A stretch of DNA of 64,000 nucleotides, from contig JANHCV010000004.1 in the NCBI GenBank assembly GCA_025594325.1, positions 2,449,225 through 2,513,224 on the forward strand, in the 5' to 3' direction. This document shows positions 1 to 64,000 of the stretch, one piece after another (the first letter of the stretch is position 1; the number at the start of each line of letters is the position of its first letter). The notes under the pieces are model-generated. The model worked only from the letters and a program-made list of their open reading frames with translations, did no database searches and had not been told where the DNA came from. The stretch is from Blastocladiella emersonii ATCC 22665 (taxonomy: Eukaryota > Fungi > Blastocladiomycota). The translations under genes and the position numbers were made by a program.

Positions 1-123
1 GGAATCGTAGCCCTTCGAGTCGTCGCCATAGTAGCCCGAGTCGTAGGAGCCGTACGAGTCATCACCGTAGTAGCCCGAGTCGTAGCCGCCGTACGAGTCG
101 TCGCCGTAGCCGTAGCCAGTCAT
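1..123 (-). CDS. 5' part of a Tyr/Gly/Asp/Ser-rich repeat protein (runs off the window start)
   Basis: ATG at 123 in TTCACC-ATG context, with an ATAAATA TATA-like box about 150 bp upstream. Translates as MTGYGYGDDSYGGYDSGYYGDDSYGSYDSGYYGDDSKGYDS, open to position 1. Not in the supplied ORF track. Confidence 0.75.
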   Translation of the reverse strand, partial: MTGYGYGDDSYGGYDSGYYGDDSYGSYDSGYYGDDSKGYDS

Positions 124-1066
124 GGTGAAGGAGGGGGTGGGTGGTGGGGAGAGGAGGGGAGGCTGTGCGACCGAAGGCGCAGGCGGAGTGTGCAAGGGTG
201 CAAGGGAGGGGAGAGAGGACTGGGTTGTGCTCGCTGTCGAATCGAGAGGGAGGGATGCGGGGCGGCGGCCGGTATTTATCGGCGGGCCGGGTCGAGGGCG
301 GGGACGGCGAGGGCGGAGGCGGCGAGCAGCGAGTGGCGGCAGTCGGCCACGCGCGCGGCTCGAGATCCAGCGAGGAAGGCGGCGAGAAGGACGCGGAGCG
401 CGACGTGAAGCTAGCGCGTAGATCCACTTCCGCAGCCACGGTGAGCGGCCGCGGTGCGCAGCTTGCCTCCTTTGCCGATCGATGGCGGATCCCGTCGGCG
501 TCGTGACGGCGCAGCTTGGCTCCCGGTCGGCGCGGCGCCTAGCTCCGTGCGCCAGCTGGCGTATGGAGCTAGACGCCACCTCCCCGAAGCGTCGGCAGGG
601 GCACGCGGCGCGATCTCGACGCCAGCGCGAGACGCTGCGCTAGGTCCAGTTGCCACGCTCGCGAGGCGTCGGGACGTCGACATGAGGGCAGGCTCAACTT
701 TCGCGGAGCTATGCGTGGCGGCGGCGCGCTGCGCGTTGCATCCAGTTGCTTTCCATTTGCTTGCATCCGCGTCGGCAGGGACCCGTGGGAAGGGGAGGCG
801 TGTGCGCAAAGTGGCCGGGAGGGAAAGTTGTCTCGCGGCTCGTGTTTCATCTGCGAGCGCTGGTCACGCCTTTTCGCGACGCGTCCTCACACGCGCGAGA
901 GGCGATCGAGAGACGCGAACTGCGTCCCGATCGTGGAAAACGGCCGAGAGTGGCGAGTTGAGAGCAAAACAGATGTTATATACACTAGGCTCGAACGATA
1001 CATATACTTACACAACCGAAACCCACTCGATTCTGAGCGCCCACACGCGCTCCCTCCATCCCCTCC

Positions 1067-2770
1067 TCAGATCAGCGCCGCCACGGCCACGAACACGGCG
1101 TCGGGGGCGGGCGCAATCAGGGGCATCTCGACGCGGCCGAAGAACTCGACCGCCATGGCCACGTTCTTGGCGTACGACCCCTTGACAGTCGACACCTCGG
1201 CCGTGCACAGCGTCGCCAGCACGGGCGCGACGAGCGGCACCATGCGGGGCGTGCAGTTGGCCGACGTCGCGGCCATCATCTTGTTCTCCATGAGCATCTT
1301 GATGCCCTTGGTCTTGTCGCACACGTTGTTGAGCGCCAGGATGCGCTTCAGCGCGCGGCGCTCGTGCGGCGCCATCGTGAACGCCTTGTCGGCGCCGATG
1401 AACTCGAGCGCGAGGCTGATTGCGTTCAGCGTTGAGAAGTCCGAGTTCGACCGGAGGCAGTGCTAGTGACGCGCGCACGTCGAGTGTTAGTGGGTGATCG
1501 CGGTCGACGACGAGATGAGGTGAGAGAAACGTACCTCGGCCACCCGGATCCATTTCTGGACGACCGCATCGTCCAGCGACGCGGCGCCCTTGACCGACAG
1601 CTTGACCAGGTTGTAGACCCCGGTGTGCACCGTGGTCTTGTTCTTCTCCTCGAGCACCTTGGCCACCGCGGACCCGAGCACCTTGGGGTCGGCCGACTCG
1701 ACGCCGCGAGCGGCCGCGCGGACCTTGTCGACGGTCTTGACGAGCTCGGACGCGGCGAGCGCGGTCAGCGCCTTGGCGAGGTCGCGCGACGGGACCTCGA
1801 GCACGAGGCGGGCGGCCTCGGCGCCCGCCGACGCGTCGCCCTGGTCGAGACCGTCGGCGCGCGTGACGATGCCCGCGACCTTGTTGAAGGCGAAGCGAGC
1901 GGCGCGACGCAGCTTCGAGTCCTTGGGCGTCTTGAGCGGCTTGGCCTGCTTGCCAGCCGGGGTGATGGGGGTCGAGATCTTGACAGCGGCGGTGTCGATC
2001 TCGAGGTGCAGCTGCTGCTCGGGGACCGTGAGCGGGACGACGGGGGTCTGTGGGATACGAGAGGAGGGTGTGTGAGCATGACTGAACATGAAGGAAAAGG
2101 AAGTCATCGAGTCGAGAGAACGTACCCCAGACAAGCTGAGCAGCGACGCCGAGGCGCGGAGGCACTTGAAGGGTGCCGCGAGCGCATCGACGACCTTGCC
2201 AGCGAACTTGTTGAAGATCGACAGGGGCTTGGAGGTCGAGGTGGCGGCCGCCGAGGGCGCGGGCACGAGGTGCTCCTGCGAGCCCGAGTCGGCGACGGCG
2301 AGGTCGGCCGCCAGGTGCTCGACCGCGTCCTCGTGAGAGTCAGCGGGAGCAAGGTCGGCGGCCGCGGGGGTGGTGGGGGTGGTCTCGGTCGTGGCGAGGG
2401 CCGACACCGAGTCGATCGAGGACGCCGAGATGAGCGACGCGGTCTCGGGCGCCGATACGAGCGGCGCGGCCTCGGGAGCCGATACGAGCGGCGCAGCCTC
2501 GATCGCCGACACGAGCGGCGCGATCTCGAGCGCGGGCACGAGCGGCGCGGCCTCGAGCGCGGGCACGAGCGGTGCGGGCTCGAGCTCGGACGTCTCGACG
2601 GCAATGATGCCCGTGGCCGGTTGGCCGACGGGGACGTACTGGATCTCTGGCATGCCCATGACGCGGTTCATCTCGAACCAGTCGCGCATCTCGAGGACAT
2701 GCCCGGAGAGGAAGAGGTGAGCGTCGCGGGTGAACCAGGTTGGAACGGGGTCTTGACCGTGGGCGGCCAT
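1067..2770 (-). CDS. Hypothetical protein with 9-aa tandem repeats; probably 2 introns (~2050-2120, ~1465-1533)
   Basis: ORF 1487..2770 starts in TTCACC-ATG context with host-like codon bias. A GTACGT...CTAAC...CTAG intron joins it to the exon read as ORF 1067..1375 (HCLRSNSDF...AVAALI*). Confidence 0.65.
2424..2585 (-). repeat. 27-bp coding minisatellite, ~6 copies (EAAPLV[P/S]A[L/P/I])
   Basis: Units such as GCCGATACGAGCGGCGCGGCCTCGGGA / GCGGGCACGAGCGGCGCGGCCTCGAGC repeated in tandem. Confidence 0.9.
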
Positions 2771-5299
2771 GGTGAAGACGTTGCGCGGTTGGTCGAACGA
2801 CGACTACACAAGGAGGCCGAGAGATGGACATCATGAGTGGTTGCCGCTCGACTAATCAAGCACAAAACGCGTAGCGTAACCGTGGGGGAAGACGCGCGGT
2901 TAGTCGAAACGACGACTACACGGGGAGGTCGAGGGTCAGTCGCTGTGAGTCGGCGCCGCTCTTCGACTCGAGCGCGCAGCGCGTACCGTAACCGTGCGGG
3001 AGGGAGGCAGGAGCGAAGACGACGGACTGGCCTGGGGCGAGGCTGGTCGGTCGGGGGTGCTTGCAGGAAGCGCAGAAGTGGCGGTGCCGAGGGTGCTGGG
3101 CCGTAGAAGTCGAGCCGTGGACGAGCGTCAAGACGATGACGACGAGGTGGTTCGTCGGCGGCGAAGGCGAGCTTGAACGGGAGCAGGTGGGCAGAGCCGG
3201 GTGCGCTGGATGCAGGCAAGTTGGGGTGTAACAACACTTGAAGCGTTGCGCCTGGAAATCCGTCGAGTCGATGCGGGTCGTGTTAACGAGGGTGCAAATG
3301 GCTGGCGGATGAGGAACATGGGAGAGCGGGGTTGGCGGGGTTGCGGGCAGTCATTTTGTACTGCGGGCAGTGTGTAGGGCTAGTGAGCGAGGTGAAGTCG
3401 AGGATTCGCGGTCGGTCACGACGACTGACTGACCGGCGAACGAGCGCGATGGTCAGCCGAGCGCCGCGCACCTGACCTGGAATGACCCTCGCTTTCACGG
3501 CTCGGCCGAAGCGAAAGCGGGTGATGCAGGAGGCTGAGCCGAAAGCGTGATGTCTCGCACCTCGGCACCGCCACGCGACGCGTAGCTGTTGCAGCAGAGC
3601 GCGGTGATCGGCCACGCCGCGGGATCAGCGAGCCGAGATCGCTGGTGCCCGCGCACCGTCACGATAGAGCTTCCTCCAGCGGGTTAATCTTCATCTCAGC
3701 GGTGCTTCATGCCCGCATCTCTGACGAAGTCGGCGAGAGAGCAAAAGACCCGATGCGCGGGCCCGCGCACGCCGTCGATCGTGCGGCCACTGGTCGAGCT
3801 GAGCGCGGAAGCATGGTCACCGATGGATAAGCTGCTCTCTCGCGCTCTCTCGCGCTCTCTCGCAACAGATACGGTCATAGGTCACCTGCAAGGCTTCCCC
3901 GTCGAGCGGCAGCTTGGCGGCGGGGAAGCGTGCACGAGCGCGAGTGTATGAGCGAGGGAGCGAGCGGGGGAGGGTCCAAGACCCATCGTGGGGCAATCGT
4001 GAGGATAGTCTCGGCAAGGGAAGGAGCAGGCGCGGCCGTGTGTAGCAGGAGAGGCAATGCGGTACCATAAGGTACGAGAGAGGAGGGGTGACCCGGCGCG
4101 GGGTACGAGTGAGGCGGTGGAGGGAGGGAAGCGCGCGACGAGGGCCTCGAGAACACCGATCCGTCATAGTTTCAGCAAGTGTTGACGAGGAAGATACATG
4201 GGAGCGCGCGGATCGGGTCAGTGCGTGTGTCGAGGGAAGCGGGAAGAGCGCGTCGGTCATACCGCGTGATGTGGCGCCGCCGCCGACCCCACGCTGCCCG
4301 GGCAACGCGTGCGTGCGCCGACGCGTGGGAGCCCACGTCAGGGGAACCGACCGCCCCCGTGGCGCAGCCGCCCTTGACCGCCGTCCCCACCACCAGCAAC
4401 GACTCACGGTACACAGAGCGCGAGCGGTAAGCGCGGTGTCCCGCGGGAGAAGACCGATCGCGCGACGCACCCCGTCCAGCCTTAAGCGCAAGACGACGCG
4501 CTGTCCGACTTATCGCATCCAGTACTAATTTCGGTAGAGACGGGTTTCGAGAGCTCAGGTCAGTCGAGGCGGGCGACGCGGCGAGCGGTAGTAGCCGTGA
4601 GGGTAGTGACGCGCGGGCCGCGCGGCCGGGGCGCAAGGTGACCGACCTCGCTGCACAGACCGCCCTTCATCGTCTCACTGCACATCGGACTCTCTCGCGT
4701 GTCAATCGAGGCTGCCGAGGCGGCCGAAACGGCGAGCGCCGGTAGCAGTGAGGGCGGGGACGCGCGCGGCCAGCATGGTCGCCTCACGCCCATCACCGAC
4801 CTCGAGCCCGCCCTCCTGCGCCTTCTTACACATCGAGATCGCATGCGCATGACGTTGCCGCACCTCGCCCATGCCGCGCGCGAGTGTCGCGACCGTTACG
4901 AGCGATCCAGCTGGCGTGGGAAGAGCTGTGATCGCGAAACTGATCATGTCGGGCTGCACGACGTTGCGGCGGTGCCCCGGGCGTCAGGGCCTCGGCGGGG
5001 TCGCGGGCAGTTGATTGCATGAAGCTACGAGTACGATTCATTTGAGTGGTGGAGTTGCGTTGGTGTAGGTGGAGAGCGGGGATGGGTTCCGTGCCACCTC
5101 GCCGACTTAGCCAACGCGTCGCGGTGGCCGCTCGCCAATCTTGCAGGCCTCCCCCTTCGACGCCGCGACCAAGGGACCTGCAGAAAATTTCTCTTAAGAT
5201 GCTTACATTGCTACGAAGCCCAAAAACCGGACCCTAGCCTCCGATCTCACACCCATCTCGCTCAGCTCCACATCGCCTCGCGCATGCGCGACCTTCGCT

Positions 5300-5795
5300 C
5301 TTGGCGAGCAGGCACTGCGCGACTCGCTGGTTGGCGTCGGGCAGCACGTCGAGGAGTACCGCGACCGCGGCGACCACATCGCCCGCGCGGCCAACCTCGA
5401 GACGCGCGCCGTACGTGTTCATGGGATGGGTACGAGCGGGTCCGCGGGCTCGCGCGGCCAGTGCTTGAGCAGGCACGCGGGCACGCTCGGTACGCGGTCC
5501 CCGCGGCGTCGTACCGGTTGCGGTCTATGCGCTCGTGAAGCTCCGTGACGGTGTCGGCGTCGATGGGCACGCGGAAGATGCCCTCAGCGGCGAGGCCGCC
5601 GAGCTCCAGCACCGCCTGGCGCAGGGACATAAGGGTGCGCGGGTACTCGAGTCGCTGGCGGCGCATGGTCTCGTCGAGCGTGTCGCCGAACACGGACGGC
5701 GAGTAGGGCGCTTCAATCATGAGCTCAAGCTCGGGGAGCGACAGCGGGGTGCCGTGCGGCCCGCGGCTGTGGGCCTCACGCAGCCTCGCGAACAT
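5300..5795 (-). pseudogene. Degenerate RhoGAP-domain fragment with two frameshifts
   Basis: FGDTLDETM...LGGLAAEGIFRVP...; then in another frame VPACLLKHWPREPADPLVPIP*; then in a third frame LLDVLPDANQRVAQCLL. These are the consecutive RhoGAP motifs. Confidence 0.75.
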
Positions 5796-5880
5796 GGCAG
5801 TGCGCCGCTCTCTCGAAACACTGCGCCGAAGCAACAATCGCGTTGTATCACGTACGGAATAGGGCCACATGGACCCCGCA

Positions 5881-6612
5881 CTAGTAGTTTCTGCGCCAGA
5901 ACCCGCGCCCCTCGCCGTCCTCGTCGCTGCCGTACCCGTCCGAGCCGTAATCCGGCCCCGAATAGTCGCCGCCTCCGCCGTACACGTCGGCGAGGATCTC
6001 CGAGTCAGAGGCGTCGCCGTAGCACGACCGCGGCCCGTGCTTCTCGTACTTGCCCTCGTCGAGGTCGCGGTCGAGGCACCACTCGAGCGCCTTGCGCGAC
6101 CGCGAGTTGATGATGACGAACGGGTCGAGGTCAAAGCAGCCCGAGTCGTACCACCACTGGAGCACATCGACGTGGCCGCTGTGCAACGCGTTGGACTGCG
6201 CCGTGTCGTGGTCGAGGTCGAGCTTCGCGTCGCGCCACCAGCTGAGCAGCGCGAGGTTGCGCTTTGCGCTCGCGGCGTCGAGCGCCTTGTGCGAGTACTT
6301 GAGCTTTAGGCCCGAGCCGCGCCACCACGTCAGCAGCGGGATGTCCCCGTTCGCCGCGGCCCCGTCCATGGCGGCCGTAGTGTACTTGAGCGGGAGGCCA
6401 GACTGCTTCCACCACTCAAGCCCTGCCACGCGGCCGCGGGCCGACAGCTTGTCCATGGAGCACCATGTCAGCTTCGGGATGACCGCGCAGCGGAGCGGCT
6501 CTGACGGCGGAAGGACAGCCAGGTACGCGAGCAGCTGGTGCGGTTTCCGATGCTCCATCTCGACCGCGGCGAGAAGAATCCTCCCGATAATCTCCTTTGA
6601 CAAGCGTTTCAT
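5881..6612 (-). CDS. F-box-like N-terminus plus divergent ankyrin-like (WW) repeat protein
   Basis: LSKEIIGRIL N-terminal motif; repeats MDxxAAxGxxxLLxWWxxSGL (MDGAAANGDIPLLTWWRGSGL, HSGHVDVLQWWYDSG). Confidence 0.8.
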   Translation of the reverse strand: MKRLSKEIIGRILLAAVEMEHRKPHQLLAYLAVLPPSEPLRCAVIPKLTWCSMDKLSARGRVAGLEWWKQSGLPLKYTTAAMDGAAANGDIPLLTWWRGSGLKLKYSHKALDAASAKRNLALLSWWRDAKLDLDHDTAQSNALHSGHVDVLQWWYDSGCFDLDPFVIINSRSRKALEWCLDRDLDEGKYEKHGPRSCYGDASDSEILADVYGGGGDYSGPDYGSDGYGSDEDGEGRGFWRRNY

Positions 6613-6808
6613 TGGTTTTCAGAGTCGTGAGTGTGAGGCCTTTGGGGAGCGAGGGTCGCTCGCGGTCGCGCTTCAGCCGTTCGTGCCGGCGCTGGAGGGT
6701 CGAGCAGCCGGTCCCTGTGTTGATGTTCCCCGCCCCTCTGTAGACAAGGCCGCTCGCAACGGCTCCCCATGTAACCCAACTTGCTGCACTTAATCCATCC
6801 AGCCCGCC

Positions 6809-8041
6809 ATGACCTCCGTGATCCGTGCGACGTCGGCGAACGCGCTGATGCTAGGCGGCTCGGCTGCCATCCACACGGTCCAGCTGCTGGCCCTCCCGCT
6901 TGCCGCCGTCAGCAACCGTCTGTTCACGCGGACCATCGACGCCACGCAGGTCGCCTTTGCCGAGCTGCTCCTCCTGGTCCACGTTGCATGCACTCCGGCT
7001 GCGAGCATCGAGGTGACGGCCGACGCGGGCGTCTTCACCGAGGCACAGTGGGCGGCGCTCGCCGGCGAGTCTCCGTCGGCTGCCGACGCGGATGCGCTGA
7101 TTGCGGACCTCGGCGCGCGCGCCGTCCTGCTGTCCAACCACCAGACGCTGTTCGACTGGATGTTCCTGTGGTTCGTGGCGTACCGCGTCGACCGGGCGGC
7201 CGCGCTCAAGATCATCCTCAAGGAGTCGCCCAAGTACATTCCGATTCTCGGGCCCGGCATGATGTTCTTCAAGTTCATCTTCCTCAAGCGCGACTGGTCG
7301 CGGGACCAGCACGCGCTGCACGCAGCGATGCGGCGGCTGCGCGGCGAGCCCGCGGCCGACCCCAAGTGGCTGCTCGTGTTCCCCGAGGGCACGATTCTCA
7401 CCGAGAACACGCTCGGCAAGACACGCACGTTCGCCGCCGCCGCGGGTCTCCCCGCGCCCGCGGCGACGCTCGTCCCGCGGACCACGGGGATCCACGCCAT
7501 CATGCGCGACCTGCTCACGGCCGATAACGAGTTGCCGGGCAAGCCGTTCGACCGCGTGCTCGACGTGACGCTCGGGTACACGCCGGCGCCCGGCGGCAAG
7601 CTGCCCGGCAACGCGTACCACCCGATCGACATTTACGTCCGCGGCAACGCGCCCAAGACCGTCTACTTCCACTTCTCGGCCGCCAACGACTTTCCCGCGT
7701 TCCCTTCCTCGTCGGTTGACCCGGCGGTCGCGGCCGCGCACCGTGCCTCCTTCGACGCGTGGGTGCTCGCCCGGTTCGCGGCCAAGGAGCAGCGCGTGCT
7801 GCGCCTGTGGGAGACGGGCAAGTGGATCAGCGGCGATGCCAAGGACGGCGCTGCCGCCGCCAAGGAGGGGGAGCGCCGCGTCACGATCCCCATCAGCTTC
7901 AACGCGGGCTCGCGCCTCCTCCTCCCGTGGAACCTGCTCGGGTGTGTCACGGTCGCCGGCGCCGCTTGGACCGGTATCTACTTTGCCGACTGGGCCGGGA
8001 TCGCGGCCACCATCTCCCAGACCGCGAGCAGTTTGTGGTGA
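6809..8041 (+). CDS. Lysophospholipid acyltransferase (LCLAT1/CST26-like)
   Basis: Acyltransferase blocks NHQTLFDW (NHxxxxD), FIFLKRDW, VFPEGT, PRTTG. Confidence 0.9.
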   Translation: MTSVIRATSANALMLGGSAAIHTVQLLALPLAAVSNRLFTRTIDATQVAFAELLLLVHVACTPAASIEVTADAGVFTEAQWAALAGESPSAADADALIADLGARAVLLSNHQTLFDWMFLWFVAYRVDRAAALKIILKESPKYIPILGPGMMFFKFIFLKRDWSRDQHALHAAMRRLRGEPAADPKWLLVFPEGTILTENTLGKTRTFAAAAGLPAPAATLVPRTTGIHAIMRDLLTADNELPGKPFDRVLDVTLGYTPAPGGKLPGNAYHPIDIYVRGNAPKTVYFHFSAANDFPAFPSSSVDPAVAAAHRASFDAWVLARFAAKEQRVLRLWETGKWISGDAKDGAAAAKEGERRVTIPISFNAGSRLLLPWNLLGCVTVAGAAWTGIYFADWAGIAATISQTASSLW

Positions 8042-8093
8042 GCTCGTTTTGATAGAACCTAGATGACTAAAAATGTATCCGACCCTTCCTTCC

Positions 8094-10313
8094 TCACTGC
8101 ACACTCTCCTGGACGACGAGGACGAAGGGAACAACGTCAGTTCATTGCGAGACGATGAAAATGTACACGCGAGGGCAGCGTACATCAACGGAAGCGGTCG
8201 GTGCGGGTGCTGAGTCGCTTGGCCGTGCTGGGACCGGAGCGACTGGGTCCGTGGTTGGCGCGGGATCGGCAACCGCTGTTTCGGACGCGGCTGCGGATGG
8301 CTCGAGCTCCTTGACGAGCGGTGGCGCTGGCGGTTGCTCGGGCGCGATGGCCTGCTCGGGCGCGGCGGCCTGCTCGGTAACGGGCTCCGCCGGCCCCGCC
8401 GTCGCCACCGTGGCAGGCGACGTCTGCATCGCGGCCTCGACCGCATCGAGCGGTATCCGGCGCAGCGCCGTGTTGATGTAGCTGACGGTGCTCTGCGTGC
8501 TGCCGAGCTCCCACTCGACGAGCTGGTGGAGGTTGGTGCGCAGCGAGGTTAGGCGGACGGCAAAGTCGATCTCGCTGGCCTCGGCCTCGTCGAGCCCGGA
8601 CCGGATCTCGCCGACGAGCGACATGGTGTCCTTGAGCAGCATGTCCATGGACAGGACCAGCGAGTCGGTGCGGTTGTGCCAGTCGTCGGACACGACGCGG
8701 TCGCGCGGCATGGCCGCGGTGCTGCTGACGAGTCTCGCGGACGGCGCAGCCGACGACGTCGACGCCGCGCTGCTGCTGCTCCCGCCCGCGTGCAGTGGGT
8801 GGTACATGTCGACGGTCGCGTCGAGCGGGTTCTCAAACTGCGTCGACGAGGAAGTGGACGGGCGCCGCGACCGCGACAGCGAGCCCGCGATCGAGTCGGC
8901 CGTCGACCCGCCAAGGTTCGACGACACCGAGTTGGCCATGGCGGCGGCCGTCGTGACGTTGGTGCGGATTGACTGGACGACTGTGGACGTCATGGCCTTG
9001 AGCTTCTGCGTGCCGCGCTCGGGCGTAGCGGCCGGCGCCGCGGCCGACTTGAGGTAGTATCGGACAAAGTCGCGCGCCGGGGACGCTGAGCGGCTGCGCT
9101 CCCCGCCGCCGCTGCTGCTCCCGGTGCGGTGCTGCGCAACGGGCGGCGTGATCGAGGCGGCGACAAAGTTCGAGTATGGGACCGTGTACATGCCCGAGGC
9201 GACCGTCGACATGCTGGCGATGCTCGAGGACGACGACGACGTGGACATGGTCTGGTGCGACTGGCGCCGGCCGCGGTGCAGCGACGCGGCCTCGCTGCCG
9301 CCGCTGGCGCCATCGGCCATGGACCGCAGCGAGCCCGACATGCGCGACGTCGACTGCGACCGCGGGACGTGATACGCGTGGCGCGACGGCAGCTCGGACG
9401 GCGGGTTGTCGTACGGGTACCCGGTGCTCGAGTTGAGCGAAGTGCCCGGGTCGGCTGGTTGCTGCGGCTGCTGCTGGTAGTGGCGCTCGTTGACGAGCCG
9501 CGGCGAAGCCGAAGCCGGCCGCTGCTGCTGCGCCGACGAACCCGACGAGGCGGCGATGCCCGAGTCCATGGCCGGGTCCTCCTCGGAGATGGACGAGGCC
9601 ATGTGCGCCGACCCGTGGTCGCTCCCGCGCGAGCTCGGGCGGTACGCGATCGGGTGGTGGTACGGCCAGCTCATCTCGCCGGGCGACGGCGCGGGCTGCG
9701 ACGACGGGGAGAGCGGGTGGTCCGCGTGCGACGCAATGACCTGGAGGTGCGACTGCGGGTGAGCCGCTTGCGATAGCGAGGCGGCAGAGCCACGTTCAAG
9801 CGAGGAACGGCGGTCGCTGACCTGCGCGGCCGAGGTGATCAGGCGCGGGGCATCGGAGGACGGCGTTTCCTTGGCGGCCCACGCTTGGCGCGGGACCGAG
9901 GCCGAGTATACGGCAGCGGCGTGGTCCGCGGTGGCGGTTGTCGGCATCCCCGTCGTCGTGTACGACGCGAACGGCGAGCCCGTCGAGACGAGAGTCGAGC
10001 GGGTGAGGTCCACGGCCGGTGCTCCCGCGGACTGCTGGCGGCGCACGGCCGATCGCACGTTCGGCGAGATGGGGACGGCGATGGAGCGGGCGTTGGGGTT
10101 GCCGCCGAACAGCTCGTCGAGGACGGGCCGCGCGCTGGAGACGAGCGACGAGGCGATTTCGCGGCCGACGACCATGCGTTCGCCGCCGCCGCGCCGCTTG
10201 TCCTCGTAGCCGGTGAGCGGCGGCGGCGTGGCCGAGTCCATGATGGCGGACTGGATCTCGGCGGCGGAGAGCACCTCGAACGAATCGGCCGAGTGCAGGG
10301 GTCTTGATGACAT
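8094..10313 (-). CDS. Hypothetical low-complexity Ser/Pro/Ala-rich protein with a C-terminal helical segment; probable 3' intron 8109-8183
   Basis: ATG at 10313 (MSSRPLHSADSFEVL) and host codon bias. The amphipathic segment DSLVLSMDMLLKDTMSLVGEIRSGLDEAE... lies near the C-terminus. A GTACGC...CTGAC...CAG intron gives terminal exon ESVQ*. Confidence 0.65.
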
Positions 10314-10715
10314 GGGTGGTGTGTGATGTCTGCTGGCAGTAAGGCCCAGCGCGGTACCCGATGCGCAGAGATGCCAGGGACGGGCGAGGAGGGCCGCGGG
10401 CCGCCCGATGCCAATGAGCGAGCGGAAATCCTCGCGCGATACATGGGGCCGCGCGGGAGGCAGATAAAGCGGGCACGTTCGTGAGGTGGGAGAGGTTCTG
10501 CGTTTTGCGGGCGCTCGCCGACCGACGCGAGGGCGCGGGACGCGTCGCGAAAGCACGTGGGAAGCAGCTGACGGCCGGTCGCGCTCTTCGTTCCTCGCGC
10601 CGCTGTGTCGCCGTCGCCGGCGACCCTTCGCATGCTTGGCTTCCCGCGCGGCAGTGCCCCTCAACCAATGCGAAGCCCGCACTTGATGCATCTCTGAACG
10701 AACGGACGCAGCACC

Positions 10716-11750
10716 ATGGATGACCTCGACATTTACGGCGACGAGTACCTCTACGAGCCCTCCGTACGTGGTACTCGCGCGATCCGGCCTCCAGCCCCGC
10801 CGCTCACCCACCCCTCGCCCAACGTCTAGGCCGAGATCCAGATCGTACCTGATGGCGTTGCACAGACGCCGCTCGATGCTCCCGCGGGCACCGCGCCCGC
10901 CCCGGTCGTGACTGGGTTCGGCGGCGTTGCGGCGCCCGTCAAGCGCACCGCCGAGTCCGGCCCGCGCTCCGCTACCGCGTCGGGACCAGCGCCGCCCGAA
11001 GTCCGCGCACCCGCGCGCCGCGCCGCCAACGCGGACGACGACATTCTCGCCGGGTACGGCGAGGTGCAGCCGGAGCCCATGGACGTGGAGCCTGTGCCTG
11101 CGCCCGCCGCGCCGCGTGCCGCTGCTGCGCCCCGCGACCCGAGTCAGCCGCAGTACGACTCGCACGTGCAGCCGAACCCACACGCGCAGCAGCAGGTGTT
11201 CGAGATCGAGCCGCACGCCACGTCGGCGCTGCTGATCGACGACCTGAGCTGGTGGACGTCGGACCGCGACATTGCGCAGATCGCGGCGCTCGTGACGCAG
11301 GACCCGACGTGCGTGCGCGACGTGGTGTTCAGCGAGCACAAGATCAACGGCAAGTCGCGCGGGTCCGCCTGGGTCACTCTCACGTCCGTCGAGAACGCGG
11401 CTAAGACCAAGTTCCAGTTCGAGTCGATCGAGATCGACGGCCGCATCCCGACCGTCCGGTACACCGACCCCGTCAACAACCCGTTCCGCGTCCTGCCCAA
11501 GGACGCGTACGGCCGCCCGCCGTTTGGCGGCAACGGCGCGCCCGGCGGGTACCAGCGGCCCATGGGCGGACCCGGTCTGCCACCAGCACCGCACCGCGGC
11601 GGGGTCGGTGGCGGCGGGCCCGGCGGCTTCCAGAACCGTGGGTACCAGCAACAGCCCCCGCACGGCGGCAACTACGGCGGCGGCCGGCCACCCATGCACG
11701 GCGGGCCTGGCGGCTACCACCAGCGGCCGCCGCAGGGCGGGTACTACTGA
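10716..11750 (+). CDS. CPSF6: RRM protein, CPSF6/CPSF7 (CFIm large subunit)-like; intron 10764-10829
   Basis: N-terminus MDDLDIYGD; RRM ALLIDDLSWWTSDRD...FSEHKINGKSRGSAWV matches the CFIm68 signature (LxWWTTD, ENRANGQSKG). Gly/Pro-rich tail; the 66-bp GTACGT...TAG intron keeps frame. Confidence 0.85.
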
Positions 11751-11830
11751 TACCTTTCGGCTCAGGTCTCGATTTTGGCATATGACGTAATATCAAAACT
11801 GTATACTCCACACGCTCTCTTCCCTCCAAT

Positions 11831-13978
11831 CTACTTGCGGCCCCACAGCCCGCCGAGCCAGCCCGTGATCCCCGACGCAGACTCTTCTTCCTGCTTCGCC
11901 TGAGCTGGCGCCGCAGCCGACTTCTTGGCCGCCTGCGTCTTGGCCGGCTTGGCCTTGGGCGTCTCGCGCGCCTGCTGCTGCTGGTGCACCGGCGCCTCGT
12001 CGACGGCGTCGAGGTCGGGGAAGTCGATCTCGTTGTACGCGAGGTCAAAGAAGACGGGCTTGGCGGGCATGGGCAGCGGGCGCGGGCGCGCGGCCTGGAG
12101 GACCGTGCCCTCGGTCGCGGGGCGGACCGAGAAGAGCGCGTGCGACAGCGGGGTTGCAGCGTCCGGTCCAGCAGCGGCCGTATCGGCGTCAGCCTTGCCG
12201 CCCTTGGCCTTGCCCTTACCGGCCTCGGCGAGCAGCTGCTGGGCGGTCGTGTACGCGCCGGCACGCGCGGTGAGGTCGGCCTCGAGCTCGGCGAGCGCGG
12301 CGTCCGCGAGCGTCGGGACCGCGGGCTCGAACATGGCCTCGACCACGTCGTCGCCGGCGGATGCGAGCACGTCGGTGTTGGTGCGGTTCTCGGCGAGGTG
12401 CGCGATCCCGGCGCGCGCGGCCGCGCGGGACTCGGCCCACTGGTGCTCGGCGGCGTACGCGATGGCGATCTGGCGGCTGCGCATGGCGCGGAACCGGCGC
12501 ACGGCCTGGTCGACGGCGGCCGAGCCGACCGGGTGCGTGGCAATCGGCGCGAGGTCCGCAATCTCGGTCAGGTTCTGCAGCACCGTCTCGAGCAGGCGGA
12601 TGGTCTCCGTGTAGTGCTTGGTCGTGGCGGCGGACGACGACGAGGAGGTGCCGGTGGCGGTCTCGGCAGTCGCATCTTGGGCGCGGTCCGAGCGGTTGCG
12701 GCGGCGCACAGCAGCGCCGTCCTTGCCGGCGGCACCCTTGGCGCCCTTGGGCTGGCGCAGGGCGGCCGAGGCGACGGTGAAGGGGGCGCCGTTGGCGTGG
12801 GGCTCGTTGGCCTTGGCGTCGAGGAGGAGCAGGTTGCGCTGGGCCGTGTGGACGCGGCGGGCGTAGGCGAGGGCGGCAGCCACGTTCTGCAGGGTGGTGG
12901 CGGCGGTGGAGGCGGTCGAGGTGGAGACCTTGAGGGCGGCCTCGGCGTTGGCGGCCACGTCGCGCTGGGCGAGGCGCTCGGCCTGGATGAGGGCCGAGAT
13001 GAGGGTCTGGTACGCGGCGAGCTTCTGGGCGCGGGCGTCGAGCTTGGCGATGCCGGCCTCGAGCTCGCGGGCCTGCAGGACGAGGCGGGCGATCGGCTGG
13101 CTGCGCACGGGGACGGGCTCGCCGAGGAAGGTGAGGCCGACCTGGCCGCCGCGCGTGGCGTCGGCCGCGGTGGCGGCTGTGGCGGCCTGGAGCATGGTGT
13201 CGAGCTCCTGCTGCAGGGCGTCGTCGGAGCCCGTGGCGGGCTGGGACTGGATGAGGCGGACGAGGGCGTCCACGTCCTGGCCGCGCTTGGCGAGGGTGTA
13301 CATGCAGTAGCGGACCTGGGGCTCGACGGCGTCGATGGCGGCCTGGGCGAGGGCGGCGTGGGTGTGGTCGTCGGCGCACAGCTTGGCGAGGTTCTCGTAG
13401 AGCGACTTGGCGGAGACGAAGCTGTCGAGGGCGTCCTGCCACGCGTGCTTTTCGACTAGGTGGCGGCCGACCATGGTGCGGGCGTAGGCGCGGGCCTCGA
13501 GCACGTCGGTGACGTGGAAGGTGAGGTCCGGGTTGACGGCGTCGGCGTCGGCGGTCGCGTCGGCGGCGCGGCGGGCGAGCTCGGTGACGATCAGCTCGAG
13601 CTTCTCGGCCGAGGCAGCCGCGTTCTTGAGCTTCTTGAGGGCGTGGCGGCGCTTCTGGTTGGCCGAGACGCTGTCGACGACCTTGGCCTGCTCGAGCAGG
13701 TCCGAGGCGTGGGCCCAGTACCGCTCGGTGGTGAAGGCGAGGGCGAGGACGTGGCGCGGGTCGGCGACGGTGGCGAGCTCAATGGGCTTCTTCTCGAAGA
13801 CCTTGCCGGCCTGCTGGCACAGGCCCGAAGCGGCGCGCAGGCGCTGGATGCGGCGCGTGCAGAAGGAGCGGTACCGCTCGTAGTCGTCGTGGCGCAGGCC
13901 GTACGTCTGCCGCGCCTCGGCCAGCGTGGCCAGCAGGGCGAGCGACTGCGCACGCGCGGTCTCGGTGAGGGCGCCCAT
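11831..13978 (-). CDS. SRP68: Signal recognition particle subunit SRP68
   Basis: ARQTYGLRHDDYERYRSFCTRRIQRLR at the N-terminus; PMPAKPVFFDLAYNEIDFPDL and GITGWLGGLWGRK at the C-terminus. Confidence 0.95.
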   Translation of the reverse strand: MGALTETARAQSLALLATLAEARQTYGLRHDDYERYRSFCTRRIQRLRAASGLCQQAGKVFEKKPIELATVADPRHVLALAFTTERYWAHASDLLEQAKVVDSVSANQKRRHALKKLKNAAASAEKLELIVTELARRAADATADADAVNPDLTFHVTDVLEARAYARTMVGRHLVEKHAWQDALDSFVSAKSLYENLAKLCADDHTHAALAQAAIDAVEPQVRYCMYTLAKRGQDVDALVRLIQSQPATGSDDALQQELDTMLQAATAATAADATRGGQVGLTFLGEPVPVRSQPIARLVLQARELEAGIAKLDARAQKLAAYQTLISALIQAERLAQRDVAANAEAALKVSTSTASTAATTLQNVAAALAYARRVHTAQRNLLLLDAKANEPHANGAPFTVASAALRQPKGAKGAAGKDGAAVRRRNRSDRAQDATAETATGTSSSSSAATTKHYTETIRLLETVLQNLTEIADLAPIATHPVGSAAVDQAVRRFRAMRSRQIAIAYAAEHQWAESRAAARAGIAHLAENRTNTDVLASAGDDVVEAMFEPAVPTLADAALAELEADLTARAGAYTTAQQLLAEAGKGKAKGGKADADTAAAGPDAATPLSHALFSVRPATEGTVLQAARPRPLPMPAKPVFFDLAYNEIDFPDLDAVDEAPVHQQQQARETPKAKPAKTQAAKKSAAAPAQAKQEEESASGITGWLGGLWGRK

Positions 13979-14289
13979 GGTGACTTGATGCGTAGCTTTG
14001 CGAGCGGTTGATCCGATCTGCTGTTGGGATGAGCGGCAGGGGAGAAGAGGGCGTCGCCGGCACCGGAGCGCGACCAGGAGCGCGACCGCGACCTCGGCAG
14101 TGTGGCGTCGTTCACCCGCGGCGCCCGCCTGCCACGCCCGTCGGGCCGCCGATGCCGTCAGCTGATGCCGAGGCTCAGACTTTTTTCTCGTCGCCGAGCG
14201 CGTCGCTGCCGTGAGCCTTCACGCGCTTCCCCTCCACTTCCATCGCTGCTCCCCTCTGCCAACGCAAACCACGTAGCACGCACCAACCC

Positions 14290-16596
14290 ATGACATCAAA
14301 CCCGCCGCCAAACTACGGCGCCGCGTCCAGCTCGGGATCTGGCGCGCCGCTGCTGCCGACCTCGGCGGCTCCTTTGTCGTCGCCGTCGGCGGGCCCTGAG
14401 AAGAAGCCCGCGGCGGCCATCGGCTCGGCCGTGCGCTTCCGCATCATTACGCCGCCCACGCCCGCCGGCCGCTCGCCCGCCACGTCGCCCGTCCTGCCGC
14501 CCGTGCGCGGCGGGCCCTCGGGGTCCTACTCGGCGCCCGTGTCGCCGCTCGCCCCGACGGCCGCGTCGCGCGACTTCCCCTTCGCGCCCTCGATCGGCCC
14601 GCGCGTCCCGCTGCGCACCACCTCGTCCAAGCTCGCCCACCCCACCCCCAAGACCGTGCTGCTGCCCGACGGCGAGTCGAGCGCGCCACCATCTGCGCCA
14701 ACCGTCGCTGCGCCCATCCCGGTCCACGCGACGCCGCCGACGCTGCAGCGCCTGCCCTCCACCTCCACCAACAACAGCCTGCTGCTGCACGAGTCCACTC
14801 CGCTGCCGCCGCCCGCCATCGCCACGGCCCACCTCGAGCGCGCCGCCTCGCCCACCACGGGCGATGCCGCCAACGTCGCGCTCCCGGCCTCGCTCGGCTC
14901 CAGCCCGACCTCGTCGATGCTGCCGCCGCCGAGCCCGACCGCTGTGCGCCCCGACGACGCGAGCGACATGACCGCGCGTCGCGCGCTCGACGCCCTCCTC
15001 GTGCAAGAGATTGCCCAGGACGTGCAGCACCCGGCCGACGTGGTCGTGGGCCCCACCCTCGGCTTCAGCACCACGCCGCCCGAGCACGACCACGACTACG
15101 TCGGCGGCCCGCTCCCGCACGCCCTGCCCGTGCACCCGAGCGAGATCCACGCCCACCTCGTGCACGCCACGCCCGAGGGCATGCTCGACGACTCGGCCCC
15201 CGTCACCGTGCCCGTGTCGCCCGTCCCCTCGCCGCGCCCGCCCTCGCAGCAGCACATTGAGCACATCCAGGAGATTTCGTCGAGCGCCGGCGCACGCACC
15301 ATGGCCGAGCACATTGCTAAGGAGGACCGCACCTGGCTCCCGCGCTGCACCGCCTACGTCACCTCGCCGTCGTTCCGGTTCGCCGACCTCATCACCTTCC
15401 TCGTCGTCCGACACAAGGTCCAGGTCCGCGCCTACGACGAGTGCCTCTACGCCACCTACCCGCAGTTCTGCCACCAGCCGCTCTACGCCACGCCCGCCCC
15501 CGCGCCCGAGGCCAGCAATCTACCCGGTGCCGGCGACCCGTACGGCGGCGGCGGCCTTCCCGGCCAGTTCAACCCCATGCAGTCGCAGCAGCAGCAGCCG
15601 TCGGCCAACGCGTCCATGGCGGACCTGCGCCGCACCAAGTCGCTGTCGCAGTCGCACCTCCTCGACGGCAGCGCGCCGTCCGTCGCACCGCTCCCGCGGC
15701 CCGTGTTCCCCGGCAGCAGCATCGAGCACGGCTTCGACATGACGGGCGCGTCCGCGTCGGGTGTCGCCGCCGCCTCGGCCGCCGCCGCTGCCGCCGCGGC
15801 CAACCCGTCGCGCGCGGCGGTCGCGCACCCGATTCTGCCGGCGGCAGAGTGCTGCATATTTAACTACGGCGTCGTTGTGTGCTGGGGCATGACGGAAAAG
15901 GAGGAGCAGTGGCTGCTGCGCGAGATCCGGCAGTTTGGCGAGGTGGACGGCGGCGGGTCGTCAAGCACCGGCGGCAGCGACGGCGGCGGCGGTACCAGCC
16001 TGTTCGAGGACGACTTTGACGACGAAAATCTTCTTGAAAGCCTTCATTACCAGTACGATCCAAGTGCGACGGGGCGGCCGCGCATCTACAACGACATCAT
16101 CACGCTGCGCGACGGGCACCACATGACCAAGGTGACCATCTCGCACGGGATCGCGCAGTCGTGCAAGCTGCTGCTGTTCGAGATCCGCATGGAGGCGGCG
16201 CTCGAGAACACGCGGCACATTCCCAAGTCGCTGGCGCAGACGGGCAACGTGCAGCTGTCGCCGCGCGAGATCACGACGCTGACGGGGCAGCTGTACCGGC
16301 TGCGCATGGACCTCAACCTCGTGTCCAACGTGCTCGACGTGCCCGACATGTTCTGGACCATGCCCGGGTGGCAGCCGCTGTACCGCGCCGTGCAAAAGTA
16401 CCTCGAGATCGAGCAGCGGTCCAAGACGCTCAACCTGCGCGCCTCGGTGCTGTCGGACCTGCTCGACATGCTCAGCTCGCACGTCACGTCCACGCAGATG
16501 GACTGGATGACGTACGTGGTCATCATCCTCATCGCCATCGACGTGCTGGTCCTGTCGGGCGAGATTGTCATGAAGGCCATCAAGATCGGCGGTTGA
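14290..16596 (+). CDS. RMD1: RMD1/Sif2 family protein (DUF155)
   Basis: WLPRCTAYVT, CIFNYGVVVCWGMT, RIYNDIITL, KVTISHGIAQSCKL, ELNLVSNVLDVP-like motif, YLEIEQR, C-terminal TM helix. Confidence 0.9.
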   Translation: MTSNPPPNYGAASSSGSGAPLLPTSAAPLSSPSAGPEKKPAAAIGSAVRFRIITPPTPAGRSPATSPVLPPVRGGPSGSYSAPVSPLAPTAASRDFPFAPSIGPRVPLRTTSSKLAHPTPKTVLLPDGESSAPPSAPTVAAPIPVHATPPTLQRLPSTSTNNSLLLHESTPLPPPAIATAHLERAASPTTGDAANVALPASLGSSPTSSMLPPPSPTAVRPDDASDMTARRALDALLVQEIAQDVQHPADVVVGPTLGFSTTPPEHDHDYVGGPLPHALPVHPSEIHAHLVHATPEGMLDDSAPVTVPVSPVPSPRPPSQQHIEHIQEISSSAGARTMAEHIAKEDRTWLPRCTAYVTSPSFRFADLITFLVVRHKVQVRAYDECLYATYPQFCHQPLYATPAPAPEASNLPGAGDPYGGGGLPGQFNPMQSQQQQPSANASMADLRRTKSLSQSHLLDGSAPSVAPLPRPVFPGSSIEHGFDMTGASASGVAAASAAAAAAAANPSRAAVAHPILPAAECCIFNYGVVVCWGMTEKEEQWLLREIRQFGEVDGGGSSSTGGSDGGGGTSLFEDDFDDENLLESLHYQYDPSATGRPRIYNDIITLRDGHHMTKVTISHGIAQSCKLLLFEIRMEAALENTRHIPKSLAQTGNVQLSPREITTLTGQLYRLRMDLNLVSNVLDVPDMFWTMPGWQPLYRAVQKYLEIEQRSKTLNLRASVLSDLLDMLSSHVTSTQMDWMTYVVIILIAIDVLVLSGEIVMKAIKIGG

Positions 16597-16620
16597 GTGC
16601 GCGCAAGGCGAGCACGGCGG

Positions 16621-16746
16621 GCTGGTCTATCATTCGTATATAGCACTCAATTACTCTTCTTTCCCCTCCTCGAACGCGCGCGAGTACAGCTGGTCTATCA
16701 ATCGTGTATGGCTCTCAATTACTCCTCGCGAAGCTAGTACAGCTGG
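16621..16746. repeat. Imperfect tandem duplication (~55-68 bp unit) in the shared 3' region of two convergent genes
   Basis: GCTGGTCTATCATTCGTATATAGCACTCAATTACTC (16621-16656) vs GCTGGTCTATCAATCGTGTATGGCTCTCAATTACTC (16689-16724), each followed by ...AGTACAGCTGG. Confidence 0.85.
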
Positions 16747-17018
16747 GCGAAGAGCGTCCACAGCAGCACGAACCAGGCCATGGACGGGAGCGCGGCCTCC
16801 ATGACGATGGGCAGCTTGCCGCCAATGGCCTCCTCGTCGAGGCCGACGCGCTTGGCGACCGTGAGCCCCGCGACGTTGGCGGTCAGCAGGAAACCCATGA
16901 TCCCGTTGGCGCCCTCGACGTGGTTGAGCCCGCACATGACGGCCGACGCGGTCGCGATGACCATCTTGATGGTGCCGATCTCGGACGGCAGCTCGGTCGA
17001 CGAGAAGATGGAGGTCAT
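16734..17018 (-). CDS. Rab5-interacting family small membrane protein (RAB5IF/OPTI-like; EMC6 superfamily)
   Basis: 94 aa with 3 hydrophobic segments; GANGIMGFLL...GLDEEAIGG...SMAWFVLLWTLF resembles RAB5IF (GFLGIAGF...IDEEEYGG...SFALFMVIWIIF). Confidence 0.75.
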   Translation of the reverse strand: MTSIFSSTELPSEIGTIKMVIATASAVMCGLNHVEGANGIMGFLLTANVAGLTVAKRVGLDEEAIGGKLPIVMEAALPSMAWFVLLWTLFAQLY

Positions 17019-18018
17019 GGTGACGGGTTGAAGGCTACGAGAATCACGCCGTGGGGATGAGTCGTGTCCAGGGCGGCAGCGAGCGCGGGATTCGCACTCA
17101 TACCGGAGCGGCCGAGTCGTTGCAGCGAGTGCGGAGGCGCGGAATTCGGTGGGGTGCGTCGAGTCAGGGAGTGCGGGGTTTAGGAGCGCGGGGGTGGGCG
17201 CGGCGCGCGACGTGGCGCCCTGAGAACGGCGCGAGATCGCGTGAGCGGGGCCGCCAACCGCGCGGTCCCTTCCCCCCGCACCCGCGCGACTTCCCAGGCC
17301 GGGATCTCGGCCGACACCTGGGGCCTCGAGCTCTGTGGTTTCTCACGGCACTTTGCGCGTGCTCACCGCGGCTGTCTGGTGAGCGGTTCCTCGGCGGGTG
17401 GGCGGTCCAAGGTCGGTGGCCGTGGCCAAGACGCACTTCGCTGCCCGCCTGCTGCCCACGACGACGGCCACGGCCGATGGACGACGAGTTCCTTCATCGA
17501 TGAGAACGTTGCGCAGCATCTCTCAGCCGCCTATTCTTACGGGACCCAGGCATTGCAATGGGGCGAGCAATCGCGGGGCAATCGGCCGCGGTGCCGGGTT
17601 GAGCGACGCGCGCGATCCCTGCCACTCAGATCCGCGCGCGCGGAAAAACCGACCGGCCGGCTTGAGGGGAGCTGGCCCCACTTTTCCCACAGGCTTGACG
17701 GGTCGCTCATCTCGGCCGGCGCTCATTCCGCAGCCACGCAGCTTTCCTCGCGACCGCGACGCGCTGGCCCCAGCGCCGCATTCTTGCCGTTCGTCGCGCG
17801 TCCCTCTCACGCACGCGCGGCCATGGCCCCGGCCCCGGGCATCGAGGAAGGGGGACGTTCTCGGCCCCGATAAATACCCTCGCGCCCCCGCCCGGCCCTG
17901 GACCAGCTCTGTATACACACGGCCACGGCCTCCACCACCACGACCAAGACCCCCCATACATTCTAGACGTCGGCCACCACCGCCACCGCCACCACCACCA
18001 ACAAGAAGACCAACCAAG

Positions 18019-19107
18019 ATGGCCGCCTCGCTCCTCAACCTCCTCGTCCTCGCCCTGTGCGTGCTCTCGGCCACGGCCGCCCCGGCCACCACCACGCCCG
18101 CGGCCAGCGCCTCGGCCCTCACGGGCGCCGGCAAGCTGCTCTCGCCGGGCCTCACCAAGTTCGACTACGCCATGTTCCAGAACGACATGACGCCCGAGCA
18201 GTCGCGCGCGCTCGCGTCCATCATGTCGCAGGAGGCCGACGACGACCTCAAGACCACCAAGCTCATGAACGCGCTGGCGTTCGCGCCGTCGCGCCCGACG
18301 CTCGCCTCGGCCGGTGTCGAGGAGATCAAGGACCTGGCCCTGTTCGCGTCGATCCCGTACTGCGGCTCGCCCGCCACGCTGTCGACGCTGTCGTGCGGCA
18401 AGAAGTGCCTCGACTGGCGCGCCCGCAACACGCGCGTCGTGGCCACGCTCGCGGGCGACGCGACGCTCGGGTTCGTGGCCGTGCGCGCCGAGGCCAAGCA
18501 AGTTGTGGTCTCGTTCCGCGGGTCCAACAACATCCAGAACTGGCTCGACAATCTCGAACTCTACCGCATCCCGTACCCGTTCCCCAAGCCCGCCTCGGCC
18601 AGCGACGTGTGGGTGCACAAGGGCTTCGTCGACGCGTACAACGCCGTGCGCGCGCAGATGCTCGCCTCGGTCAAGTCGGCGGCCGCCGCCAACCCCGACT
18701 TCGAGGTCGTTTTCACGGGCCACTCGCTAGGCGGCGCGCTCGCGACCATGGCCGCGACGGACGCCGTCAACACGGGCACGGTGCCGGCGAGCCGCGTGCA
18801 GCTGACGTCGTTTGCGTCGCCGCGCGTCGGCAACGGCGGGTACTCGGCCATGGTCGGCAGCACGGGGTTCGCGGCCATGCACCGCGTCACCGAGGGCAAC
18901 GACATTGTGCCGCACGTGCCGCCGCAGTTCATGGGCTACACGCACACGGTCGGCGAGCACTACGTGCTCAACGGGCGCATCTACCAGTGCAGCGGCCAGG
19001 AGGACGGCGGGTGCTCCAACTCGCGCGTCCCGTTCCTCTCGGTCCTCGCCCACGCCCGCTTCTTTGGCCAGGACAACTTCTTTGGCCCGCTCGCGTGCAT
19101 CTTCTAG
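18019..19107 (+). CDS. Secreted triacylglycerol lipase, class 3
   Basis: Signal peptide MAASLLNLLVLALCVLSATA; VVSFRGS, VHKGF, GHSLGG nucleophile elbow, NDIVPHVPP. Confidence 0.95.
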   Translation: MAASLLNLLVLALCVLSATAAPATTTPAASASALTGAGKLLSPGLTKFDYAMFQNDMTPEQSRALASIMSQEADDDLKTTKLMNALAFAPSRPTLASAGVEEIKDLALFASIPYCGSPATLSTLSCGKKCLDWRARNTRVVATLAGDATLGFVAVRAEAKQVVVSFRGSNNIQNWLDNLELYRIPYPFPKPASASDVWVHKGFVDAYNAVRAQMLASVKSAAAANPDFEVVFTGHSLGGALATMAATDAVNTGTVPASRVQLTSFASPRVGNGGYSAMVGSTGFAAMHRVTEGNDIVPHVPPQFMGYTHTVGEHYVLNGRIYQCSGQEDGGCSNSRVPFLSVLAHARFFGQDNFFGPLACIF

Positions 19108-20138
19108 ACGCCCGCTCGGAGTTGATGCTCGTGTCGAGCATCGCGGTTTTGTATCCCCCCCTCTCTGTACACGGACTACAGGCTAGACGTGCAATACTTT
19201 TTTGCCCCTCCATCAATCCTTTGCAGCTGCTTGAGAGCGGGAGGGGTGGGGAACCGACCCACCAGACGCGTCGAACCGACCGGCTGAACTGCCGCGTCGA
19301 GCAAAATTGTTCGCGCTCACACGCAGATTGGGGATCGGCGGCCCCAGCGGCGGCTGTTCTCACCCACCTGAAACGCGTCGCGTTCTGCGCTCGCTCGGGG
19401 TTTGTCCGACCGCCCGTTCCCTCGCATGACCCCGTCCCCGCGAGCGAAATGAACTTGCCGAGCCCGGCCGCAGACGTTCGGGTCGGCTCGGCAACGCGCA
19501 CGGCGATCCGGCCGCGCTGCGTCAGCTCGCGGTTCCGCGCGACCGATGGTGCCGCCTCCGCCACGCGTGGGAATCGAGGACCCGGGGAACCACTCGCCCC
19601 GTTCGTCCTTATGCGCTGGAGCTGCGCAGCAAGGCGCCGCCGCGCGCGACTCACACGCGCAGATCCACGCGAGGCCGCGGGTTCCCAGCGAACCCGGGTC
19701 CTCGGCGCCGACACGCGACCATGGTTCGTGGGAAGCGCGCCGCAGCAACGTGAGCGGCGAGGGGACCCAGAATACGCGTGGAGCGCGGGGCCCAATGCTC
19801 GGTTTTGGAAGCTGAGACACGCCGCGAGTCACAGCGAGGCCCCACCGCCGCCTGATCCAGGCCGGGATTGCTGCGTTTCATGGCTGCGGAGGTCGCATGC
19901 GCGCCGCTCCCCAACACGGTCGGAGGTCGACGAGCGCGGGGCTCCGCTGGGTTCTCCGCAGCGAGCGAGCGATGGCCATCCATCGCGCTGGGTTGGTTGT
20001 TTGCTATTCGTGAGGATCGGGGCCGGCGCTCAAGGAGTATAAAGAGCCCGCGTCCCCTCGACCCTCACGATCCCCTTCAAGAGTCGTTAGCCGGTCTAGA
20101 CACGCACATACAACGCATCAAGCACCACCACCACCACC

Positions 20139-21288
20139 ATGGCCAATCTCTCTGCCCTCCTCGTCGTCCTGGCGGCGGCCATCCTGTCGGCCTCGGCGGC
20201 CCCGACCACGGCGCCCGTCAACGACCAGCAGCTGCGCGACGCGGGCAAGATCCTCTCGCCGGGCCTCACCAAGTTCGACTACTCCATGTTCAAGAACGAC
20301 ATGACGCCCGCGCAGGCCCGCGCCCTCGCCTCCATCATGTCGCGCGAGGCGCCGGACGACAAGAAGCGCGAGTGGCTCATGGGCGCGCTCGCCTCGACGC
20401 CGTCCCGCCCGACCGTCTCGGGCGCCCAGCTCGAGTCGTTCAAGGACCTTGCCCAGTTCGCCGCCGTCGCCTACTGCGCCAACTCGAACACGGTCTCGTC
20501 GTGGTCGTGCGGCAAGACGTGCTCCAAGTACGCGCTTCCTCACTGAAACGGGCGTTTGGAGTCGCAGTTGTCTGACCTCGTGTCACCATCGTAGCTCGCG
20601 CGTTTCCGGCGTGACCCCCGTCGCCGCGCTGCAGGCCGCCGACACGTTCGGCTACGTCGCCGTGCGCCCCAAGGCCAAGCAGATCATCATCTCGTTCCGC
20701 GGCTCCGTCAACTCGGCCAACTGGATCGATAACCTGCAAGTGTCCAAGGTCGACTACCCGTGGCCGCGCCCCGCCGGCGTCAACACGGTCGGCGTCTCGG
20801 TCCACAAGGGCTTCACCGACGTGTACAAGGTCGTGCGCGACAAGCTCCTGTCGACGCTCAAGTCGACGGCCGCCGCCAACCCCGACTTCGAGGTCGTTTT
20901 CACGGGCCACTCGCTAGGCGGCGCCGTCGCGACGCTCGCGGCCACGGACGCCGTCGGCACGGGCACCGTCCCGGCGCGCCGCATCCGCATCATCAACTTT
21001 GGCGCGCCGCGCGTCGGCAACAAGGAGTTCGGCACCATGCTCGGCAACCTCGGGTTCGCGGGCATCGACCGCCTGGTGAACGAGAACGACATTGTCCCGC
21101 ACATCCCGCCCCAGTTCTCGGGGTACTGGCACTCGGCCGGCGAAAAGTACATCTACAACGGCCAGGTGTACGTGTGCAACGGGCTCGAGGACGACGCGTG
21201 CTCCAACTCGCGCGTGCCCTTCGTCTCGTCGGGCGCCCACGGCGGGTTCCTTGGCCAGGAGAAGGTGTTCGGGACGGGCGCGTGCTAA
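20139..21288 (+). CDS. Secreted triacylglycerol lipase, class 3 (tandem paralog); intron 20528-20594
   Basis: Signal peptide; ISFRGS, VHKGF, GHSLGG, NDIVPHIPP. The 67-bp GTACGC...TAG intron restores frame. Near-identical blocks shared with the upstream lipase. Confidence 0.95.
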
Positions 21289-21513
21289 GATGTGGTGCGC
21301 GGCGCAGAGTGTTAGACCGATGTACACATCATATAAATATACGACACGAACGCCCGCGGGCGGGTTTTGCTTCCACCTTCTCTGTCTCTCGCGTCGCTCA
21401 CTTCCCGTGATCGAGACGCGTCTCGATGAGCAGGCGCTCTCTTCGCCCTACCACTCTCCATGTTAGCTTCACGGACCAAGAGCGCGACTTCCCGCACCGA
21501 CCCGCCTGCGACC

Positions 21514-22263
21514 ATGACTTCGCGGCGGCGTGCGTCAGAGTCGACTGCTTCCGGTCGGCCGTCCTCGTCCTCGTCCTCGTCCGAGACACCGAAGCTGCCG
21601 GCGCTCGACCGCGCGTCGTCCGTCGTGTCGTCCAAACCCGTGCCCTCCAGCGACGTTAAACCTGCACGCTCGGTCAACGCGCCGCGTCCGGCGCCACCCG
21701 CGCGGAACGGCGGCAATCCGTCGCGCGCGTCCCCTTCCGAGCGGCGCAACGGGAGCGCCACGTCCGGCCATCGCGGGCCGCCGCCGACCTCACAGCGGTC
21801 CAGCGGTGCTGCGCGGTCCCCGCCCCCGCCAGCTCCGCCCGCGCAGCCCCGGCAAGCGCAAGTCGGACCAGGCGATCTCAGCGAGGAGGACCAGCAGCGA
21901 CTGCTCATACTGATGCTGCGGCGGGCGTACCCCGAGGCGTTGGTTAGGTGCTCTGAGCGTACGTCTACAAGCGTCCTGGGTGCGCACCGAGTACTGACGC
22001 AAGCCGGACGACCGTGTGTAGTGCTTGCGCGACACCCGGGCAACACGTTTCTGCTCGACTCGAAGGCGACGCTGCAGCAGTGGGTCGACCAGCAGCAGCA
22101 GGAGGACTCGGACGGCGAGAGCGAGGAGGATGGATGTGACGACGACGGTGAGTCGGACGAGAGCGAAGAGGACAGCAACAGCGACGAGGACGGCGCCGCC
22201 GTGCCGCCGCCGCCCGCGCAGTCTAGCACAAGCGCGAGCCGACGAGCTGGGCCGGGCACGTAG
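21514..22263 (+). CDS. Hypothetical protein (Ser/Pro-rich N-terminus, acidic C-terminus); possible intron ~21948-22021
   Basis: Open frame with ACC-ATG start and a helical core LSEEDQQRLLILMLRRAYPEAL; no recognised domain. Confidence 0.5.
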   Translation: MTSRRRASESTASGRPSSSSSSSETPKLPALDRASSVVSSKPVPSSDVKPARSVNAPRPAPPARNGGNPSRASPSERRNGSATSGHRGPPPTSQRSSGAARSPPPPAPPAQPRQAQVGPGDLSEEDQQRLLILMLRRAYPEALVRCSERTSTSVLGAHRVLTQAGRPCVVLARHPGNTFLLDSKATLQQWVDQQQQEDSDGESEEDGCDDDGESDESEEDSNSDEDGAAVPPPPAQSSTSASRRAGPGT

Positions 22264-22351
22264 GTTGGCATGGATGGGTGGAAAGGGTATACTTTGCGTT
22301 TATCATCATCAAGTCTGGTGTAGTCTGCTGAGTGTTGAGGGTCGGCGACGA

Positions 22352-23843
<1,492 letters not shown>

Positions 23844-24263
23844 GGTTGGCGTCTGGCTAGCGGTGCGGGCTTGGCGCAGAGGGGAGCGGGGCGAGAGCGA
23901 CTCTTGAGGTCGCGGCGCGCTTCCACCGCCATGCCGCGGAAGATTCCGGGTCGGTCACATTGCTGTTACTTGGCGTCGCGTTGCGTGTTCCATGGCCGCG
24001 CGTGGCGTGTCGCGCGAGACAGCCAGCCGCGCGCACGGCGGGAGACACATCACGGGACGGAAACCGGCTGGTTTTGGTCAGGCGAGGCAACTGCCACGGC
24101 GATCACCAGCCGATAAACTTCGGTTTGCGCCTCACGGTCGGCCGCCGCACGCACGCACGGCAGCCACGGCCGACCCGAAGCGGCCGGCTCGGCCACCATG
24201 GCGCTCGCTCGCCCGCAACGCAACGTATCAAGCTTGTCGCCGACCGCCACTCCCCGCAACACC

Positions 24264-24449
24264 ATGTCGCAGATCGCCCCCATCACTGGCATGCTCCGCC
24301 GCAAGTTCTTCGTCGACCTGACGATCGCCCTCGGCTCGGGCACCGCCGCCGGCTACTGGTGGTGGAACAACCACACGGCTGGCGTCCAGGCCCGCGAGGC
24401 CAAGCTCCGCGAGATCCGCATCGCCTCGGGCCTGCCCGTGTCCCAGTAA
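24264..24449 (+). CDS. COX9: Cytochrome c oxidase subunit VIIa (fungal Cox9), 61 aa
   Basis: MSQIAPITGMLRRKFFVDLTIALGSGTAAGYWWW matches the fungal Cox9 pattern IAPITG..R...D......G......YWWW. Confidence 0.9.
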   Translation: MSQIAPITGMLRRKFFVDLTIALGSGTAAGYWWWNNHTAGVQAREAKLREIRIASGLPVSQ

Positions 24450-25131
24450 GGCGCCGAGCGCTGCGTGAGCGCCGCCGCCGTCGCAGTGGTACGCTGCGTG
24501 TGGGTCCTCGGCCGCCGCCACCACCACCTAACCTCTGCGTCCTGCCTCTAGTGCAACGGCTGCGCACTCGCCGCCCGCCCGTCTGGCTGTTTGATTTCAT
24601 TACATTTGTCTTCCTCGTCTCTACCCCACCCTGCTGCCCCTCCACCTCGTCGCGTGCCGGTCGCCCTGTCCCATCCCCCCACCCTCTCCCTCTCGCCGGC
24701 CGTCCCTGGAAATATGACACCGAATCTGCACCTAGCACACCGATTGACGCTTTCCTGGGTGTGCGCCGTCCTGCTCCCGCTCCGGAGCCTCTCTCTCGAT
24801 CGACATGGACATTGGTCGCGACCTCCCCCCTCCCCTACTCTGCTTTTCCCCTCCATCACCGTCGAAATGGGATCCCTAGTGTCGTCCGCTCGTTGCCTCC
24901 TCGCGCGCTCAGGATCACCGAGGACCGAAAATTCACACGAGGCGAGGGAAAGTGAGATGAGGGGCAGCCGGCCAGCAAGGCCGACGTCACTGCGGCGCGG
25001 AACCGTCGCGTCGCGTCGCGTCCAGCAAAATTTCCGAACTTTCCGAGCGTCTCCCGCCGTATGAAAGCGGATCGCGGCCCCCCTCTCCGTCCTCGCTCTC
25101 CGCCACCTCGCAGCCTTGCACACTTGTAACC

Positions 25132-26399
25132 ATGTCATCGACGCCCAAGGACCCGCCGGCCTCGCTCACCTTCCCCGCGCCGCCGCCGCCGCGCATCGCC
25201 ATGCCCGCGCAGAGCATGAAACTCGAGAGCGAGCTCAACCCGCCCGACGTGTCCGACTCGCTGCACCTCGAGGAGCTCGACAAGAACCTGTACCGCGTCG
25301 CGCCCGCCGCGCTCTGGCGGCCCGTCGGCGCGCGCGGCGTGTTTGGTGGGCAAATCATTGGTTTAGCGCTTGTCGCAGCTACGAACACGGTCCCGGCGCC
25401 GTTCAAGGTGCACTCGCTGCACAGCTACTTCCTGCTCGGCGGCGACAACACGCGCGCCATCGTGTTCCACGTCACGCCGATGCGCGACTCGCGCTCGTTC
25501 GTCACGCGCCAGGTCACGGCCCAGCAGAACGGCCGGCCCATCTTCATCATGGTGTGCAGCTTCATGCGCCGCGAGGCGTCGCCGCTCGAGCACCAGTACA
25601 CGATGCCGCCCGCGCCCGCCCCCGAGTCGCTGCCGTCGCGCGAGGAGATGCTCGCCGGCTGGCTCTCCAAGACCCCGGCAAAGTACCACGAGGCCATCAA
25701 GGAGCGGCTCGAGGAGGTCCGTTCTCTCTCGCGCGATTACATCGCTCGGATCCGACCTTGCTAACGTTGGTGAACCGCATGCGTAGCCGATCCCCATCGA
25801 CATGCGGCCGTGCGACACGCCGAGCCCGACGGACCTCGTGTACCCGGCGAGCAAGGAGCCGCGCCAGCTCGTGTGGATGAAGTCCAAGACCAAGCTGCCG
25901 GCCGACCCGGCCTTCCACATGTGCGTCGCCGCCTACTGCTCGGACCACCAGCTGCTCTGGACCACGGTGCGCCCGCATGGCGTGACCGTTGCGTACGTTC
26001 TCGCTACCTGCCTTCCCCCTCGACCGACCACACGCGCTAACGTGGGCGAACGCGTGTAGCACGAACCCGCAGCTCGGCATGGTCGTGTCGCTCGACCACT
26101 CGATGTGGTTCCACACCGACTTCCGCGCCGACGAGTGGCTCCTGTACGAGATGGAGAGCCCGCGCACGGGCGGCGCGCGCGGCGTGGCGCTGGGCCGGCT
26201 GTGGACGCGCGACGGCACGCTCGCCGTGACGTGCGCGCAGGAGGGCCTGCTGCGCGCCACGGTCGACCCCGAGAAGCCCATCACGGGCGGGCTCGGGTAC
26301 CGCCGCGTCAAGGACCTGCAGCGCACGCTCCTCGACCGCGACCAGAAGAAGCAGCGCGACATGGAGAACGAGCAGGGCGAGCTCAAGGCCAAGCTGTGA
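25132..26399 (+). CDS. TES1: Acyl-CoA thioesterase II (TesB/ACOT8/TES1), 2 introns
   Basis: GVFGGQIIG, VHSLHSYFL, RDSRSFVTRQV, AAYCSDH, VSLDHSMWFH, WLLYEMESP, LAVTCAQEGLLR. Confidence 0.93.
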
Positions 26400-26497
26400 G
26401 CTGACTGACCGTTGCGGACGGGATGGAAGGTGGAAGGGAACGGGATATACTAGCTGACTGACACTGATGCTCGCGAAGTACACTGCGAGTCGTGCGG

Positions 26498-26774
26498 CTA
26501 CTCGCCGAGCACAAACTTGCGGTCGAGGTGCTGGAACAGGGCGAGGCACGCGACGTAGCCGCCGAGGAACCCGACGCCCACGAACGTGGCGTGCCGGCCG
26601 CCGATGGGCGCTGGCTACACGCACAGGCGTGAGGATGAGCATCCAGCCGGCGGCTGCGATCGTCCGGCAGTCAGCGCGTACGCGGTAGTAGCGCTGGGCA
26701 AAGTTGAAGGCAGCGTAGCCGCCGCCCACGCCGGCGCCGAGCGAGAGCGCGTTCACAATGCGGTTGACGCCCAT
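26498..26774 (-). CDS. Small (69 aa) two-TM membrane protein; intron 26615-26681
   Basis: Splicing a 67-bp GTACGC...GTAG intron gives MGVNRIVNALSLGAGVGGGYAAFNFAQRYYRPAPIGGRHATFVGVGFLGGYVACLALFQHLDRKFVLGE*, with strong host codon bias. Confidence 0.75.
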
Positions 26775-26941
26775 GGCTAGTTGTTGGTTGATTCGTTGCA
26801 GAGTAGTGTTTGTTGATGGTTCGAGAGAGCGAGGGTCGGCAGCGGGTGACGCGCTCCAGAAGACCTTGGATTGGCGCTGCTGCCTCAGCCTCAACTCGTC
26901 CCTTCCCTCTCTCCTCCAACGATGAGTAAGCAAATGAATCC

Positions 26942-28411
26942 ATGACCACGATGAACGCTGCCAGTCCCGATGAATCAACTGTCGCGCTGTGCGACGAGCT
27001 GCAGACCGAGGAGATGGTCGCGCTCGACGCCATCTTCCCCGACGGGTTCCAGTGGACCCCTGCACCGGCGCCGCTCGCGCGCCGTGGATTCCTCGCCGTG
27101 GATGTCGTTTTACCTTCCAGCGATCTGGCGGTTGAGGTTGACCAGCCGGTCGCCAAGAACCTGTTGTCCTCGGCCACGGTGCAGTCGCTCCCGCCCGCGA
27201 CCGTCGACTTTGCGCTCCCGCTCGACTACCCGGCCGATTCGCCCGCACGCGTCTCGGTTCGGTGCTCTTGGCTTCCCGAAGCGGCTCTCGCATCGCTGTC
27301 CGAGGCCGCGACCGATGCTGCGAGCGCCGCCGGCTCGGACGTTGCGCTGTTCGAGGTGCACGCCGCCGTCGCTGCTGCCCTCGAGACCTTCCTCGCTGCT
27401 GCGTCCCCGCTCCGCGTGGCGCCCGGCGCGCTCGAAACCATCGTGCACCACGACCAGAACGTCCGCCGCGCCGCGTTCCGATCGCAGCAGTACACGTGCC
27501 TCATCTGCTTGTACCCGCGGTTCGGCAAGGATGCCGTCGCGCTTCCTGGTTGCGGGCACCTCTTCTGTCGCGCCTGTCTCCACGACTTCTTTGTCGTCCT
27601 CGTCGACAACGGCATGCCGCACCAGGTGCGATGCCCGCACCCCGACTGCGCGCCAAGTGCCCGCGGAGCAGCGGCTGCCGGAGCACCAGACGCGCAGGAA
27701 GCCGAACTGGACGCCGAGGCGCAGCTCGCGGCGCATCCCGTCACCGCAGCCTTCCTGACCGACCTGATCGGCGCCGCGCGCACGGCCAAGTGGACCGAGC
27801 AGTTCCTCAACCGCGCGTACGCGAGCGACCCGTCAATGCTGTGGTGCGCGCGCGTCACGTGCGGCGGCCCCGCGCGGCGCGCGACCGACGGCGTGTACAC
27901 GCGGCTGGCGACGTGCCTGCACTGCAAGTACGCCTTCTGCGCGCACTGCAACCGCGGGTGGCACGGCAACGCGCAGGGGTGCGCGGTGCGCGACCAGCAG
28001 GGCGCCCTCAAGGCGTACCTCGACGCACGCGCGGACCCGGACCCCGCGCACCGCGAGAAGCGCGTGCTCGAGCTCCTGCTCCGGTACGGCCGCGCCACGC
28101 TCGACCGGCTGCTCCAGGCGTATGAGGACGAGCAGGCGACGCTCGCGTGGGTCCGCGACAACGCTGCCGTGTGCCCGCGCTGTGCGACTCCCGTTATCAA
28201 GTCGGACGGGTGCAACCACATGAGCTGCGCGACGTGCGGCGCCCACTTTTGTTACATCTGCGGCACCGGGCTCGACGGGCTGGCCAACAAGTACGACCAC
28301 TTCACCAAGGTCGGGTCGTCGTGCCGCGGGAAGCTGTTCGAGGGCCTCGTCATAGACGAGGAGGCCAACGAGCTCGCCGCCGTGCAGATTGCGTTTGGCG
28401 AGGACTGGTAG
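26942..28411 (+). CDS. ITT1: RWD-domain RBR E3 ubiquitin ligase (RNF14/Itt1)
   Basis: N-terminal RWD (EEMVALDAIF...LPLDYP); RING1 CLIC...CGHLFCRAC...CPHPDC; IBR; RING2 CPRC..IKSDGCNHMSC..CGAHFCYIC; GKLFEG. Confidence 0.92.
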   Translation: MTTMNAASPDESTVALCDELQTEEMVALDAIFPDGFQWTPAPAPLARRGFLAVDVVLPSSDLAVEVDQPVAKNLLSSATVQSLPPATVDFALPLDYPADSPARVSVRCSWLPEAALASLSEAATDAASAAGSDVALFEVHAAVAAALETFLAAASPLRVAPGALETIVHHDQNVRRAAFRSQQYTCLICLYPRFGKDAVALPGCGHLFCRACLHDFFVVLVDNGMPHQVRCPHPDCAPSARGAAAAGAPDAQEAELDAEAQLAAHPVTAAFLTDLIGAARTAKWTEQFLNRAYASDPSMLWCARVTCGGPARRATDGVYTRLATCLHCKYAFCAHCNRGWHGNAQGCAVRDQQGALKAYLDARADPDPAHREKRVLELLLRYGRATLDRLLQAYEDEQATLAWVRDNAAVCPRCATPVIKSDGCNHMSCATCGAHFCYICGTGLDGLANKYDHFTKVGSSCRGKLFEGLVIDEEANELAAVQIAFGEDW

Positions 28412-28559
28412 CGAGCGGCCCGTCATCTGTATATAAGACAACTGTTCTGCGATACGCTTACTGTGCCACGACCAGGTGTTCGGGCGGAGGGATGGCAGGA
28501 ACGAAGAGGATGGGAGGTGGTCGAGCATCGCGCTAGCAAACTTTCATGTATAGACCACG

Positions 28560-30319
28560 CTATGCAGCGGCCGAGGCCACGAGGAACAAGTTGGTAAAGT
28601 ATCGGCCAGACGGCGCGTCGACGGCGAGCCGGCCCGCGCGAGCCGCGTGCGCGAGCAGCTGGCGCGCGAGGGCCACGGAGACCGCAGGTCCGAGCTTAGC
28701 CGCGACCGCGACGGCGTCGAGTCCGTCCCGTGGCACCTCCTTGGCCCACGCCTCGAGCTCGGCGAACAAGCCGGTGTCCGCGTACCGCGGCGTGTGCACG
28801 ATGCGCGCGCCGCTGTCGAGCTCGCGTGCCGTGTACGGCAGGCCGAGCGGGGCGAGCTGGCCCGCGGCGTGCCACAGGTCGGACGGCGACACGAGCGCGA
28901 CGCCGCGCGCGCGGTTGAACATGCAGTACAGGTCGGTCAGCGCCAGGATCCCGCCCTGCGACCCCGACGCAGGCAGGACGTGCGCGAGGAAGTCGGCCAG
29001 GTCGCGCGCCAGCGCACGGTCGCGGTCGTCGCCCCGCACCTTGGCGCCCAGCGCGCCTGACTCGGTGCCGAGCGAAGCGGTGGCGCCCAGGGAGAGCATC
29101 GCGGACCGGAACTCGGCGACCAGCGCGTCGTTGTCGTCGTCGACGGCGGACAGGTCGCGCGACTGCTTGAGCTTGCTCGCGATGGTCGTCGAGAGCGAGA
29201 CCTACGCGCGGATTGTGCGGGTCGAGTGAGAGGGTGCTACTACATGGCAGTGATGGAGTGATGGAGCAAGCGTACCATCTCCTGTGCTTTGGCCATGAGC
29301 GCGTCCAGGTCGGCAAACGCTGTACTCAGCGCCTCGCGCTGCGACGACTGCGACTGCTCCTGGTGCGCGACGATCCCGCTCAGACCTACTTGTCGGAGTT
29401 AGCCGCGCTTCTCCGCATCTGAGACTGATCGACGCACCAAGCGGCTTTGGTGCAGGTGGTGCGGAAGCGGGAGCAGCGACGGGCGCGACTGCTCCAGGCG
29501 ACGGTGATCTCGGCGGCGGTGCGACTTCCCACGCCCGCGCGCGGAGCGCCGTGACCAGCGCCTGGTAAAAGGCCTGCGACCCGCCCTGGCGAAACGACAG
29601 CTTGACGACGGCGCGCTGCGTTTCGCCCGTGAGCGCGAGTCCGCACGCGGCGCACGCGCGCGCCGACGGAGTATTGGCGAGCGTGCATCGCGGACACACG
29701 GACGAAACCGCAGTTGTTACAGGGGCGAGCGGGGACTGGCACATGGCGCACGCGGTGGACGAGGGCGGGTTCGCGAACGTGCACGCGGGACACGCGCGGG
29801 CGGCCTGGCGTGCGTTGCCGCAGTCGGCACAGGCGGACCTCGTCATGTCGGAGGGCGCGACGTGGACGCGCTGGCACACGTGGCAGGTCCACGGCGCAGG
29901 TTTCGCGGAGGATGGCGGGCGCGCGGCAGCGGCAGCCGAGGCGGGGAGCGGGTCGGCCCACGCTAGGTCGAGCGTGATCTTGGGCGAGGAGCGGAGGAAG
30001 CCGGGCTACGTCCGCCTCGAGTCAGCACAAGTCCTGCATCGTGCGCGCGCAGTCAGCGTACCGCGAGCGTCGCGTTGGCAACATCAGCGAGCGCCAGCGC
30101 GATGGCAAGTGGCGGTTGGCCAGGCGATGGTGACTTGACGGCGCTGACGAAGAGCAGGCGGCGCGAAGTGAGGTGGGCGGCGCCGTCCTCGTGCGAGCCG
30201 GGCAGGCGCGTCTGGCCGTCGTACAGCCCGACGCGCGTCTGCACGCGGTGCAGGATCTCGTCGGCGGCGAGGGTCGGGCGGCCCGCGGGCGTCAGCGTGC
30301 ATGGAGTCCAGCGGTTCAT
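28560..30319 (-). CDS. VPS36: ESCRT-II subunit Vps36 (split GLUE domain, NZF fingers, winged-helix C-terminus), several introns
   Basis: VGLYDG...HLTSRRLLF; C..C zinc fingers (CPACTFANP, CPRCTLAN); KLSFRQGGSQAFYQAL; GGILALTDLYCMFNRARGVALVSPSDL. Confidence 0.92.
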
Positions 30320-30504
30320 GGTGCTTTCATTGAGGGTAGTTCGACGCTCGATGCGAGAGCAGAAGCGCGTCGCGTCGTGTCTTCGACTTCTGCGCCACAA
30401 CCGCCACCACGCCCGCTCACGCCGCTCATCCATGGACGACAACAGAACGAATGGATCAGAGTACAGGATGAATCTCGGCACGATCCACAGCACAGACAAC
30501 CGGC

Positions 30505-30580
30505 TTACGGGGTGCGCGCGTGCGGCGGGGTCCACGGGACCCTGATGGAGCGGAACTCGCGCTGCGGCGGGAGCTGCTGC

Positions 30581-30615
<35 letters not shown>

Positions 30616-31629
30616 GCCTTGGGGAGGGGTCCAGTCGACGTGCACGGCGCGGTGCTCGTGGGTGCCGTGGCGGCGAGCGTGCTCGCGGTAGTACTGCTCG
30701 AGCGTGTCGGACGAGGGCACCTCGAGGTAGTCGGCGAGGAACTTGAGCGGAGCGGGGCCGAGCTGGTCGCGCATGCGGCTGGCCATGGCAAGCTCCGCCT
30801 CGGAGAAGTAGGTGCCGTAGGCGCCCGGGTACTGCAGGCGGCGGCCGGTGCGCGCCGCGCACGCCGTGGCGACGGCCTGGTACAGCCACGTGGTCGGGTC
30901 GAGGTCGCCGTCGGCCACGGCCGCGAGCAGCAGCAGCGGCAGGTTGCGGTGGATGTGCGGCGGGTACTGGGCGTACAGCGCGCGCGACAGAACCACGAGC
31001 CATGTCTCGGTCTGGGTCAGCGGCAGCGGGCCGAGCGGGTTGGCGGCGGTCGGGGCCGACGCGATGGGCGCGGTCGGGTCGAAGGCGGCGACGCCGACCT
31101 GGGTGAGGCGGTCGAGGGCGGCGCGCACGTCGGCGGCGACGGGGTAGTTGGTGCGGAACAGGTTGGCGAGGGCCGGGTCGCGGGCGAGCAGCGCCGTGAG
31201 CGCGGCGGGCGTGGCGAGCCACTGCGTGTAGGCGCGGTGGATGGGCGCGCGGTCGGCGGCGGGGCGCGTGTAGAAGCGGTTGACCGTGGCGCGCACCATG
31301 CCGAGGACGGCGAGCGCCGGGTCGCGGCCGGCCGCGTCGAGCAGGCGCGTGGCGAACGCCTCGGGGTCGTTGGCGCCCGCGGCGAAGGCGAGGGCCTCGA
31401 CGGCGTCGCCGGGCTCGAGAAGGTACGGCACCAGCGGGAGCACGCCGGGAGCCGCGGCGCCGGGCCCGTCGCTCCGCTTGCAGATGTGGATGCCGAGCGA
31501 GTCGAAGGCGCCGTTGGGCAGCACGTCGTAGGATGGCAGCGGCTGCTGTTGCTGTTGCAGCTGCGGCTGCTGCTGCGCCGGTGCAGGGCGGTTCGAGGGC
31601 GTGGCCGGCTGCAGTACGGGCGGATCCAT
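30505..31629 (-). CDS. Hypothetical protein with poly-Q tracts
   Basis: Long intronless ORF (MDPPVLQP... from 31629) with strong host codon bias; no recognised domain. Confidence 0.65.
30582..30614. repeat. (GCT)11 trinucleotide repeat encoding poly-Gln
   Basis: Perfect CTG/CAG run of 33 bp. Confidence 0.95.
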
Positions 31630-32090
31630 GGTGATGCGGAGCGTGATTCGGTGCGCCCGTGGTGGAACGAGGGGGGGGGGGGCGGGGAGAGCGGCGGCGG
31701 ACAGCGGGATCGTGGGACTCGCTTTGTACCGGCGGGCGCGCGGGTGATGCGGACGAGACGAAGGACACCGGCTCGAAAGGCGAGGGACGGGCGACGCGGC
31801 GACCAACGCGACGCGCAGCGGCAGGAACCCAAACGACGCGTTCAGCCCGCACGCGTGACTGCCGGTGACATCATCCCATGCGCCGGCCTGCCCGCGTGAG
31901 CGGTGAGCAACGCGTTTCCGTTTTCACGTCGGCATGCTCGGGATTCCTTCCGAGCTCTCTCTCTCTACGCAACCCGCTCCGTGACTGGGACATCGCCGAC
32001 CGCCACACCCTACCATGTATGCTATGCCACTGCCCATGCACACACCACGATACGATCGGACCCACGAGCTGACGCCGCTCCCGCGCTAGC

Positions 32091-34040
32091 ATGTCCCCGA
32101 TCCTGCTCGCCGCCGCCGCCCGCACGGCCGCGCGCCGCTCCCTCGCCCGGAGCGCCGCCGTGCGCGCCACCCTCGCCACCGCGGCTGCCCAGGCCCCCAA
32201 GTTCGTGCCCGGCCAGATGCTCGCGCGCCAGGCCGAGGTCCCGCGCCTGCCCATCCCCTCGCTCGAGTCGTCCGCCGCCGTCTACCTCGCCTCGGTCCGC
32301 CCGCTGCTCGACGACGCCGCCTACGCTGCCACCGAGGCCAACGTGCGCGCCTTCCTCGCCCCCGGCGGCCAGGGCGAGCTGCTGCAGGCCCGCCTCCGCG
32401 ACTACGACGCCGCCCAGCCCAACAGCTGGCTCGAGGACTTCTGGCTCAAATACGCCTACCTCGTGTGGCGCTGCCCGACCGTCCTCAACGTCAACTGGTG
32501 GTGCCAGTTTGTCGACCCCTCCACCGTCCCGAACCTCAAGGTCCTCGACGCCGTCCCGCCCAAGGGCACCTTCACCGACGTGCAGCTCACCCGCGCCGCC
32601 GGCATCGTCGCCGGCATGCTCGACGCCAACGCCGTCATCCAGGCCGGCGCCCTCCCCGTCGACACCATCAAGGGCAAGCCGCTCTGCATGAACCAGTACA
32701 CCAAGCTGTTCGGCGGCAACCGCTTCCCCGTCGAGGGCTGCGACGAGATCGTGACCCCCTACCCGTCCCACTCCCGCCACATTGTCGTCCTCGTGCGCGA
32801 CCAGGTCGTGCGCCTCGACGTCCTCGGCCCCAAGGGCGAGCGGCCCTCCGTCTCGGCCATCCGCGCCGCCCTCGCCAAGGCCGTCGAGACCGCCACCGCC
32901 TCCTCGGCCAAGCAGCAGCCGCCCATCGGCGTCCTCACCTCCGAGGACCGCGACCGCTGGGCCGTCGCCCGCAAGAAGCTCGAGGCCGCCTCGCCCACCA
33001 ACCGCGCCACCTTCGACGTCATCGACTCGGCCCTCTTCGCCGTGGCCCTCGACGACGTGTCCTACGGCGTGACCCCCGAGGAGACCCACCACCAGATCTT
33101 CCACAACCACGGCCGCAACCGTTGGTTCGACAAGCCCCTCGTCCTGTGCGTCACCAACACGGGCCGCGCCGGCGTCAGCGGCGAGCACTCGCCCTCGGAC
33201 GCCGTCGTCCCCGGCGCCGTCTTCAACGCCGTGCTCGCACAGGAGGCCGCCCTGCACGCCAACCGCGACCACTCGCCGTCCAAGACCCCGTTCACGCTGC
33301 CCGCCCCGGCTCTTCTCACCTGGGACCTGCCCGCCGGCTTTGACGCCACCCTGCGCGCCGCCGAGGAGCACGTCCTCGCCAACGTCGGCGCTGTCCAGTC
33401 GGCGCTCCTGCACGAGAACTCGTCGGGCGGCAGCGACTGGATCAAGGCGTCGGCCAAGTCGTCGCCCGACTCGTACGCCCAGATGGCGCTACAGCTCGCC
33501 TACTTCCGCGACCGCGGCCACGTCCCCGCCACCTACGAGAGCGCCTCGACTCGCGGCTACCTCCACGGCCGCACCGAGTGCGTGCGCAGCCAGTCTGTCG
33601 CCTCGCGCGACTTTGTCGCCGCCTTCGACCGCGCGGCCACCTCGGACGCCGAGCGCGTCGCGCTCCTCCGCGCCGCCACCGCCACCCACACGCAGACCAT
33701 GCGCCAGGCCTCGGCCGGCCTCGGGTGCGACCGCCACTGGCTCGGCCTCAAGCTCATGCTGCGCGACGGCGAGCCCGTCCCCGCCATGATGGCCGACCCG
33801 GCGTTTGCGCACTCGCAGACCTTCCGCCTCTCCACGTCCAACATGACGCCCGGCAAGTACATCTACGGCGGGTTCGGCGCCGTGGCCGCCGACGGGTACG
33901 GCGTCAACTACGCCGTCGACCCCGACTCGTTCAAGTTCTCGGTCAGCGCGTGGTCCGGCGCCGGCACCGACGCGCGCCGCATGCGCGACACGCTCAAGGC
34001 CACGCTCGCGGACCTGTACCCCGTCGTCAACCGGGCGTAG
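32091..34040 (+). CDS. CAT2: Carnitine O-acetyltransferase, mitochondrial-type
   Basis: Mitochondrial-like presequence; LPIPSLE, WLEDFW, LCMNQY, NRWFDK, GEHSPSDA (catalytic His), SPDSYAQMALQLAY, TYESASTR.Y.HGRTE, LSTSN, GFGAV..DGYGVNY. Confidence 0.95.
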   Translation: MSPILLAAAARTAARRSLARSAAVRATLATAAAQAPKFVPGQMLARQAEVPRLPIPSLESSAAVYLASVRPLLDDAAYAATEANVRAFLAPGGQGELLQARLRDYDAAQPNSWLEDFWLKYAYLVWRCPTVLNVNWWCQFVDPSTVPNLKVLDAVPPKGTFTDVQLTRAAGIVAGMLDANAVIQAGALPVDTIKGKPLCMNQYTKLFGGNRFPVEGCDEIVTPYPSHSRHIVVLVRDQVVRLDVLGPKGERPSVSAIRAALAKAVETATASSAKQQPPIGVLTSEDRDRWAVARKKLEAASPTNRATFDVIDSALFAVALDDVSYGVTPEETHHQIFHNHGRNRWFDKPLVLCVTNTGRAGVSGEHSPSDAVVPGAVFNAVLAQEAALHANRDHSPSKTPFTLPAPALLTWDLPAGFDATLRAAEEHVLANVGAVQSALLHENSSGGSDWIKASAKSSPDSYAQMALQLAYFRDRGHVPATYESASTRGYLHGRTECVRSQSVASRDFVAAFDRAATSDAERVALLRAATATHTQTMRQASAGLGCDRHWLGLKLMLRDGEPVPAMMADPAFAHSQTFRLSTSNMTPGKYIYGGFGAVAADGYGVNYAVDPDSFKFSVSAWSGAGTDARRMRDTLKATLADLYPVVNRA

Positions 34041-34222
34041 GTGGGGGGAACGAGGACGCGTGTCGCGTCAAATTTGATTCATATACACAATCGCAGTTTT
34101 GCAGCAACGACTACTTTCCTTGCACACTCGCGAGTTTCGGCGGCAGCCGCCCGACCCGCGACTTGAGCGGCGCGACGGACAGAAAGCGCGCCTCGGACTC
34201 GCACTCCCTCGCCGCCACCAAC

Positions 34223-35674
34223 TTAGAACAGTGGTGTGACGACGAGGCACATGGCCGCGACGCGCCAAAAGTGCAGGTCAGTTGTGGCCATCCCTGCCTG
34301 CGCTTTGGCAGCGGCCGAGAGGGTCGCTTCAATATCGTGCTTGGCGATTTCGAAGAGATCGGCAAGACCAGCTGCGCCTGAAGCGTCAAGTCGAGCGGTC
34401 GGGGTGCGGTGCTCAAACGAAGCGAAAACGCGAATGAAGCCCTCGGCGATGGCCGTCGACCAGCCGCGGCCAGCAATGGCCTGGGCGATGAGCGGTGCGA
34501 CGCGGACCATGGCCTCGCGACCCGCCGATTGGTACACCTTGGCGATCGCGACGAGGGCAGGAACCGAGATCGTAGGGAGCGAAGGATTGAAAGTGCTCGC
34601 CGAGGTGGAAGGCCGGCGGCACATGTCAGCAGTCGTGGCCGAACTTGTGTAGGGCGGCGGCAAGGCGGACGGCTGGATGTCGTCCGCGACTGCAACAAGG
34701 CGGGCGCGCTTTCGCTGTTTCTTGGTAAGTTTGCCGTCCTTGTCGAGGGGCCGTTTGGATCGAGGAAGGACAGCGACGAGAGCGACCTCGTTACCGTCCG
34801 ATGGCGAGGCATCAGCCGGCGGCGAAGTCGCTTGAGGAAGCTGCGTGGGAGCGGGCGAGGCACCACTTTGAGCAGTGGAAGCAGTCTTGGTCGTGGTCGT
34901 GGTCGCAGCCGTTGACTCGTGCAGGGAAGAAGTCGGAATAATCAACGGCTTACCGATTGACGAGGGAATCGTAAAGACACTCGCCAGCGAGGTTGAAGGC
35001 TGGCTCGAGGAAGCAGCCGTGTCCAAAGTCGCTGAAGCGGATGGCTGCTCGTCGGCAGCGATTGAGTCGACGGGTGGGATGTCACCTTCAAGAAGCCGAT
35101 TCAGCTGATACACGGGCGTTCCCGACTCGTCTGCAGAATCGAGCGTGATCGTGACCGGGACGGGGAAGAAATAGGAAGGCTCTTGTGTTGAGGGCAAGCC
35201 GAACCCGCGAGCGCCGGCGAGGCACTGCTCGAGGTACCACGTCGTGAACGCCTGGAGCCCGATCCTGATCGTCGATTCCACGACACGGGAGCGTTGGTCC
35301 GGTGGAGGACGAGGGTGGTCGAAGTCCGCAATGTCAAAGGGCTCGGCCGCAGCATCACACTTTCTGGCGACGGCGAGAGAGCCGCCGAGAGAATCGATGA
35401 AGCGACGTGCGCATTCCGAGTTCGAGCTGCAACGCCTCTTTGCCTGCTTGCTGTAATGATCCCGAAAGGTAACAAAATATTTCGCAAGATCCACTTGAAT
35501 ATCGCGGTCGAAGCGAAACACGGGGCACGTATTGAGCGGCACGATTCGGTTTTCAGCAAAGTAGCTCACGGCATCGACCCCAAGCGGAGCCGCAAAGACG
35601 CGGTTTCGGTCGTAGGCGGTGGCATTCGGGAACATTTGATTCATTGCGGGCTGTTGCATGGAGTGTGGCTGCAT
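34223..35674 (-). CDS. Unknown two-domain protein, tandem paralog 1 of 3
   Basis: Intronless ORF; WYLEQCLAGARGF and RGWS...F..VF...LADLFEIA...DLHFWRVAAMCLV shared with paralogs 2 and 3; basic NLS-like PRSKRP...KKQRKRAR. Confidence 0.75.
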   Translation of the reverse strand: MQPHSMQQPAMNQMFPNATAYDRNRVFAAPLGVDAVSYFAENRIVPLNTCPVFRFDRDIQVDLAKYFVTFRDHYSKQAKRRCSSNSECARRFIDSLGGSLAVARKCDAAAEPFDIADFDHPRPPPDQRSRVVESTIRIGLQAFTTWYLEQCLAGARGFGLPSTQEPSYFFPVPVTITLDSADESGTPVYQLNRLLEGDIPPVDSIAADEQPSASATLDTAASSSQPSTSLASVFTIPSSIGKPLIIPTSSLHESTAATTTTTKTASTAQSGASPAPTQLPQATSPPADASPSDGNEVALVAVLPRSKRPLDKDGKLTKKQRKRARLVAVADDIQPSALPPPYTSSATTADMCRRPSTSASTFNPSLPTISVPALVAIAKVYQSAGREAMVRVAPLIAQAIAGRGWSTAIAEGFIRVFASFEHRTPTARLDASGAAGLADLFEIAKHDIEATLSAAAKAQAGMATTDLHFWRVAAMCLVVTPLF

Positions 35675-35900
35675 GGAAGCGAAGTTCAGACATCGGTCGA
35701 GGAGAGAGCAGAGAGAGGGCGAGCGACTAGCGCGCCCTCGAACCAGGGGGGGGGGGGGGCTATGTCCCCCTGCTCGAACAGCGGCGCCCTTGGGAGTCGC
35801 GGTCACCTGAGCTCAGCATGACATGATCGGCGGTTCTTGACTTGTTTCGGCCTCTCATCCTGGCTCCCGAAGGAGGAAAAATGGGAGAATCGTGAATATA

Positions 35901-37484
35901 TCATGTGTAAGTTGGGTTGACAACAAGGCACATGGCTGCGATGCTCCAAAACAACGGGTCCGTGGCAGCCACCCCCGCCATGGCCTGATCAAGTGCGGTA
36001 AGCGTGAGAGCGACGTCGAATCGGGCGAGCTCGTAGAGCTGTGCAAGACTAAAGGCGGGCCCATGCTCCAGCCCCGGCGCGACCGCGATCCGCGAGTACA
36101 CCTGAACGAAGCCGTCCAGCTGCGCCAAGGACCAGCCACGGCCGCTGGCCGCAGAACCCACCGCCTGGGCGGCAGCCATGTGCGCGTTGAGGTCGGACGA
36201 CGGAAATAGTGCCGCGAGCCGGATCATGGCCGCGAGTGGGAGCTGTGGAGGTGATGCACTTGTCGTAGTCGTGCATTCCGCGTCTTGGCGCGCTCTCTTT
36301 GGCGCCTCTACGCCAAGCTCCGTTTCGTCGCTGTTGAGCGGCCGTTTGGAGCGAGGAGGAACGACTACGAGCAAGCTTTTTTCGCCAACTGAGAGGGGAA
36401 GCAAGGTCGATGCTCCGCGGAGATCGCGAGGGGAAGGAGCGAGTGGTGAATTGGCCGCAATCGGCGACGGCATCAAAGCATCTGCGCCCGGTGAATCGCA
36501 AGCAGCTTGCAAGCAGCCTCGTGACGAGAGAGCAGGAACGGCCGGGAAGGAATTATCTGTGGAAGTGGTGGCAGGTGGCAACAAGGAAGCGGTGCCCGTC
36601 TTCGTATTGAGAGGAGGCTCGGGCAGCAAGGAGATTGGAGCGCCCTCGCGGTGCATGGAGCCAGTCGAATTATCGACTACAGGGGCAACTACCGGTGTCG
36701 TAGGCTCGAACGAGAAAGTATCGGAGTGACGCGGTGCCGATGGTGTTTTGGGCGGTGAACTTGGGAGGGAGCTGAGCGAAGAAGTCGGTGATGGGTCATC
36801 GCTAGCGCGGCGTGGTGTTGGTGCCGACTTGGGGGAAGGCCTCGGCGGAAGCGAAGTTGCCAGTCCAGGACGTAGCCGACACAGTTTCAGGGTTCCGGAG
36901 GCTTGCGACACTTTGAGGGCAGCGCTCACAAAGTAGTGTCGCGCTCCGTAAGTGGTATGCTTGATGAGTTCGAGCGAGCCAAAACCACGAGCGCCCGCCA
37001 CGCATTCGGAAAGATATGTTGCGAGGAAACTGCGCGTGAATTCGGAGCGCATTTTCTTGGCCATAGGCGAGCATGGGTCAGAAAATATCTCCGCTTGGGG
37101 CTGGGATTGAGCCAAGGCGTTCGGGTCGCGAAACACGTGGTGCGCGGGCATCCACAAGCCAGCGGAGCACGCTGTGCCGTACACGCTGCCGACGAGCGAG
37201 ACGTCAGGAAAGGTGTGAGGGTCGGGGACGGCCATTTCGGGCAGTGCTCCAACAACACTTGGCTTGGTGAGCACGAAGGCAATATCGAAGCGAAGCGAGC
37301 AGTCCAGCATGTCCTTCCAGCGGCTGATGTCGATGATCGAGTTTTTACGAAAGAACTCGGTCGGATCCTCGCCTGGAGGGACAGCCATGAGCCCCTCAGT
37401 GCCAAGCTGAAGAGCGCCGGGAAAAGTGTTCGGCGGCAAGCACTTGGACGCAGATTTAGGCTGGCCGGGACTCTTGTAACCCAT
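35901..37484 (-). CDS. Unknown two-domain protein, tandem paralog 2 of 3
   Basis: 527-aa ORF; YLSECVAGARGF; RGWS...LAQLYELA...DPLFWSIAAMCLV; PRSKRP...KRAR. Confidence 0.75.
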   Translation of the reverse strand: MGYKSPGQPKSASKCLPPNTFPGALQLGTEGLMAVPPGEDPTEFFRKNSIIDISRWKDMLDCSLRFDIAFVLTKPSVVGALPEMAVPDPHTFPDVSLVGSVYGTACSAGLWMPAHHVFRDPNALAQSQPQAEIFSDPCSPMAKKMRSEFTRSFLATYLSECVAGARGFGSLELIKHTTYGARHYFVSAALKVSQASGTLKLCRLRPGLATSLPPRPSPKSAPTPRRASDDPSPTSSLSSLPSSPPKTPSAPRHSDTFSFEPTTPVVAPVVDNSTGSMHREGAPISLLPEPPLNTKTGTASLLPPATTSTDNSFPAVPALSSRGCLQAACDSPGADALMPSPIAANSPLAPSPRDLRGASTLLPLSVGEKSLLVVVPPRSKRPLNSDETELGVEAPKRARQDAECTTTTSASPPQLPLAAMIRLAALFPSSDLNAHMAAAQAVGSAASGRGWSLAQLDGFVQVYSRIAVAPGLEHGPAFSLAQLYELARFDVALTLTALDQAMAGVAATDPLFWSIAAMCLVVNPTYT

Positions 37485-37750
37485 TGCTGTAAGTGTTCAT
37501 TCGTTTCGCATCGAGCTGAGGGTACTAGAGGGGCACGTTGGGAGGACACATGGCGCTCTGGCGGTGCCGGCGCACAGGCGACGGATTGCGTCGCGTCATG
37601 TGATGGAGGCGTGCCGATGTCGATCGCGTCGCACGACGTGTTTCATGGGACGTTGCGAGACTGCGCCAAAACCTCGAAGCAAGCAGGCTCAGCTATGTAT
37701 TGTCAATTCAGTTACACCCTTCGATTCTTAAAATTAATGACCCAGACCGG

Positions 37751-39526
37751 TCAAGAGGAGGCGGCGGGCAACATCGCAACATACATGGCCACGACGTTCC
37801 AGAAGTTGGCGTCCTGCATCGGGAGATGGCCGAGAACCTCGTCCACCGCCGCCTGGCAGCGCTCGACGCTGGACCCGGACAGGCGGTACACGTCGGCAAG
37901 CTCCGCTGCCATCGCTTGGTCGAGCGGGGTGCGCTGGTCGATGGCCGCATACAGCTGTATGAAGTCCTTGAGCTTCGGCAGCTCCCACCCGCGACCATGG
38001 ACGGCAGCGGCAATGTTCTTTGCGGCAAGCAACTGCATCTGGCGGTGGGAGGCGGCGTACGCGGCTGCAATGCAGGGAAGCGCTGCGAAGGGGAGTGGGA
38101 GGCGTGCCGTGGCTGGGTCCGAGTTTGAAGCAGTGGAAGCAGCGTTGACCATGGGTGGAGGGATCACCGCAGGCGGAGAAGCCACCATCGACAGAGCGGC
38201 CACCGCTGGCTCGACCTTTATCTTGCTGAGCGGCTTGTCAGGAAGCAAAGCAGTCGAGGCACGAGCGTTTGTTGCTGACGCATCGCATGCGTCGGCGGGA
38301 GCGGCGTGGCTGGCAGGAGCACCGGGTCGGGGCACAGTAGGATTGGCGGAAAGCGCGCTCGTTGAAGTAGCTGACGAGTGAGCAGCGGAGGCGGTATCGC
38401 GCGGCGCTGAGGCAGGAGTACGAGGCGGCCCGTCTTCATCGTCGACCACAACGGTTTCCACCTTGCGACGCTTGTTTGGCGGGTCGGTACGCTTCTGCGG
38501 CGAAAGGCGCGGCGGGTCGTTCCACTCGACGAGGGTAATCTTTGGTTTCTTGGAAGACGCCGTGGAAATCGTTGGTGGTGGGCCGACTACGCCTGAGAGC
38601 TCGTCAGTACGTATACGAGCCGTTCCGCTAACTGTTGAATGCGTACCCATAGGACTCCGGTCTTGGGCAGGAGCTTTCGCTGATGACGCTGGCGGAGCGA
38701 GCGAAGTCGACGGCATGGTATGGGATGAAGCGGTCGAGGAACCCGGTCGGTGAAGCGTCGAATGAGCCGAGATGATTGGTTCCTGGGGCTGCGGCTGCGG
38801 CTGCTGAGGTGGCGGTAGTGGAGAAGCGCTCGGACGGGGAGGTGCGAGATCGAGATCGAACGGCTTGAACTCGACGTGGAAGGCATTGCCGAGTTCGTTG
38901 CGAGTGATAATGAGACCAGCAGGAGCAAAGTAGCGACCCACGCCAAAAGCCGAGTGATGGACGGGAGCGTCGACGCTGAAACCCCGGGCCCCGAGACAGC
39001 AGCAGCGAAGGTACCACCCAACGAAGGCATCGAGGATCTGGGTGAGACTGCGGCCGCTCGAGGCGGCACTTGCACGCAGATTGGAGCAAAGGATAGACTT
39101 GTCGTTCTGCTGGACGTCGGTGAACTCGCGAGGACGGTCGAGGAGCGAGTCGTGTGGCGAGTTGACAACGGCAGAGCAAACGATTGATCCCAGCGAAAGA
39201 AGCGAGTCAAATGTAGCGGCAGATTTACCTTCGAGTCGCCTCAGGCCGTCCGAGACGAGAGCGAGCATCTCCATGCGCAGCGCGCGCGACTCGAAAGGTG
39301 TGACGCTGTTGGACACGACGCGGATGTCGTGGCGGTTCAAGTATGTGGCCTCCTGGCCCACCGGTACAGCAAGAAGTGCCTGGTCCTTGACGACAACAGC
39401 CTCGGGGAACGCCGAAGCCGAGGTGAGCACGCGGCGACGTGGCCGCGCGGTAGCAAGGGCCGCCTCGCGCAGTTTCTGCAACGGCTGCGATGACACTGGG
39501 TTGCTCGATAACATGGAAAGTTGCAT
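37751..39526 (-). CDS. Unknown two-domain protein, tandem paralog 3 of 3
   Basis: 591-aa ORF; WYLRCCCLGARGF; RGWE...LADVYRLS...DANFWNVVAM; NKRRKV. Confidence 0.75.
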   Translation of the reverse strand: MQLSMLSSNPVSSQPLQKLREAALATARPRRRVLTSASAFPEAVVVKDQALLAVPVGQEATYLNRHDIRVVSNSVTPFESRALRMEMLALVSDGLRRLEGKSAATFDSLLSLGSIVCSAVVNSPHDSLLDRPREFTDVQQNDKSILCSNLRASAASSGRSLTQILDAFVGWYLRCCCLGARGFSVDAPVHHSAFGVGRYFAPAGLIITRNELGNAFHVEFKPFDLDLAPPRPSASPLPPPQQPQPQPQEPIISAHSTLHRPGSSTASSHTMPSTSLAPPASSAKAPAQDRSPMGTHSTVSGTARIRTDELSGVVGPPPTISTASSKKPKITLVEWNDPPRLSPQKRTDPPNKRRKVETVVVDDEDGPPRTPASAPRDTASAAHSSATSTSALSANPTVPRPGAPASHAAPADACDASATNARASTALLPDKPLSKIKVEPAVAALSMVASPPAVIPPPMVNAASTASNSDPATARLPLPFAALPCIAAAYAASHRQMQLLAAKNIAAAVHGRGWELPKLKDFIQLYAAIDQRTPLDQAMAAELADVYRLSGSSVERCQAAVDEVLGHLPMQDANFWNVVAMYVAMLPAASS

Positions 39527-39799
39527 GTAGTGCAGTTTCGAGGGCTAAAGCCCTCTATTTTGCCTAGCCGACGCGCGCCCTTGGGATCTGACGTGTCTCC
39601 CTGGCCCACGTGCGTCACGCACGTGTTTCACGCGTTTCACGGGATATAACCAACGCGTACGAGTCTCTCACCACCAAGCTCTCTCGCCTGCAGTCAATCG
39701 TGATAGTAACAAAAAAAAATCAAATATTGTGAATGAGAGGACAGCAACAACAAAAGAGGGAAACGGAGGAAGTGGAGAGAGGAACACGACGTCGTTCAG

Positions 39800-41060
39800 T
39801 TAACTGCGGCCGGCGCGGCGGCGGCGGCGCTTGGGGACCGCCTCAAACTCGTCCTCGTCGTCGTCACCGCCCTCCTCGGTGGCCATGGCGGCCGTGCGCT
39901 TGGGCGCGTCAGCGGGAACGGCCGTGGCCGACGCGACCTCGCGATCCGTCGTGCCTGCCTCCTTGATGATGGGCGCCGCGAGCGTGACTGTCGCACTTGA
40001 AGTCGACGACGACGACGACGCGGCCGACGAGCCGACCGGCGGCCCGGCGGGCTGTACGGCGGTCAAGAGCGTCGAGGTCGACGACGACGAGGCGACGGTC
40101 GCGTCGACCCGCGAAACGGCGGGCTGCACGGCGGTCGAGGATGACGACGACGCGTTGGTCATCTGCGGTGCGGCGGTCTGCACGGCCGTCGTTGAGGAGG
40201 ACGACGAGGCGACGCCGTCGTTGAGCTCGCGCAGGATCCCCGCCATGCGCGTCGTGAACTCGGGGTCCGAGTCGCCCTCCTCGTCGGACACATCAAACAC
40301 GAGCCGCGGCTGGCGCACGGGCGAGGACAACGTCAGCCCCGACAGCTGCGTGGCCGGGGTCGGCGGGATGCACTCCTGCGGGCGGGCGCCGTACGGATTG
40401 CTGCGGCCCGTGGGACCGCCGTGATAGTGCGCCGGCGGCGGCAGAGCGGGCGCCGACGAAGAGCCCGCGGGACCACCGTGATGGTGATGGTGGGCGAGGC
40501 CGTCGACGGCTGCTGCGGCGGGACGGCGGGCGTCGACGACGAGGCGGGCGCCGACGACGAGGAAGAGGGGGTGGAGGGCGGGTTGAAGTACGAGGCCGGC
40601 GGGGGCATGGCGGGCGCCGTGGGCGCCGAAGGCGGCGGCGCCGGCGTGGTGATCTTCTGCTGCAGCTGCTGCTGCACCTGCGCAATGAAGTCGAACGGGA
40701 TGCCGAGCGCCGCCATGTCCACGGTGACAACGAGGTGGTAGGGCAAGGGCATGGTGACGAGCACGTTGTTGTTGTATACCTCGGAAATGAGCTCGATGGT
40801 CATCGCGTCCATCTCGTACACGTGCACCTGCACACCCTGCATGCAGACGAACACGGGGCGCAGGTAGAGGTTGCCGGTCACGCTGAGAGTGAAGCCCTTG
40901 GCAGCATTCCGGCGCCGCGTGAGGCGGTCGAACAGATGCCACCCGGGCGTGCCGACCGCGGGCGACTTGACGAGCATCATCGAGGTGCGCGCGAGGATCG
41001 GGTCGGGGACAGGGGGGCCCGGCGCGGCGCGCGGCGGCTCGACGTACTGGATCGCGGCGC
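39800..41060 (-). pseudogene. 5'-truncated, frameshifted cargo ORF inside the Helitron-like element
   Basis: Host-like codon bias from ~41060 (IQYVEPPRAAPG...MLVKSPAVGTPGWHLFDRL...) to ~40490, continuing in another frame (HHHHGGPAG...KRRRRRAGRS*, ends 39800). Globular N-part, low-complexity C-part. Confidence 0.6.
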
Positions 41061-41065
41061 ACACC

Positions 41066-42583
41066 ATGTCGCCGTATGGCGGCTGCACCGTCATGCTCGC
41101 CGGCGACCATTTGCAGCTTCCACCAGTGAACGGCACGGCGCTGTTCCAGCTACCCGAGGTGCTCGACGATGCGCCAGACTCGTTCTTTGAGCGGCTGCTC
41201 GCGTACGACACCACGGGCTCGAAAAAAAAGCACTCAGGACAGCTCGCGTACTGGCGCGCGCGACGTGTCGTTCGACTCGTGCCCAGCAACCGGTTCGTCA
41301 ACGGCCCATCATGGGGCAGGTGTCTCGACGCGTTCCGGCTCGACAAGGCCCCTGACGAGCTGCGCCGCCTGCCCGACTCGCGCACGACCGCTCGCCTGCG
41401 CCAGCTGAGCGACGACCAGGGCAACTACGCGCTCAAGAAGATCCTCCAGACGCGCGGGCTCACGGTCATTGCGCCCAACAACTACACGCGTCACACCTTC
41501 AACCTGCTGTACACGCGGCTCGCCGCTGCGGACCCAGAACGCGTCGTGTTTCAGATCAAGGCCAGCATCACGCGCAAGAAGGAGCGAAACGGCGCAACCG
41601 TCCGCCTCCCGATTGGCGAAAGGGACCTGTTCCGTCTCGCCGAGGAGCCCGACTCGATCACTCGTTTGCCAACCATCCTCGAGGTCTTTGTCGGCATGGA
41701 AGTGCGCGTCAAGGTCAACCAGTGCGTCGAGAAGGGGTGCGCGAATGGCGCTATTGGCATCGTGCACCACATTGACTGGTTTCCGGGCACGACGTTTACC
41801 GAGACCGGCTCGCGCATGTACCGCCCATCGCGGGAGCCACATACTGTGTGGATCTACCTGCCCGACGCGCCGCCTGGCCCTCGGTTTCCTGGCATGCCGG
41901 CCGATTGGCCAGACACGGTCATCCCGCTCGCCATGCACTCGGACGACCTTCTCTACAAGGAGGGCGGTATGACGTCGCGCGAGCGAACCGAACCCAAGAA
42001 ACCCGAGTCCAGCGCACTGTGTGCCAAGATGGTCAATAAGTTTAAGACTCACGAGCAGTACAAGGATCACGAAAAGATCAAGATCAAGCAGTTCTCAATC
42101 GTGCCCGCCTTTGCGATGACGGTGCACGGGGTCCAAGGCGTGACCAAGAACGCCATCATCTTGACGGATCCGTGCCCAGCCGGCTCGTCTGGATCGATCA
42201 ACGGGTCGTCGCTGTACGTTGCGCTCTCGCGGCTCCGCGAGAGCGCGTGTCTGTGGGTTCTCCATCCGATCCCGGACAGCGTGTACGACGCCATGGTCCC
42301 TGATCCGCGGGCCGTGGCCGAAGACTTGCGGCTCCAGGCGCTAGACGTGTTGACTGAGGGCGCGTTCGCTCACGGACAAACCGTTTCGCACAACCACCCC
42401 CGAGTCGCGGAGCTCTTTTGCCACGCGATGCAAGAGCACCGCCAGATCAAGAGCGACAAGGAGGCGAAGCAGAAGGCGCGCGACCAAGAGTACTCAAGGC
42501 GGTATCGCGAGAGTAAGCGCGAGCAGAAGCGCGCTCCAGAATTGCATGAGCAGCGGCGGAGCAAGAGGCTTCGCGAGCTTTAG
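41066..42583 (+). pseudogene. PIF1-family (SF1B) helicase, C-terminal two-thirds; lacks Walker A/B
   Basis: PYGGCTVMLAGDHLQLPPV (motif III), LEVFVGMEVRVKVN...GCANGAIGIV, FAMTVHGVQGVT (motif V), LYVALSRLR (motif VI). No GxxGxGK(S/T) or DE motif upstream. Confidence 0.85.
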
Positions 42584-42918
42584 TGTGTTAAAAAGTATAC
42601 TTAGCTGCTCTTAATTATTTTGGTGTGTGATGGGAACAAAGATGCGACCCCATAATGACGCGCGACTGTCAGCGGTACAAAACCTCCCGCGTGTGCCGTG
42701 CTCCAACGTGGCGGAGGGCTTTAGCCCTCGATTGAAGACCAGACGCGAAGCGTCTAGGTGGTTCAAGTAAAATTGGATTGTGGAAAGTGGAGAGAGAGGA
42801 GAGCGGAGAGCACTCGAACGGCAACCGACGCGTAGAACGTGTGAAAAGGACATCACGTTGCCGAGCGCGAAACGCACACGGCTCCCCCCGTCCCCCACGC
42901 ACTCGCTCACCCACTGCA

Positions 42919-45306
42919 ATGACATACTACGACGACGATCGAGACGTGCGAGAAGTCATAGAGGAGGTTCTTCGCACCCACAAGTTCCCAGACTGCCACT
43001 GCGATCCCGGCGGCGAGGGCTGCGAGCGGTGCTGGTCGATCCGCCAGGAGTACATCAAGTTGCAGCAGCAGCAGCAGACGCTACCACCTCGTCGCGCTCC
43101 CGTGCTCATGCCCGCCGACCAGGCCCCCAAGCTCGGGACCTTCTAACAGCCGCTGTACTCGTGGGCCAACCCGTCAGCCAAGGCGCTCGCCCGAGCGTCC
43201 GAGCCCGACCCCGGCCTTGCACCGCTGATCAGGGGCGGCGACCAGTGCACCCTCTTCGCGATGCGGGTGGCCGGGTGGATCTGCGGCAACTGCCCGGCCG
43301 CCCGAGCCGAGTTCGACAGCGCCGCGGGGTGCCCGCGCGTGTGGGTGTGCGACGAGTTTGCCGTGTACATTGTCCCCTCAAACGCGTTCCAATCGCCGCT
43401 CCCGCTCGACTCGGTCCGTGTGACCACCACGCAGCGGTACGAGCAGCCCGCCAATTCGACGGCGTCGCTGCCGTCCGAGACCGCGTCGGAGGCTGCCCCG
43501 CCGCGCATCGACTCCATTGACCTCATGGCCGACGGCCTCGTCTCTTGTGACCCCAAGCTCGACGCGGTCGTCACGCAGCCGTCGGCGGGCGACGTCGAGC
43601 CCATGCAGTGCGACACGGGCGACCCCGCTCGCCAGCGCAAACGGCCTCGGAGTCGCAGTCTCTCGCCCGCCGCCGTTGCCGCGGGCCCGCCGCTCGTCGC
43701 GAAGCGGTCCCGCACCGACCTCCCGCTCGCCGCCAACTCGCTCCTCAGCCCGCGCGCCGCCCTCGCCCTCACCGGCGCCAACTCGCTGCCCACGCCGCCA
43801 TCGGGGCCCGGGCTTACCGCACCCGCGCCGCTGCCGCCCGTCGCACCCGCACCGCTGCCGATGCAACCACCTGCCGCGCCCATCTTCAACCCGCCGTCGA
43901 GGCCGCCAAGGCCGAGGCCCAGGCCGCCCTGCCTGACGCCCGCGCGGCGCTCGCCGAGGGGGCCAAGGCGGCTGCTGACGCCAAGGCCAAGCGCATCAAG
44001 GCGCGGGCGACGCTCATGGTCGACAAGCGCCGGTGGGACCGGTACCTGTGGTTCTCGTACCAGGTCTTCCAGCCCAAGTACGTGTACGGCGTGTCGGCCG
44101 ACGGTAAGCTGTTCAACTCGTTCTCGGGCACCGTGGAGACCAACGGCTACGAGATCCGCATGATCGACTACAAGGGCGGCATGCGGCTCGAGGGCCTCAA
44201 GCTCGCGCTCGGTCTTCCGCAAGGTGGTCAGCGCGTGTCGACGGCCGGCGTCGCGCACGACCCGCTCGACGAGGTCATGTCCGGGACCGAGCGGATTGAG
44301 CCCTCGCCCAGCGCGCGCGCGCCCATGGCCATCCACCGCGGCCTCATTGCGCTTCGGCCAGGTCAAGCGCTCGTCGGCATGGACCCCGGTGTCCAGCGGC
44401 AGTACGTGGCCGTGCACTTCACCACGTTCGACATCGTGCTCATCAAGCAGCTCAAGGAGTCGCTCGCGTCGGCCACGACGCCCGCCGAGCGCGAGGCCAT
44501 CGCCGCCGAGCTGCACGAGGTCGTCTTCAAGCTCGTGCGCGACCGCGACCGGTACCAGGCGTGCTCGCGCAAGCACTACAACCACGAGGTCGGCAACAAC
44601 CTGCGCGTGCATCTCGTGCGCCTGTGGCGCAAGAAGTACGGCCTGCCCGAGATCGACCTCAAGCTCTCGCGCCTCGCCGGCTCGCTGTTCCAGTACACGC
44701 TCGCCGCCACGCAGGCGCTGCCAAAGTACCTCGCCTACGCCTTTGACCGCCGACTCGCCCGCCTCAAGTTCTTCCTCGACGGCAAGGAGCGTCAGTGGTG
44801 GACCGACATGGGCAACGGCCTCAAGTCGTGCGACGCGGGCGGCGCTGCAGCTGGGGCCGTGCTGCTCATCGGCCGCAACTTTGGGAACTTTAGCATGATC
44901 TCGTCTCCGTCGCGCGCGCCCGTCGTCAGGGGGGCTAAGCCCCCCTGCCGTCGTCAAGATGGCGCGGAAGATGCGCGGCCAGCACGTGGACACGCACCTG
45001 GTGAACGAGAACTTCTCGTCGCAGCGCTGCGCTCCGTGCACCGCCGCCTTCCCCGAGCTCGCCAAGGACAAGTCGCGCAACATGGCCAAGCCCAAGGACG
45101 GCCGGCACGCGACGCTGCGCTGCCCGCAGTGCCGCGACCAGCGCAACCGCGACGTCAACGCGGCGCTCAACATTGTGCTGTTCAACATTGACATTGACAA
45201 GATTGTGTTCGTCGACGGCAACCCGCTCGACGACCAGGTCTTCGCCCCCCTCGTGCTCGCCGAGCGCGCGCGTCACCGCGCGACCCCCGCGACCACCACC
45301 GCCTAG
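42919..45306 (+). pseudogene. Fanzor1 (TnpB-derived RuvC RNA-guided endonuclease), disrupted by a stop (43144-43146), a 1-nt frameshift (~43892) and a 28-bp insertion (44920-44956)
   Basis: FSGTVETNGYEIRM (F..xI.TDG-like), RuvC-I LVGMDPG (D at 44382), IGRNFGNF...SRAPVV, RuvC-II LVNENFSSQRCAPC (E at 45007), CPQC, RuvC-III NRDVNAALNI (D at 45151). Removing the three lesions gives one ~786-aa frame. Confidence 0.88.
44920..44956. repeat. 19-bp palindromic insert flanked by 9-bp direct repeats
   Basis: CCGTCGTCA-GGGGGGCTAAGCCCCCCTG-CCGTCGTCA; perfect stem CAGGGGGGC/GCCCCCCTG with a TAA loop. Confidence 0.9.
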
Positions 45307-45520
45307 GTCCGCTCCCTGTCGCGCGTCATCGGCTTCGGGGGTTTCCTCGACCCGCCGTTTGGGCGCGCGCTCGTTCGGCCGTGTGCATCATCATCCTCGC
45401 CGCTCCCATCAGTCCCGCCCTGCGCGCGACCGGGTGTCTGGCGTCTCACGTCCATGGGTTTGGGCGGGCCAAGTAAAGCTCTTGAGCCCGTGGTGGTTTT
45501 TGTGTATCGTTGTCAAAATA
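45307..45520 (+). ncRNA. Candidate Fanzor omegaRNA / element right end
   Basis: Non-coding interval directly 3' of the Fanzor stop. Contains stem-loops (GGC..GGGT-TTCCTCG-ACCC-GCC near 45331-45356; CGGGC-CAAG-TAAAGCT-CTTG-A-GCCCG at 45465-45490) followed by GGTGG-TTTTT. The call is positional inference only. Confidence 0.45.
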
Positions 45521-45705
45521 CGAGGATCAGCCTGCCCAACGCGAGCCGAAAGACGCGTCGCCGATCGCCACGTGGGCAAACGAACGCCGGCTGCCCCGCC
45601 TCCGCCCGCCTGAAGAGACGCGGCTCTCATCTTCTCCACACTGCATGCAATGGAATAACGAACGACTTCTTACTTCTTGCTTTCTGCTCTGCGACCGTCC
45701 GCACC

Positions 45706-46543
45706 ATGTTCACCAAGACCGACCGCTTCGACGCCGCCCTCACCAAGGCGCAGCACGCGACGGGCGCGCTGTTCGGCCCGTTCCTCGGCGTCCATCTCCT
45801 CGGGCACACGCTTGCCCACCTCGACTCGTACCCGATCCCGTTTGATGCGGCTAATGGCTACCTGCTCGTGGCCCGCGAGCTGTACCAGTACCCGCTCGTG
45901 GAGACTGCTGGTGCCGTGGTCGCCGCACTTCATGTTGGAGCGGGCCTCGTCAAGTTTGCTCGCCGCAAGTTCAAGATCGGGTACAAGTCCTCGGCGCCCA
46001 CCTTTTGGACTCGCACCACTGGTTTGATACTCGCGGCGTTTTTTGGTGGACACGTCTACTACACACGCGCCGCTGCGCTCCTGACGTGGGGAGATTCGAG
46101 GTACGCGTACGCGTACGCCCTCGGCGTCGCTTCGCCGTCCCGCTCACAGACTCGACGTGTAGCCTCATGGATTACACGTACGTTACGTACACGGTAAACA
46201 AGTACGGCCTCGGCTTCACCCTGTACTACATGCTTCTCGGTGGCGCTGGTGTCATTCACTTGATGAACGGCGCACGGTACGCTCCCTCAATGGCACGATC
46301 TCACTGTCCACTGACCGTCGAGCCTGCAGGACCATCCGCGAGCGCGTCAAATACAACCGTCCTCTCACGTCCGCGAGCGATCCGACTCGCCGCTGGACCT
46401 ACGCGACGTGGGCCGCAGTCGGCATCATGACCTCGTCGGTACTCGCGCTCGGGGGCTACTACTTCCGCGTCCCCGTCATTGCCACGCGCGAGTTTGACCG
46501 CCTGAACGCGCTGGCCTCGAGCAAGCTCAGCCTGTCCTACTGA
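45706..46543 (+). CDS. MCP1: Mitochondrial adapter protein Mcp1-like (DUF1691 membrane protein), 2 introns
   Basis: KAQHATGALFGPFLGVHL, LLVARELYQYPLVE, ALHVGAG, TGLILAAFFGGHVYYTR, DYTYVTY, YYMLLGGAGVIH conserved TM motifs. Confidence 0.75.
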
Positions 46544-46572
46544 GCATAGGTGAATACAATCATTCAACTTTG

Positions 46573-47821
46573 TTACTTCATGACGGCTCGGAGCAGGCTC
46601 ATCTTCGGCACGCCGCCAAACTCGATCAGCAGCGGGACCAGCGTGTCGAAACGATTAGCGTTGCGGGCAGCAGCGCGGAACGCAGCTGGGCCTGGCGTCG
46701 CGCCAGATTGCCGCTGTGCCTCGAGCAGCCGCCGCAGCTCGGCCAAGGGAAGGCGCGGAAACGATTGAACTGCTGTCGCGAGCGCCGTGTCCGAGACGGC
46801 GGCGTTGTTGTTCAGTAGAGTTATGCAGTAGACGTCGAGTGCGAGCGCGGACGCGCATGCAGCGACGGCGTTCGCGTTCACAGCACGCTGGCGCTTCGCA
46901 CCAGCTGGTCTCGAATCAGCGACAGCGTCGTCCGACCGAGAGCGTTTAGAGCCTGCGGGTTGAAGGCCCTGCTCCGTGCTAGCTTCGTTGGTACAACAAC
47001 GTTCAAGCGCGAGTTCCAATGACCGTGCTGTCGGCGTGACGCCGCTCGCAAGCAGCGTCTCGAGCGTCTCAAGTTGCTGACTCTGTGGGTGCGGTCAACG
47101 GTTGGCGGTGAGGTGAGTAAGCGCTCGCAGTCCAAGCACATGTCTCCGTCGTGCGTACCTCGGTCGCAATCTCGGTGGCCATTCCGTCCTTGGCGTTGAG
47201 AAGGAAGCCCAGGTCTCGCAGCTCGAGAAGAAGCTCCCACTTCCCCTGCTGCGCACACTTGAGGACCGTAAAGCCCGTGTCGTGCTGCATGCCACGGTCC
47301 AGCATCGCACGGATCAGCGGCAGATTGCTCGCCGGATCGAGCAGGGCGCGCAACGCAAGCCATCGGGGCAAAGAGCGTCGCTTGGCCGTGACACGCACGA
47401 CGGCGTCGCTGGTGCATCCGGCGATACGATCGAGCACGGCTAGCACACCCAGATCGAGAACGCGGACGCGGAGTGCCGTATTCAGAGCAGCGGTCGCAAG
47501 CTCGGACGGCGTCAAGGAAGGAGGTGGTTGCGGCGCTGCCTCCAAAGGAGGTTGAGTGCCCGCGCGGCGTTTGGCTAGGACTGCTGCCTTGGGTGCGGGG
47601 GCCTGCTTCGCCGCCGCCGCAGCAGCAGCGGCCAACTGCGCGTAACGACACAGATAGCGTGCCCGAGCAGAGCTCGACGCCCGGCTGGAGGGAAGAAAGC
47701 TCGCGGCGACCGCCTTGGACACGGCGACGAGCTCGGGCGAGCCCACGAGGCTCAAAATCTCGTGCAAGACGAAGCAAGGCAGGTTCTCAAGCGACAGTTT
47801 GCGCCGTTTCGACGATGACAT
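46573..47821 (-). CDS. F-box-like plus ankyrin-like protein; intron ~47075-47158
   Basis: N-terminal NLS-like KRRK and F-box-like LENLPCFVLHEILSLV; helical repeats (VLKCAQQGKWELLLELRDLG; LETLLASGVTP). Exon 2 is ORF 46573..47019. Confidence 0.6.
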
Positions 47822-48010
47822 GGCATTGAGTTACATGGAGGAACGAGATAAGGGAGTAAGGGAGAAGGGAAGGCCGGTCCTCGGCAGGTCGCAGCGGCCC
47901 GCCCACGTGAGGCGTCGCGAGGCGGAGCCGATGACCGTCGCGTCCGGCAGCGCACCAAGCGTTCTCGCACGTTCACGCGGATCCTATGTCGCAAATAACA
48001 CGTTGTATTC

Positions 48011-51000
48011 TCATTGTCTCGCTTCTTCTGCCATGGCGGCCGCAACCTTGCGCGCGATGATCGCCTGCAGCGCGAGCAGGAGCTGGTCGCGCTCGACCTT
48101 GCGCTGGCAGTGCACGACAATCACCTTGCCGCGCCGTCGGCGTCGCTTGACGAGGTCGGCGGCCGACGGCGGGGACCAAAGTGTCAGACACACCTGGTGC
48201 GGGCCCTCGTGCTGCGTGACGATCGGTGGGCTCAGCGGCGGCAGCCACGTCGCGAGGTTGCCTGTAGCCTCGTCCTTGCTCGCGGCAGGACGCGAGCCGC
48301 GCGCCGGTCCATGTGCGGATGGCGCGAGGAACTCGGATGCGGGAGCTCCGAACTCGCGGTGTCCGTGGTTGAGCAGGTGGTGGTGATGGAGAACCCGGTT
48401 CGCTGCGTGTGCGTGGAGCGGCGGCGGCGGCGGGAGGTGCGGTTCGGGGAGCAGCTCGGCCGACGAGAAGGGAACGATGGGGACCGAGTTGGACGCAATG
48501 TCGGCGTACACGGCGGCACTCGGGCCGGCATCCGCTGCGTGGTGGAAGGACTCCCACAGGTCTGGCTGCGAGAGGCCGAGCCGAGCGCGGTGCACATTCG
48601 AGAGCCCGCGCGGACCGCCGCGGGCGGATCGCCCCGCGTTGCTGGAGCCGTCCTCGCGCGCACCAGCGCCGAACTCGTCATCCTCGTCGTCCGAGTCCGT
48701 CAGCATCTCGTCACCCGCGTCGGGCGCGAGCGGTGGGGCGGGCAGCGGCGCGGCCGAGGCCCAGGTGAAGAGCTTGGGGTCGATGACGTGCGACTCCTCG
48801 TCGGCGGCTGCGGCGCCCGTCTTGGGGTTGACGTAGCCGACGAGGACGTGCGAGCGCGCGTGCAGCGCGATCGCGTGCCGCACCACGTACATGCCCGACC
48901 CGGCGTCCGCCCGCTTGCACAGCAGGACGCGCGCTTCGGTCACGATCAGGAACGCCGGCTTGAACAGGCCGCGCGACTTGCGCTTGAAGTACACGGGGTG
49001 CGCCGCCTTGATGGCGACGTCGCCCGACGTCAGCTCGACTGGCCACAGCCGCGCGTCCGTGACCATGGACTGCACGAGGTCCGCGGCGTCGAACCGTGGG
49101 CCGCGCGCGTACGTCGCCGCGTTGGTCTCGAGGACGTGGCGAAAGTGCTGGCCCCACGTGTACCGCTGCTGGCGCAGGTGGATCACGGCGTCAGCGATCC
49201 CGGCGAGCCACGCGTGGAGCGCGGGATGGCCGTCGGCCGCGAGCTCGGCGACGTCGCCGTTGGTCATGACGAGGTGGAACTGCGCCGACCGCCCGCGGAG
49301 ATGGGTTGCGGCGGTGGTGGAGGCGCGCGTGGGGAGCGAGACGAGCGGGGTGCCGTGGTGAGCTGCGGACCCGATGGTCGTGTACTTGGCGAGCGCCGAC
49401 GCGCAGTCGAGGCAGGGCTCGGGGATTGAAATGTACGACAGGTCCGCGAGGTAAAGGAACTGGCGCCCCGTGAGCACGGTGCGCTCCTCGTGCAGCGGAA
49501 CGGCGCTGATGCGGTACGCTGCGTCCTCGAGCGAGGCCGTTGCGGGTGCGGATCCAGCGGACGCGGCCGAGATGGTCGCATCCGAGTTCGCGGCAGCAGC
49601 AGCAGCGGCCACGGCGGCAATGTGCGAGGTCGGGAAGCGCGTGAACCAGAGGCAGTCGTCCGAGATCTGCATGCAAAAGTACGTCTCCCAGCTGTAGATG
49701 CCGAGGACATGGTGGCGGACACGACGGCTGAGGAACCCCTCGCACAGCGCCGGCGGGCACGGGTTCGGCGGCTCCGCGTAAAAGGGCGGCGGGATCTCGC
49801 GCGTGTCCAGAACGAGGTCGGGCATGATCCGCAGCTCGAGCTGGTGCGTGTTCTCGAGTGTCCGCGGTCCAAACGCGGCCGAAATCCCCGTTCGACAGGC
49901 CTCGTCGATCCACTCGATGCGGTCGCCGCGCCGCCAGCAAACCGCAACAGCGCCAGCATCAACATGCGCGAGCCAGCCGACGAGCATCGCGTCATCGGGT
50001 GCCGCTGCAGCCGCCTCGCGAACGACCTCGACCGCCTCGTCGCGACACGTCCACACAGTCATCTCGGGGTCAAGCGGCACGGCGACGGCGAGGTGCACGT
50101 CAGGGATCGACACGCGGACCGTTGGCGGCGCGGGAACGCGGTTGTTCTCGGGCAGCGCGAGCCAGATGGCGCGGTACCACAAGATGGCGAGGTCGACGCT
50201 GGACGCGTGGCATACCCATTTGGTCGGGCTGGCCGCGGACTGGAGCACGAACGCGCCGTCCGAGGGCGTGTGCAGCTCGAGTCGTGTGCGGCGGAGCGCA
50301 ATCGATTCGATGGGCTTGTCAGGGCGATTATTCTACGAGGTCAACGGTCAGCACGCGCCGATGCGATGGAACAAGTGCAAATCGGGCGTACCTCGACGCC
50401 GCAAAAGTGAAGGTGCGTGTCGCGAGTCGCAAGGTCGAGGACGAGGAACGCGTAGTACTCGCGCCAGAAAATATTCTCGAGATCGGCATGAGACTTGCGC
50501 GCGGCAATAATCTCGCGCGGGTGCTCAAAGCGCATGAGCAGGACGCTCGAGAAGAGGATGCGCATCGAGTGGATGGGCTTGTGGAGCGCCGAGTACGGCA
50601 AGCACGACGCGAAGAGCGCACGGACCTTGCCCGACCGCTTGGAAGCGACGCTTGGGGCGGGGCGGGCATACGTCGAGACCAATGTGCCCGACGGGACCGA
50701 CTGGGATGGCGCTTGCGGTTGGGGCGAGGTAGAAGCCGTGCTCGACAAGGGCGGCGTTGGCAACTGCTGCGGGAATGAGACATCGGGTGTAAGGGGCGGT
50801 CCCAAGTCGGCGGTTTCGCTCGTGGGCACAGGACTCGTTGCGTGACGGACTCCAAGAGTTTCCGCGGCAGAATAGAAGCTGTTGATGGACGTGGCACGCG
50901 AACGCGTGGTGGTGGAGCGCGAGCGGATGCTCTCGGCCGATCGAGGCGTTTCGGGCGAAACGAGCATGTTGGCGTCGAGGTGAAGCAACGACCGCGAAGC

Positions 51001-51732
51001 GGATGGCGCGGTTGCGCTGGCGCCAGCAGGCGCGTTGCCGTCGCTGGTATCGATGAAGAAGGTGGGCACCGCGGCCGAGGGGACGGGGGGCGAGGCCTCG
51101 TCCCAGTCGTCGCGTAGCATTCGGCGAGACCTCGACTCGATGCGCGGCCCGGGAAGCTGATCAAAGTGGACGCTGCGAGGCGCCGCGGACGTGGTCCCAG
51201 CACCGTCTCCTTCGGCGGCCGCGCGCGCCCCCGCCGCGAAAAAGGCGCTGCTCAACGTCGGCAGCGAGATGGGATGTGGCAGCGAGTCCGTGACGAGCAT
51301 CGACGCACTGCTGCAGCTGGCGCCGTCGTCGTGACCGGCGGTCGAGGCGATCGAAGCGGAAAACGTCGAGGCCGTCGCGCCCGCATCGTCCATGGTCACC
51401 CCGGCAAGAGCGACACGCGCGAGATTCGCAGGTTCCGAGAAGGCGCGGGGCAGCGTGCCCAGGCGCGGACGGCGCAAGGTAGCGCGGCTCGTGGACGGCC
51501 CTGGCGCGGCGGGAGACCGCGTGTTCGACGCCGACGAGACGGATTCGCGGAGCGCGCCAGGTGCGGACGAAGCGACCGAGGTTTCGGCAGGAGCTCGAGG
51601 CGCGGGCATAAAACCCGCGACAAAGACGCGGTTCCGCGCTGCCTCGCGCCGCGTCGGCCAGCGCTCGACCCCGGCGCCGCCGCCGACACGGGGTACTTTT
51701 GGCCGTGCATCAGGTTCTTCATTTAGATTCAT
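48011..51732 (-). CDS. Large PH-domain protein, Spo71/Mug56-like; intron 50333-50391
   Basis: A 59-bp GTACGC...CTGAC...TAG intron joins ORFs 50341..51867 and 48011..50248 in frame. Motifs VCWRRGDRIEW, THQLELR, PPALCEGFL and a C-terminal PH-like block resemble fungal Spo71 orthologs as recalled. Confidence 0.6.
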
Positions 51733-52054
51733 GGTGTGTGCTTTACATGGGCGGGGTATCGTGCGTTTGCGGGGAGAGAGTGGCGGGCCGCGAGTGCGGC
51801 CTTCGGTGATCGAGCGTCCCTTCGAAGGAGCGCCACCGCCAGCGCCACACGCGCGCGTGTCGCTCACCGCAATTTTTCGAGGCGCGTCGCCGTCTCGCCG
51901 CTCAGCATCCAGCTCAAAGCGCAGCGCACAGGGTCAAGGGGAGAGAGTTTATGAGACGACGACTCGGGAGCCCCACTGCGCACATCAGCGCGCGGGGGCA
52001 GGATATATACAATGCAGCGTCGGCGAGGCGCTCGGCGATGAGCGGGCAGGCCGA

Positions 52055-52337
52055 CTACTCCTTGACGGTGCGGCCGGTCGACGGGGCCGAGGCGCGAACC
52101 TCCTCGATGGCCTCCTCGACCTCCTCCTCGTACGTGCCCCAGTTGCCCTTGCCGCCGCCGCTCTTCTTGGCACCGCGGTCGGCGCCGTTGCTACGCGTCG
52201 CACCGGGCGTGAGGTCAGTGGGCTGTGCGCGTCGCGAGCTCGGGCCAGATGGATGAGACGCACCGCGAGACGTGGCGGTCCTTGGTGACGGTGCCCTTGT
52301 TGATGGTGGCGTGCGTGTCGTTGGTCGGGAGCGTCAT
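52055..52337 (-). CDS. Small STF2/Tma10/HABP4-like protein (69 aa); intron 52191-52263
   Basis: Spliced product MTLPTNDTHATINKGTVTKDRHVSRNGADRGAKKSGGGKGNWGTYEEEVEE...KE* carries the DRHxSR.G...KK.G.GKGNWG signature. TATAAAA lies ~95 bp upstream. Confidence 0.8.
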
Positions 52338-52657
52338 GGCGATGTGTGTGCGGGTTGCTTGGTGTTGATGCGTGGTGTTGCTTGGTGTCAGCGATGAGGA
52401 GCAGGATGGGTGCGAGGGCAGCGGGCGGCTTTTATAGGGGGCCTGCGCAGGCCTGCCCAGGGCGAACGGTCAGTTCATGACGCGTTCCGTGACTCAAATG
52501 GGGCTTGCTCGCGCAGCAGGCTTCCTCCAAGCCGAAACTTTGAGGCCTGAACGTCACAGTGACCTCGAACCGCCTCACCCACACGTCAGCCTGTGGTCTC
52601 GGTGAGCAAGAGAAAGGTTGGTTGTAAATATGTGCATTGAGCTCGCATCACGTCCAA

Positions 52658-53660
52658 CTACGCCTCGGCGTCAGCCTCGGCCTCGCGCGGGAGCATCGTC
52701 GCGAACGTCAGGAAGCTCGTGTGCCCGCGCGCAACGTTCCGCGGCCGCAGCATCGTCGCCGCAACCGCCACGTCAGGACTCGCCTCCGCTGCGGGGACGC
52801 CCACCTTCTTGGCCTGCGGCTTCATGGTCCGCGCCGCGTCGGCCGTGCGCAGCGTCACGTTCCGCACGTCGTTCTCGCGCAGCAGGCACTCGACCATGGT
52901 CACGTCGACGAACCCGGCCGCGCGCAACGCGTCGCATGTCCGGTCCACCTGCTCAATGCATGGCGAGAAGCAGCAGATGTAGGCCGTCGTGTCGCGGCGG
53001 AGCGCTTGTGCTGCGCTCGGCACCGCCTCCCACGGCGCGGGCAGGTCGAGGAACGCCGCATCGACGAGGTTGGTCAGCGGGAACCCGTTCTTGCACACGT
53101 CGCGGCACTCGATCGTCACGAAGCTGCTCAGACCGTGCGCCTCAAACTCCTCGCTACACGCGTGCCGACGGAGCTCAGTCAGCACCACCGATTGTAGGCC
53201 CGTGAGCCTGCTCGTGAAAACCGTACCGCGCAGCATTGGTCCGCTCGGCGTGGTACTCGAACGTGTACAGGTGGCCCGTCGGTGCCACGGATCGGATGAG
53301 CGAGTGCGAGAACGACCCGGATCCGGTGCCGGACTCGAGCACCTTGCACCCGGGCTTGAGCCGCAACCGCGCCGTGATGTACGAGATGTCGGCCTGGTAT
53401 AGGATCTGCGTGCGGTGTGGCAGCGACAGCGTCCACAGCTCGGGCGTCGGGTGCAGGATGATGATGGAGCCCTGCCCGTTGTGCCCGCCGAACCGCGTGC
53501 CCCACGGCTTGCCAATGAAGTCGTCGTGTTTGAAGGAGCCCGCGCGGTTGTTGAGCACAGTGCCGGCCTTGATCTGGACCGGGTGCACGTCGTTGTGCCC
53601 GCGGTACAGGATCGCCCAGTCGCCGTCGGCGATCGTCTCCGTGTACGTGGCGAAGGTCAT
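52658..53660 (-). CDS. TRM61: tRNA (adenine-58-N1)-methyltransferase catalytic subunit; 1 intron
   Basis: PTPELWTLSLPHRTQILY..DIS, KVLESGTGSGSFSHSL, LYTFEYH, FLDLPAPW, CCFSPCIEQV, GHTSFLTFA. Confidence 0.96.
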
Positions 53661-53790
53661 TGCTGCAAGTCTGTTCTCAAGTTCAATGGCTCACTAGTGG
53701 TTCATGGACTGGATGGCAGGGAAAGGGGACTTCATTGAGCGCCATGACGGCAAAAGGGAGAACGAGAAAACAGGAGAGGCGCGAACAGCG

Positions 53791-54675
53791 TCACGTGGCG
53801 TCATGCGGCTCGTTGCCACTCTCGACGCGTCGCGTTTCGGCCATCGCCGACCCGACTTCGAGCCCCTCGAGCCACTCGACCAGGTCGTGGCGGTGGAGCT
53901 GAATCGCGAGGCAACCGTCTTGCGGACTTGATGCAGCATCCGTGACGGCCGCGGTCACTACGACGTGCGAGTCATTCAGCCACAGCGAGACCGCCTCGGC
54001 GGCGCGTCCATCGGCCGTTCCTCGGAGACGCTGCCAGTCCCGCGTGTTGACGAGTGGGTTCGGGTATTCGGACAACTCGATTCGCTGCAGCGGCTCCATG
54101 GCACCGTTCAGTCCGTGACCTGTCGCCTTGACAACCGCCTCCTTGTAAGCCCAGCTTGTCGCGAACGCAGCCGCCGCATCGCTTTCACTCATGGCTGCGA
54201 GTGATCGCGACTCGGCCGGCCCAAGCAGTGGTGCATACAGCTCCAGATCGTCGCCTGCTGCATCACTGCTCGTCACGTCGACGCCAATCGAGACACCGTG
54301 TGAGCTTACGGTGGCAAACACAACCCACGAGCCGTGATGCGAGAGGTTAAAGTCCACGTCCCCGCCGTCGAGAAGCGCGGGCTTTCCTCGGCCACTGGCG
54401 GGCCTTACGATCACCGCTGCGGTGCCGCCGCCTAGATCACGCAGCGCGGTCCGCATGAGCAGAGCGCCGACGGCCGTGCGGAGCTGGTCGTCGGGGCGGC
54501 GGAGGCGGTGGATGCGCTCGCGCTCCCACGCAGCCGTGCACTCCACGACGTCGGGATCGGCGAGTGTCGTGGTCGCGCGCGGGGTCAGGTCGTCAACGAG
54601 CGCGAGCACCCTGCTCAACACACGCCCCGTGCTCACATCGCGAGGAAGTTGGATTGCATAGAGTTGCACGTTCAT
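53791..54675 (-). CDS. LYS5: 4'-phosphopantetheinyl transferase (Sfp/Lys5-type)
   Basis: GKP, FNLSHHGSWVV, IGVDV, W..KEAVVKATGHGL motifs; likely start MNVQLYAI at 54675. Confidence 0.88.
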   Translation of the reverse strand: MNVQLYAIQLPRDVSTGRVLSRVLALVDDLTPRATTTLADPDVVECTAAWERERIHRLRRPDDQLRTAVGALLMRTALRDLGGGTAAVIVRPASGRGKPALLDGGDVDFNLSHHGSWVVFATVSSHGVSIGVDVTSSDAAGDDLELYAPLLGPAESRSLAAMSESDAAAAFATSWAYKEAVVKATGHGLNGAMEPLQRIELSEYPNPLVNTRDWQRLRGTADGRAAEAVSLWLNDSHVVVTAAVTDAASSPQDGCLAIQLHRHDLVEWLEGLEVGSAMAETRRVESGNEPHDAT

Positions 54676-54754
54676 TGCTTCATTCGATTCGTTATACAGG
54701 TACACAAGCTCGGCGCCGCTTTCAGAGCGACGGTGCGGCGGGGCGAGCTGCGAG

Positions 54755-56561
54755 CTAGCAGCTCCCCGCCTCGCCGTCGCCGCCCGCGCGAAGGCAGTCC
54801 CACCAGGCCGCGACGCGCTCGCCAAAGGAAAGGTTCTCAAACGACCGGGACCAGTCCTCGAGGGCACCGTTGCCCATGGCGCGGGTCTGCGCCGAGATCG
54901 TGTCGGACGAGGCCGGCGGGTACAGGAGGCCCTGGGTAACGTGGGACTCGGCCATGGCGAGGAACTCGCTAAAAGAGAGCCGGCCATCGCCTACAAACGA
55001 GCAAAGGACAAGTGAGAGAGGCTTCTCGCGAGTCGGCGACAAGGTGGACGTACCGTTCAGGTCAAAGAGGCTGACGATCACGTCAAGCTGATAAGGGCTC
55101 AACTTGACTTCACACGCATGGCACGCGCGATCAAACACCTCTACAAGACGAGTGGGCGACGAGGTGAGCCTTGAGCGACGACATTAGAGGTCCGAGTGAC
55201 GTACGCTGCTCGAGCGAGCGGTCGCGCGGAACGTCCGCGTCGTTGACGTTGTACAGGATCCGCAGCGCGGCGCCGAACCGCTCCATCTGGTGCATGAGCG
55301 AGTCGAACGCGGCAAACTCCTGTAGCGAGAGGGTGGATCCGGCCGGGCCGTGTTTGGCCTCGATCTTGCGCAGCTGCTCCAGCATCACGTCGGGGTCGTT
55401 GCGCGGCCACGACAGGGCGAGGTACCACGCGAAATCGGACGCCGACATGGCGCCATCGCGCCGAGTCGCGTGGGCCGCGTACTGCACCGTACGCAGCGAG
55501 GACTGAACAGACTCGAGGAGCGCCGTGAATTCGCCGAGCGTGAAGGCCGACTGATCTGCTGATATCACGGTCCCAATCAGCGGCGCAGCCCACTCTTCCG
55601 CCGCCACATCGGATCGCGAGGCGGGAGTGCTGGAAAAGGAAATGGTCGAGAGTGCGCTGCGCATCTCGGCGAACGACAGCGTTCCGTTGTGGTTGCCGTC
55701 GAACAGGCGGAAAGCGAGCGTGTAAGCCGACATGGGCGTGGTCAGGAGCCGCTTGAGCATGTCGAACTCGCACGGGCCGAGCCGACCGTCGGTGCGGCCC
55801 GAGGCGCGCGAGGCGGCCTCAGCGAGGGAAGCGATGACGCGCACGTCCGACTCGGGAAGTCGCGAGCTCGGCAGCGCTCGGGCCAGGGCGCGCACGGCGT
55901 CATCGGCGGTAAGCGTCGCGGGGTCGTCCTCGCCAGCATAGCGGCGCGCGTACAGCGAGAAGAGCGACGCGCCGCCCCGGGTGGCGAGGTACTGAATCCG
56001 CTCCGCCGTGATACGATCCGCGTGCCCGTCATCTACGGCAGCGATTGACGACGACTCGGACCCGTTCTCGCCCCCATGAGCGACGTTATGATCGCGGCGG
56101 CGCGAGAAAGGCCAGAAGCCCTCGGCGTGCACACCGCGGGACGAGGACTGCGGCAGCGCGTCGCGGATCGATGCGGTACCCGGCGCGATGCGTTCGTCCG
56201 AGCCGCCGTCTCGCGGTGCGTACGAGGTGGAGCCCCCGCGGTGAGGCGAGAAGCGGTACCACCAGAGCTCCGACGTGACGCCAAAGAGGACCGAGATAAC
56301 GCACACGGCCGCCCAGACAGGAGAGCCGCGGCGCTTGGCGCGCGGTGCAGGCGGCGCGGGACCGGTCAGAGCTGCTCCGAGAGCGTTGCCTGGCTTCTTC
56401 ACGTCGCCGCCGTCGCCCGGCGAGTGCGGCGGTGGCGGGGGCGGCGGCGCCGTCGCAAGGGCCCGCGCGAGGCCCAACCGGGTCGCCGGTGGCGGCACCG
56501 TGCGCCGGGCAGCAGCAGAACGCAAGACGTGGAGGCGTGTGAGCCGATACATTTGCTTCAT
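54755..56561 (-). CDS. MICU-family mitochondrial calcium uptake EF-hand protein; 2 introns near the 3' end
   Basis: Arg-rich presequence and TM segment; EF-hands AFRLFDGNHNGTLSFAEM and VSLFDLNG/DGRLSFSEF; C-terminal W..C (AAWWDCL) typical of MICU1/2. Confidence 0.78.
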
Positions 56562-57129
56562 GGACTTGCAGGGAGAGAGAGAGAAGAAGCTGATGTGGCG
56601 AACGGCGCGCCTGATGAAGGGGCGCGCGCCCCTCCGGCCTTCCTCCTCCCGTCACCACTCAATGAAACGAAACTCTCTGCAATGTATCGAGAACCATGCG
56701 CAGGCCTCTAGGCTTGCGGCACTCGGATGGGCCTGTCGCGCGCGATCGGCGCGCCGCCGCACCTGTCCTCCCTCCTCGTTTCGCGCTGGCCGCCGCCGAT
56801 CTTCCCGCATGACCATGCGCACGCGTCCGTCGCGTCTCGGATGAGCGTGTTGCTCTCCCGTGCTCCTCTCTGTAACGAGCGGCCGCCGAGATGTGCATTG
56901 CCTCGCGCCCGTTCGCGCCCGCCGCGGTCAGGCAGCCGTCGTACGTGACACTTGTCAGCTCGCACTAGCACTCGGATCGCGCGATCCTCATTCCTCGCAC
57001 CCGTTTGTGAACTTGGTAGGAGTCCAATCATACATTTTGCGTCACACCCCTTCACGCAGGGACAGGCGGCGGCTCTGACGCGCGTCGCTGCGCGGCCATC
57101 AGCAAGACGCGTTTGCGCCGCTCGAGCAC

Positions 57130-60120
57130 ATCGGCAACGACCTGTGGGACGGGCTCGTTGCCGCGAGAACGTCCAAGGAGCTATCCCGCGCGCGTCGCAC
57201 ACGGCGCTGCTCGCCCTGTTCACGCCGTGCCTGCGCACGCGGTCCGCGCCCGCGTCGTGGAAGACGGGCCTCATCTACCTGATCCCCAAGACGAGCGCCG
57301 GGTTCACGGGCCACGCGACCAACTCGCGCCCCATCACGCTGCTCGAGACCGCGTCCAAGGTGCTCATCAAGATCCTGCTCGAGCGCGCCGCCGAGTCGCC
57401 GCTCCTGCGGAACCTCTTCTACGTCGTGTGCGAGATCAACCGGCTCACGGTCGAGACGGGCGACGCCGACCACGACGAGGACGCGCACGGGTTCGGCATC
57501 ACGCTCGAGGCCGGGTCGGGGCTGCGCCACGTCGGGCCCAACCGCGAGTTTGCGGCGCCGCCGTTCACGTTTCGCGCGTCACACCGCCAGTTCGACACGC
57601 TCCGCGTCGCCGCCGTCGCCTACATGGACGACGCCGCCTTCTGTGCATCCGACCGAGACCACCTGCAACGCATCGTCGACGTTGTGGACGACTTCAACGG
57701 GCTCATGCGCATCAACGCGAACCCGGCCAAGGGTGCGGTCCTCCGCATGCTCTCCAAGTGGGACGGCGGCGCGCTCACGGGCGGGCCCAACGATCCGCAG
57801 AACGCACCGCTCGTCGTGCGCGGCGTCGCCGTCCCCTGGGTCGGCAAGTCGCTCCGCTACCTTGGCGTGTTCATTGACCACGCCATGCTCGGCCGCGAAG
57901 CAGCCAACACGTGCCTCGCCGAGGCGCGCAAGGGCCTCGCCCTGCTCAAGGACCGCCGCATCACGGGCAAGGCCGCCGTGTACCTGCTCAGCGCCGTCTT
58001 CTTCCCCGCCGCGGCGTACCGCTCGCTGTTCCGCGTGCCGTCGCTCGCGCAGCTCGACCGCATCGACCAGTCGGCGCGCGCGCTCGTGCGCCGCGCAAGT
58101 ACAAGCTGCCCGACACGTTCCCCACGGCCATGCTGCACGACCGCGACATCATCGGCCTGCACTCGCCCGCCGACCTGATCACGCAGCAGCACGTCACCGA
58201 CCTGTGCGTCATGCTCAACGACCTGCGCCCGCACGGCGTGCCTGCGCGCTAAGAGCTCGGCATCCTCCAGTTCCAGACGCAGTACGCGTTCTCGCCGCTC
58301 GAGTGGCCCGACCTCGCGCTCGTGCCCATGTCCAACCAGCTGCCGTGCGTGTGGTTCAACAACCTGCTGCTGCTCATGCAGAGGCGCAAGATGTCGATTG
58401 TGGACCGCTGCCGCGACTACAACCTCATCGTCGCCGGCAACTGCACGCCCACGGTCCTCGTCGCGCCCGACATGACGGTGCGCGGCAAGAGGAGCCAGGA
58501 CCGCGCCTGGACCAAGAACCTGATCCGGTGGCTGCCCCTGTACACGCTCGAGACGCTGCTCGAGTACCCGCCCGACAACGACGACGGCCTCATCGGGCGC
58601 AAGTACACGCTGCCGATGCTCCGCCGCATGGAGACCAAGGACGTGCAGCAGCTCGTCAAGAAGTTCCGCGTGTCGCTCACGGAAAAGGGCAACGCGCACA
58701 TGAACGCCGACGACCGCCGCGTCGCCCGGATCCTGCTCGACGTGGCGAACCGCAACCACGCCCGGATCACGGACATCAGTCACGGCCGGGAAATGTACCC
58801 GCCCGCGCCGCCCATGGACGACGATCCGCCCGCGCCCGCCGGCGCGCCGCCGCTCGTCTTCCGCCACACCCGCCCCCGCCGCGCCGCCGCGCCCGTCGAT
58901 CCTGTCCGCGCCGTCGGGTCTGAGATCCTCCCACCCCGGGCAACATCGTCGCCGCGTACGCGGACGGCTGGTACGACGCGGACCGCCCGGGCCCCGAGGG
59001 CGTCGCACGCGCGGGCTCCGCCGCCGTGTTCCCGCTGCCCGACGGCTACGACACGGCCACACGCTTTGCTGTCGACTGCCGCGCGGCCGCCAACGGCGTC
59101 ACGGACGACGACGTGGGCCACATCGCCGCCGCCAAGCTGCCGCCCGGCCCGTTCTCGTCGACGCCCGCCGAGATCCACGCGTTCGTCCTCGCCGTGTCGC
59201 AGGTCGCCGCCGGGACCGCGCTGCACGTCTACTCGGACTCGCAGGCCGCCATCGAGGCCGCGCACACGCAGCTCTCGCTGACGGCGACGGTGCGCCAGCG
59301 CGTCCGGTGCGCGTCGAGAGACCTGTGGTCCGCGCTCCGCCACGCGCTGCGCGACCGCAACGTCAAGGTCACCTTCTCGTGGGTCCGCGGCCACGCCGAC
59401 GATCCGACCACGCCCAACAACGCCGCCAACTGCGCCGCCAAGGCCGCGGCGAACCAGTTATCCGCCACCGATGCGTACTTTTCGAAACGCACTCGCGCCG
59501 GGTCGGACCTCCACCACGTCCCCGACTTTTTTGACCACGAGATTGGCGGCGACCCGCGCAAGTTCATGCGCGACCTCGCGCAGGCCGAGTGCCGCGACGC
59601 GGTGCTCGCCGAGAACGTAGTGTACCTCGAGCTCGCGCAGCCGCCGCCGCCCGCGCCCGAGCCTGGACCCGCCAACGCCGCTGCGGCCGCTGCTGTGTTC
59701 GCGACCCGCGTCGCGGCGATCCCTGCCTGGGCAATCGCGCGCCGCGACGCAAAGGAGGTCGGCCAGCCGATCCCGGGCGAGGACGCGCTGCTGCCGCCTC
59801 TCGACTTGCCCGCCGCCGCCGCGGCCCGCCTGTCCGCCTGCGCCATCACGCGCGGCGCGGTACACGCGTGTCGCGAGTTCTTGGGCAGCCCGGCCGCCGC
59901 CGCCGCCGCGACCGTGCTCCACCCGCTCCCGTCCCCGCGCCGCCTCGCCGCTCAGCTGTACGACGCCGCCGCGTCGCTGCTGCGCTCGCGCATGTGGGTG
60001 CTGTTCGTCAAGTCCCAGGCCGACGCCCGGGTCCAGACGCCGCACCGCAACGCTCGGTACCGCCGCCGCCGCACCAAACGAGTGCACCCGCTCGCGCCCG
60101 CGCGCCAGCGCCCACGCGTT
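57130..60120 (+). mobile_element. Degenerate 5'-truncated non-LTR retrotransposon (LINE) encoding RT plus RNase H
   Basis: WKTGLIYLIPK...RPITLLETASK; SPLL.NLFY; AYMDD; LRYLGVF. RNase H motifs YADG, AEIHA, YSDSQAAI, WVRGH. RT domains between KILLER and SPLL are deleted; frameshifts at ~58093 and ~58940; stop at 58250. Confidence 0.88.
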
Positions 60121-60139
60121 GAGACCCGCGACCACCCAC

Positions 60140-61058
60140 AGGGCCAGGCCCGCGCCGACGTCGGGCTCGTTGGCGACACGTTCGCGCTCGCCGCCGCTGG
60201 GTTCACGTCGACGGTCGACGCGCTGCAGCTGTTCCGCCATTTCGCCAACGAGCGCGAGTACATTGCCCTCAACGCCGTGGCCGAGGAGCTCGCGCACGTC
60301 AAGACGGTGTGGGCGCTCCAGGGCGACGCGATCAACGACCAGCTCGCGGCGCTGTCGCGCACCATCTTCGCGCCCACAGCGGACCGCGTCGGGTGGGACT
60401 TCCCCGAGGGCGAGTCGCAGCTCGACGCGCTGCTCCGCCAGCTCGTCGTGTCGGTGGCCAGGCTCAACGGCGACAAGGAGGTGGTGGCCCAGGCCAAGGC
60501 GCGCTTCGCCCGGTTCGTCCAGGGCGACGCCACGGCCGTGCACCCGAACCTGCGCGGCGCCGTGTACGCGATCGTGCTCAAGAACGCGGCCGTCGGCTCT
60601 CGCACCGAGTTCGACGCCGTCAAGGCCATCTGGGAGAACGAGCCCTCGGCCGCGTCCCCGACACCAAGCTCATGGCCGAGCTGCTCGAGTATTCGCTCAA
60701 GGGCGGTAAGGTGCGCCCGCAGGACTTCATGTACCCGCTGCGCTCGGTCGCGGGCAACCCCAAGGGCCGCGCGCTGGCGTGAAAGTTTGTCCAGGACAAC
60801 TGGGCCCAGCTCGAGGCGCAGTTCAAGGGCTCGCTGTCGCTCCTCGCGCACTGCGTCGGCATCGCCGCCGACTGGGCCGACGCCGAGTTCGCCGACCGCG
60901 AGGTCCAGGGCTTCTTCGCCAGCAAGGACACCAACCACGTCGTCGACCGCGCCATCCAGCAGACGCTCGAGAAGATCCGCGCCCAGGCCACCTGGCTCAA
61001 CCGCGACCGCGACCGCGACGCCGTCGCCGCCTGGCTCGCCGCCAACGTCCAGAACTAG
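60140..61058 (+). pseudogene. C-terminal (ERAP1_C) fragment of an M1 aminopeptidase (Ape2/puromycin-sensitive type)
   Basis: VGLVGDTFALAAAG.TST.DAL, RVGWDF, LRQL, HPNLRGAVY, VRPQD..YPL, A*KFVQDNW, RAIQQTLEKI...ATWLNRD. No catalytic HEXXH domain; internal deletion/frameshift at ~60650; TGA at 60779-60781. Confidence 0.85.
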
Positions 61059-61274
61059 GCCGATGCCGCGCTGGATCAGATCGAGATGAGGAGGAAGAAG
61101 AGTTTTGTAACGGTGCAATGTAAGAAAACGGATTGTGTTGAACAGTCGGCTACGCAGCGACAAGAGAAGGAACAGCCCGCGCGTGGCGCGTGGCGACTGG
61201 CGCCGCGGCACCTCGCAATCCGCTCTCTCCCCGCCTCAGCGCTCCTCCATCCTCACGCCGAAGCACTTGCAGCA

Positions 61275-62069
61275 ATGGAATACAATGAACAGAAGCTACC
61301 TATTGAACTCCTCGAGTACATCTTGGTGCAGGCCGTCCAAGTCGACGACGACGCCACCAACTACCCGGCCTACTTTGCCGTTCTGACGCCGCCCAGTCCG
61401 GCGCTCTGCGCGATCGCCAAGCACCGTCTTGAGAACGAGCTCGCCTCCGTCCTCTATGTCGCCGTAACGCAACCCCACCGCGACCTGCTCAAGCTGTGGC
61501 GCTACCTCAACCTGCCCGCACACCCTGAGCTCATGAAGCAGCTGGTCAACAGCGTCTGCCGCGACGGCCACGCCGACGTCCTCGAGTGGATCGTGTGCGC
61601 GAGCGGACCCCTGTCGGGATACACGGTGCACGCCATGAACTTTGCGTCCATGAACGGCCAAACCAGCGTGCTCGAGTGGTGGAAGTCGTCGGGCAACCCG
61701 CCCATGTACTCGCAGCTCGCCTTCACGGGAGCCGCCAAGAACGGGCACGTCGCGGCACTCCAGTGGTGGCGCGACTCGGGGCTGCACGTCGGCGGGTTCA
61801 CGGACAAGATCATTGACGTGGCGTCCGAGTTTGGGCAGGTCGCGGTGCTCGAGTGGATGCTGCGCGAGTCCGGGTGGCCCGTCGAGTACTCGGTGGCGGC
61901 GGTCGACGCGGCCGCGGCGGCTGGGCGAATCGAAGCGCTGCGGTGGTGGAGCAGCTCGGGGCTCATGATCAAGGCGTCAGATAAGGGGATCAGCGAAGCG
62001 AGGAGGCGCGGGCTCGCCGCCGTCGTCGCGTGGTGGCGAGATGCGGGCCTGCCAGATCCAGACGCGTGA
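61275..62069 (+). CDS. F-box-like plus ankyrin-like (WW) repeat protein
   Basis: KLPIELLEYIL; repeats MNFASMNGQTSVLEWWKSSG, AAKNGHVAALQWWRDSG, ASEFGQVAVLEWM, AAAAGRIEALRWWSSSG. Confidence 0.85.
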   Translation: MEYNEQKLPIELLEYILVQAVQVDDDATNYPAYFAVLTPPSPALCAIAKHRLENELASVLYVAVTQPHRDLLKLWRYLNLPAHPELMKQLVNSVCRDGHADVLEWIVCASGPLSGYTVHAMNFASMNGQTSVLEWWKSSGNPPMYSQLAFTGAAKNGHVAALQWWRDSGLHVGGFTDKIIDVASEFGQVAVLEWMLRESGWPVEYSVAAVDAAAAAGRIEALRWWSSSGLMIKASDKGISEARRRGLAAVVAWWRDAGLPDPDA

Positions 62070-62338
62070 GCACCAGTCCCTGTCTGCTGCTAGCGTCGCA
62101 CGCATCAGCACGGGTCCGAATACAACTGAGGGCCAGCTGGTTTCTCTCCCTTTTATTCGAAATGTCTCCCGACCTTTCAGAGCCGAACAGCGCACCCGCT
62201 CCGACCGACCAACCGCGTTGCGCCACACTGGGCCGTCACGCAGCATCAGATGATCCGTGAAGTGCCGCTTGGTGCGTCCCTCGCTCACGGCCAACAGCCG
62301 CGCGGCTCGCTCTCCCTCCTCCTGCATCGGACACAGCC

Positions 62339-63172
62339 ATGCAATCCAATGAACAAAAGCTACCCACCGAGCTGATTGAATCGATCCTCGCGCACGCCGT
62401 CCGACTTGATAGCGACGCGGCGCACCTTGCGGCGTACTTTGCTGCGACCTCGCCGCTTGGCCCCGCGCTTCGTGCACTTCTCAGGTCGCGTCTCGAGCAG
62501 CTACGCAGATCCATCTTCAACGCCGCCCTCGAATGCGGGAACGTCGCGGTGCTTGACCTGTGGCGCGCACTTGTTGTACCGCTTCCCGTCGATCCTACGC
62601 GGATCGCCAACGCGGCGAGCCAATACGGCCACACCAACGTTCTGACGTGGCTCGCCAGCTGGAAAGGCACCGAACTCGAGTACAACGTGCACGCCATCGC
62701 GTTCGCATCGATCAACGGCCGCGCCAACGTGCTCGAGTAGTGGCGTACGTCAGGGTACCCGCTCAGGTTCACTCAGCGGACGATCCGTGGCGTGGCACGC
62801 AACGAGCACATTGAGATGCTGCAGTGGTGGCGCGACTCGGGGCTCCTTGTTGACAAGATGACCTTGAACCTCATGGACGCCGCGTCCAAGGTTGATGTAC
62901 TCGACTGGCTGCTGCGCGAGTCGAGGTGGCCCGCCTTGTACTCTGAGGCCGCCGTGGACGATGTCGCGGCTACTGGGCGGATCGACGTGTTGCGTTGGTG
63001 GCGCAACTCGGGCCTTCCACTCAAGGCGTTGGCCAATGGCATCGCGAGGGCGAGGAAACGCGAACGCGCTGATGCGATTGCGTGGTGGCACGAAGCGGGA
63101 CTCGCCGAGCTGGATATACTGCCACTGGTTCTGATTCCGAGTCCAAATGAATGTACTGGCGATGAGCAGTGA
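62339..63172 (+). pseudogene. Tandem paralog of the preceding ankyrin-like gene, with one premature TAG (62738-62740)
   Basis: KLPTELIESIL; the frame continues through VLE*WRTSG (paralog VLEWWKSSG) into ORF 62792..63172 without a shift. Confidence 0.85.
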
Positions 63173-63893
63173 AGTGGACCTGTACTTGAGCAAACCGCTG
63201 GAGTTTGATCAGACACGAGATGCACCACTCAGCCGGCCAGCGCTGACAGGAAGGACCTCAAGTGTGGCAGTGAACTCGTGGTCGCCCCCTCAGGCGCCCA
63301 ACACGGGCAAGCAGGATCGGTGGCGCGGGACACAAGGTCCATTCCGTACTCCTGCGAATAAGGACGTTGAGTGGATGGACATGGTCTAGTCGTTTATGAG
63401 GACAACAACGACAAGTTCCCGCTCGGATCGATCACCGCCGCATTCGCCCGCGAGGCAGAGGCACCTCAACAGTCACGCCCGAAACCATTTGCGTGAGGTT
63501 ACATGGAGATTATTCGTCTATAAAGAGCAGAACGGGCTACGGCGGATGCAAGTTCCTGGGCCGCGGCGGCGCGCTGCGAGCGAACGGGAGGTGTGGCGCC
63601 AAATGATCACGCGATTGAAACGCCAGTCGCGTCAAGACGCGCGTCAACCAGGAACTCGGTCGATCGAAGGCCAGCGGAACCAATACAAAAGTTCCATCTA
63701 ACCCGGTGGCCCGTGTCACTGACTGCAACTAGACGATGCAACGGATTACTGGTGGCAAAGTGTGGGGATGAAAACCAATGTTGCCAGGTCAGAAAATACG
63801 CGAGCACCGCTTCCGCAGCGACGACCTCACCGCTCCGTCACACCCCGTTCGTACGAACGACTTAGTTGGAATATACGAGTGAAAAGGCAAGTT

Positions 63894-63964
63894 AAAAAAG
63901 GGAAAAGGGGGAAGAGAAGGAGAGAAAGGAGGGGGGAGGGAGGGAGGGAGGGGGGAAGGGGGGA
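63894..63964 (+). repeat. 71-nt pure polypurine tract with GGGA repeats
   Basis: AAAAAAGGGAAAAGGGGGAAGAG...GGGGGGAGGGAGGGAGGGAGGGGGGAAGGGGGGA contains no pyrimidines. Confidence 0.9.
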
Positions 63965-64000
63965 CACTTTGAACCGCCATATCTCCCTCGGCTTTTGTCC

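What the first reader, a model, noticed from the sequence alone, without database searches (positions are those of the whole stretch)
39536..42763. Helitron2/Helentron-type element defined by palindromic asymmetric terminal inverted repeats
An exact 18-bp inverted repeat (39538-39555 / 42714-42731), each copy a GAGGGC-TAAA-GCCCTC hairpin, brackets a PIF1 helicase fragment. The 5' copy follows TTT. The 3' copy is followed 9 nt later by a stem-loop with a GAA triloop and then GGTGG|TT (seen). A terminal 5' repeat, a subterminal 3' repeat just upstream of a hairpin, T-rich insertion sites and no TSD are the hallmarks of Helitron2/Helentron rather than canonical TC...CTRR Helitrons (established). 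This would be a non-autonomous deletion derivative (inference).
Basis: partly seen in the sequence, partly recalled or inferred. Interest (0 to 1): 0.75.

Follow-up and report, generated by a model that had tools for sequence, protein, structure and literature searches.

The report
Defective Helitron2-type transposon copy

Summary
The 18-nt perfect inverted repeat is real (39538-39555 / 42714-42731). Its hairpin core occurs 70 times in this 32.65-Mb genome and 0 times in the reversed control. The genome is Blastocladiella emersonii ATCC 22665.

The end design matches the published Helitron2/HLE2 layout and resembles FoHeli1/2 of Fusarium:
- a 5' terminal repeat that is itself a hairpin;
- its inverted copy subterminal at the 3' end;
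- a GAA-triloop stem-loop 9 nt later, then a short tail.

The window copy derives from a 4.9-kb element by an internal deletion. It lacks Rep and helicase motifs I-II, and a second complete copy with the same rearrangement sits at another locus. Degraded Rep (HUH) pieces are joined to the same termini elsewhere. The helicase's nearest long relatives are RepHel proteins, many with the HLE2 marker DUF6570 and none with the Helentron endonuclease.

Eleven of 12 complete copies have no target duplication. One has a 9-12-bp duplication, confirmed by a paralogous empty site.

I found no intact autonomous copy. The scan has already reported this family many times on other DNA of this genome. Verdict: new member of a known kind, low interest.

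The parts
39538..39555 (+). 5' terminal inverted repeat (ATIR), TC + GAGGGC-TAAA-GCCCTC, which is itself a hairpin. The element's first base is T at 39538, or C at 39539 if the T belongs to the host.
   Evidence: flanks of 24 distinct copies diverge immediately before TC. Fold.
39556..40698 (+). 5' module shared with the 4.9-kb 'A-type' copies (their positions 1-1215). No sense-strand gene. It carries the C-terminal two thirds of an antisense ORF.
   Evidence: blastn 85-94% to L001-L007.
39800..41094 (-). Antisense orphan ORF. It has a globular-looking N-terminal part, a Pro/Ser/Thr-rich middle, and an acidic stretch ending in KRRRRR. It is broken here by a frameshift near 40495. It is open in one frame in sister copy L005, and open over all of the part that the 5'-truncated L030 retains.
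   Evidence: No Pfam hit, no Atlas look-alike, no parental gene elsewhere in the genome. No excess of synonymous changes between copies.
40699..41070 (.). 372-bp segment present only in this copy, L005 (C16:1149102-1152435) and the 5'-truncated L030 (C15). It encodes the antisense ORF's N-terminal part and marks the internal rearrangement or deletion junction.
41071..42583 (+). C-terminal remnant of the Pif1-like helicase of a RepHel transposase, from just before motif III (MLAGDHLQLPPV) to the stop codon. Rep, the linker and helicase motifs I-II are deleted.
   Evidence: Relatives.
42714..42731 (+). 3' subterminal inverted repeat (3' ATIR), GAGGGC-TTTA-GCCCTC + GA. It ends 42 nt from the element end.
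42732..42766 (+). Extended 3' stem-loop TTGAA.ACC.AGACGC-GAA-GCGTCT.GGT.TTCAA. The core GAA-triloop hairpin is at 42741-42755.
   Evidence: -16.2 kcal/mol, z -4.2; 93.8% of cells paired across 26 copies, with one G:C to A:T double change in 4 copies.
42767..42773 (+). 3' tail GTAAAAT. Homology between copies ends after the T at 42773, and that T may belong to the host.

Best explanation
Window 39538-42773 is a non-autonomous, internally deleted copy of a Helitron2-type (HLE2, endonuclease-less) rolling-circle transposon family of Blastocladiella emersonii.

Inferred mechanism, by analogy with characterised Helitrons:
- A RepHel transposase supplied in trans recognises the 5' hairpin repeat and nicks at the TC end with its HUH/tyrosine Rep domain.
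- Its Pif1-like helicase peels off one strand 5' to 3'.
- The 3' signal (inverted copy of the 5' repeat, then the GAA stem-loop and the ...CAAGTAAAA tail) sets the end point.
- The single strand is pasted next to a T that follows an A/T-purine dinucleotide, normally without a target duplication.

Shown here: the ends, the family, the deletion structure, the lack of a TSD, the link to Rep and helicase sequences, and the kinship to RepHel proteins.

Inferred only: the nicking and peeling steps, the role of the hairpins, and which enzyme moved it.

This copy cannot move itself. It has no Rep and no helicase motifs I-II, and its antisense ORF is frameshifted.
For: Family and ends:
- 70 hairpin sites against 0 in the control; at least 41 3' ends; 18 close 5' ends.
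- Flanks diverge exactly at TC... and after ...AAGTAWAAT in 24 and 35 distinct copies.
- The layout equals the Helitron2 definition: 5' ATIR 0-2 bp from the end and forming a hairpin, 3' ATIR subterminal upstream of a hairpin, 5' T (PMC3627910).
- It is close to FoHeli1/2, where TCAGCC-GAA-GGCTG is a hairpin ATIR and the 3' ATIR lies 38-51 bp from the end (PMC5148889).

No TSD in 11 of 12 complete copies, this one included.

Deletion derivative:
- Window element positions 2-1162 and 1535-3237 match L001 positions 1-1215 and 3217-4938.
- The same rearrangement is complete at a second locus (L005, 93%) and 5'-truncated at a third (L030). The derivative was therefore mobilised in trans.

Transposase link:
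- The sister ORF hits PIF1 at 6.4e-12.
- Rep fragments sit in the same elements as family helicase pieces and 3' termini (L017, L019), or behind a family 5' end (L018/L021). They carry the motifs F.LTPNP and EETQARHTLHSH; the HUH is intact in L018.

Kinship:
- The exhaustive search gives 2980 hits.
- All 26 nearest long ones have PIF1, 16 have Helitron_like_N, 12 have DUF6570 and 0 have Exo_endo_phos.
- Their consensus shows the HUH motif, CRxxFPR, YxxKYxTK and the same linker motif as L001.
- HELIANO names DUF6570 as the HLE2 marker (PMC11417382).

Rolling-circle-type arrangements: a head-to-tail junction ...CAAGTATAAT|CGAGGGC (L008), and copies 6-34 bp from each other's ends.
Against: - No intact autonomous copy (Rep + helicase between these termini) was found in the assembly. 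Even the 4.9-kb copies lack Rep and have frameshifted helicases.
- Rep hits for this family are weak: 18-28 bits against a cut-off of 28.9.
- DUF6570 was not detected beside the family's own Rep fragments. Clade placement therefore rests on relatives' domain content, not on a tree.
- The literature rule 'insert between T and T' could not be confirmed. There is a T at both junctions, but only one T at the tandem junction. The one empty site found is ambiguous and shows a TSD.
- The 5' TC start and the purine|T junction also recall canonical Helitrons.
Confidence: 0.9

Rival explanations
1. It is a cut-and-paste TIR transposon (DDE-type) that happens to carry a PIF1 fragment. The 18-nt repeats would be its TIRs.
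For: A perfect 18-nt inverted repeat. One sister copy (L001) has a real 9-12-bp target duplication.
Against: The repeats are asymmetric: the 5' one is terminal, while the 3' one lies 42 nt inside the end and is followed by a conserved hairpin and tail. Eleven of 12 copies lack any TSD. No DDE domain appears in the element ORFs scanned. Rep/HUH fragments and RepHel-type helicases go with these ends.
Confidence: 0.02
2. It is a canonical (Helitron1/HLE1) or hybrid Helitron rather than Helitron2. It would start with TC and insert before a T after a purine, like the A|T rule.
For: A 5' TC in 22 of 24 copies. Position -2 is A/T in 24 of 24 and position -1 is a purine in 23 of 24. A T follows the 3' end.
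Against: The 3' end is ...AAGTAWAA(T), not CTRR. It has a 5' hairpin and asymmetric terminal inverted repeats, which Helitron1 lacks (PMC3627910). The nearest RepHel relatives often carry DUF6570, reported as HLE2-specific. FoHeli1/2, accepted as Helitron2-like, also start with TC.
Confidence: 0.05
3. It is the left part of a composite Helitron2-Fanzor unit running from 39538 to about 45500, with a second Helitron-like terminus after the Fanzor gene.
For: A Fanzor/TnpB-like pseudogene lies just downstream (42919-45306; earlier notes). Fanzor1 genes are known cargo of Helitron2 elements in Chlamydomonas (PMC3627910). CAAGTAAA and GGTGGTT recur at 45470-45497.
Against: The full 18-nt tail matches only once in the window, even with 3 mismatches allowed. 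No ATIR and no GAA hairpin lie near 45470. Homology to the other Fanzor copies starts only at window ~42908, 134 bp past the Helitron end. In all other copies the flank changes right after the terminal T.
Confidence: 0.03

Closest known systems
FoHeli1/FoHeli2 of Fusarium oxysporum (Chellapan et al. 2016, PMC5148889)
   Same: It starts with TC. The 5' inverted repeat is itself a short hairpin, and its inverted copy lies subterminally at the 3' end (38-51 bp from the end there; 42 nt from its end to the terminus here). GAA loops occur in the terminal hairpins. The tail is A/T-rich. Elements are about 5-6 kb. There is no regular TSD, and a T lies at the 3' junction.
   Different: The repeat and tail sequences differ (GAGGGC-TAAA-GCCCTC and ...CAAGTAAAA(T), against TCAGCC-GAA-GGCTG and ATATTTT). 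The 5' flank preference is A/T-purine rather than TNAT. The host is a blastocladiomycete, not an ascomycete. No intact RepHel copy was found here, and no circle junction was tested.
Helitron2 group as defined by Bao & Jurka 2013 (PMC3627910), e.g. Helitron-1_CRe and CRe-1/2/3
   Same: Asymmetric terminal inverted repeats, hairpins at both ends, a 5' T, and RepHel without an endonuclease. Copies occasionally have variable-length TSDs (7-19 bp there; one 9-12-bp case here).
   Different: This family carries no Fanzor cargo; the neighbouring Fanzor is separate. Phylogenetic membership was not tested with reference sequences.
Helentrons and their non-autonomous HINE/DINE-1 derivatives (Thomas et al. 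2014, PMC4067079)
   Same: Palindromic subterminal inverted repeats, a 3' stem-loop, T at the boundaries, and frequent deletion derivatives and clustering.
   Different: No AP-endonuclease domain is present in the family ORF or in its 26 nearest long relatives. The TT target was not demonstrated.
Second Helitron2-type element in the same genome (L013, C2:~727236-733030)
   Same: The same architecture: a 15-nt perfect ATIR (TCAGCTGTAGCTTTA) terminal at the 5' end and subterminal at the 3' end, then a hairpin 9 nt later. It has Rep + PIF1 in a 1479-aa frame.
   Different: The end sequences are unrelated. The helicase is only about 30-34% identical and there is no Rep cross-hit. It is probably not the enzyme source for this family.

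Membership tests
Helitron2 / HLE2 | 5' inverted repeat (ATIR) 0-2 bp from the 5' end | tested here: met
   The repeat starts at the first base (TC GAGGGC...). Flanks diverge right before it in 24 copies.
Helitron2 / HLE2 | 5' ATIR pairs with adjacent bases to form a 5' hairpin | tested here: met
   GAGGGC-TAAA-GCCCTC, -5.6 kcal/mol, z -3.2.
Helitron2 / HLE2 | 3' ATIR subterminal, immediately upstream of a 3' hairpin | tested here: met
   42714-42731, with the hairpin starting 9 nt later. The ATIR ends 42 nt from the element end. Conserved in 26 aligned copies, with 93.8% of cells paired.
Helitron2 / HLE2 | No target-site duplication as a rule | tested here: met
   Eleven of 12 complete copies have none beyond the chimeric-flank control. 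One exception is confirmed by an empty site. Rare TSDs are also reported for Helitron2.
Helitron2 / HLE2 | Insertion between T and T | tested here: inconclusive
   A T is at both junctions in nearly all copies. But a single T lies at the head-to-tail junction. The one empty site is ambiguous because its target starts with T and is followed by TC.
Helitron2 / HLE2 | Autonomous members encode RepHel (HUH Rep + Pif1-like helicase) | tested here: inconclusive
   The helicase is present in the family (PIF1 6.4e-12). Rep fragments with an HUH motif are joined to family termini. No intact copy was found.
Helitron2 / HLE2 | RepHel falls in the HLE2 clade (DUF6570 as marker) | tested here: inconclusive
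   Twelve of the 26 nearest long relatives, including the best one, carry DUF6570. It was not detected beside this family's own Rep fragments. No reference tree was built.
Helentron | AP-endonuclease domain fused C-terminally to RepHel | tested here: not met
   The family ORF ends about 130 aa after the helicase with no Exo_endo_phos hit. None of the 26 relatives has it.
Canonical Helitron (Helitron1 / HLE1) | 5' TC and 3' CTRR ends, a single 3' hairpin, no terminal inverted repeats, A|T target | tested here: not met
   TC is present, but the 3' end is ...AAGTAWAA(T). A 5' hairpin and ATIRs are present. The 5' flank is A/T-purine.
Cut-and-paste TIR (DDE) transposon | Symmetric terminal inverted repeats, fixed-length TSD, DDE transposase | tested here: not met
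   The repeats are asymmetric. No regular TSD. No DDE domain in the element ORFs scanned.

The most novel reading that the evidence does not exclude
The family may still be mobile although no autonomous copy is visible. Two pairs of Rep-less 4.9-kb copies differ by 1 nt in 4,940 and 4 nt in 4,862, and the identity stops at the element ends. One of these copies made a 9-12-bp target duplication.

That would mean one of two things. Either a functional RepHel with different or unassembled termini cross-mobilises these elements, or there is a second integration route that leaves staggered cuts. The conserved antisense orphan gene could be an unrecognised accessory factor.
Probability: 0.2. Interest if true: 0.5.

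Novelty: new member of a known kind. Interest (0 to 1): 0.22.

Why it matters
It gives a correct, base-level annotation of one copy of the main Helitron2-type family of Blastocladiella emersonii. I found no paper describing Helitrons in this fungus: only one paper in the library holds both words, and judging by its title and abstract it is about Mucoromycotina genomes.

The result extends the hairpin-ATIR end design known from Fusarium to an early-diverging, zoosporic fungal lineage. It supplies clean termini for masking and annotating the genome. It also shows that the database's 'hypothetical protein' models, and a 'rad14' model, include pieces of this element.

Locally, the insertion sits 11 nt upstream of the ATG of the neighbouring gene (ORF 37751-39526, minus strand), so it separates that gene from its former upstream region.

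Beyond that it is an ordinary dead transposon copy, and the scan has already described the family repeatedly on other DNA of this genome.

Tried and rejected
Empty site for the window copy:
- The 3' flank matches other loci only from window ~42908, the start of the Fanzor repeat.
- The 5' flank has only 77% paralogs, which stop at the gene's ATG.

Empty sites for other copies:
- Joined flanks against all fetched DNA gave only artefacts.
- The L004/L017 shared repeat starts 52 nt from the junction.
- Both C12 arms carry the insertion.
- The L003, L025 and L026 flanks are unique or only partly repeated.
- The L006 flank contains the end of another repeat, 196 bp from the junction.
- Only L001 succeeded.

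Other negative results:
- Stacked 5' hairpins at C4:674585-674650 are not a clean nested insertion. What follows the complete element is not the rest of the interrupted one.
- Captured host gene: the antisense ORF's globular part exists only inside three element copies. It has no Pfam or Atlas match, and copies show no purifying selection.
- The second Helitron terminus after the Fanzor is rejected.
- L013's RepHel as partner is unlikely: only distant similarity and different ATIRs.

Limits:
The DUF6570/Rep loci at C21:864714, C19:540751, C1:1431905, C16:305887 and C6:687302 were therefore not read.
I asked for no more.
Full report
OBSERVATION

The repeat finder reports arms 39538-39555 and 42714-42731: 18 nt, 100% complementary, 3158 nt apart. 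The 16-nt core GAGGGCTWWAGCCCTC occurs twice in the window against none in 100 shuffles. It occurs 70 times in the 32.65-Mb genome against none for the reversed control pattern. Many sites form TAAA...TTTA pairs 3.2-4.9 kb apart. Each arm folds as a 6-bp/4-nt hairpin.

ORGANISM

The best outside match of the element's helicase is a Blastocladiella emersonii ATCC 22665 protein on a 2,021,495-bp contig. That equals the length of contig C18 of the window's genome. Other top hits are 'hypothetical proteins' of the same strain.

TRUE ENDS

I fetched about 45 loci holding copies and compared them.

- 5' end: flanks diverge directly before TC-GAGGGC-TAAA-GCCCTC in 24 distinct copies.
- 3' end: homology runs through the inverted copy, 11 nt of spacer, AGACGC-GAA-GCGTCT, and then AGGTGGTTCAAGTAAAAT. 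One subfamily has AGGTGCCTCAAGTATAAT instead. Homology breaks after the final T in about 35 copies.
- The window element is therefore 39538-42773.
- The GAA hairpin is the tip of a longer interrupted stem (TTGAA.ACC.AGACGC / GCGTCT.GGT.TTCAA), at -16.2 kcal/mol and z -4.2.
- Across 26 aligned termini, 93.8% of pair cells are standard pairs, against 25-41% when partners are slid. One pair shows a G:C to A:T double change in four copies, probably a single event. Conservation is mostly at the sequence level.

TARGET SITE

- Position -2 before the boundary T is A (18) or T (6), never G or C, in a 67%-GC genome. Position -1 is G (13), A (10) or T (1). The window copy is the one exception.
- The base after the 3' T shows no strong preference.
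- Eleven of 12 complete copies, the window copy included, have no flanking duplication beyond what chimeric flank pairs give.
- A T stands at both junctions, and a head-to-tail junction in L008 has one T only (...CAAGTATAAT|CGAGGGC). I could not decide whether the element includes the 5' T, the 3' T or neither.
- Copies also sit 6, 11 and 34 bp from each other's ends.

ONE REAL EMPTY SITE, WITH A SURPRISE

The 5' flank of copy L001 (C17:284945-289882) matches C17:311392-311690 at 91%, right up to the insertion point. Its 3' flank matches C17:311682-311790. The two flanks therefore overlap by 9 bp at the uninterrupted paralog.

Base by base:
- empty site: ...CGCAG TCGCGAACTG TCTCGC...
- filled site: ...CGCAG TCGCGAGCTG [TC...AAAA] TCGCGAACTG TCTCGC...

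This single copy has a genuine 9-12-bp target duplication. It is the same 12/14 match that stood out. Bao & Jurka reported variable 7-19-bp TSDs for some Helitron2 elements (PMC3627910). This is not the consistent TSD that would point to a cut-and-paste element.

WHAT THE WINDOW COPY CONTAINS

It derives from a 4.9-kb 'A-type' element.
- Window element positions 2-1162 match L001 positions 1-1215.
- Positions 1535-3237 match L001 positions 3217-4938.
- About 2 kb is missing. In its place are 372 bp (40699-41070) found only in this copy, in L005 and in the 5'-truncated L030.
- L005 is complete, sits at another locus with different flanks, and is 93% identical over the full length. The rearranged derivative was therefore itself copied.

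On the plus strand the copy keeps only the helicase from just before motif III (MLAGDHLQLPPV) to the stop at 42583.

On the minus strand, 41094 down to 39800 encodes an orphan ORF.
- It has a globular-looking start, a Pro/Ser/Thr-rich middle and a KRRRRR end.
- It is open in one frame in L005, and open over all of the part that L030 retains. Here it is frameshifted near 40495.
- It has no Pfam match, no Atlas look-alike, and no copy outside the elements.
- The three copies differ at only 10-13 of 570 nt, mostly nonsynonymously. Selection is not shown.

LINK TO A ROLLING-CIRCLE TRANSPOSASE

- The long sense ORF of A-type copies hits PIF1 (6.4e-12) and has no Rep domain.
- About 90 residues of that ORF, including motif III, are read out of frame in L001. 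Even the 4.9-kb copies are defective.
- The genome has 12 Helitron_like_N matches.
- The ones related to each other lie in the same elements as family helicase pieces and 3' termini (L017, L019), or 2.65 kb behind a mutated family 5' end (L018/L021).
- They show the motifs F.LTPNP and EETQARHTLHSH. The HUH is H-S-H in L018 and H-S-R in L017. A CRF-like stretch follows.
- Pfam scores for these fragments are weak: 18-28 bits.

The exhaustive protein search with the L001 ORF gave 2980 hits. I examined the 26 longest of the top 150.
- All have PIF1, 16 have Helitron_like_N, 12 have DUF6570 and none has an endonuclease domain.
- Their consensus shows ExQGRGxLHxHxLxW, CRxxFPR and YxxKYxTK. It also shows the linker HPxxxTH...VVPxxxGPRLPD...LFxPFR, which L001 also carries.
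- HELIANO reports DUF6570 as specific to HLE2 (PMC11417382).
- DUF6570 is present in this genome beside other Rep loci, but was not detected beside this family's Rep fragments.

COMPARISON WITH THE LITERATURE

The Helitron2 definition (PMC3627910) is met point by point:
- 5' ATIR 0-2 bp from the end, forming a hairpin;
- 3' ATIR subterminal, upstream of a hairpin;
- a 5' T;
- no endonuclease.

FoHeli1/2 of Fusarium have nearly the same design: TC start, hairpin ATIR, GAA loop, and the 3' ATIR 38-51 bp from an A/T-rich end (PMC5148889). The HLE2 'T|T' rule and the Helentron endonuclease are, respectively, unconfirmed and absent here. The only paper in the library that holds both 'Blastocladiella' and 'Helitron' is, by its title and abstract, about Mucoromycotina genomes.

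AGE AND ACTIVITY

- Over the shared 3' 1.7 kb, copies are 96-97% identical in a star-like pattern. The window copy is the most diverged or nearly so, at 95.7-96.5%.
- L001/L002 differ by 1 nt in 4,940 and L025/L026 by 4 in 4,862, with identity ending at the element ends.
- That points to very recent copying (or conversion confined to the element) of Rep-less elements. Yet no intact RepHel of the family was found.
- The only near-intact RepHel in the genome (L013) belongs to a distant family. It has its own 15-nt ATIRs and hairpin. Its last helicase motifs are in another frame.

NEIGHBOURHOOD

- The element starts 11 nt upstream of the ATG (39526) of a 591-aa minus-strand ORF.
- A Fanzor pseudogene lies downstream (earlier notes). 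It is not joined to the Helitron: repeat homology begins at ~42908. The alleged second terminus near 45470 is just an 8-mer plus GGTGGTT.

LIMITS

I requested no more.
- No reference phylogeny was built.

VERDICT

Four corrections apply: the 3' end, the target preference, the Helentron label, and the occasional TSD. This is a new member of a known kind. The scan has already reported it many times on other DNA of this genome, and it is of low general interest.

Noticed in passing
L001 (G000:C17:284945-289882) and L046 (C17:311682-311690): This sister copy is flanked by a 9-12-bp target duplication (TCGCGARCTG). A 86-91% paralogous empty site 22 kb away holds the sequence once. It is the only one of 12 complete copies with a TSD.
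   Followed up: yes
L001/L002 (C17:284945-289882 and 322253-327190); L025/L026 (C20:1389323-1394183 and 1089603-1094463): Pairs of Rep-less 4.9-kb copies are 99.98% and 99.92% identical, and the identity stops at the element ends while the flanks differ. This implies very recent copying without a visible autonomous partner.
   Followed up: partly
L013 3737-9540 (G000:C2:~727236-733040): A different Helitron2-type element. It has perfect 15-nt ATIRs (TCAGCTGTAGCTTTA), a 3' hairpin GTGTGTGC-GCA-GCACACAC, and a 1479-aa Rep+PIF1 frame. Its last helicase motifs are in a second frame (8981-9316).
   Followed up: partly
L043 186-250 (G000:C4:674585-674650): Three 5' terminal hairpins are stacked within 65 bp, upstream of a complete 4.08-kb B-type copy. 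It is not a clean nested insertion, and its origin is unexplained.
   Followed up: partly
L008 1478-1556 (G000:C3:1034477-1034555); L027 516-600; L023 5432-5520: Head-to-tail arrangements of family members at 0, 6 and 11 bp spacing. The 0-bp junction reads ...CAAGTATAAT|CGAGGGC with a single T.
   Followed up: partly
window 42908-45306: A Fanzor/TnpB-like pseudogene unit lies downstream of the Helitron. Its DNA homology to two other copies (C15:1332724, C1:1895790) begins at ~42908, 134 bp past the Helitron end.
   Followed up: partly
window 37751-39526 (minus strand): A 591-aa ORF whose ATG lies 11 nt from the Helitron 5' end. It has 77% paralogs at C1:2601478 and C1:2630710, in inverted orientation.
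   Followed up: no
L018 2568-9530 (G000:C3:~528000-535000): A nest of other transposons behind a mutated Helitron 5' end: what reads by eye like a Harbinger/PIF-type transposase N-terminal fragment (not scanned against Pfam), a gag-like ORF with a CCHC knuckle, and long ORFs on the opposite strand (not characterised).
   Followed up: no
L006 1267-1370 (G000:C17:459866-459969): A ~104-bp sequence is repeated more than 35 times in the genome. It often occurs as inverted pairs 15-21 kb apart (e.g. C20:705447/721116, C7:696372/712005), which suggests the ends of a large element.
   Followed up: no
P0001 (contig C18), P0004 and cluster members: Deposited gene models include pieces of this Helitron's helicase. 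They include one named 'DNA repair protein rad14' and several 'hypothetical proteins'. These are likely annotation chimeras.
   Followed up: no

Follow-up and report, generated by a model that had tools for sequence, protein, structure and literature searches.

TnpB and Fanzor proteins form a superfamily defined by the Bao–Jurka motif, D-X(125,275)-[TS][TS]-X-X-[C4 zinc finger]-X(5,50)-RD (PMC3627910). Fanzors differ from canonical TnpB1 proteins in that the RuvC-II glutamate is replaced by Gly or Pro and an alternative conserved Glu lies tens of residues downstream (PMC10530073). In the Chlamydomonas system, where a Fanzor1-type gene is associated with Helitron2-type termini, the target duplications are short and variable in length (PMC3627910, PMC10530073). 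The name Blastocladiella was not found in the supplementary files searched for PMC10432273.

Here we analysed a 64,000-nucleotide stretch of DNA (the window) from the water mould Blastocladiella emersonii ATCC 22665, which contains the GenBank locus H9P43_004653 with its 649-aa protein model KAI9183735. The locus is very probably a non-functional, single-copy remnant of a gene for a Fanzor1-like RNA-guided RuvC endonuclease, a mosaic of two lineages whose GenBank protein is an artefact (Table 1). The Fanzor copy is genuine but dead, an ordinary decaying representative of a known family.

Table 1 Features of the H9P43_004653 locus and its flanks, in window coordinates
Feature	Position	Strand	Description
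Helitron2-like repeat, 3′ end	42700–42774	+	Very high-copy; just upstream, not part of the gene
Features of the repeat	Within 42700–42774	+	Subterminal palindrome GAGGGCTTTAGCCCTC, second hairpin, terminus GGTGGTTCAAGTAAA(A)
N-terminal module (N-module)	42919–43894	+	Cys-rich segments, basic NLS-like RQRKRPRSRS...AKRSR, Pro-rich tail; frame of ATG 42919
Premature stop TAA	43144–43146	+	Within the N-module; aligned codon in P0005/L003 is AAG (Lys)
Frame break, one base short	43894–43902	+	Coincides with the end of P0005/P0017-lineage homology
Nuclease core, part 1	43902–44928	+	Pre-W-D helix, WED-like strands, RuvC-I, long helical insertion, strand β4
WED-like strands	Within 43902–44928	+	FSGTVETNGY...YKGG
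RuvC-I	D at 44382–44384	+	VGMDPG
LLIGRNFGNF...SRAP	~44865 to 44921	+	Strand β4 LLIGRNF; Gly 44871–44873 at the canonical RuvC-II position
28-bp frameshifting insertion	44929–44956	+	19-bp insert, then second copy of the 9-mer CCGTCGTCA
Nuclease core, part 2	44957–45306	+	Helix, strand β5, alternative Glu, C4 zinc ribbon, RuvC-III, stop 45304–45306
Alternative RuvC-II	E at 45007–45009	+	VNENFSS; strand β5
C4 zinc ribbon	Cys 45028, 45037, 45121, 45130	+	CxxC...CxxC
RuvC-III	D at 45151–45153	+	NRDVNAALNI
3′ flank	45307–45512	+	Expected place for Fanzor right end and omegaRNA

Motifs and predicted structure of the nuclease core

An earlier note, made from the sequence alone, had described the locus as a Fanzor/TnpB-family RuvC nuclease gene with a D/E/D triad and a C4 zinc finger, its motifs split between reading frames. 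All of the motifs that it named are present on the + strand, in two reading frames and split as claimed, and the two parts of the core run for 341 and 115 codons without a stop and retain every family-invariant residue in paralogue alignments. The Bao–Jurka motif can be read, but solely across the frameshift: from the RuvC-I aspartate to SS-QR-C (start 45016) there are 199 residues in the annotated read and 201 after removal of the 28-bp insertion, and the zinc finger, spaced CxxC...27...CxxC, is followed by 5 residues and then by RD at 45148–45153. The RuvC-II rearrangement typical of Fanzors was likewise found, with Gly in LLIGRNF and an invariant Glu after β5 (VNE) about 36 residues further on; the alternative Glu is conserved in 13 of 13 aligned paralogues and the Gly in 12 of 13.

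Profile searches placed the second part of the core in the same family. Window positions 44959–45303 matched PF07282 with an E value of 7.4e-11 and 42.5 bits, above the Pfam gathering score of 26.3, which 9 of the 10 scanned paralogues also exceeded. Core part 2 matched NCBIfam guided_TnpB (E 6.5e-6), PHROG transposase families and the PDB sequences of TnpB, LaTranC, Cas12f and Fanzors. These matches span the RuvC-II/zinc ribbon/RuvC-III region; nothing in Pfam, NCBIfam, PHROGs or the PDB sequences matched the N-terminal half of the core or the N-module, so RuvC-I could be tested by structure only.

The AF2 model has a pLDDT of ~80–95 over residues 131–430, with an RNase-H-like strand order. 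All of its top 50 PDB structure matches were Fanzor, TnpB or Cas12; the top seven in Foldseek were Fanzor structures (five of SpuFz1/GtFz1 and two of PpFz), followed by TnpB and Cas12, and the neighbours in AFDB were annotated as ‘Cas12f1-like TNB domain’ proteins. The best match was SpuFz1 (Foldseek E 6.8e-6; VIA-align Z 13.7, r.m.s.d. 3.2 Å over 222 residues), ahead of PpFz (Z 11.3), the Fanzor2 protein ApmFz2 (10.1), TnpB (9.7) and GtFz1 (9.6), and 222 residues were aligned for Fanzor1 against 175–177 for ApmFz2 and TnpB. Model residues 141–425 pair with SpuFz1 362–623, and residues 152–425 with ISDra2 TnpB 182–378. These aligned ranges, which are not residue-level correspondences, put model D161 at SpuFz1 D383 and ISDra2 D191, and D406 near D606 and D361, so that the triad proposed by the earlier note (D44382/E45007/D45151) falls at the RuvC site of both proteins at the level of ranges rather than residue by residue. 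The modelled fold thus supports membership of the TnpB/Fanzor superfamily, with a RuvC fold whose catalytic residues are assigned to the known metal site by aligned ranges and strand order. Within the superfamily we describe the protein as Fanzor1-like, an assignment that reflects structural neighbours rather than phylogeny and in which GtFz1, at 9.6, scores below ApmFz2.

We infer that in an intact ancestor an omegaRNA made at the element's 3′ end would have guided the protein to DNA, which the RuvC site would have cut; the putative cutting site comprised the D of VGMDPG, the ‘rearranged’ alternative E of VNENFSS and the D of NRDVNAALNI. The predicted RNA fold of the 3′ flank of the present copy was not better than that of shuffled sequence (z = −0.68). 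The flank gave no match in Rfam and did not resemble the flanking sequences of 8 paralogue loci, and there is no second copy of it that could show conservation.

An N-terminal module shared with a second lineage

The N-terminal extension starting at 42919 that the earlier note had proposed is genuine, as an intact paralogue carries the same module fused in frame. This paralogue, H9P43_003300 (P0005, at locus L003), combines the N-module and a Fanzor core in one intact 1103-codon ORF. At the DNA level, the module of H9P43_004653 is 89.8% identical to L003:7990–9005 and 91% identical to locus L008; homology to L003 is confined to 42908–43894 and includes indels of 3 and 24 nt that keep the frame. 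The encoded module is ~88% identical to residues 1–335 of H9P43_003300 (dS 0.14, dN/dS 0.42), a ratio that shows some constraint along this pair and could include the past of the H9P43_004653 copy. H9P43_000697 (P0017), which carries a stop and a frameshift, has the same module, the two relatives being 86–88% identical to H9P43_004653 in protein and ~90% in DNA. A language-model search with the module returned weak leads (scores ≤0.84) that pointed to N-terminal domains in Fanzor-like proteins and in TnpB.

The cores, in contrast, are only ~25% identical between H9P43_004653 and H9P43_003300. The closest core is that of H9P43_004874 (P0002; 44% identity, E ~1e-83 (1.3e-83)), which is encoded by an uninterrupted ORF of 639 codons and whose N-terminal 224 residues have no counterpart in the H9P43_004653 locus. 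The gene is a mosaic: its N-module was either acquired from the H9P43_003300/H9P43_000697 lineage or swapped with it, and its core is nearest to that of H9P43_004874.

A further difference lies upstream of the core, in a conserved segment that is common to 8 aligned paralogues and was found again in a ninth, H9P43_000697, that served as the control. The segment lies between the N-module and the core in L003 and precedes the core in H9P43_004874; it is absent from every forward frame of the H9P43_004653 locus, and also from two diverged paralogues (P0011 and P0014). Its loss may have mattered for function, but how much is uncertain because the AF2 models are low-confidence in the N-terminal region: the N-terminus of the H9P43_004874 model has a pLDDT of 35–60, too low for the missing segment to be identified with the first WED strand.

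Lesions that interrupt the gene

The coding sequence is neither uninterrupted nor broken by genuine introns only, with the TAA at 43144, the break at 43894–43902 and the 28 bp at 44929–44956. Together with the missing segment, these make four defects, and no protein of the full Fanzor type can be produced from the locus. All three sites were reproduced in short-read contigs of the same strain, from the sample used for assembly: two contig records cover the TAA and two contigs (43761/43861–45509) cover both the junction and the 28-bp site, in each case with 0 differences, although contigs can mask minor variants. The lesions are therefore not assembly errors.

The TAA interrupts a frame that otherwise follows the N-terminus of H9P43_003300 at ~88% protein identity. 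It stands as the earlier note had described it, and so does the 28-bp insertion; the frame break placed at ~43892 is likewise real, but is probably not the single missing base that it had been taken for. A junction left by recombination or deletion is more likely, because the 90% DNA homology stops exactly at the break: the L003 alignment ends at 43894, and the core frame has a GC3 of 0.96 from 43896. Lying out of frame between N-module and core, the junction would block translation of the full protein.

The 28-bp insertion follows a first copy of the 9-mer CCGTCGTCA at 44920–44928, and its 19-bp insert includes a perfect 17-nt palindrome, GGGGGGCT-A-AGCCCCCC (44929–44945), of which no other copy was found elsewhere in the window or in the paralogue loci. 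When the 28 bp are removed, the resulting read APVVKMARKM aligns gap-free to GPVVEMVKELR of the paralogues. Situated between β4 and the helix towards the alternative Glu, the insertion shifts the frame, so that this Glu is lost together with the zinc ribbon and RuvC-III.

The neighbouring Helitron2-like repeat

The gene is directly preceded by the 3′ end of a repeat with a depth of ~140× single copy, in which many contigs diverge after 42773/42774. Its palindrome at 42714–42731 pairs with 39538–39555, and the ORF between them at 40871–42583 is PIF1-helicase-like. Two kinds of feature recur in the 3′ flank of the Fanzor gene: CAAGTAAA (45470–45477) and, at 45480–45498, a short hairpin with GGTGGTT after it; both resemble the Helitron2-like terminus. 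Contig depth rises 2–4-fold at 45416–45512, and contigs break at 45486–45509.

These observations raise the possibility that a composite Helitron2-like transposon, extending from the 39538 hairpin to ~45477–45500, carries the Fanzor gene as cargo in the manner of Chlamydomonas Fanzor1c, and that the 28-bp palindromic insertion is a Helitron2 by-product. Paired palindromic asymmetric repeats, a 3′ hairpin and a high-copy terminus immediately upstream would fit such an element, as would the recurrence of terminus-like motifs downstream at raised depth. The inserted palindrome is also similar to the GAGGGCT-(AA or TT)-AGCCCTC of the element, and Fanzor1-carrying Helitron2 elements with target-site duplications of 7–19 bp are known (PMC3627910, PMC10530073). 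Against this, the gene begins at 42919, outside the unit bounded by 39538–39555 and 42714–42731 and ending at 42773/42774; other copies of the repeat end at this same point with unrelated flanks; the hairpins and termini were found at 0 of 8 paralogue loci within 4–8 kb on each side; the downstream motifs are short; and a second composite copy was not seen. We consider this arrangement unlikely, and the case for Helitron carriage comes down to adjacency.

Copy number and the three-mutation reading

A simpler history, advanced in the earlier note, holds that an originally intact gene of ~786 aa (42919–45306) was killed recently by a nonsense mutation, a 1-bp deletion and the 28-bp insertion, and that intact, near-identical siblings exist. 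The lesion sites are real, the core pieces have remained open with all family-invariant residues kept, and in L003 the N-module and a core are joined in frame, all of which this history would accommodate. It does not account for a frame break placed exactly at the boundary of 90% DNA homology, nor for the segment lacking in all forward frames between module and core (as placed in L003) or before the core (as in H9P43_004874), and the N-module is already at a dS of 0.14 from its nearest relatives. No short-read contig other than those of the locus itself was ≥85% similar to 43961–44830, and the best protein match to the core among 1.84 billion representatives was H9P43_004874, at the 44% identity given above. 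The core is single-copy at ≥85% identity, and the expected near-identical siblings did not appear. The locus is a member of a deeply diverged family, confined to B. emersonii, whose paralogues number at least 17 and stand at different stages of decay. The three-mutation history is thus improbable, somewhat more so than the composite transposon, and a protein repaired to ~786 aa would be an untested chimera. A mosaic that lost its frame at the junction remains the preferred account.

The annotated 649-aa protein

In the GenBank model, two of the lesions are hidden under ‘introns’ of 62 nt (43840–43901) and 34 nt (44925–44958). Verified introns of this species provide a standard: 140 EST-verified introns measure 55–333 nt and have a CTAAC-like branch site (PMC2773782), and five that we solved in housekeeping genes measure 54–87 nt and share a +5 G, a CTNAC branch site and a 3′ YAG. 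We accordingly looked for lengths of ~54–333 nt, GT with G at +5, CTNAC 10–40 nt from the 3′ end, and YAG. The 62-nt candidate starts with GTCGCA and ends with GAG, with no G at +5 and no CTNAC, and corresponds to coding sequence in L003, where the ORF is intact. The 34-nt candidate starts with GTCAGG and ends with AAG, has CTAAG instead of CTNAC and lies below any verified length. Splicing it out leaves a 2-residue gap in the paralogue alignment, and a paralogue HMM scored this annotated read at 291.8 bits, 12.6 bits below the 304.4 bits obtained on removal of the 28 bp, against 188.7 bits unspliced. A search for alternative introns at both junctions yielded none that preserves the conserved residues. 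The closest paralogue, H9P43_004874, is one uninterrupted ORF with no intron. The B. emersonii annotation was ab initio (PMC9730499), and the same pipeline placed ‘introns’ of 20, 21, 24, 44 and 50 nt on stops or frameshifts in other paralogues.

That GenBank is right, and H9P43_004653 encodes an intact, functional 649-aa Fanzor starting at ATG 43261 with two genuine spliceosomal introns, is very improbable: both intervals are GT...AG and restore the frame, the shorter has a +5 G and a CTAAG that resembles CTAAC, eukaryotic Fanzor genes can contain introns (PMC10530073) and the catalytic residues are fully preserved, but the 3′ ends of both candidates are RAG, not YAG, 34 nt is far below the verified range, the two residues lost on splicing are conserved, the longer interval is translated in L003, the 28 bp have the anatomy of an insertion with a palindrome flanked by a 9-bp duplication, and the start at 43261 is internal to the conserved module, where L003 has Val. 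Judged from these sequence features, the 649-aa protein is best regarded as a gene-prediction artefact in which pseudo-introns bridge two of the lesions of the mosaic remnant.

Implications for the Blastocladiella family

The value of the locus is mostly corrective. KAI9183735 (H9P43_004653) should not be used as an intact Fanzor, its ‘repair’ would lead to an untested chimera, and the B. emersonii annotation systematically masks pseudogene lesions with micro-introns of 20–50 nt. At least two paralogues, H9P43_004874 and H9P43_003300, have uninterrupted ORFs with complete catalytic motifs and are better candidates for omegaRNA and nuclease assays; the genome holds at least 17 highly diverged Fanzor paralogues in all, for which ordinary sequence searches give no connection to other Fanzors. 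The exchange of a module between lineages offers a small, concrete case of diversification of the Fanzor N-terminus.

H9P43_003300 lies in a 3.5-kb unit that was recently duplicated (96% identity) and in which no transposase, TIRs or TSDs were found; the unit might represent a self-contained mobile Fanzor element of a new type. The 28-bp insertion, palindrome and 9-bp duplication together, might be a footprint or a minimal insertion that the neighbouring Helitron2-like family left behind. A broader picture would join these points: a private, partly active Fanzor1-like radiation of B. emersonii in which the N-module recombines between paralogues with ~25%-identical cores, H9P43_004653 being a failed out-of-frame product, the 3.5-kb unit mobile and the 28 bp a Helitron2-like footprint. 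Taken as a whole, this picture is speculative and we regard it as doubtful.

Comparison with known systems

ISDra2 TnpB (IS200/IS605; PDB 8H1J/8EXA) and Cas12f share with the B. emersonii protein the RuvC fold and the zinc ribbon (Z 9.7 and ~9). They differ at the RuvC-II site, where the canonical Glu is Gly here and the alternative Glu stands ~36 residues downstream; compared with TnpB, the protein is also larger and eukaryotic, without TnpA, and its N-terminal half has no Pfam OrfB_IS605 match. Chlamydomonas reinhardtii Fanzor1c (CrFNuc; CRe-1/2/3) offers a parallel in genomic setting: there too, a Fanzor1-type gene is found alongside Helitron2-type termini, which bear palindromic asymmetric terminal repeats and a 3′ hairpin. 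In Chlamydomonas, however, the gene lies inside non-autonomous Helitron2 ends, in several conserved copies and with EST-supported introns, whereas the B. emersonii gene is outside the repeat unit and single-copy, and other paralogues lack such ends.

The closest structures are those of the Fanzor1 nucleases SpuFz1 (Spizellomyces punctatus; PDB 8GKH/9CEY), GtFz1 and PpFz, with a match that spans the RuvC and zinc-ribbon (NUC) region. Sequence identity to them is just ~15%, and single-sequence HMMER retrieved no Fanzor outside B. emersonii at E < 1e-3. Unlike these nucleases, the broken B. emersonii copy carries a Cys-rich N-module of no recognised family, no omegaRNA or inverted repeats were found at its locus, and RuvC follows the first WED strands after a stretch much shorter than the REC domain of SpuFz1. 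What it has in common with them are extended helices within RuvC, a C4 zinc finger and a D...E...D arrangement with the alternative RuvC-II glutamate (PMC10432273, PMC10530073), together with a eukaryotic, fungal host and an N-terminal extension that contains an NLS-like stretch.

A Fanzor1-like nuclease gene in decay

The locus at 42919–45306 (plus strand) is the remnant of a genuine Fanzor1-like nuclease gene. Three-frame translation located every motif that an earlier note had claimed from sequence alone: VGMDPG (Asp at 44382), FSGTVETNGY, LLIGRNFGNF...SRAP, VNENFSS (Glu at 45007), two CxxC pairs and NRDVNAALNI (Asp at 45151). The Bao–Jurka motif is also present (PMC3627910). The piece encoded by exon 3 of the GenBank model matched Pfam Cas12f1-like_TNB (PF07282; E = 7.4e-11, above the gathering score), and the same C-terminal stretch was matched by the NCBIfam guided_TnpB, Cas12f2 and IS200/IS607 TnpB models and by PHROG transposase families; a profile of the paralogues searched against PDB sequences gave matches that include ISDra2 TnpB, LaTranC, Cas12f, ApmFz2 and SpuFz1.

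Because sequence profiles gave no match on the N-terminal half, RuvC-I was tested by structure, using an AlphaFold2 prediction for the annotated core computed from an alignment of 12 paralogues. The predicted model (pLDDT 80–95 over residues 131–430) has the strand and helix order of an RNase-H fold and places D161 after strand 1, LLIGR as strand 4, E358 after strand 5 and D406 at the start of the last helix. All 50 matches listed by Foldseek against the PDB belong to the Fanzor/TnpB/Cas12 superfamily, with Fanzors on top (SpuFz1, E = 6.8e-6, then GtFz1 and PpFz) and TnpB and Cas12 next. VIA-align aligned the model with SpuFz1 (Z = 13.7, r.m.s.d. 3.2 Å over 222 residues; model 141–425, chain 362–623), with the Fanzor2 ApmFz2 (Z = 10.1) and with ISDra2 TnpB (Z = 9.7; model 152–425, chain 182–378), whose catalytic residues include D191 and D361. 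The SpuFz1 active site consists of D383, E541 and D606 (PMC10432273). Alignment offsets would put D161 on SpuFz1 D383 and TnpB D191, and D406 no more than two residues away from D606 and D361. The proposed Asp/Glu/Asp triad thus withstood comparison with the TnpB/Fanzor RuvC site, as judged from aligned ranges. In the paralogue alignments, the canonical RuvC-II position is occupied by Gly and an invariant Glu follows further downstream, the 'rearranged' site that is a Fanzor feature (PMC10530073).

Annotated introns conceal the lesions

A protein search returned H9P43_004653 (B. emersonii ATCC 22665, 649 aa, PF07282) as a 100% identical match to the long frame-0 ORF, and its exon structure was obtained by placing the protein back on the window (Table). 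The earlier note had named three lesions, a TAA at 43144, a missing base at ~43892 and a 28-bp insertion at ~44929, which map to a TAA at 43144–43146, a frame break at 43894–43902 and 28 extra bp at 44929–44956; the GenBank model spans two of them with 'introns' and evades the third via a start site downstream. The genome was annotated by funannotate with ab initio AUGUSTUS, SNAP, GlimmerHMM and GeneMark-ES, and neither RNA-seq nor a transcriptome appears anywhere in the text of the genome paper (PMC9730499).

In B. emersonii, introns verified by ESTs measure 55–333 nt (mostly 60–79 nt), are of the GT–AG type and have a branch site resembling CTAAC (PMC2773782). Housekeeping genes in the paralogue loci supplied five single introns, which are 54–87 nt long, start with GTAYGY or GTCCGT (G at +5), carry CTAAC, CTGAC or CTCAC close to the 3′ end and terminate in YAG. 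The 62-nt candidate starts with GTCGCA and ends in GAG without CTNAC, and the 34-nt candidate starts with GTCAGG, ends in AAG, contains CTAAG and is shorter than genuine introns. No other GT..AG interval at the breaks both restores the frame and retains the conserved residues. The paralogue P0002 (H9P43_004874) is one uninterrupted ORF, and the 62 nt annotated as an 'intron' are coding inside the uninterrupted ORF of paralogue locus L003. At the second junction the paralogues have GPVVEMVKELR; splicing as annotated yields APV--MARKM with a two-residue gap, and removal of the 28 bp yields APVVKMARKM; an HMM of 10 other paralogues scored the 28-bp-removed reading at 304.4 bits, the annotated one at 291.8 and the unspliced one at 188.7. 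The same annotation draws 'introns' across stops or frameshifts in the paralogues P0003, P0009 and P0017, and such micro-introns are a recognisable artefact pattern. On these sequence grounds, genuine introns are rejected at both breaks. The database protein H9P43_004653 is an artefact, and the pattern suggests that pseudogenes are systematically hidden in the funannotate gene set for this genome.

Features of the locus and of its paralogues (bare coordinates, window; L prefix, position within a paralogue locus)
Feature	Coordinates	Remarks
End of very high-copy repeat, terminus ...GGTGGTTCAAGTAAA(A)	42700–42774	~140× single-copy contig depth
H9P43_004653 exon 1	43261–43839	
H9P43_004653 'intron', 62 nt	43840–43901	
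H9P43_004653 exon 2	43902–44924	
H9P43_004653 'intron', 34 nt	44925–44958	
H9P43_004653 exon 3	44959–45306	
24-nt 'intron', ends in in-frame TAG	L004:4139–4162	GenBank paralogue model
20-nt 'intron'	L005:4304–4323	GenBank paralogue model
50-nt 'intron'	L005:4483–4532	GenBank paralogue model
21-nt 'intron', ends in in-frame TAG	L008:8625–8645	GenBank paralogue model
44-nt 'intron'	L008:10656–10699	GenBank paralogue model
P0015 intron, 83 nt, GTACGT...CATAG	L006:4340–4422	
P0015 intron, 106 nt, GTGCGT...TTCAG	L006:4516–4621	

A search of sequencing runs recovered the locus in three DNA runs from the same sample as the assembly and in no RNA run; Logan contigs of the three DNA runs were placed on 42700–45600 at ≥85% likeness. 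Contigs of 1,649 and 1,749 nt cover 43861–45509 and 43761–45509 with 0 differences, as do other contigs at the TAA site, which shows that none of the lesions arose in assembly. At the last of them, the 9-mer CCGTCGTCA occurs twice (44920–44928 and 44948–44956), and the 19 bp between the copies include a perfect 17-nt palindrome, GGGGGGCT-A-AGCCCCCC; this arrangement identifies the 28 bp as an insertion accompanied by a duplication of target-site type. The palindrome is similar to the adjoining repeat's GAGGGCT-(AA or TT)-AGCCCTC hairpins and has no further copy in the window or the paralogue loci.

Separately, a contig present in all three runs joins 44901 directly to 45449, skipping 547 nt, with a 4-nt microhomology (CGTC), at least 61 nt on either side and approximately single-copy depth; it could be a deletion allele of the locus, or a second small locus or separate element of approximately 130 nt. 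An antisense 692-codon ORF (43143–45221, minus strand) covers the entire Fanzor region, and long ORFs occur in several frames across the whole window; the antisense ORF is no gene but a consequence of codon bias and a GC content of 66%.

The gene is a single-copy mosaic

In tblastn searches with the paralogues, residues 1–373 of P0005 (H9P43_003300, at L003) aligned with 42919–43998 in a single frame across the TAA, at 80% identity. The DNA of this N-terminal module is 89.8% identical to L003 over 42908–43896, with no homology further on; the alignment contains in-frame indels only (3 and 24 nt), the TAA at 43144 is AAG in L003, and dN/dS is 0.42 (dS 0.14). L003 carries the module in frame with a complete Fanzor core, the two connected by a Pro/Arg/Ser-rich linker, in one 1103-codon ORF, so the N-terminal extension proposed earlier is genuine Fanzor coding sequence. 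The cores of the two genes, however, are only approximately 25% identical, and the window gene is therefore a mosaic. Homology stops at 43894, and by 43896–43902 the frame of the core (GC3 0.96) has begun; the frame break thus coincides with the junction of the two parts, where a recombination or deletion junction would be a better explanation than the coincidental loss of the single base that had been placed at ~43892.

A segment of approximately 30 residues, xPxLxVRxRF...L, lies 40–70 residues upstream of the W-D motif in eight paralogues. A motif profile built from these recovered the segment in a ninth, P0017, as positive control and matched nothing in any forward frame of 42501–44100. The N-terminal 224 residues of P0002 are without counterpart in the window, and its predicted model over the region of the missing segment is too uncertain for a structural element to be named.

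Over 43961–44830, depth was flat and no contig other than that of the locus itself was present, which makes the core single-copy at the ≥85% threshold; the closest protein, P0002, is only 44% identical, and no near-identical sibling appeared. For the N-terminal module, a second variant at approximately 1–2× single-copy depth is consistent with L003 plus the paralogue locus L008. Single-copy and mosaic, the locus is a pseudogene of a familiar, decaying sort and not a slightly damaged copy from a young family; the earlier note recognised the gene correctly but over-interpreted it.

Intact paralogues and a possibly mobile unit

When 1.84 billion protein representatives were searched exhaustively with HMMER, only 16 proteins reached E ≤ 1e-3, every one from B. 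emersonii; a 17th member, P0017 (H9P43_000697, at L008), was found through the N-terminal module. Members other than P0002 are 27–37% identical to the locus. Fanzor1 has been reported in the related Allomyces macrogynus (PMC3627910), and 'Blastocladiella' does not occur in portions of the supplements of the Saito paper (PMC10432273). P0002 (639 codons) and P0005 are intact, as probably is the core of P0015 (H9P43_000783, 926 aa), which lies in one exon; its two N-terminal introns have good signals and look genuine, and some family members may carry true introns. P0003, P0009 and P0017 are broken like the locus under study, and in P0014 the Asp of RuvC-I is lost. Of greater interest as leads are the paralogues that remain intact at other sites in the genome.

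L003:7919–11423 and L008:7919–11353 are copies, 96% identical to each other, of one sharp-ended 3.5-kb unit and differ in their flanks. It starts with TTAGTCTACTCTCG, 82 bp upstream of the ATG, and ends with ...CCAAATGATACA, 111 nt past the stop; no TIR or TSD is visible at these ends. Its sole ORF is the N-module/Fanzor fusion, uninterrupted in L003 and carrying an in-frame TAG and a frameshift in L008. By these features the unit appears to be a transposase-less Fanzor element that moved recently. An 84-bp sequence bordering the L003 unit on its left (L003:7840–7922) recurs at 95% identity at L008:5395–5478; this second position lies in or beside a Na/H-exchanger gene model, upstream of the L008 unit by 2.4 kb.

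Comparison with Helitron2-borne Fanzors

Upstream of the gene, a Helitron2-like unit (39536–42774) contains asymmetric palindromic repeats at 39538–39555 and 42714–42731 that pair with 100% complementarity (number expected by chance, 0), together with a PIF1-like helicase ORF (40871–42583) and a hairpin at the 3′ end, in agreement with Helitron2 as described by Bao and Jurka (PMC3627910). The 5′ end of the ORF looks truncated. Beyond 42773/42774 many contigs, representing other copies of the repeat, diverge. In the 3′ flank of the gene no omegaRNA signal was found (fold z = −0.68, no Rfam match, no conservation). None of the eight paralogue loci shows Helitron2-like hairpins or termini, and the simpler reading is thus that the gene lies beside a very abundant repeat by chance; a composite element holding Fanzor and Helitron2-like parts is less probable but would fit the recurrence of CAAGTAAA and hairpin-plus-GGTGGTT motifs at 45470–45498. 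Chlamydomonas Fanzor1c is located inside Helitron2 elements (PMC10530073), whereas the B. emersonii gene begins 145 bp past the repeat end.
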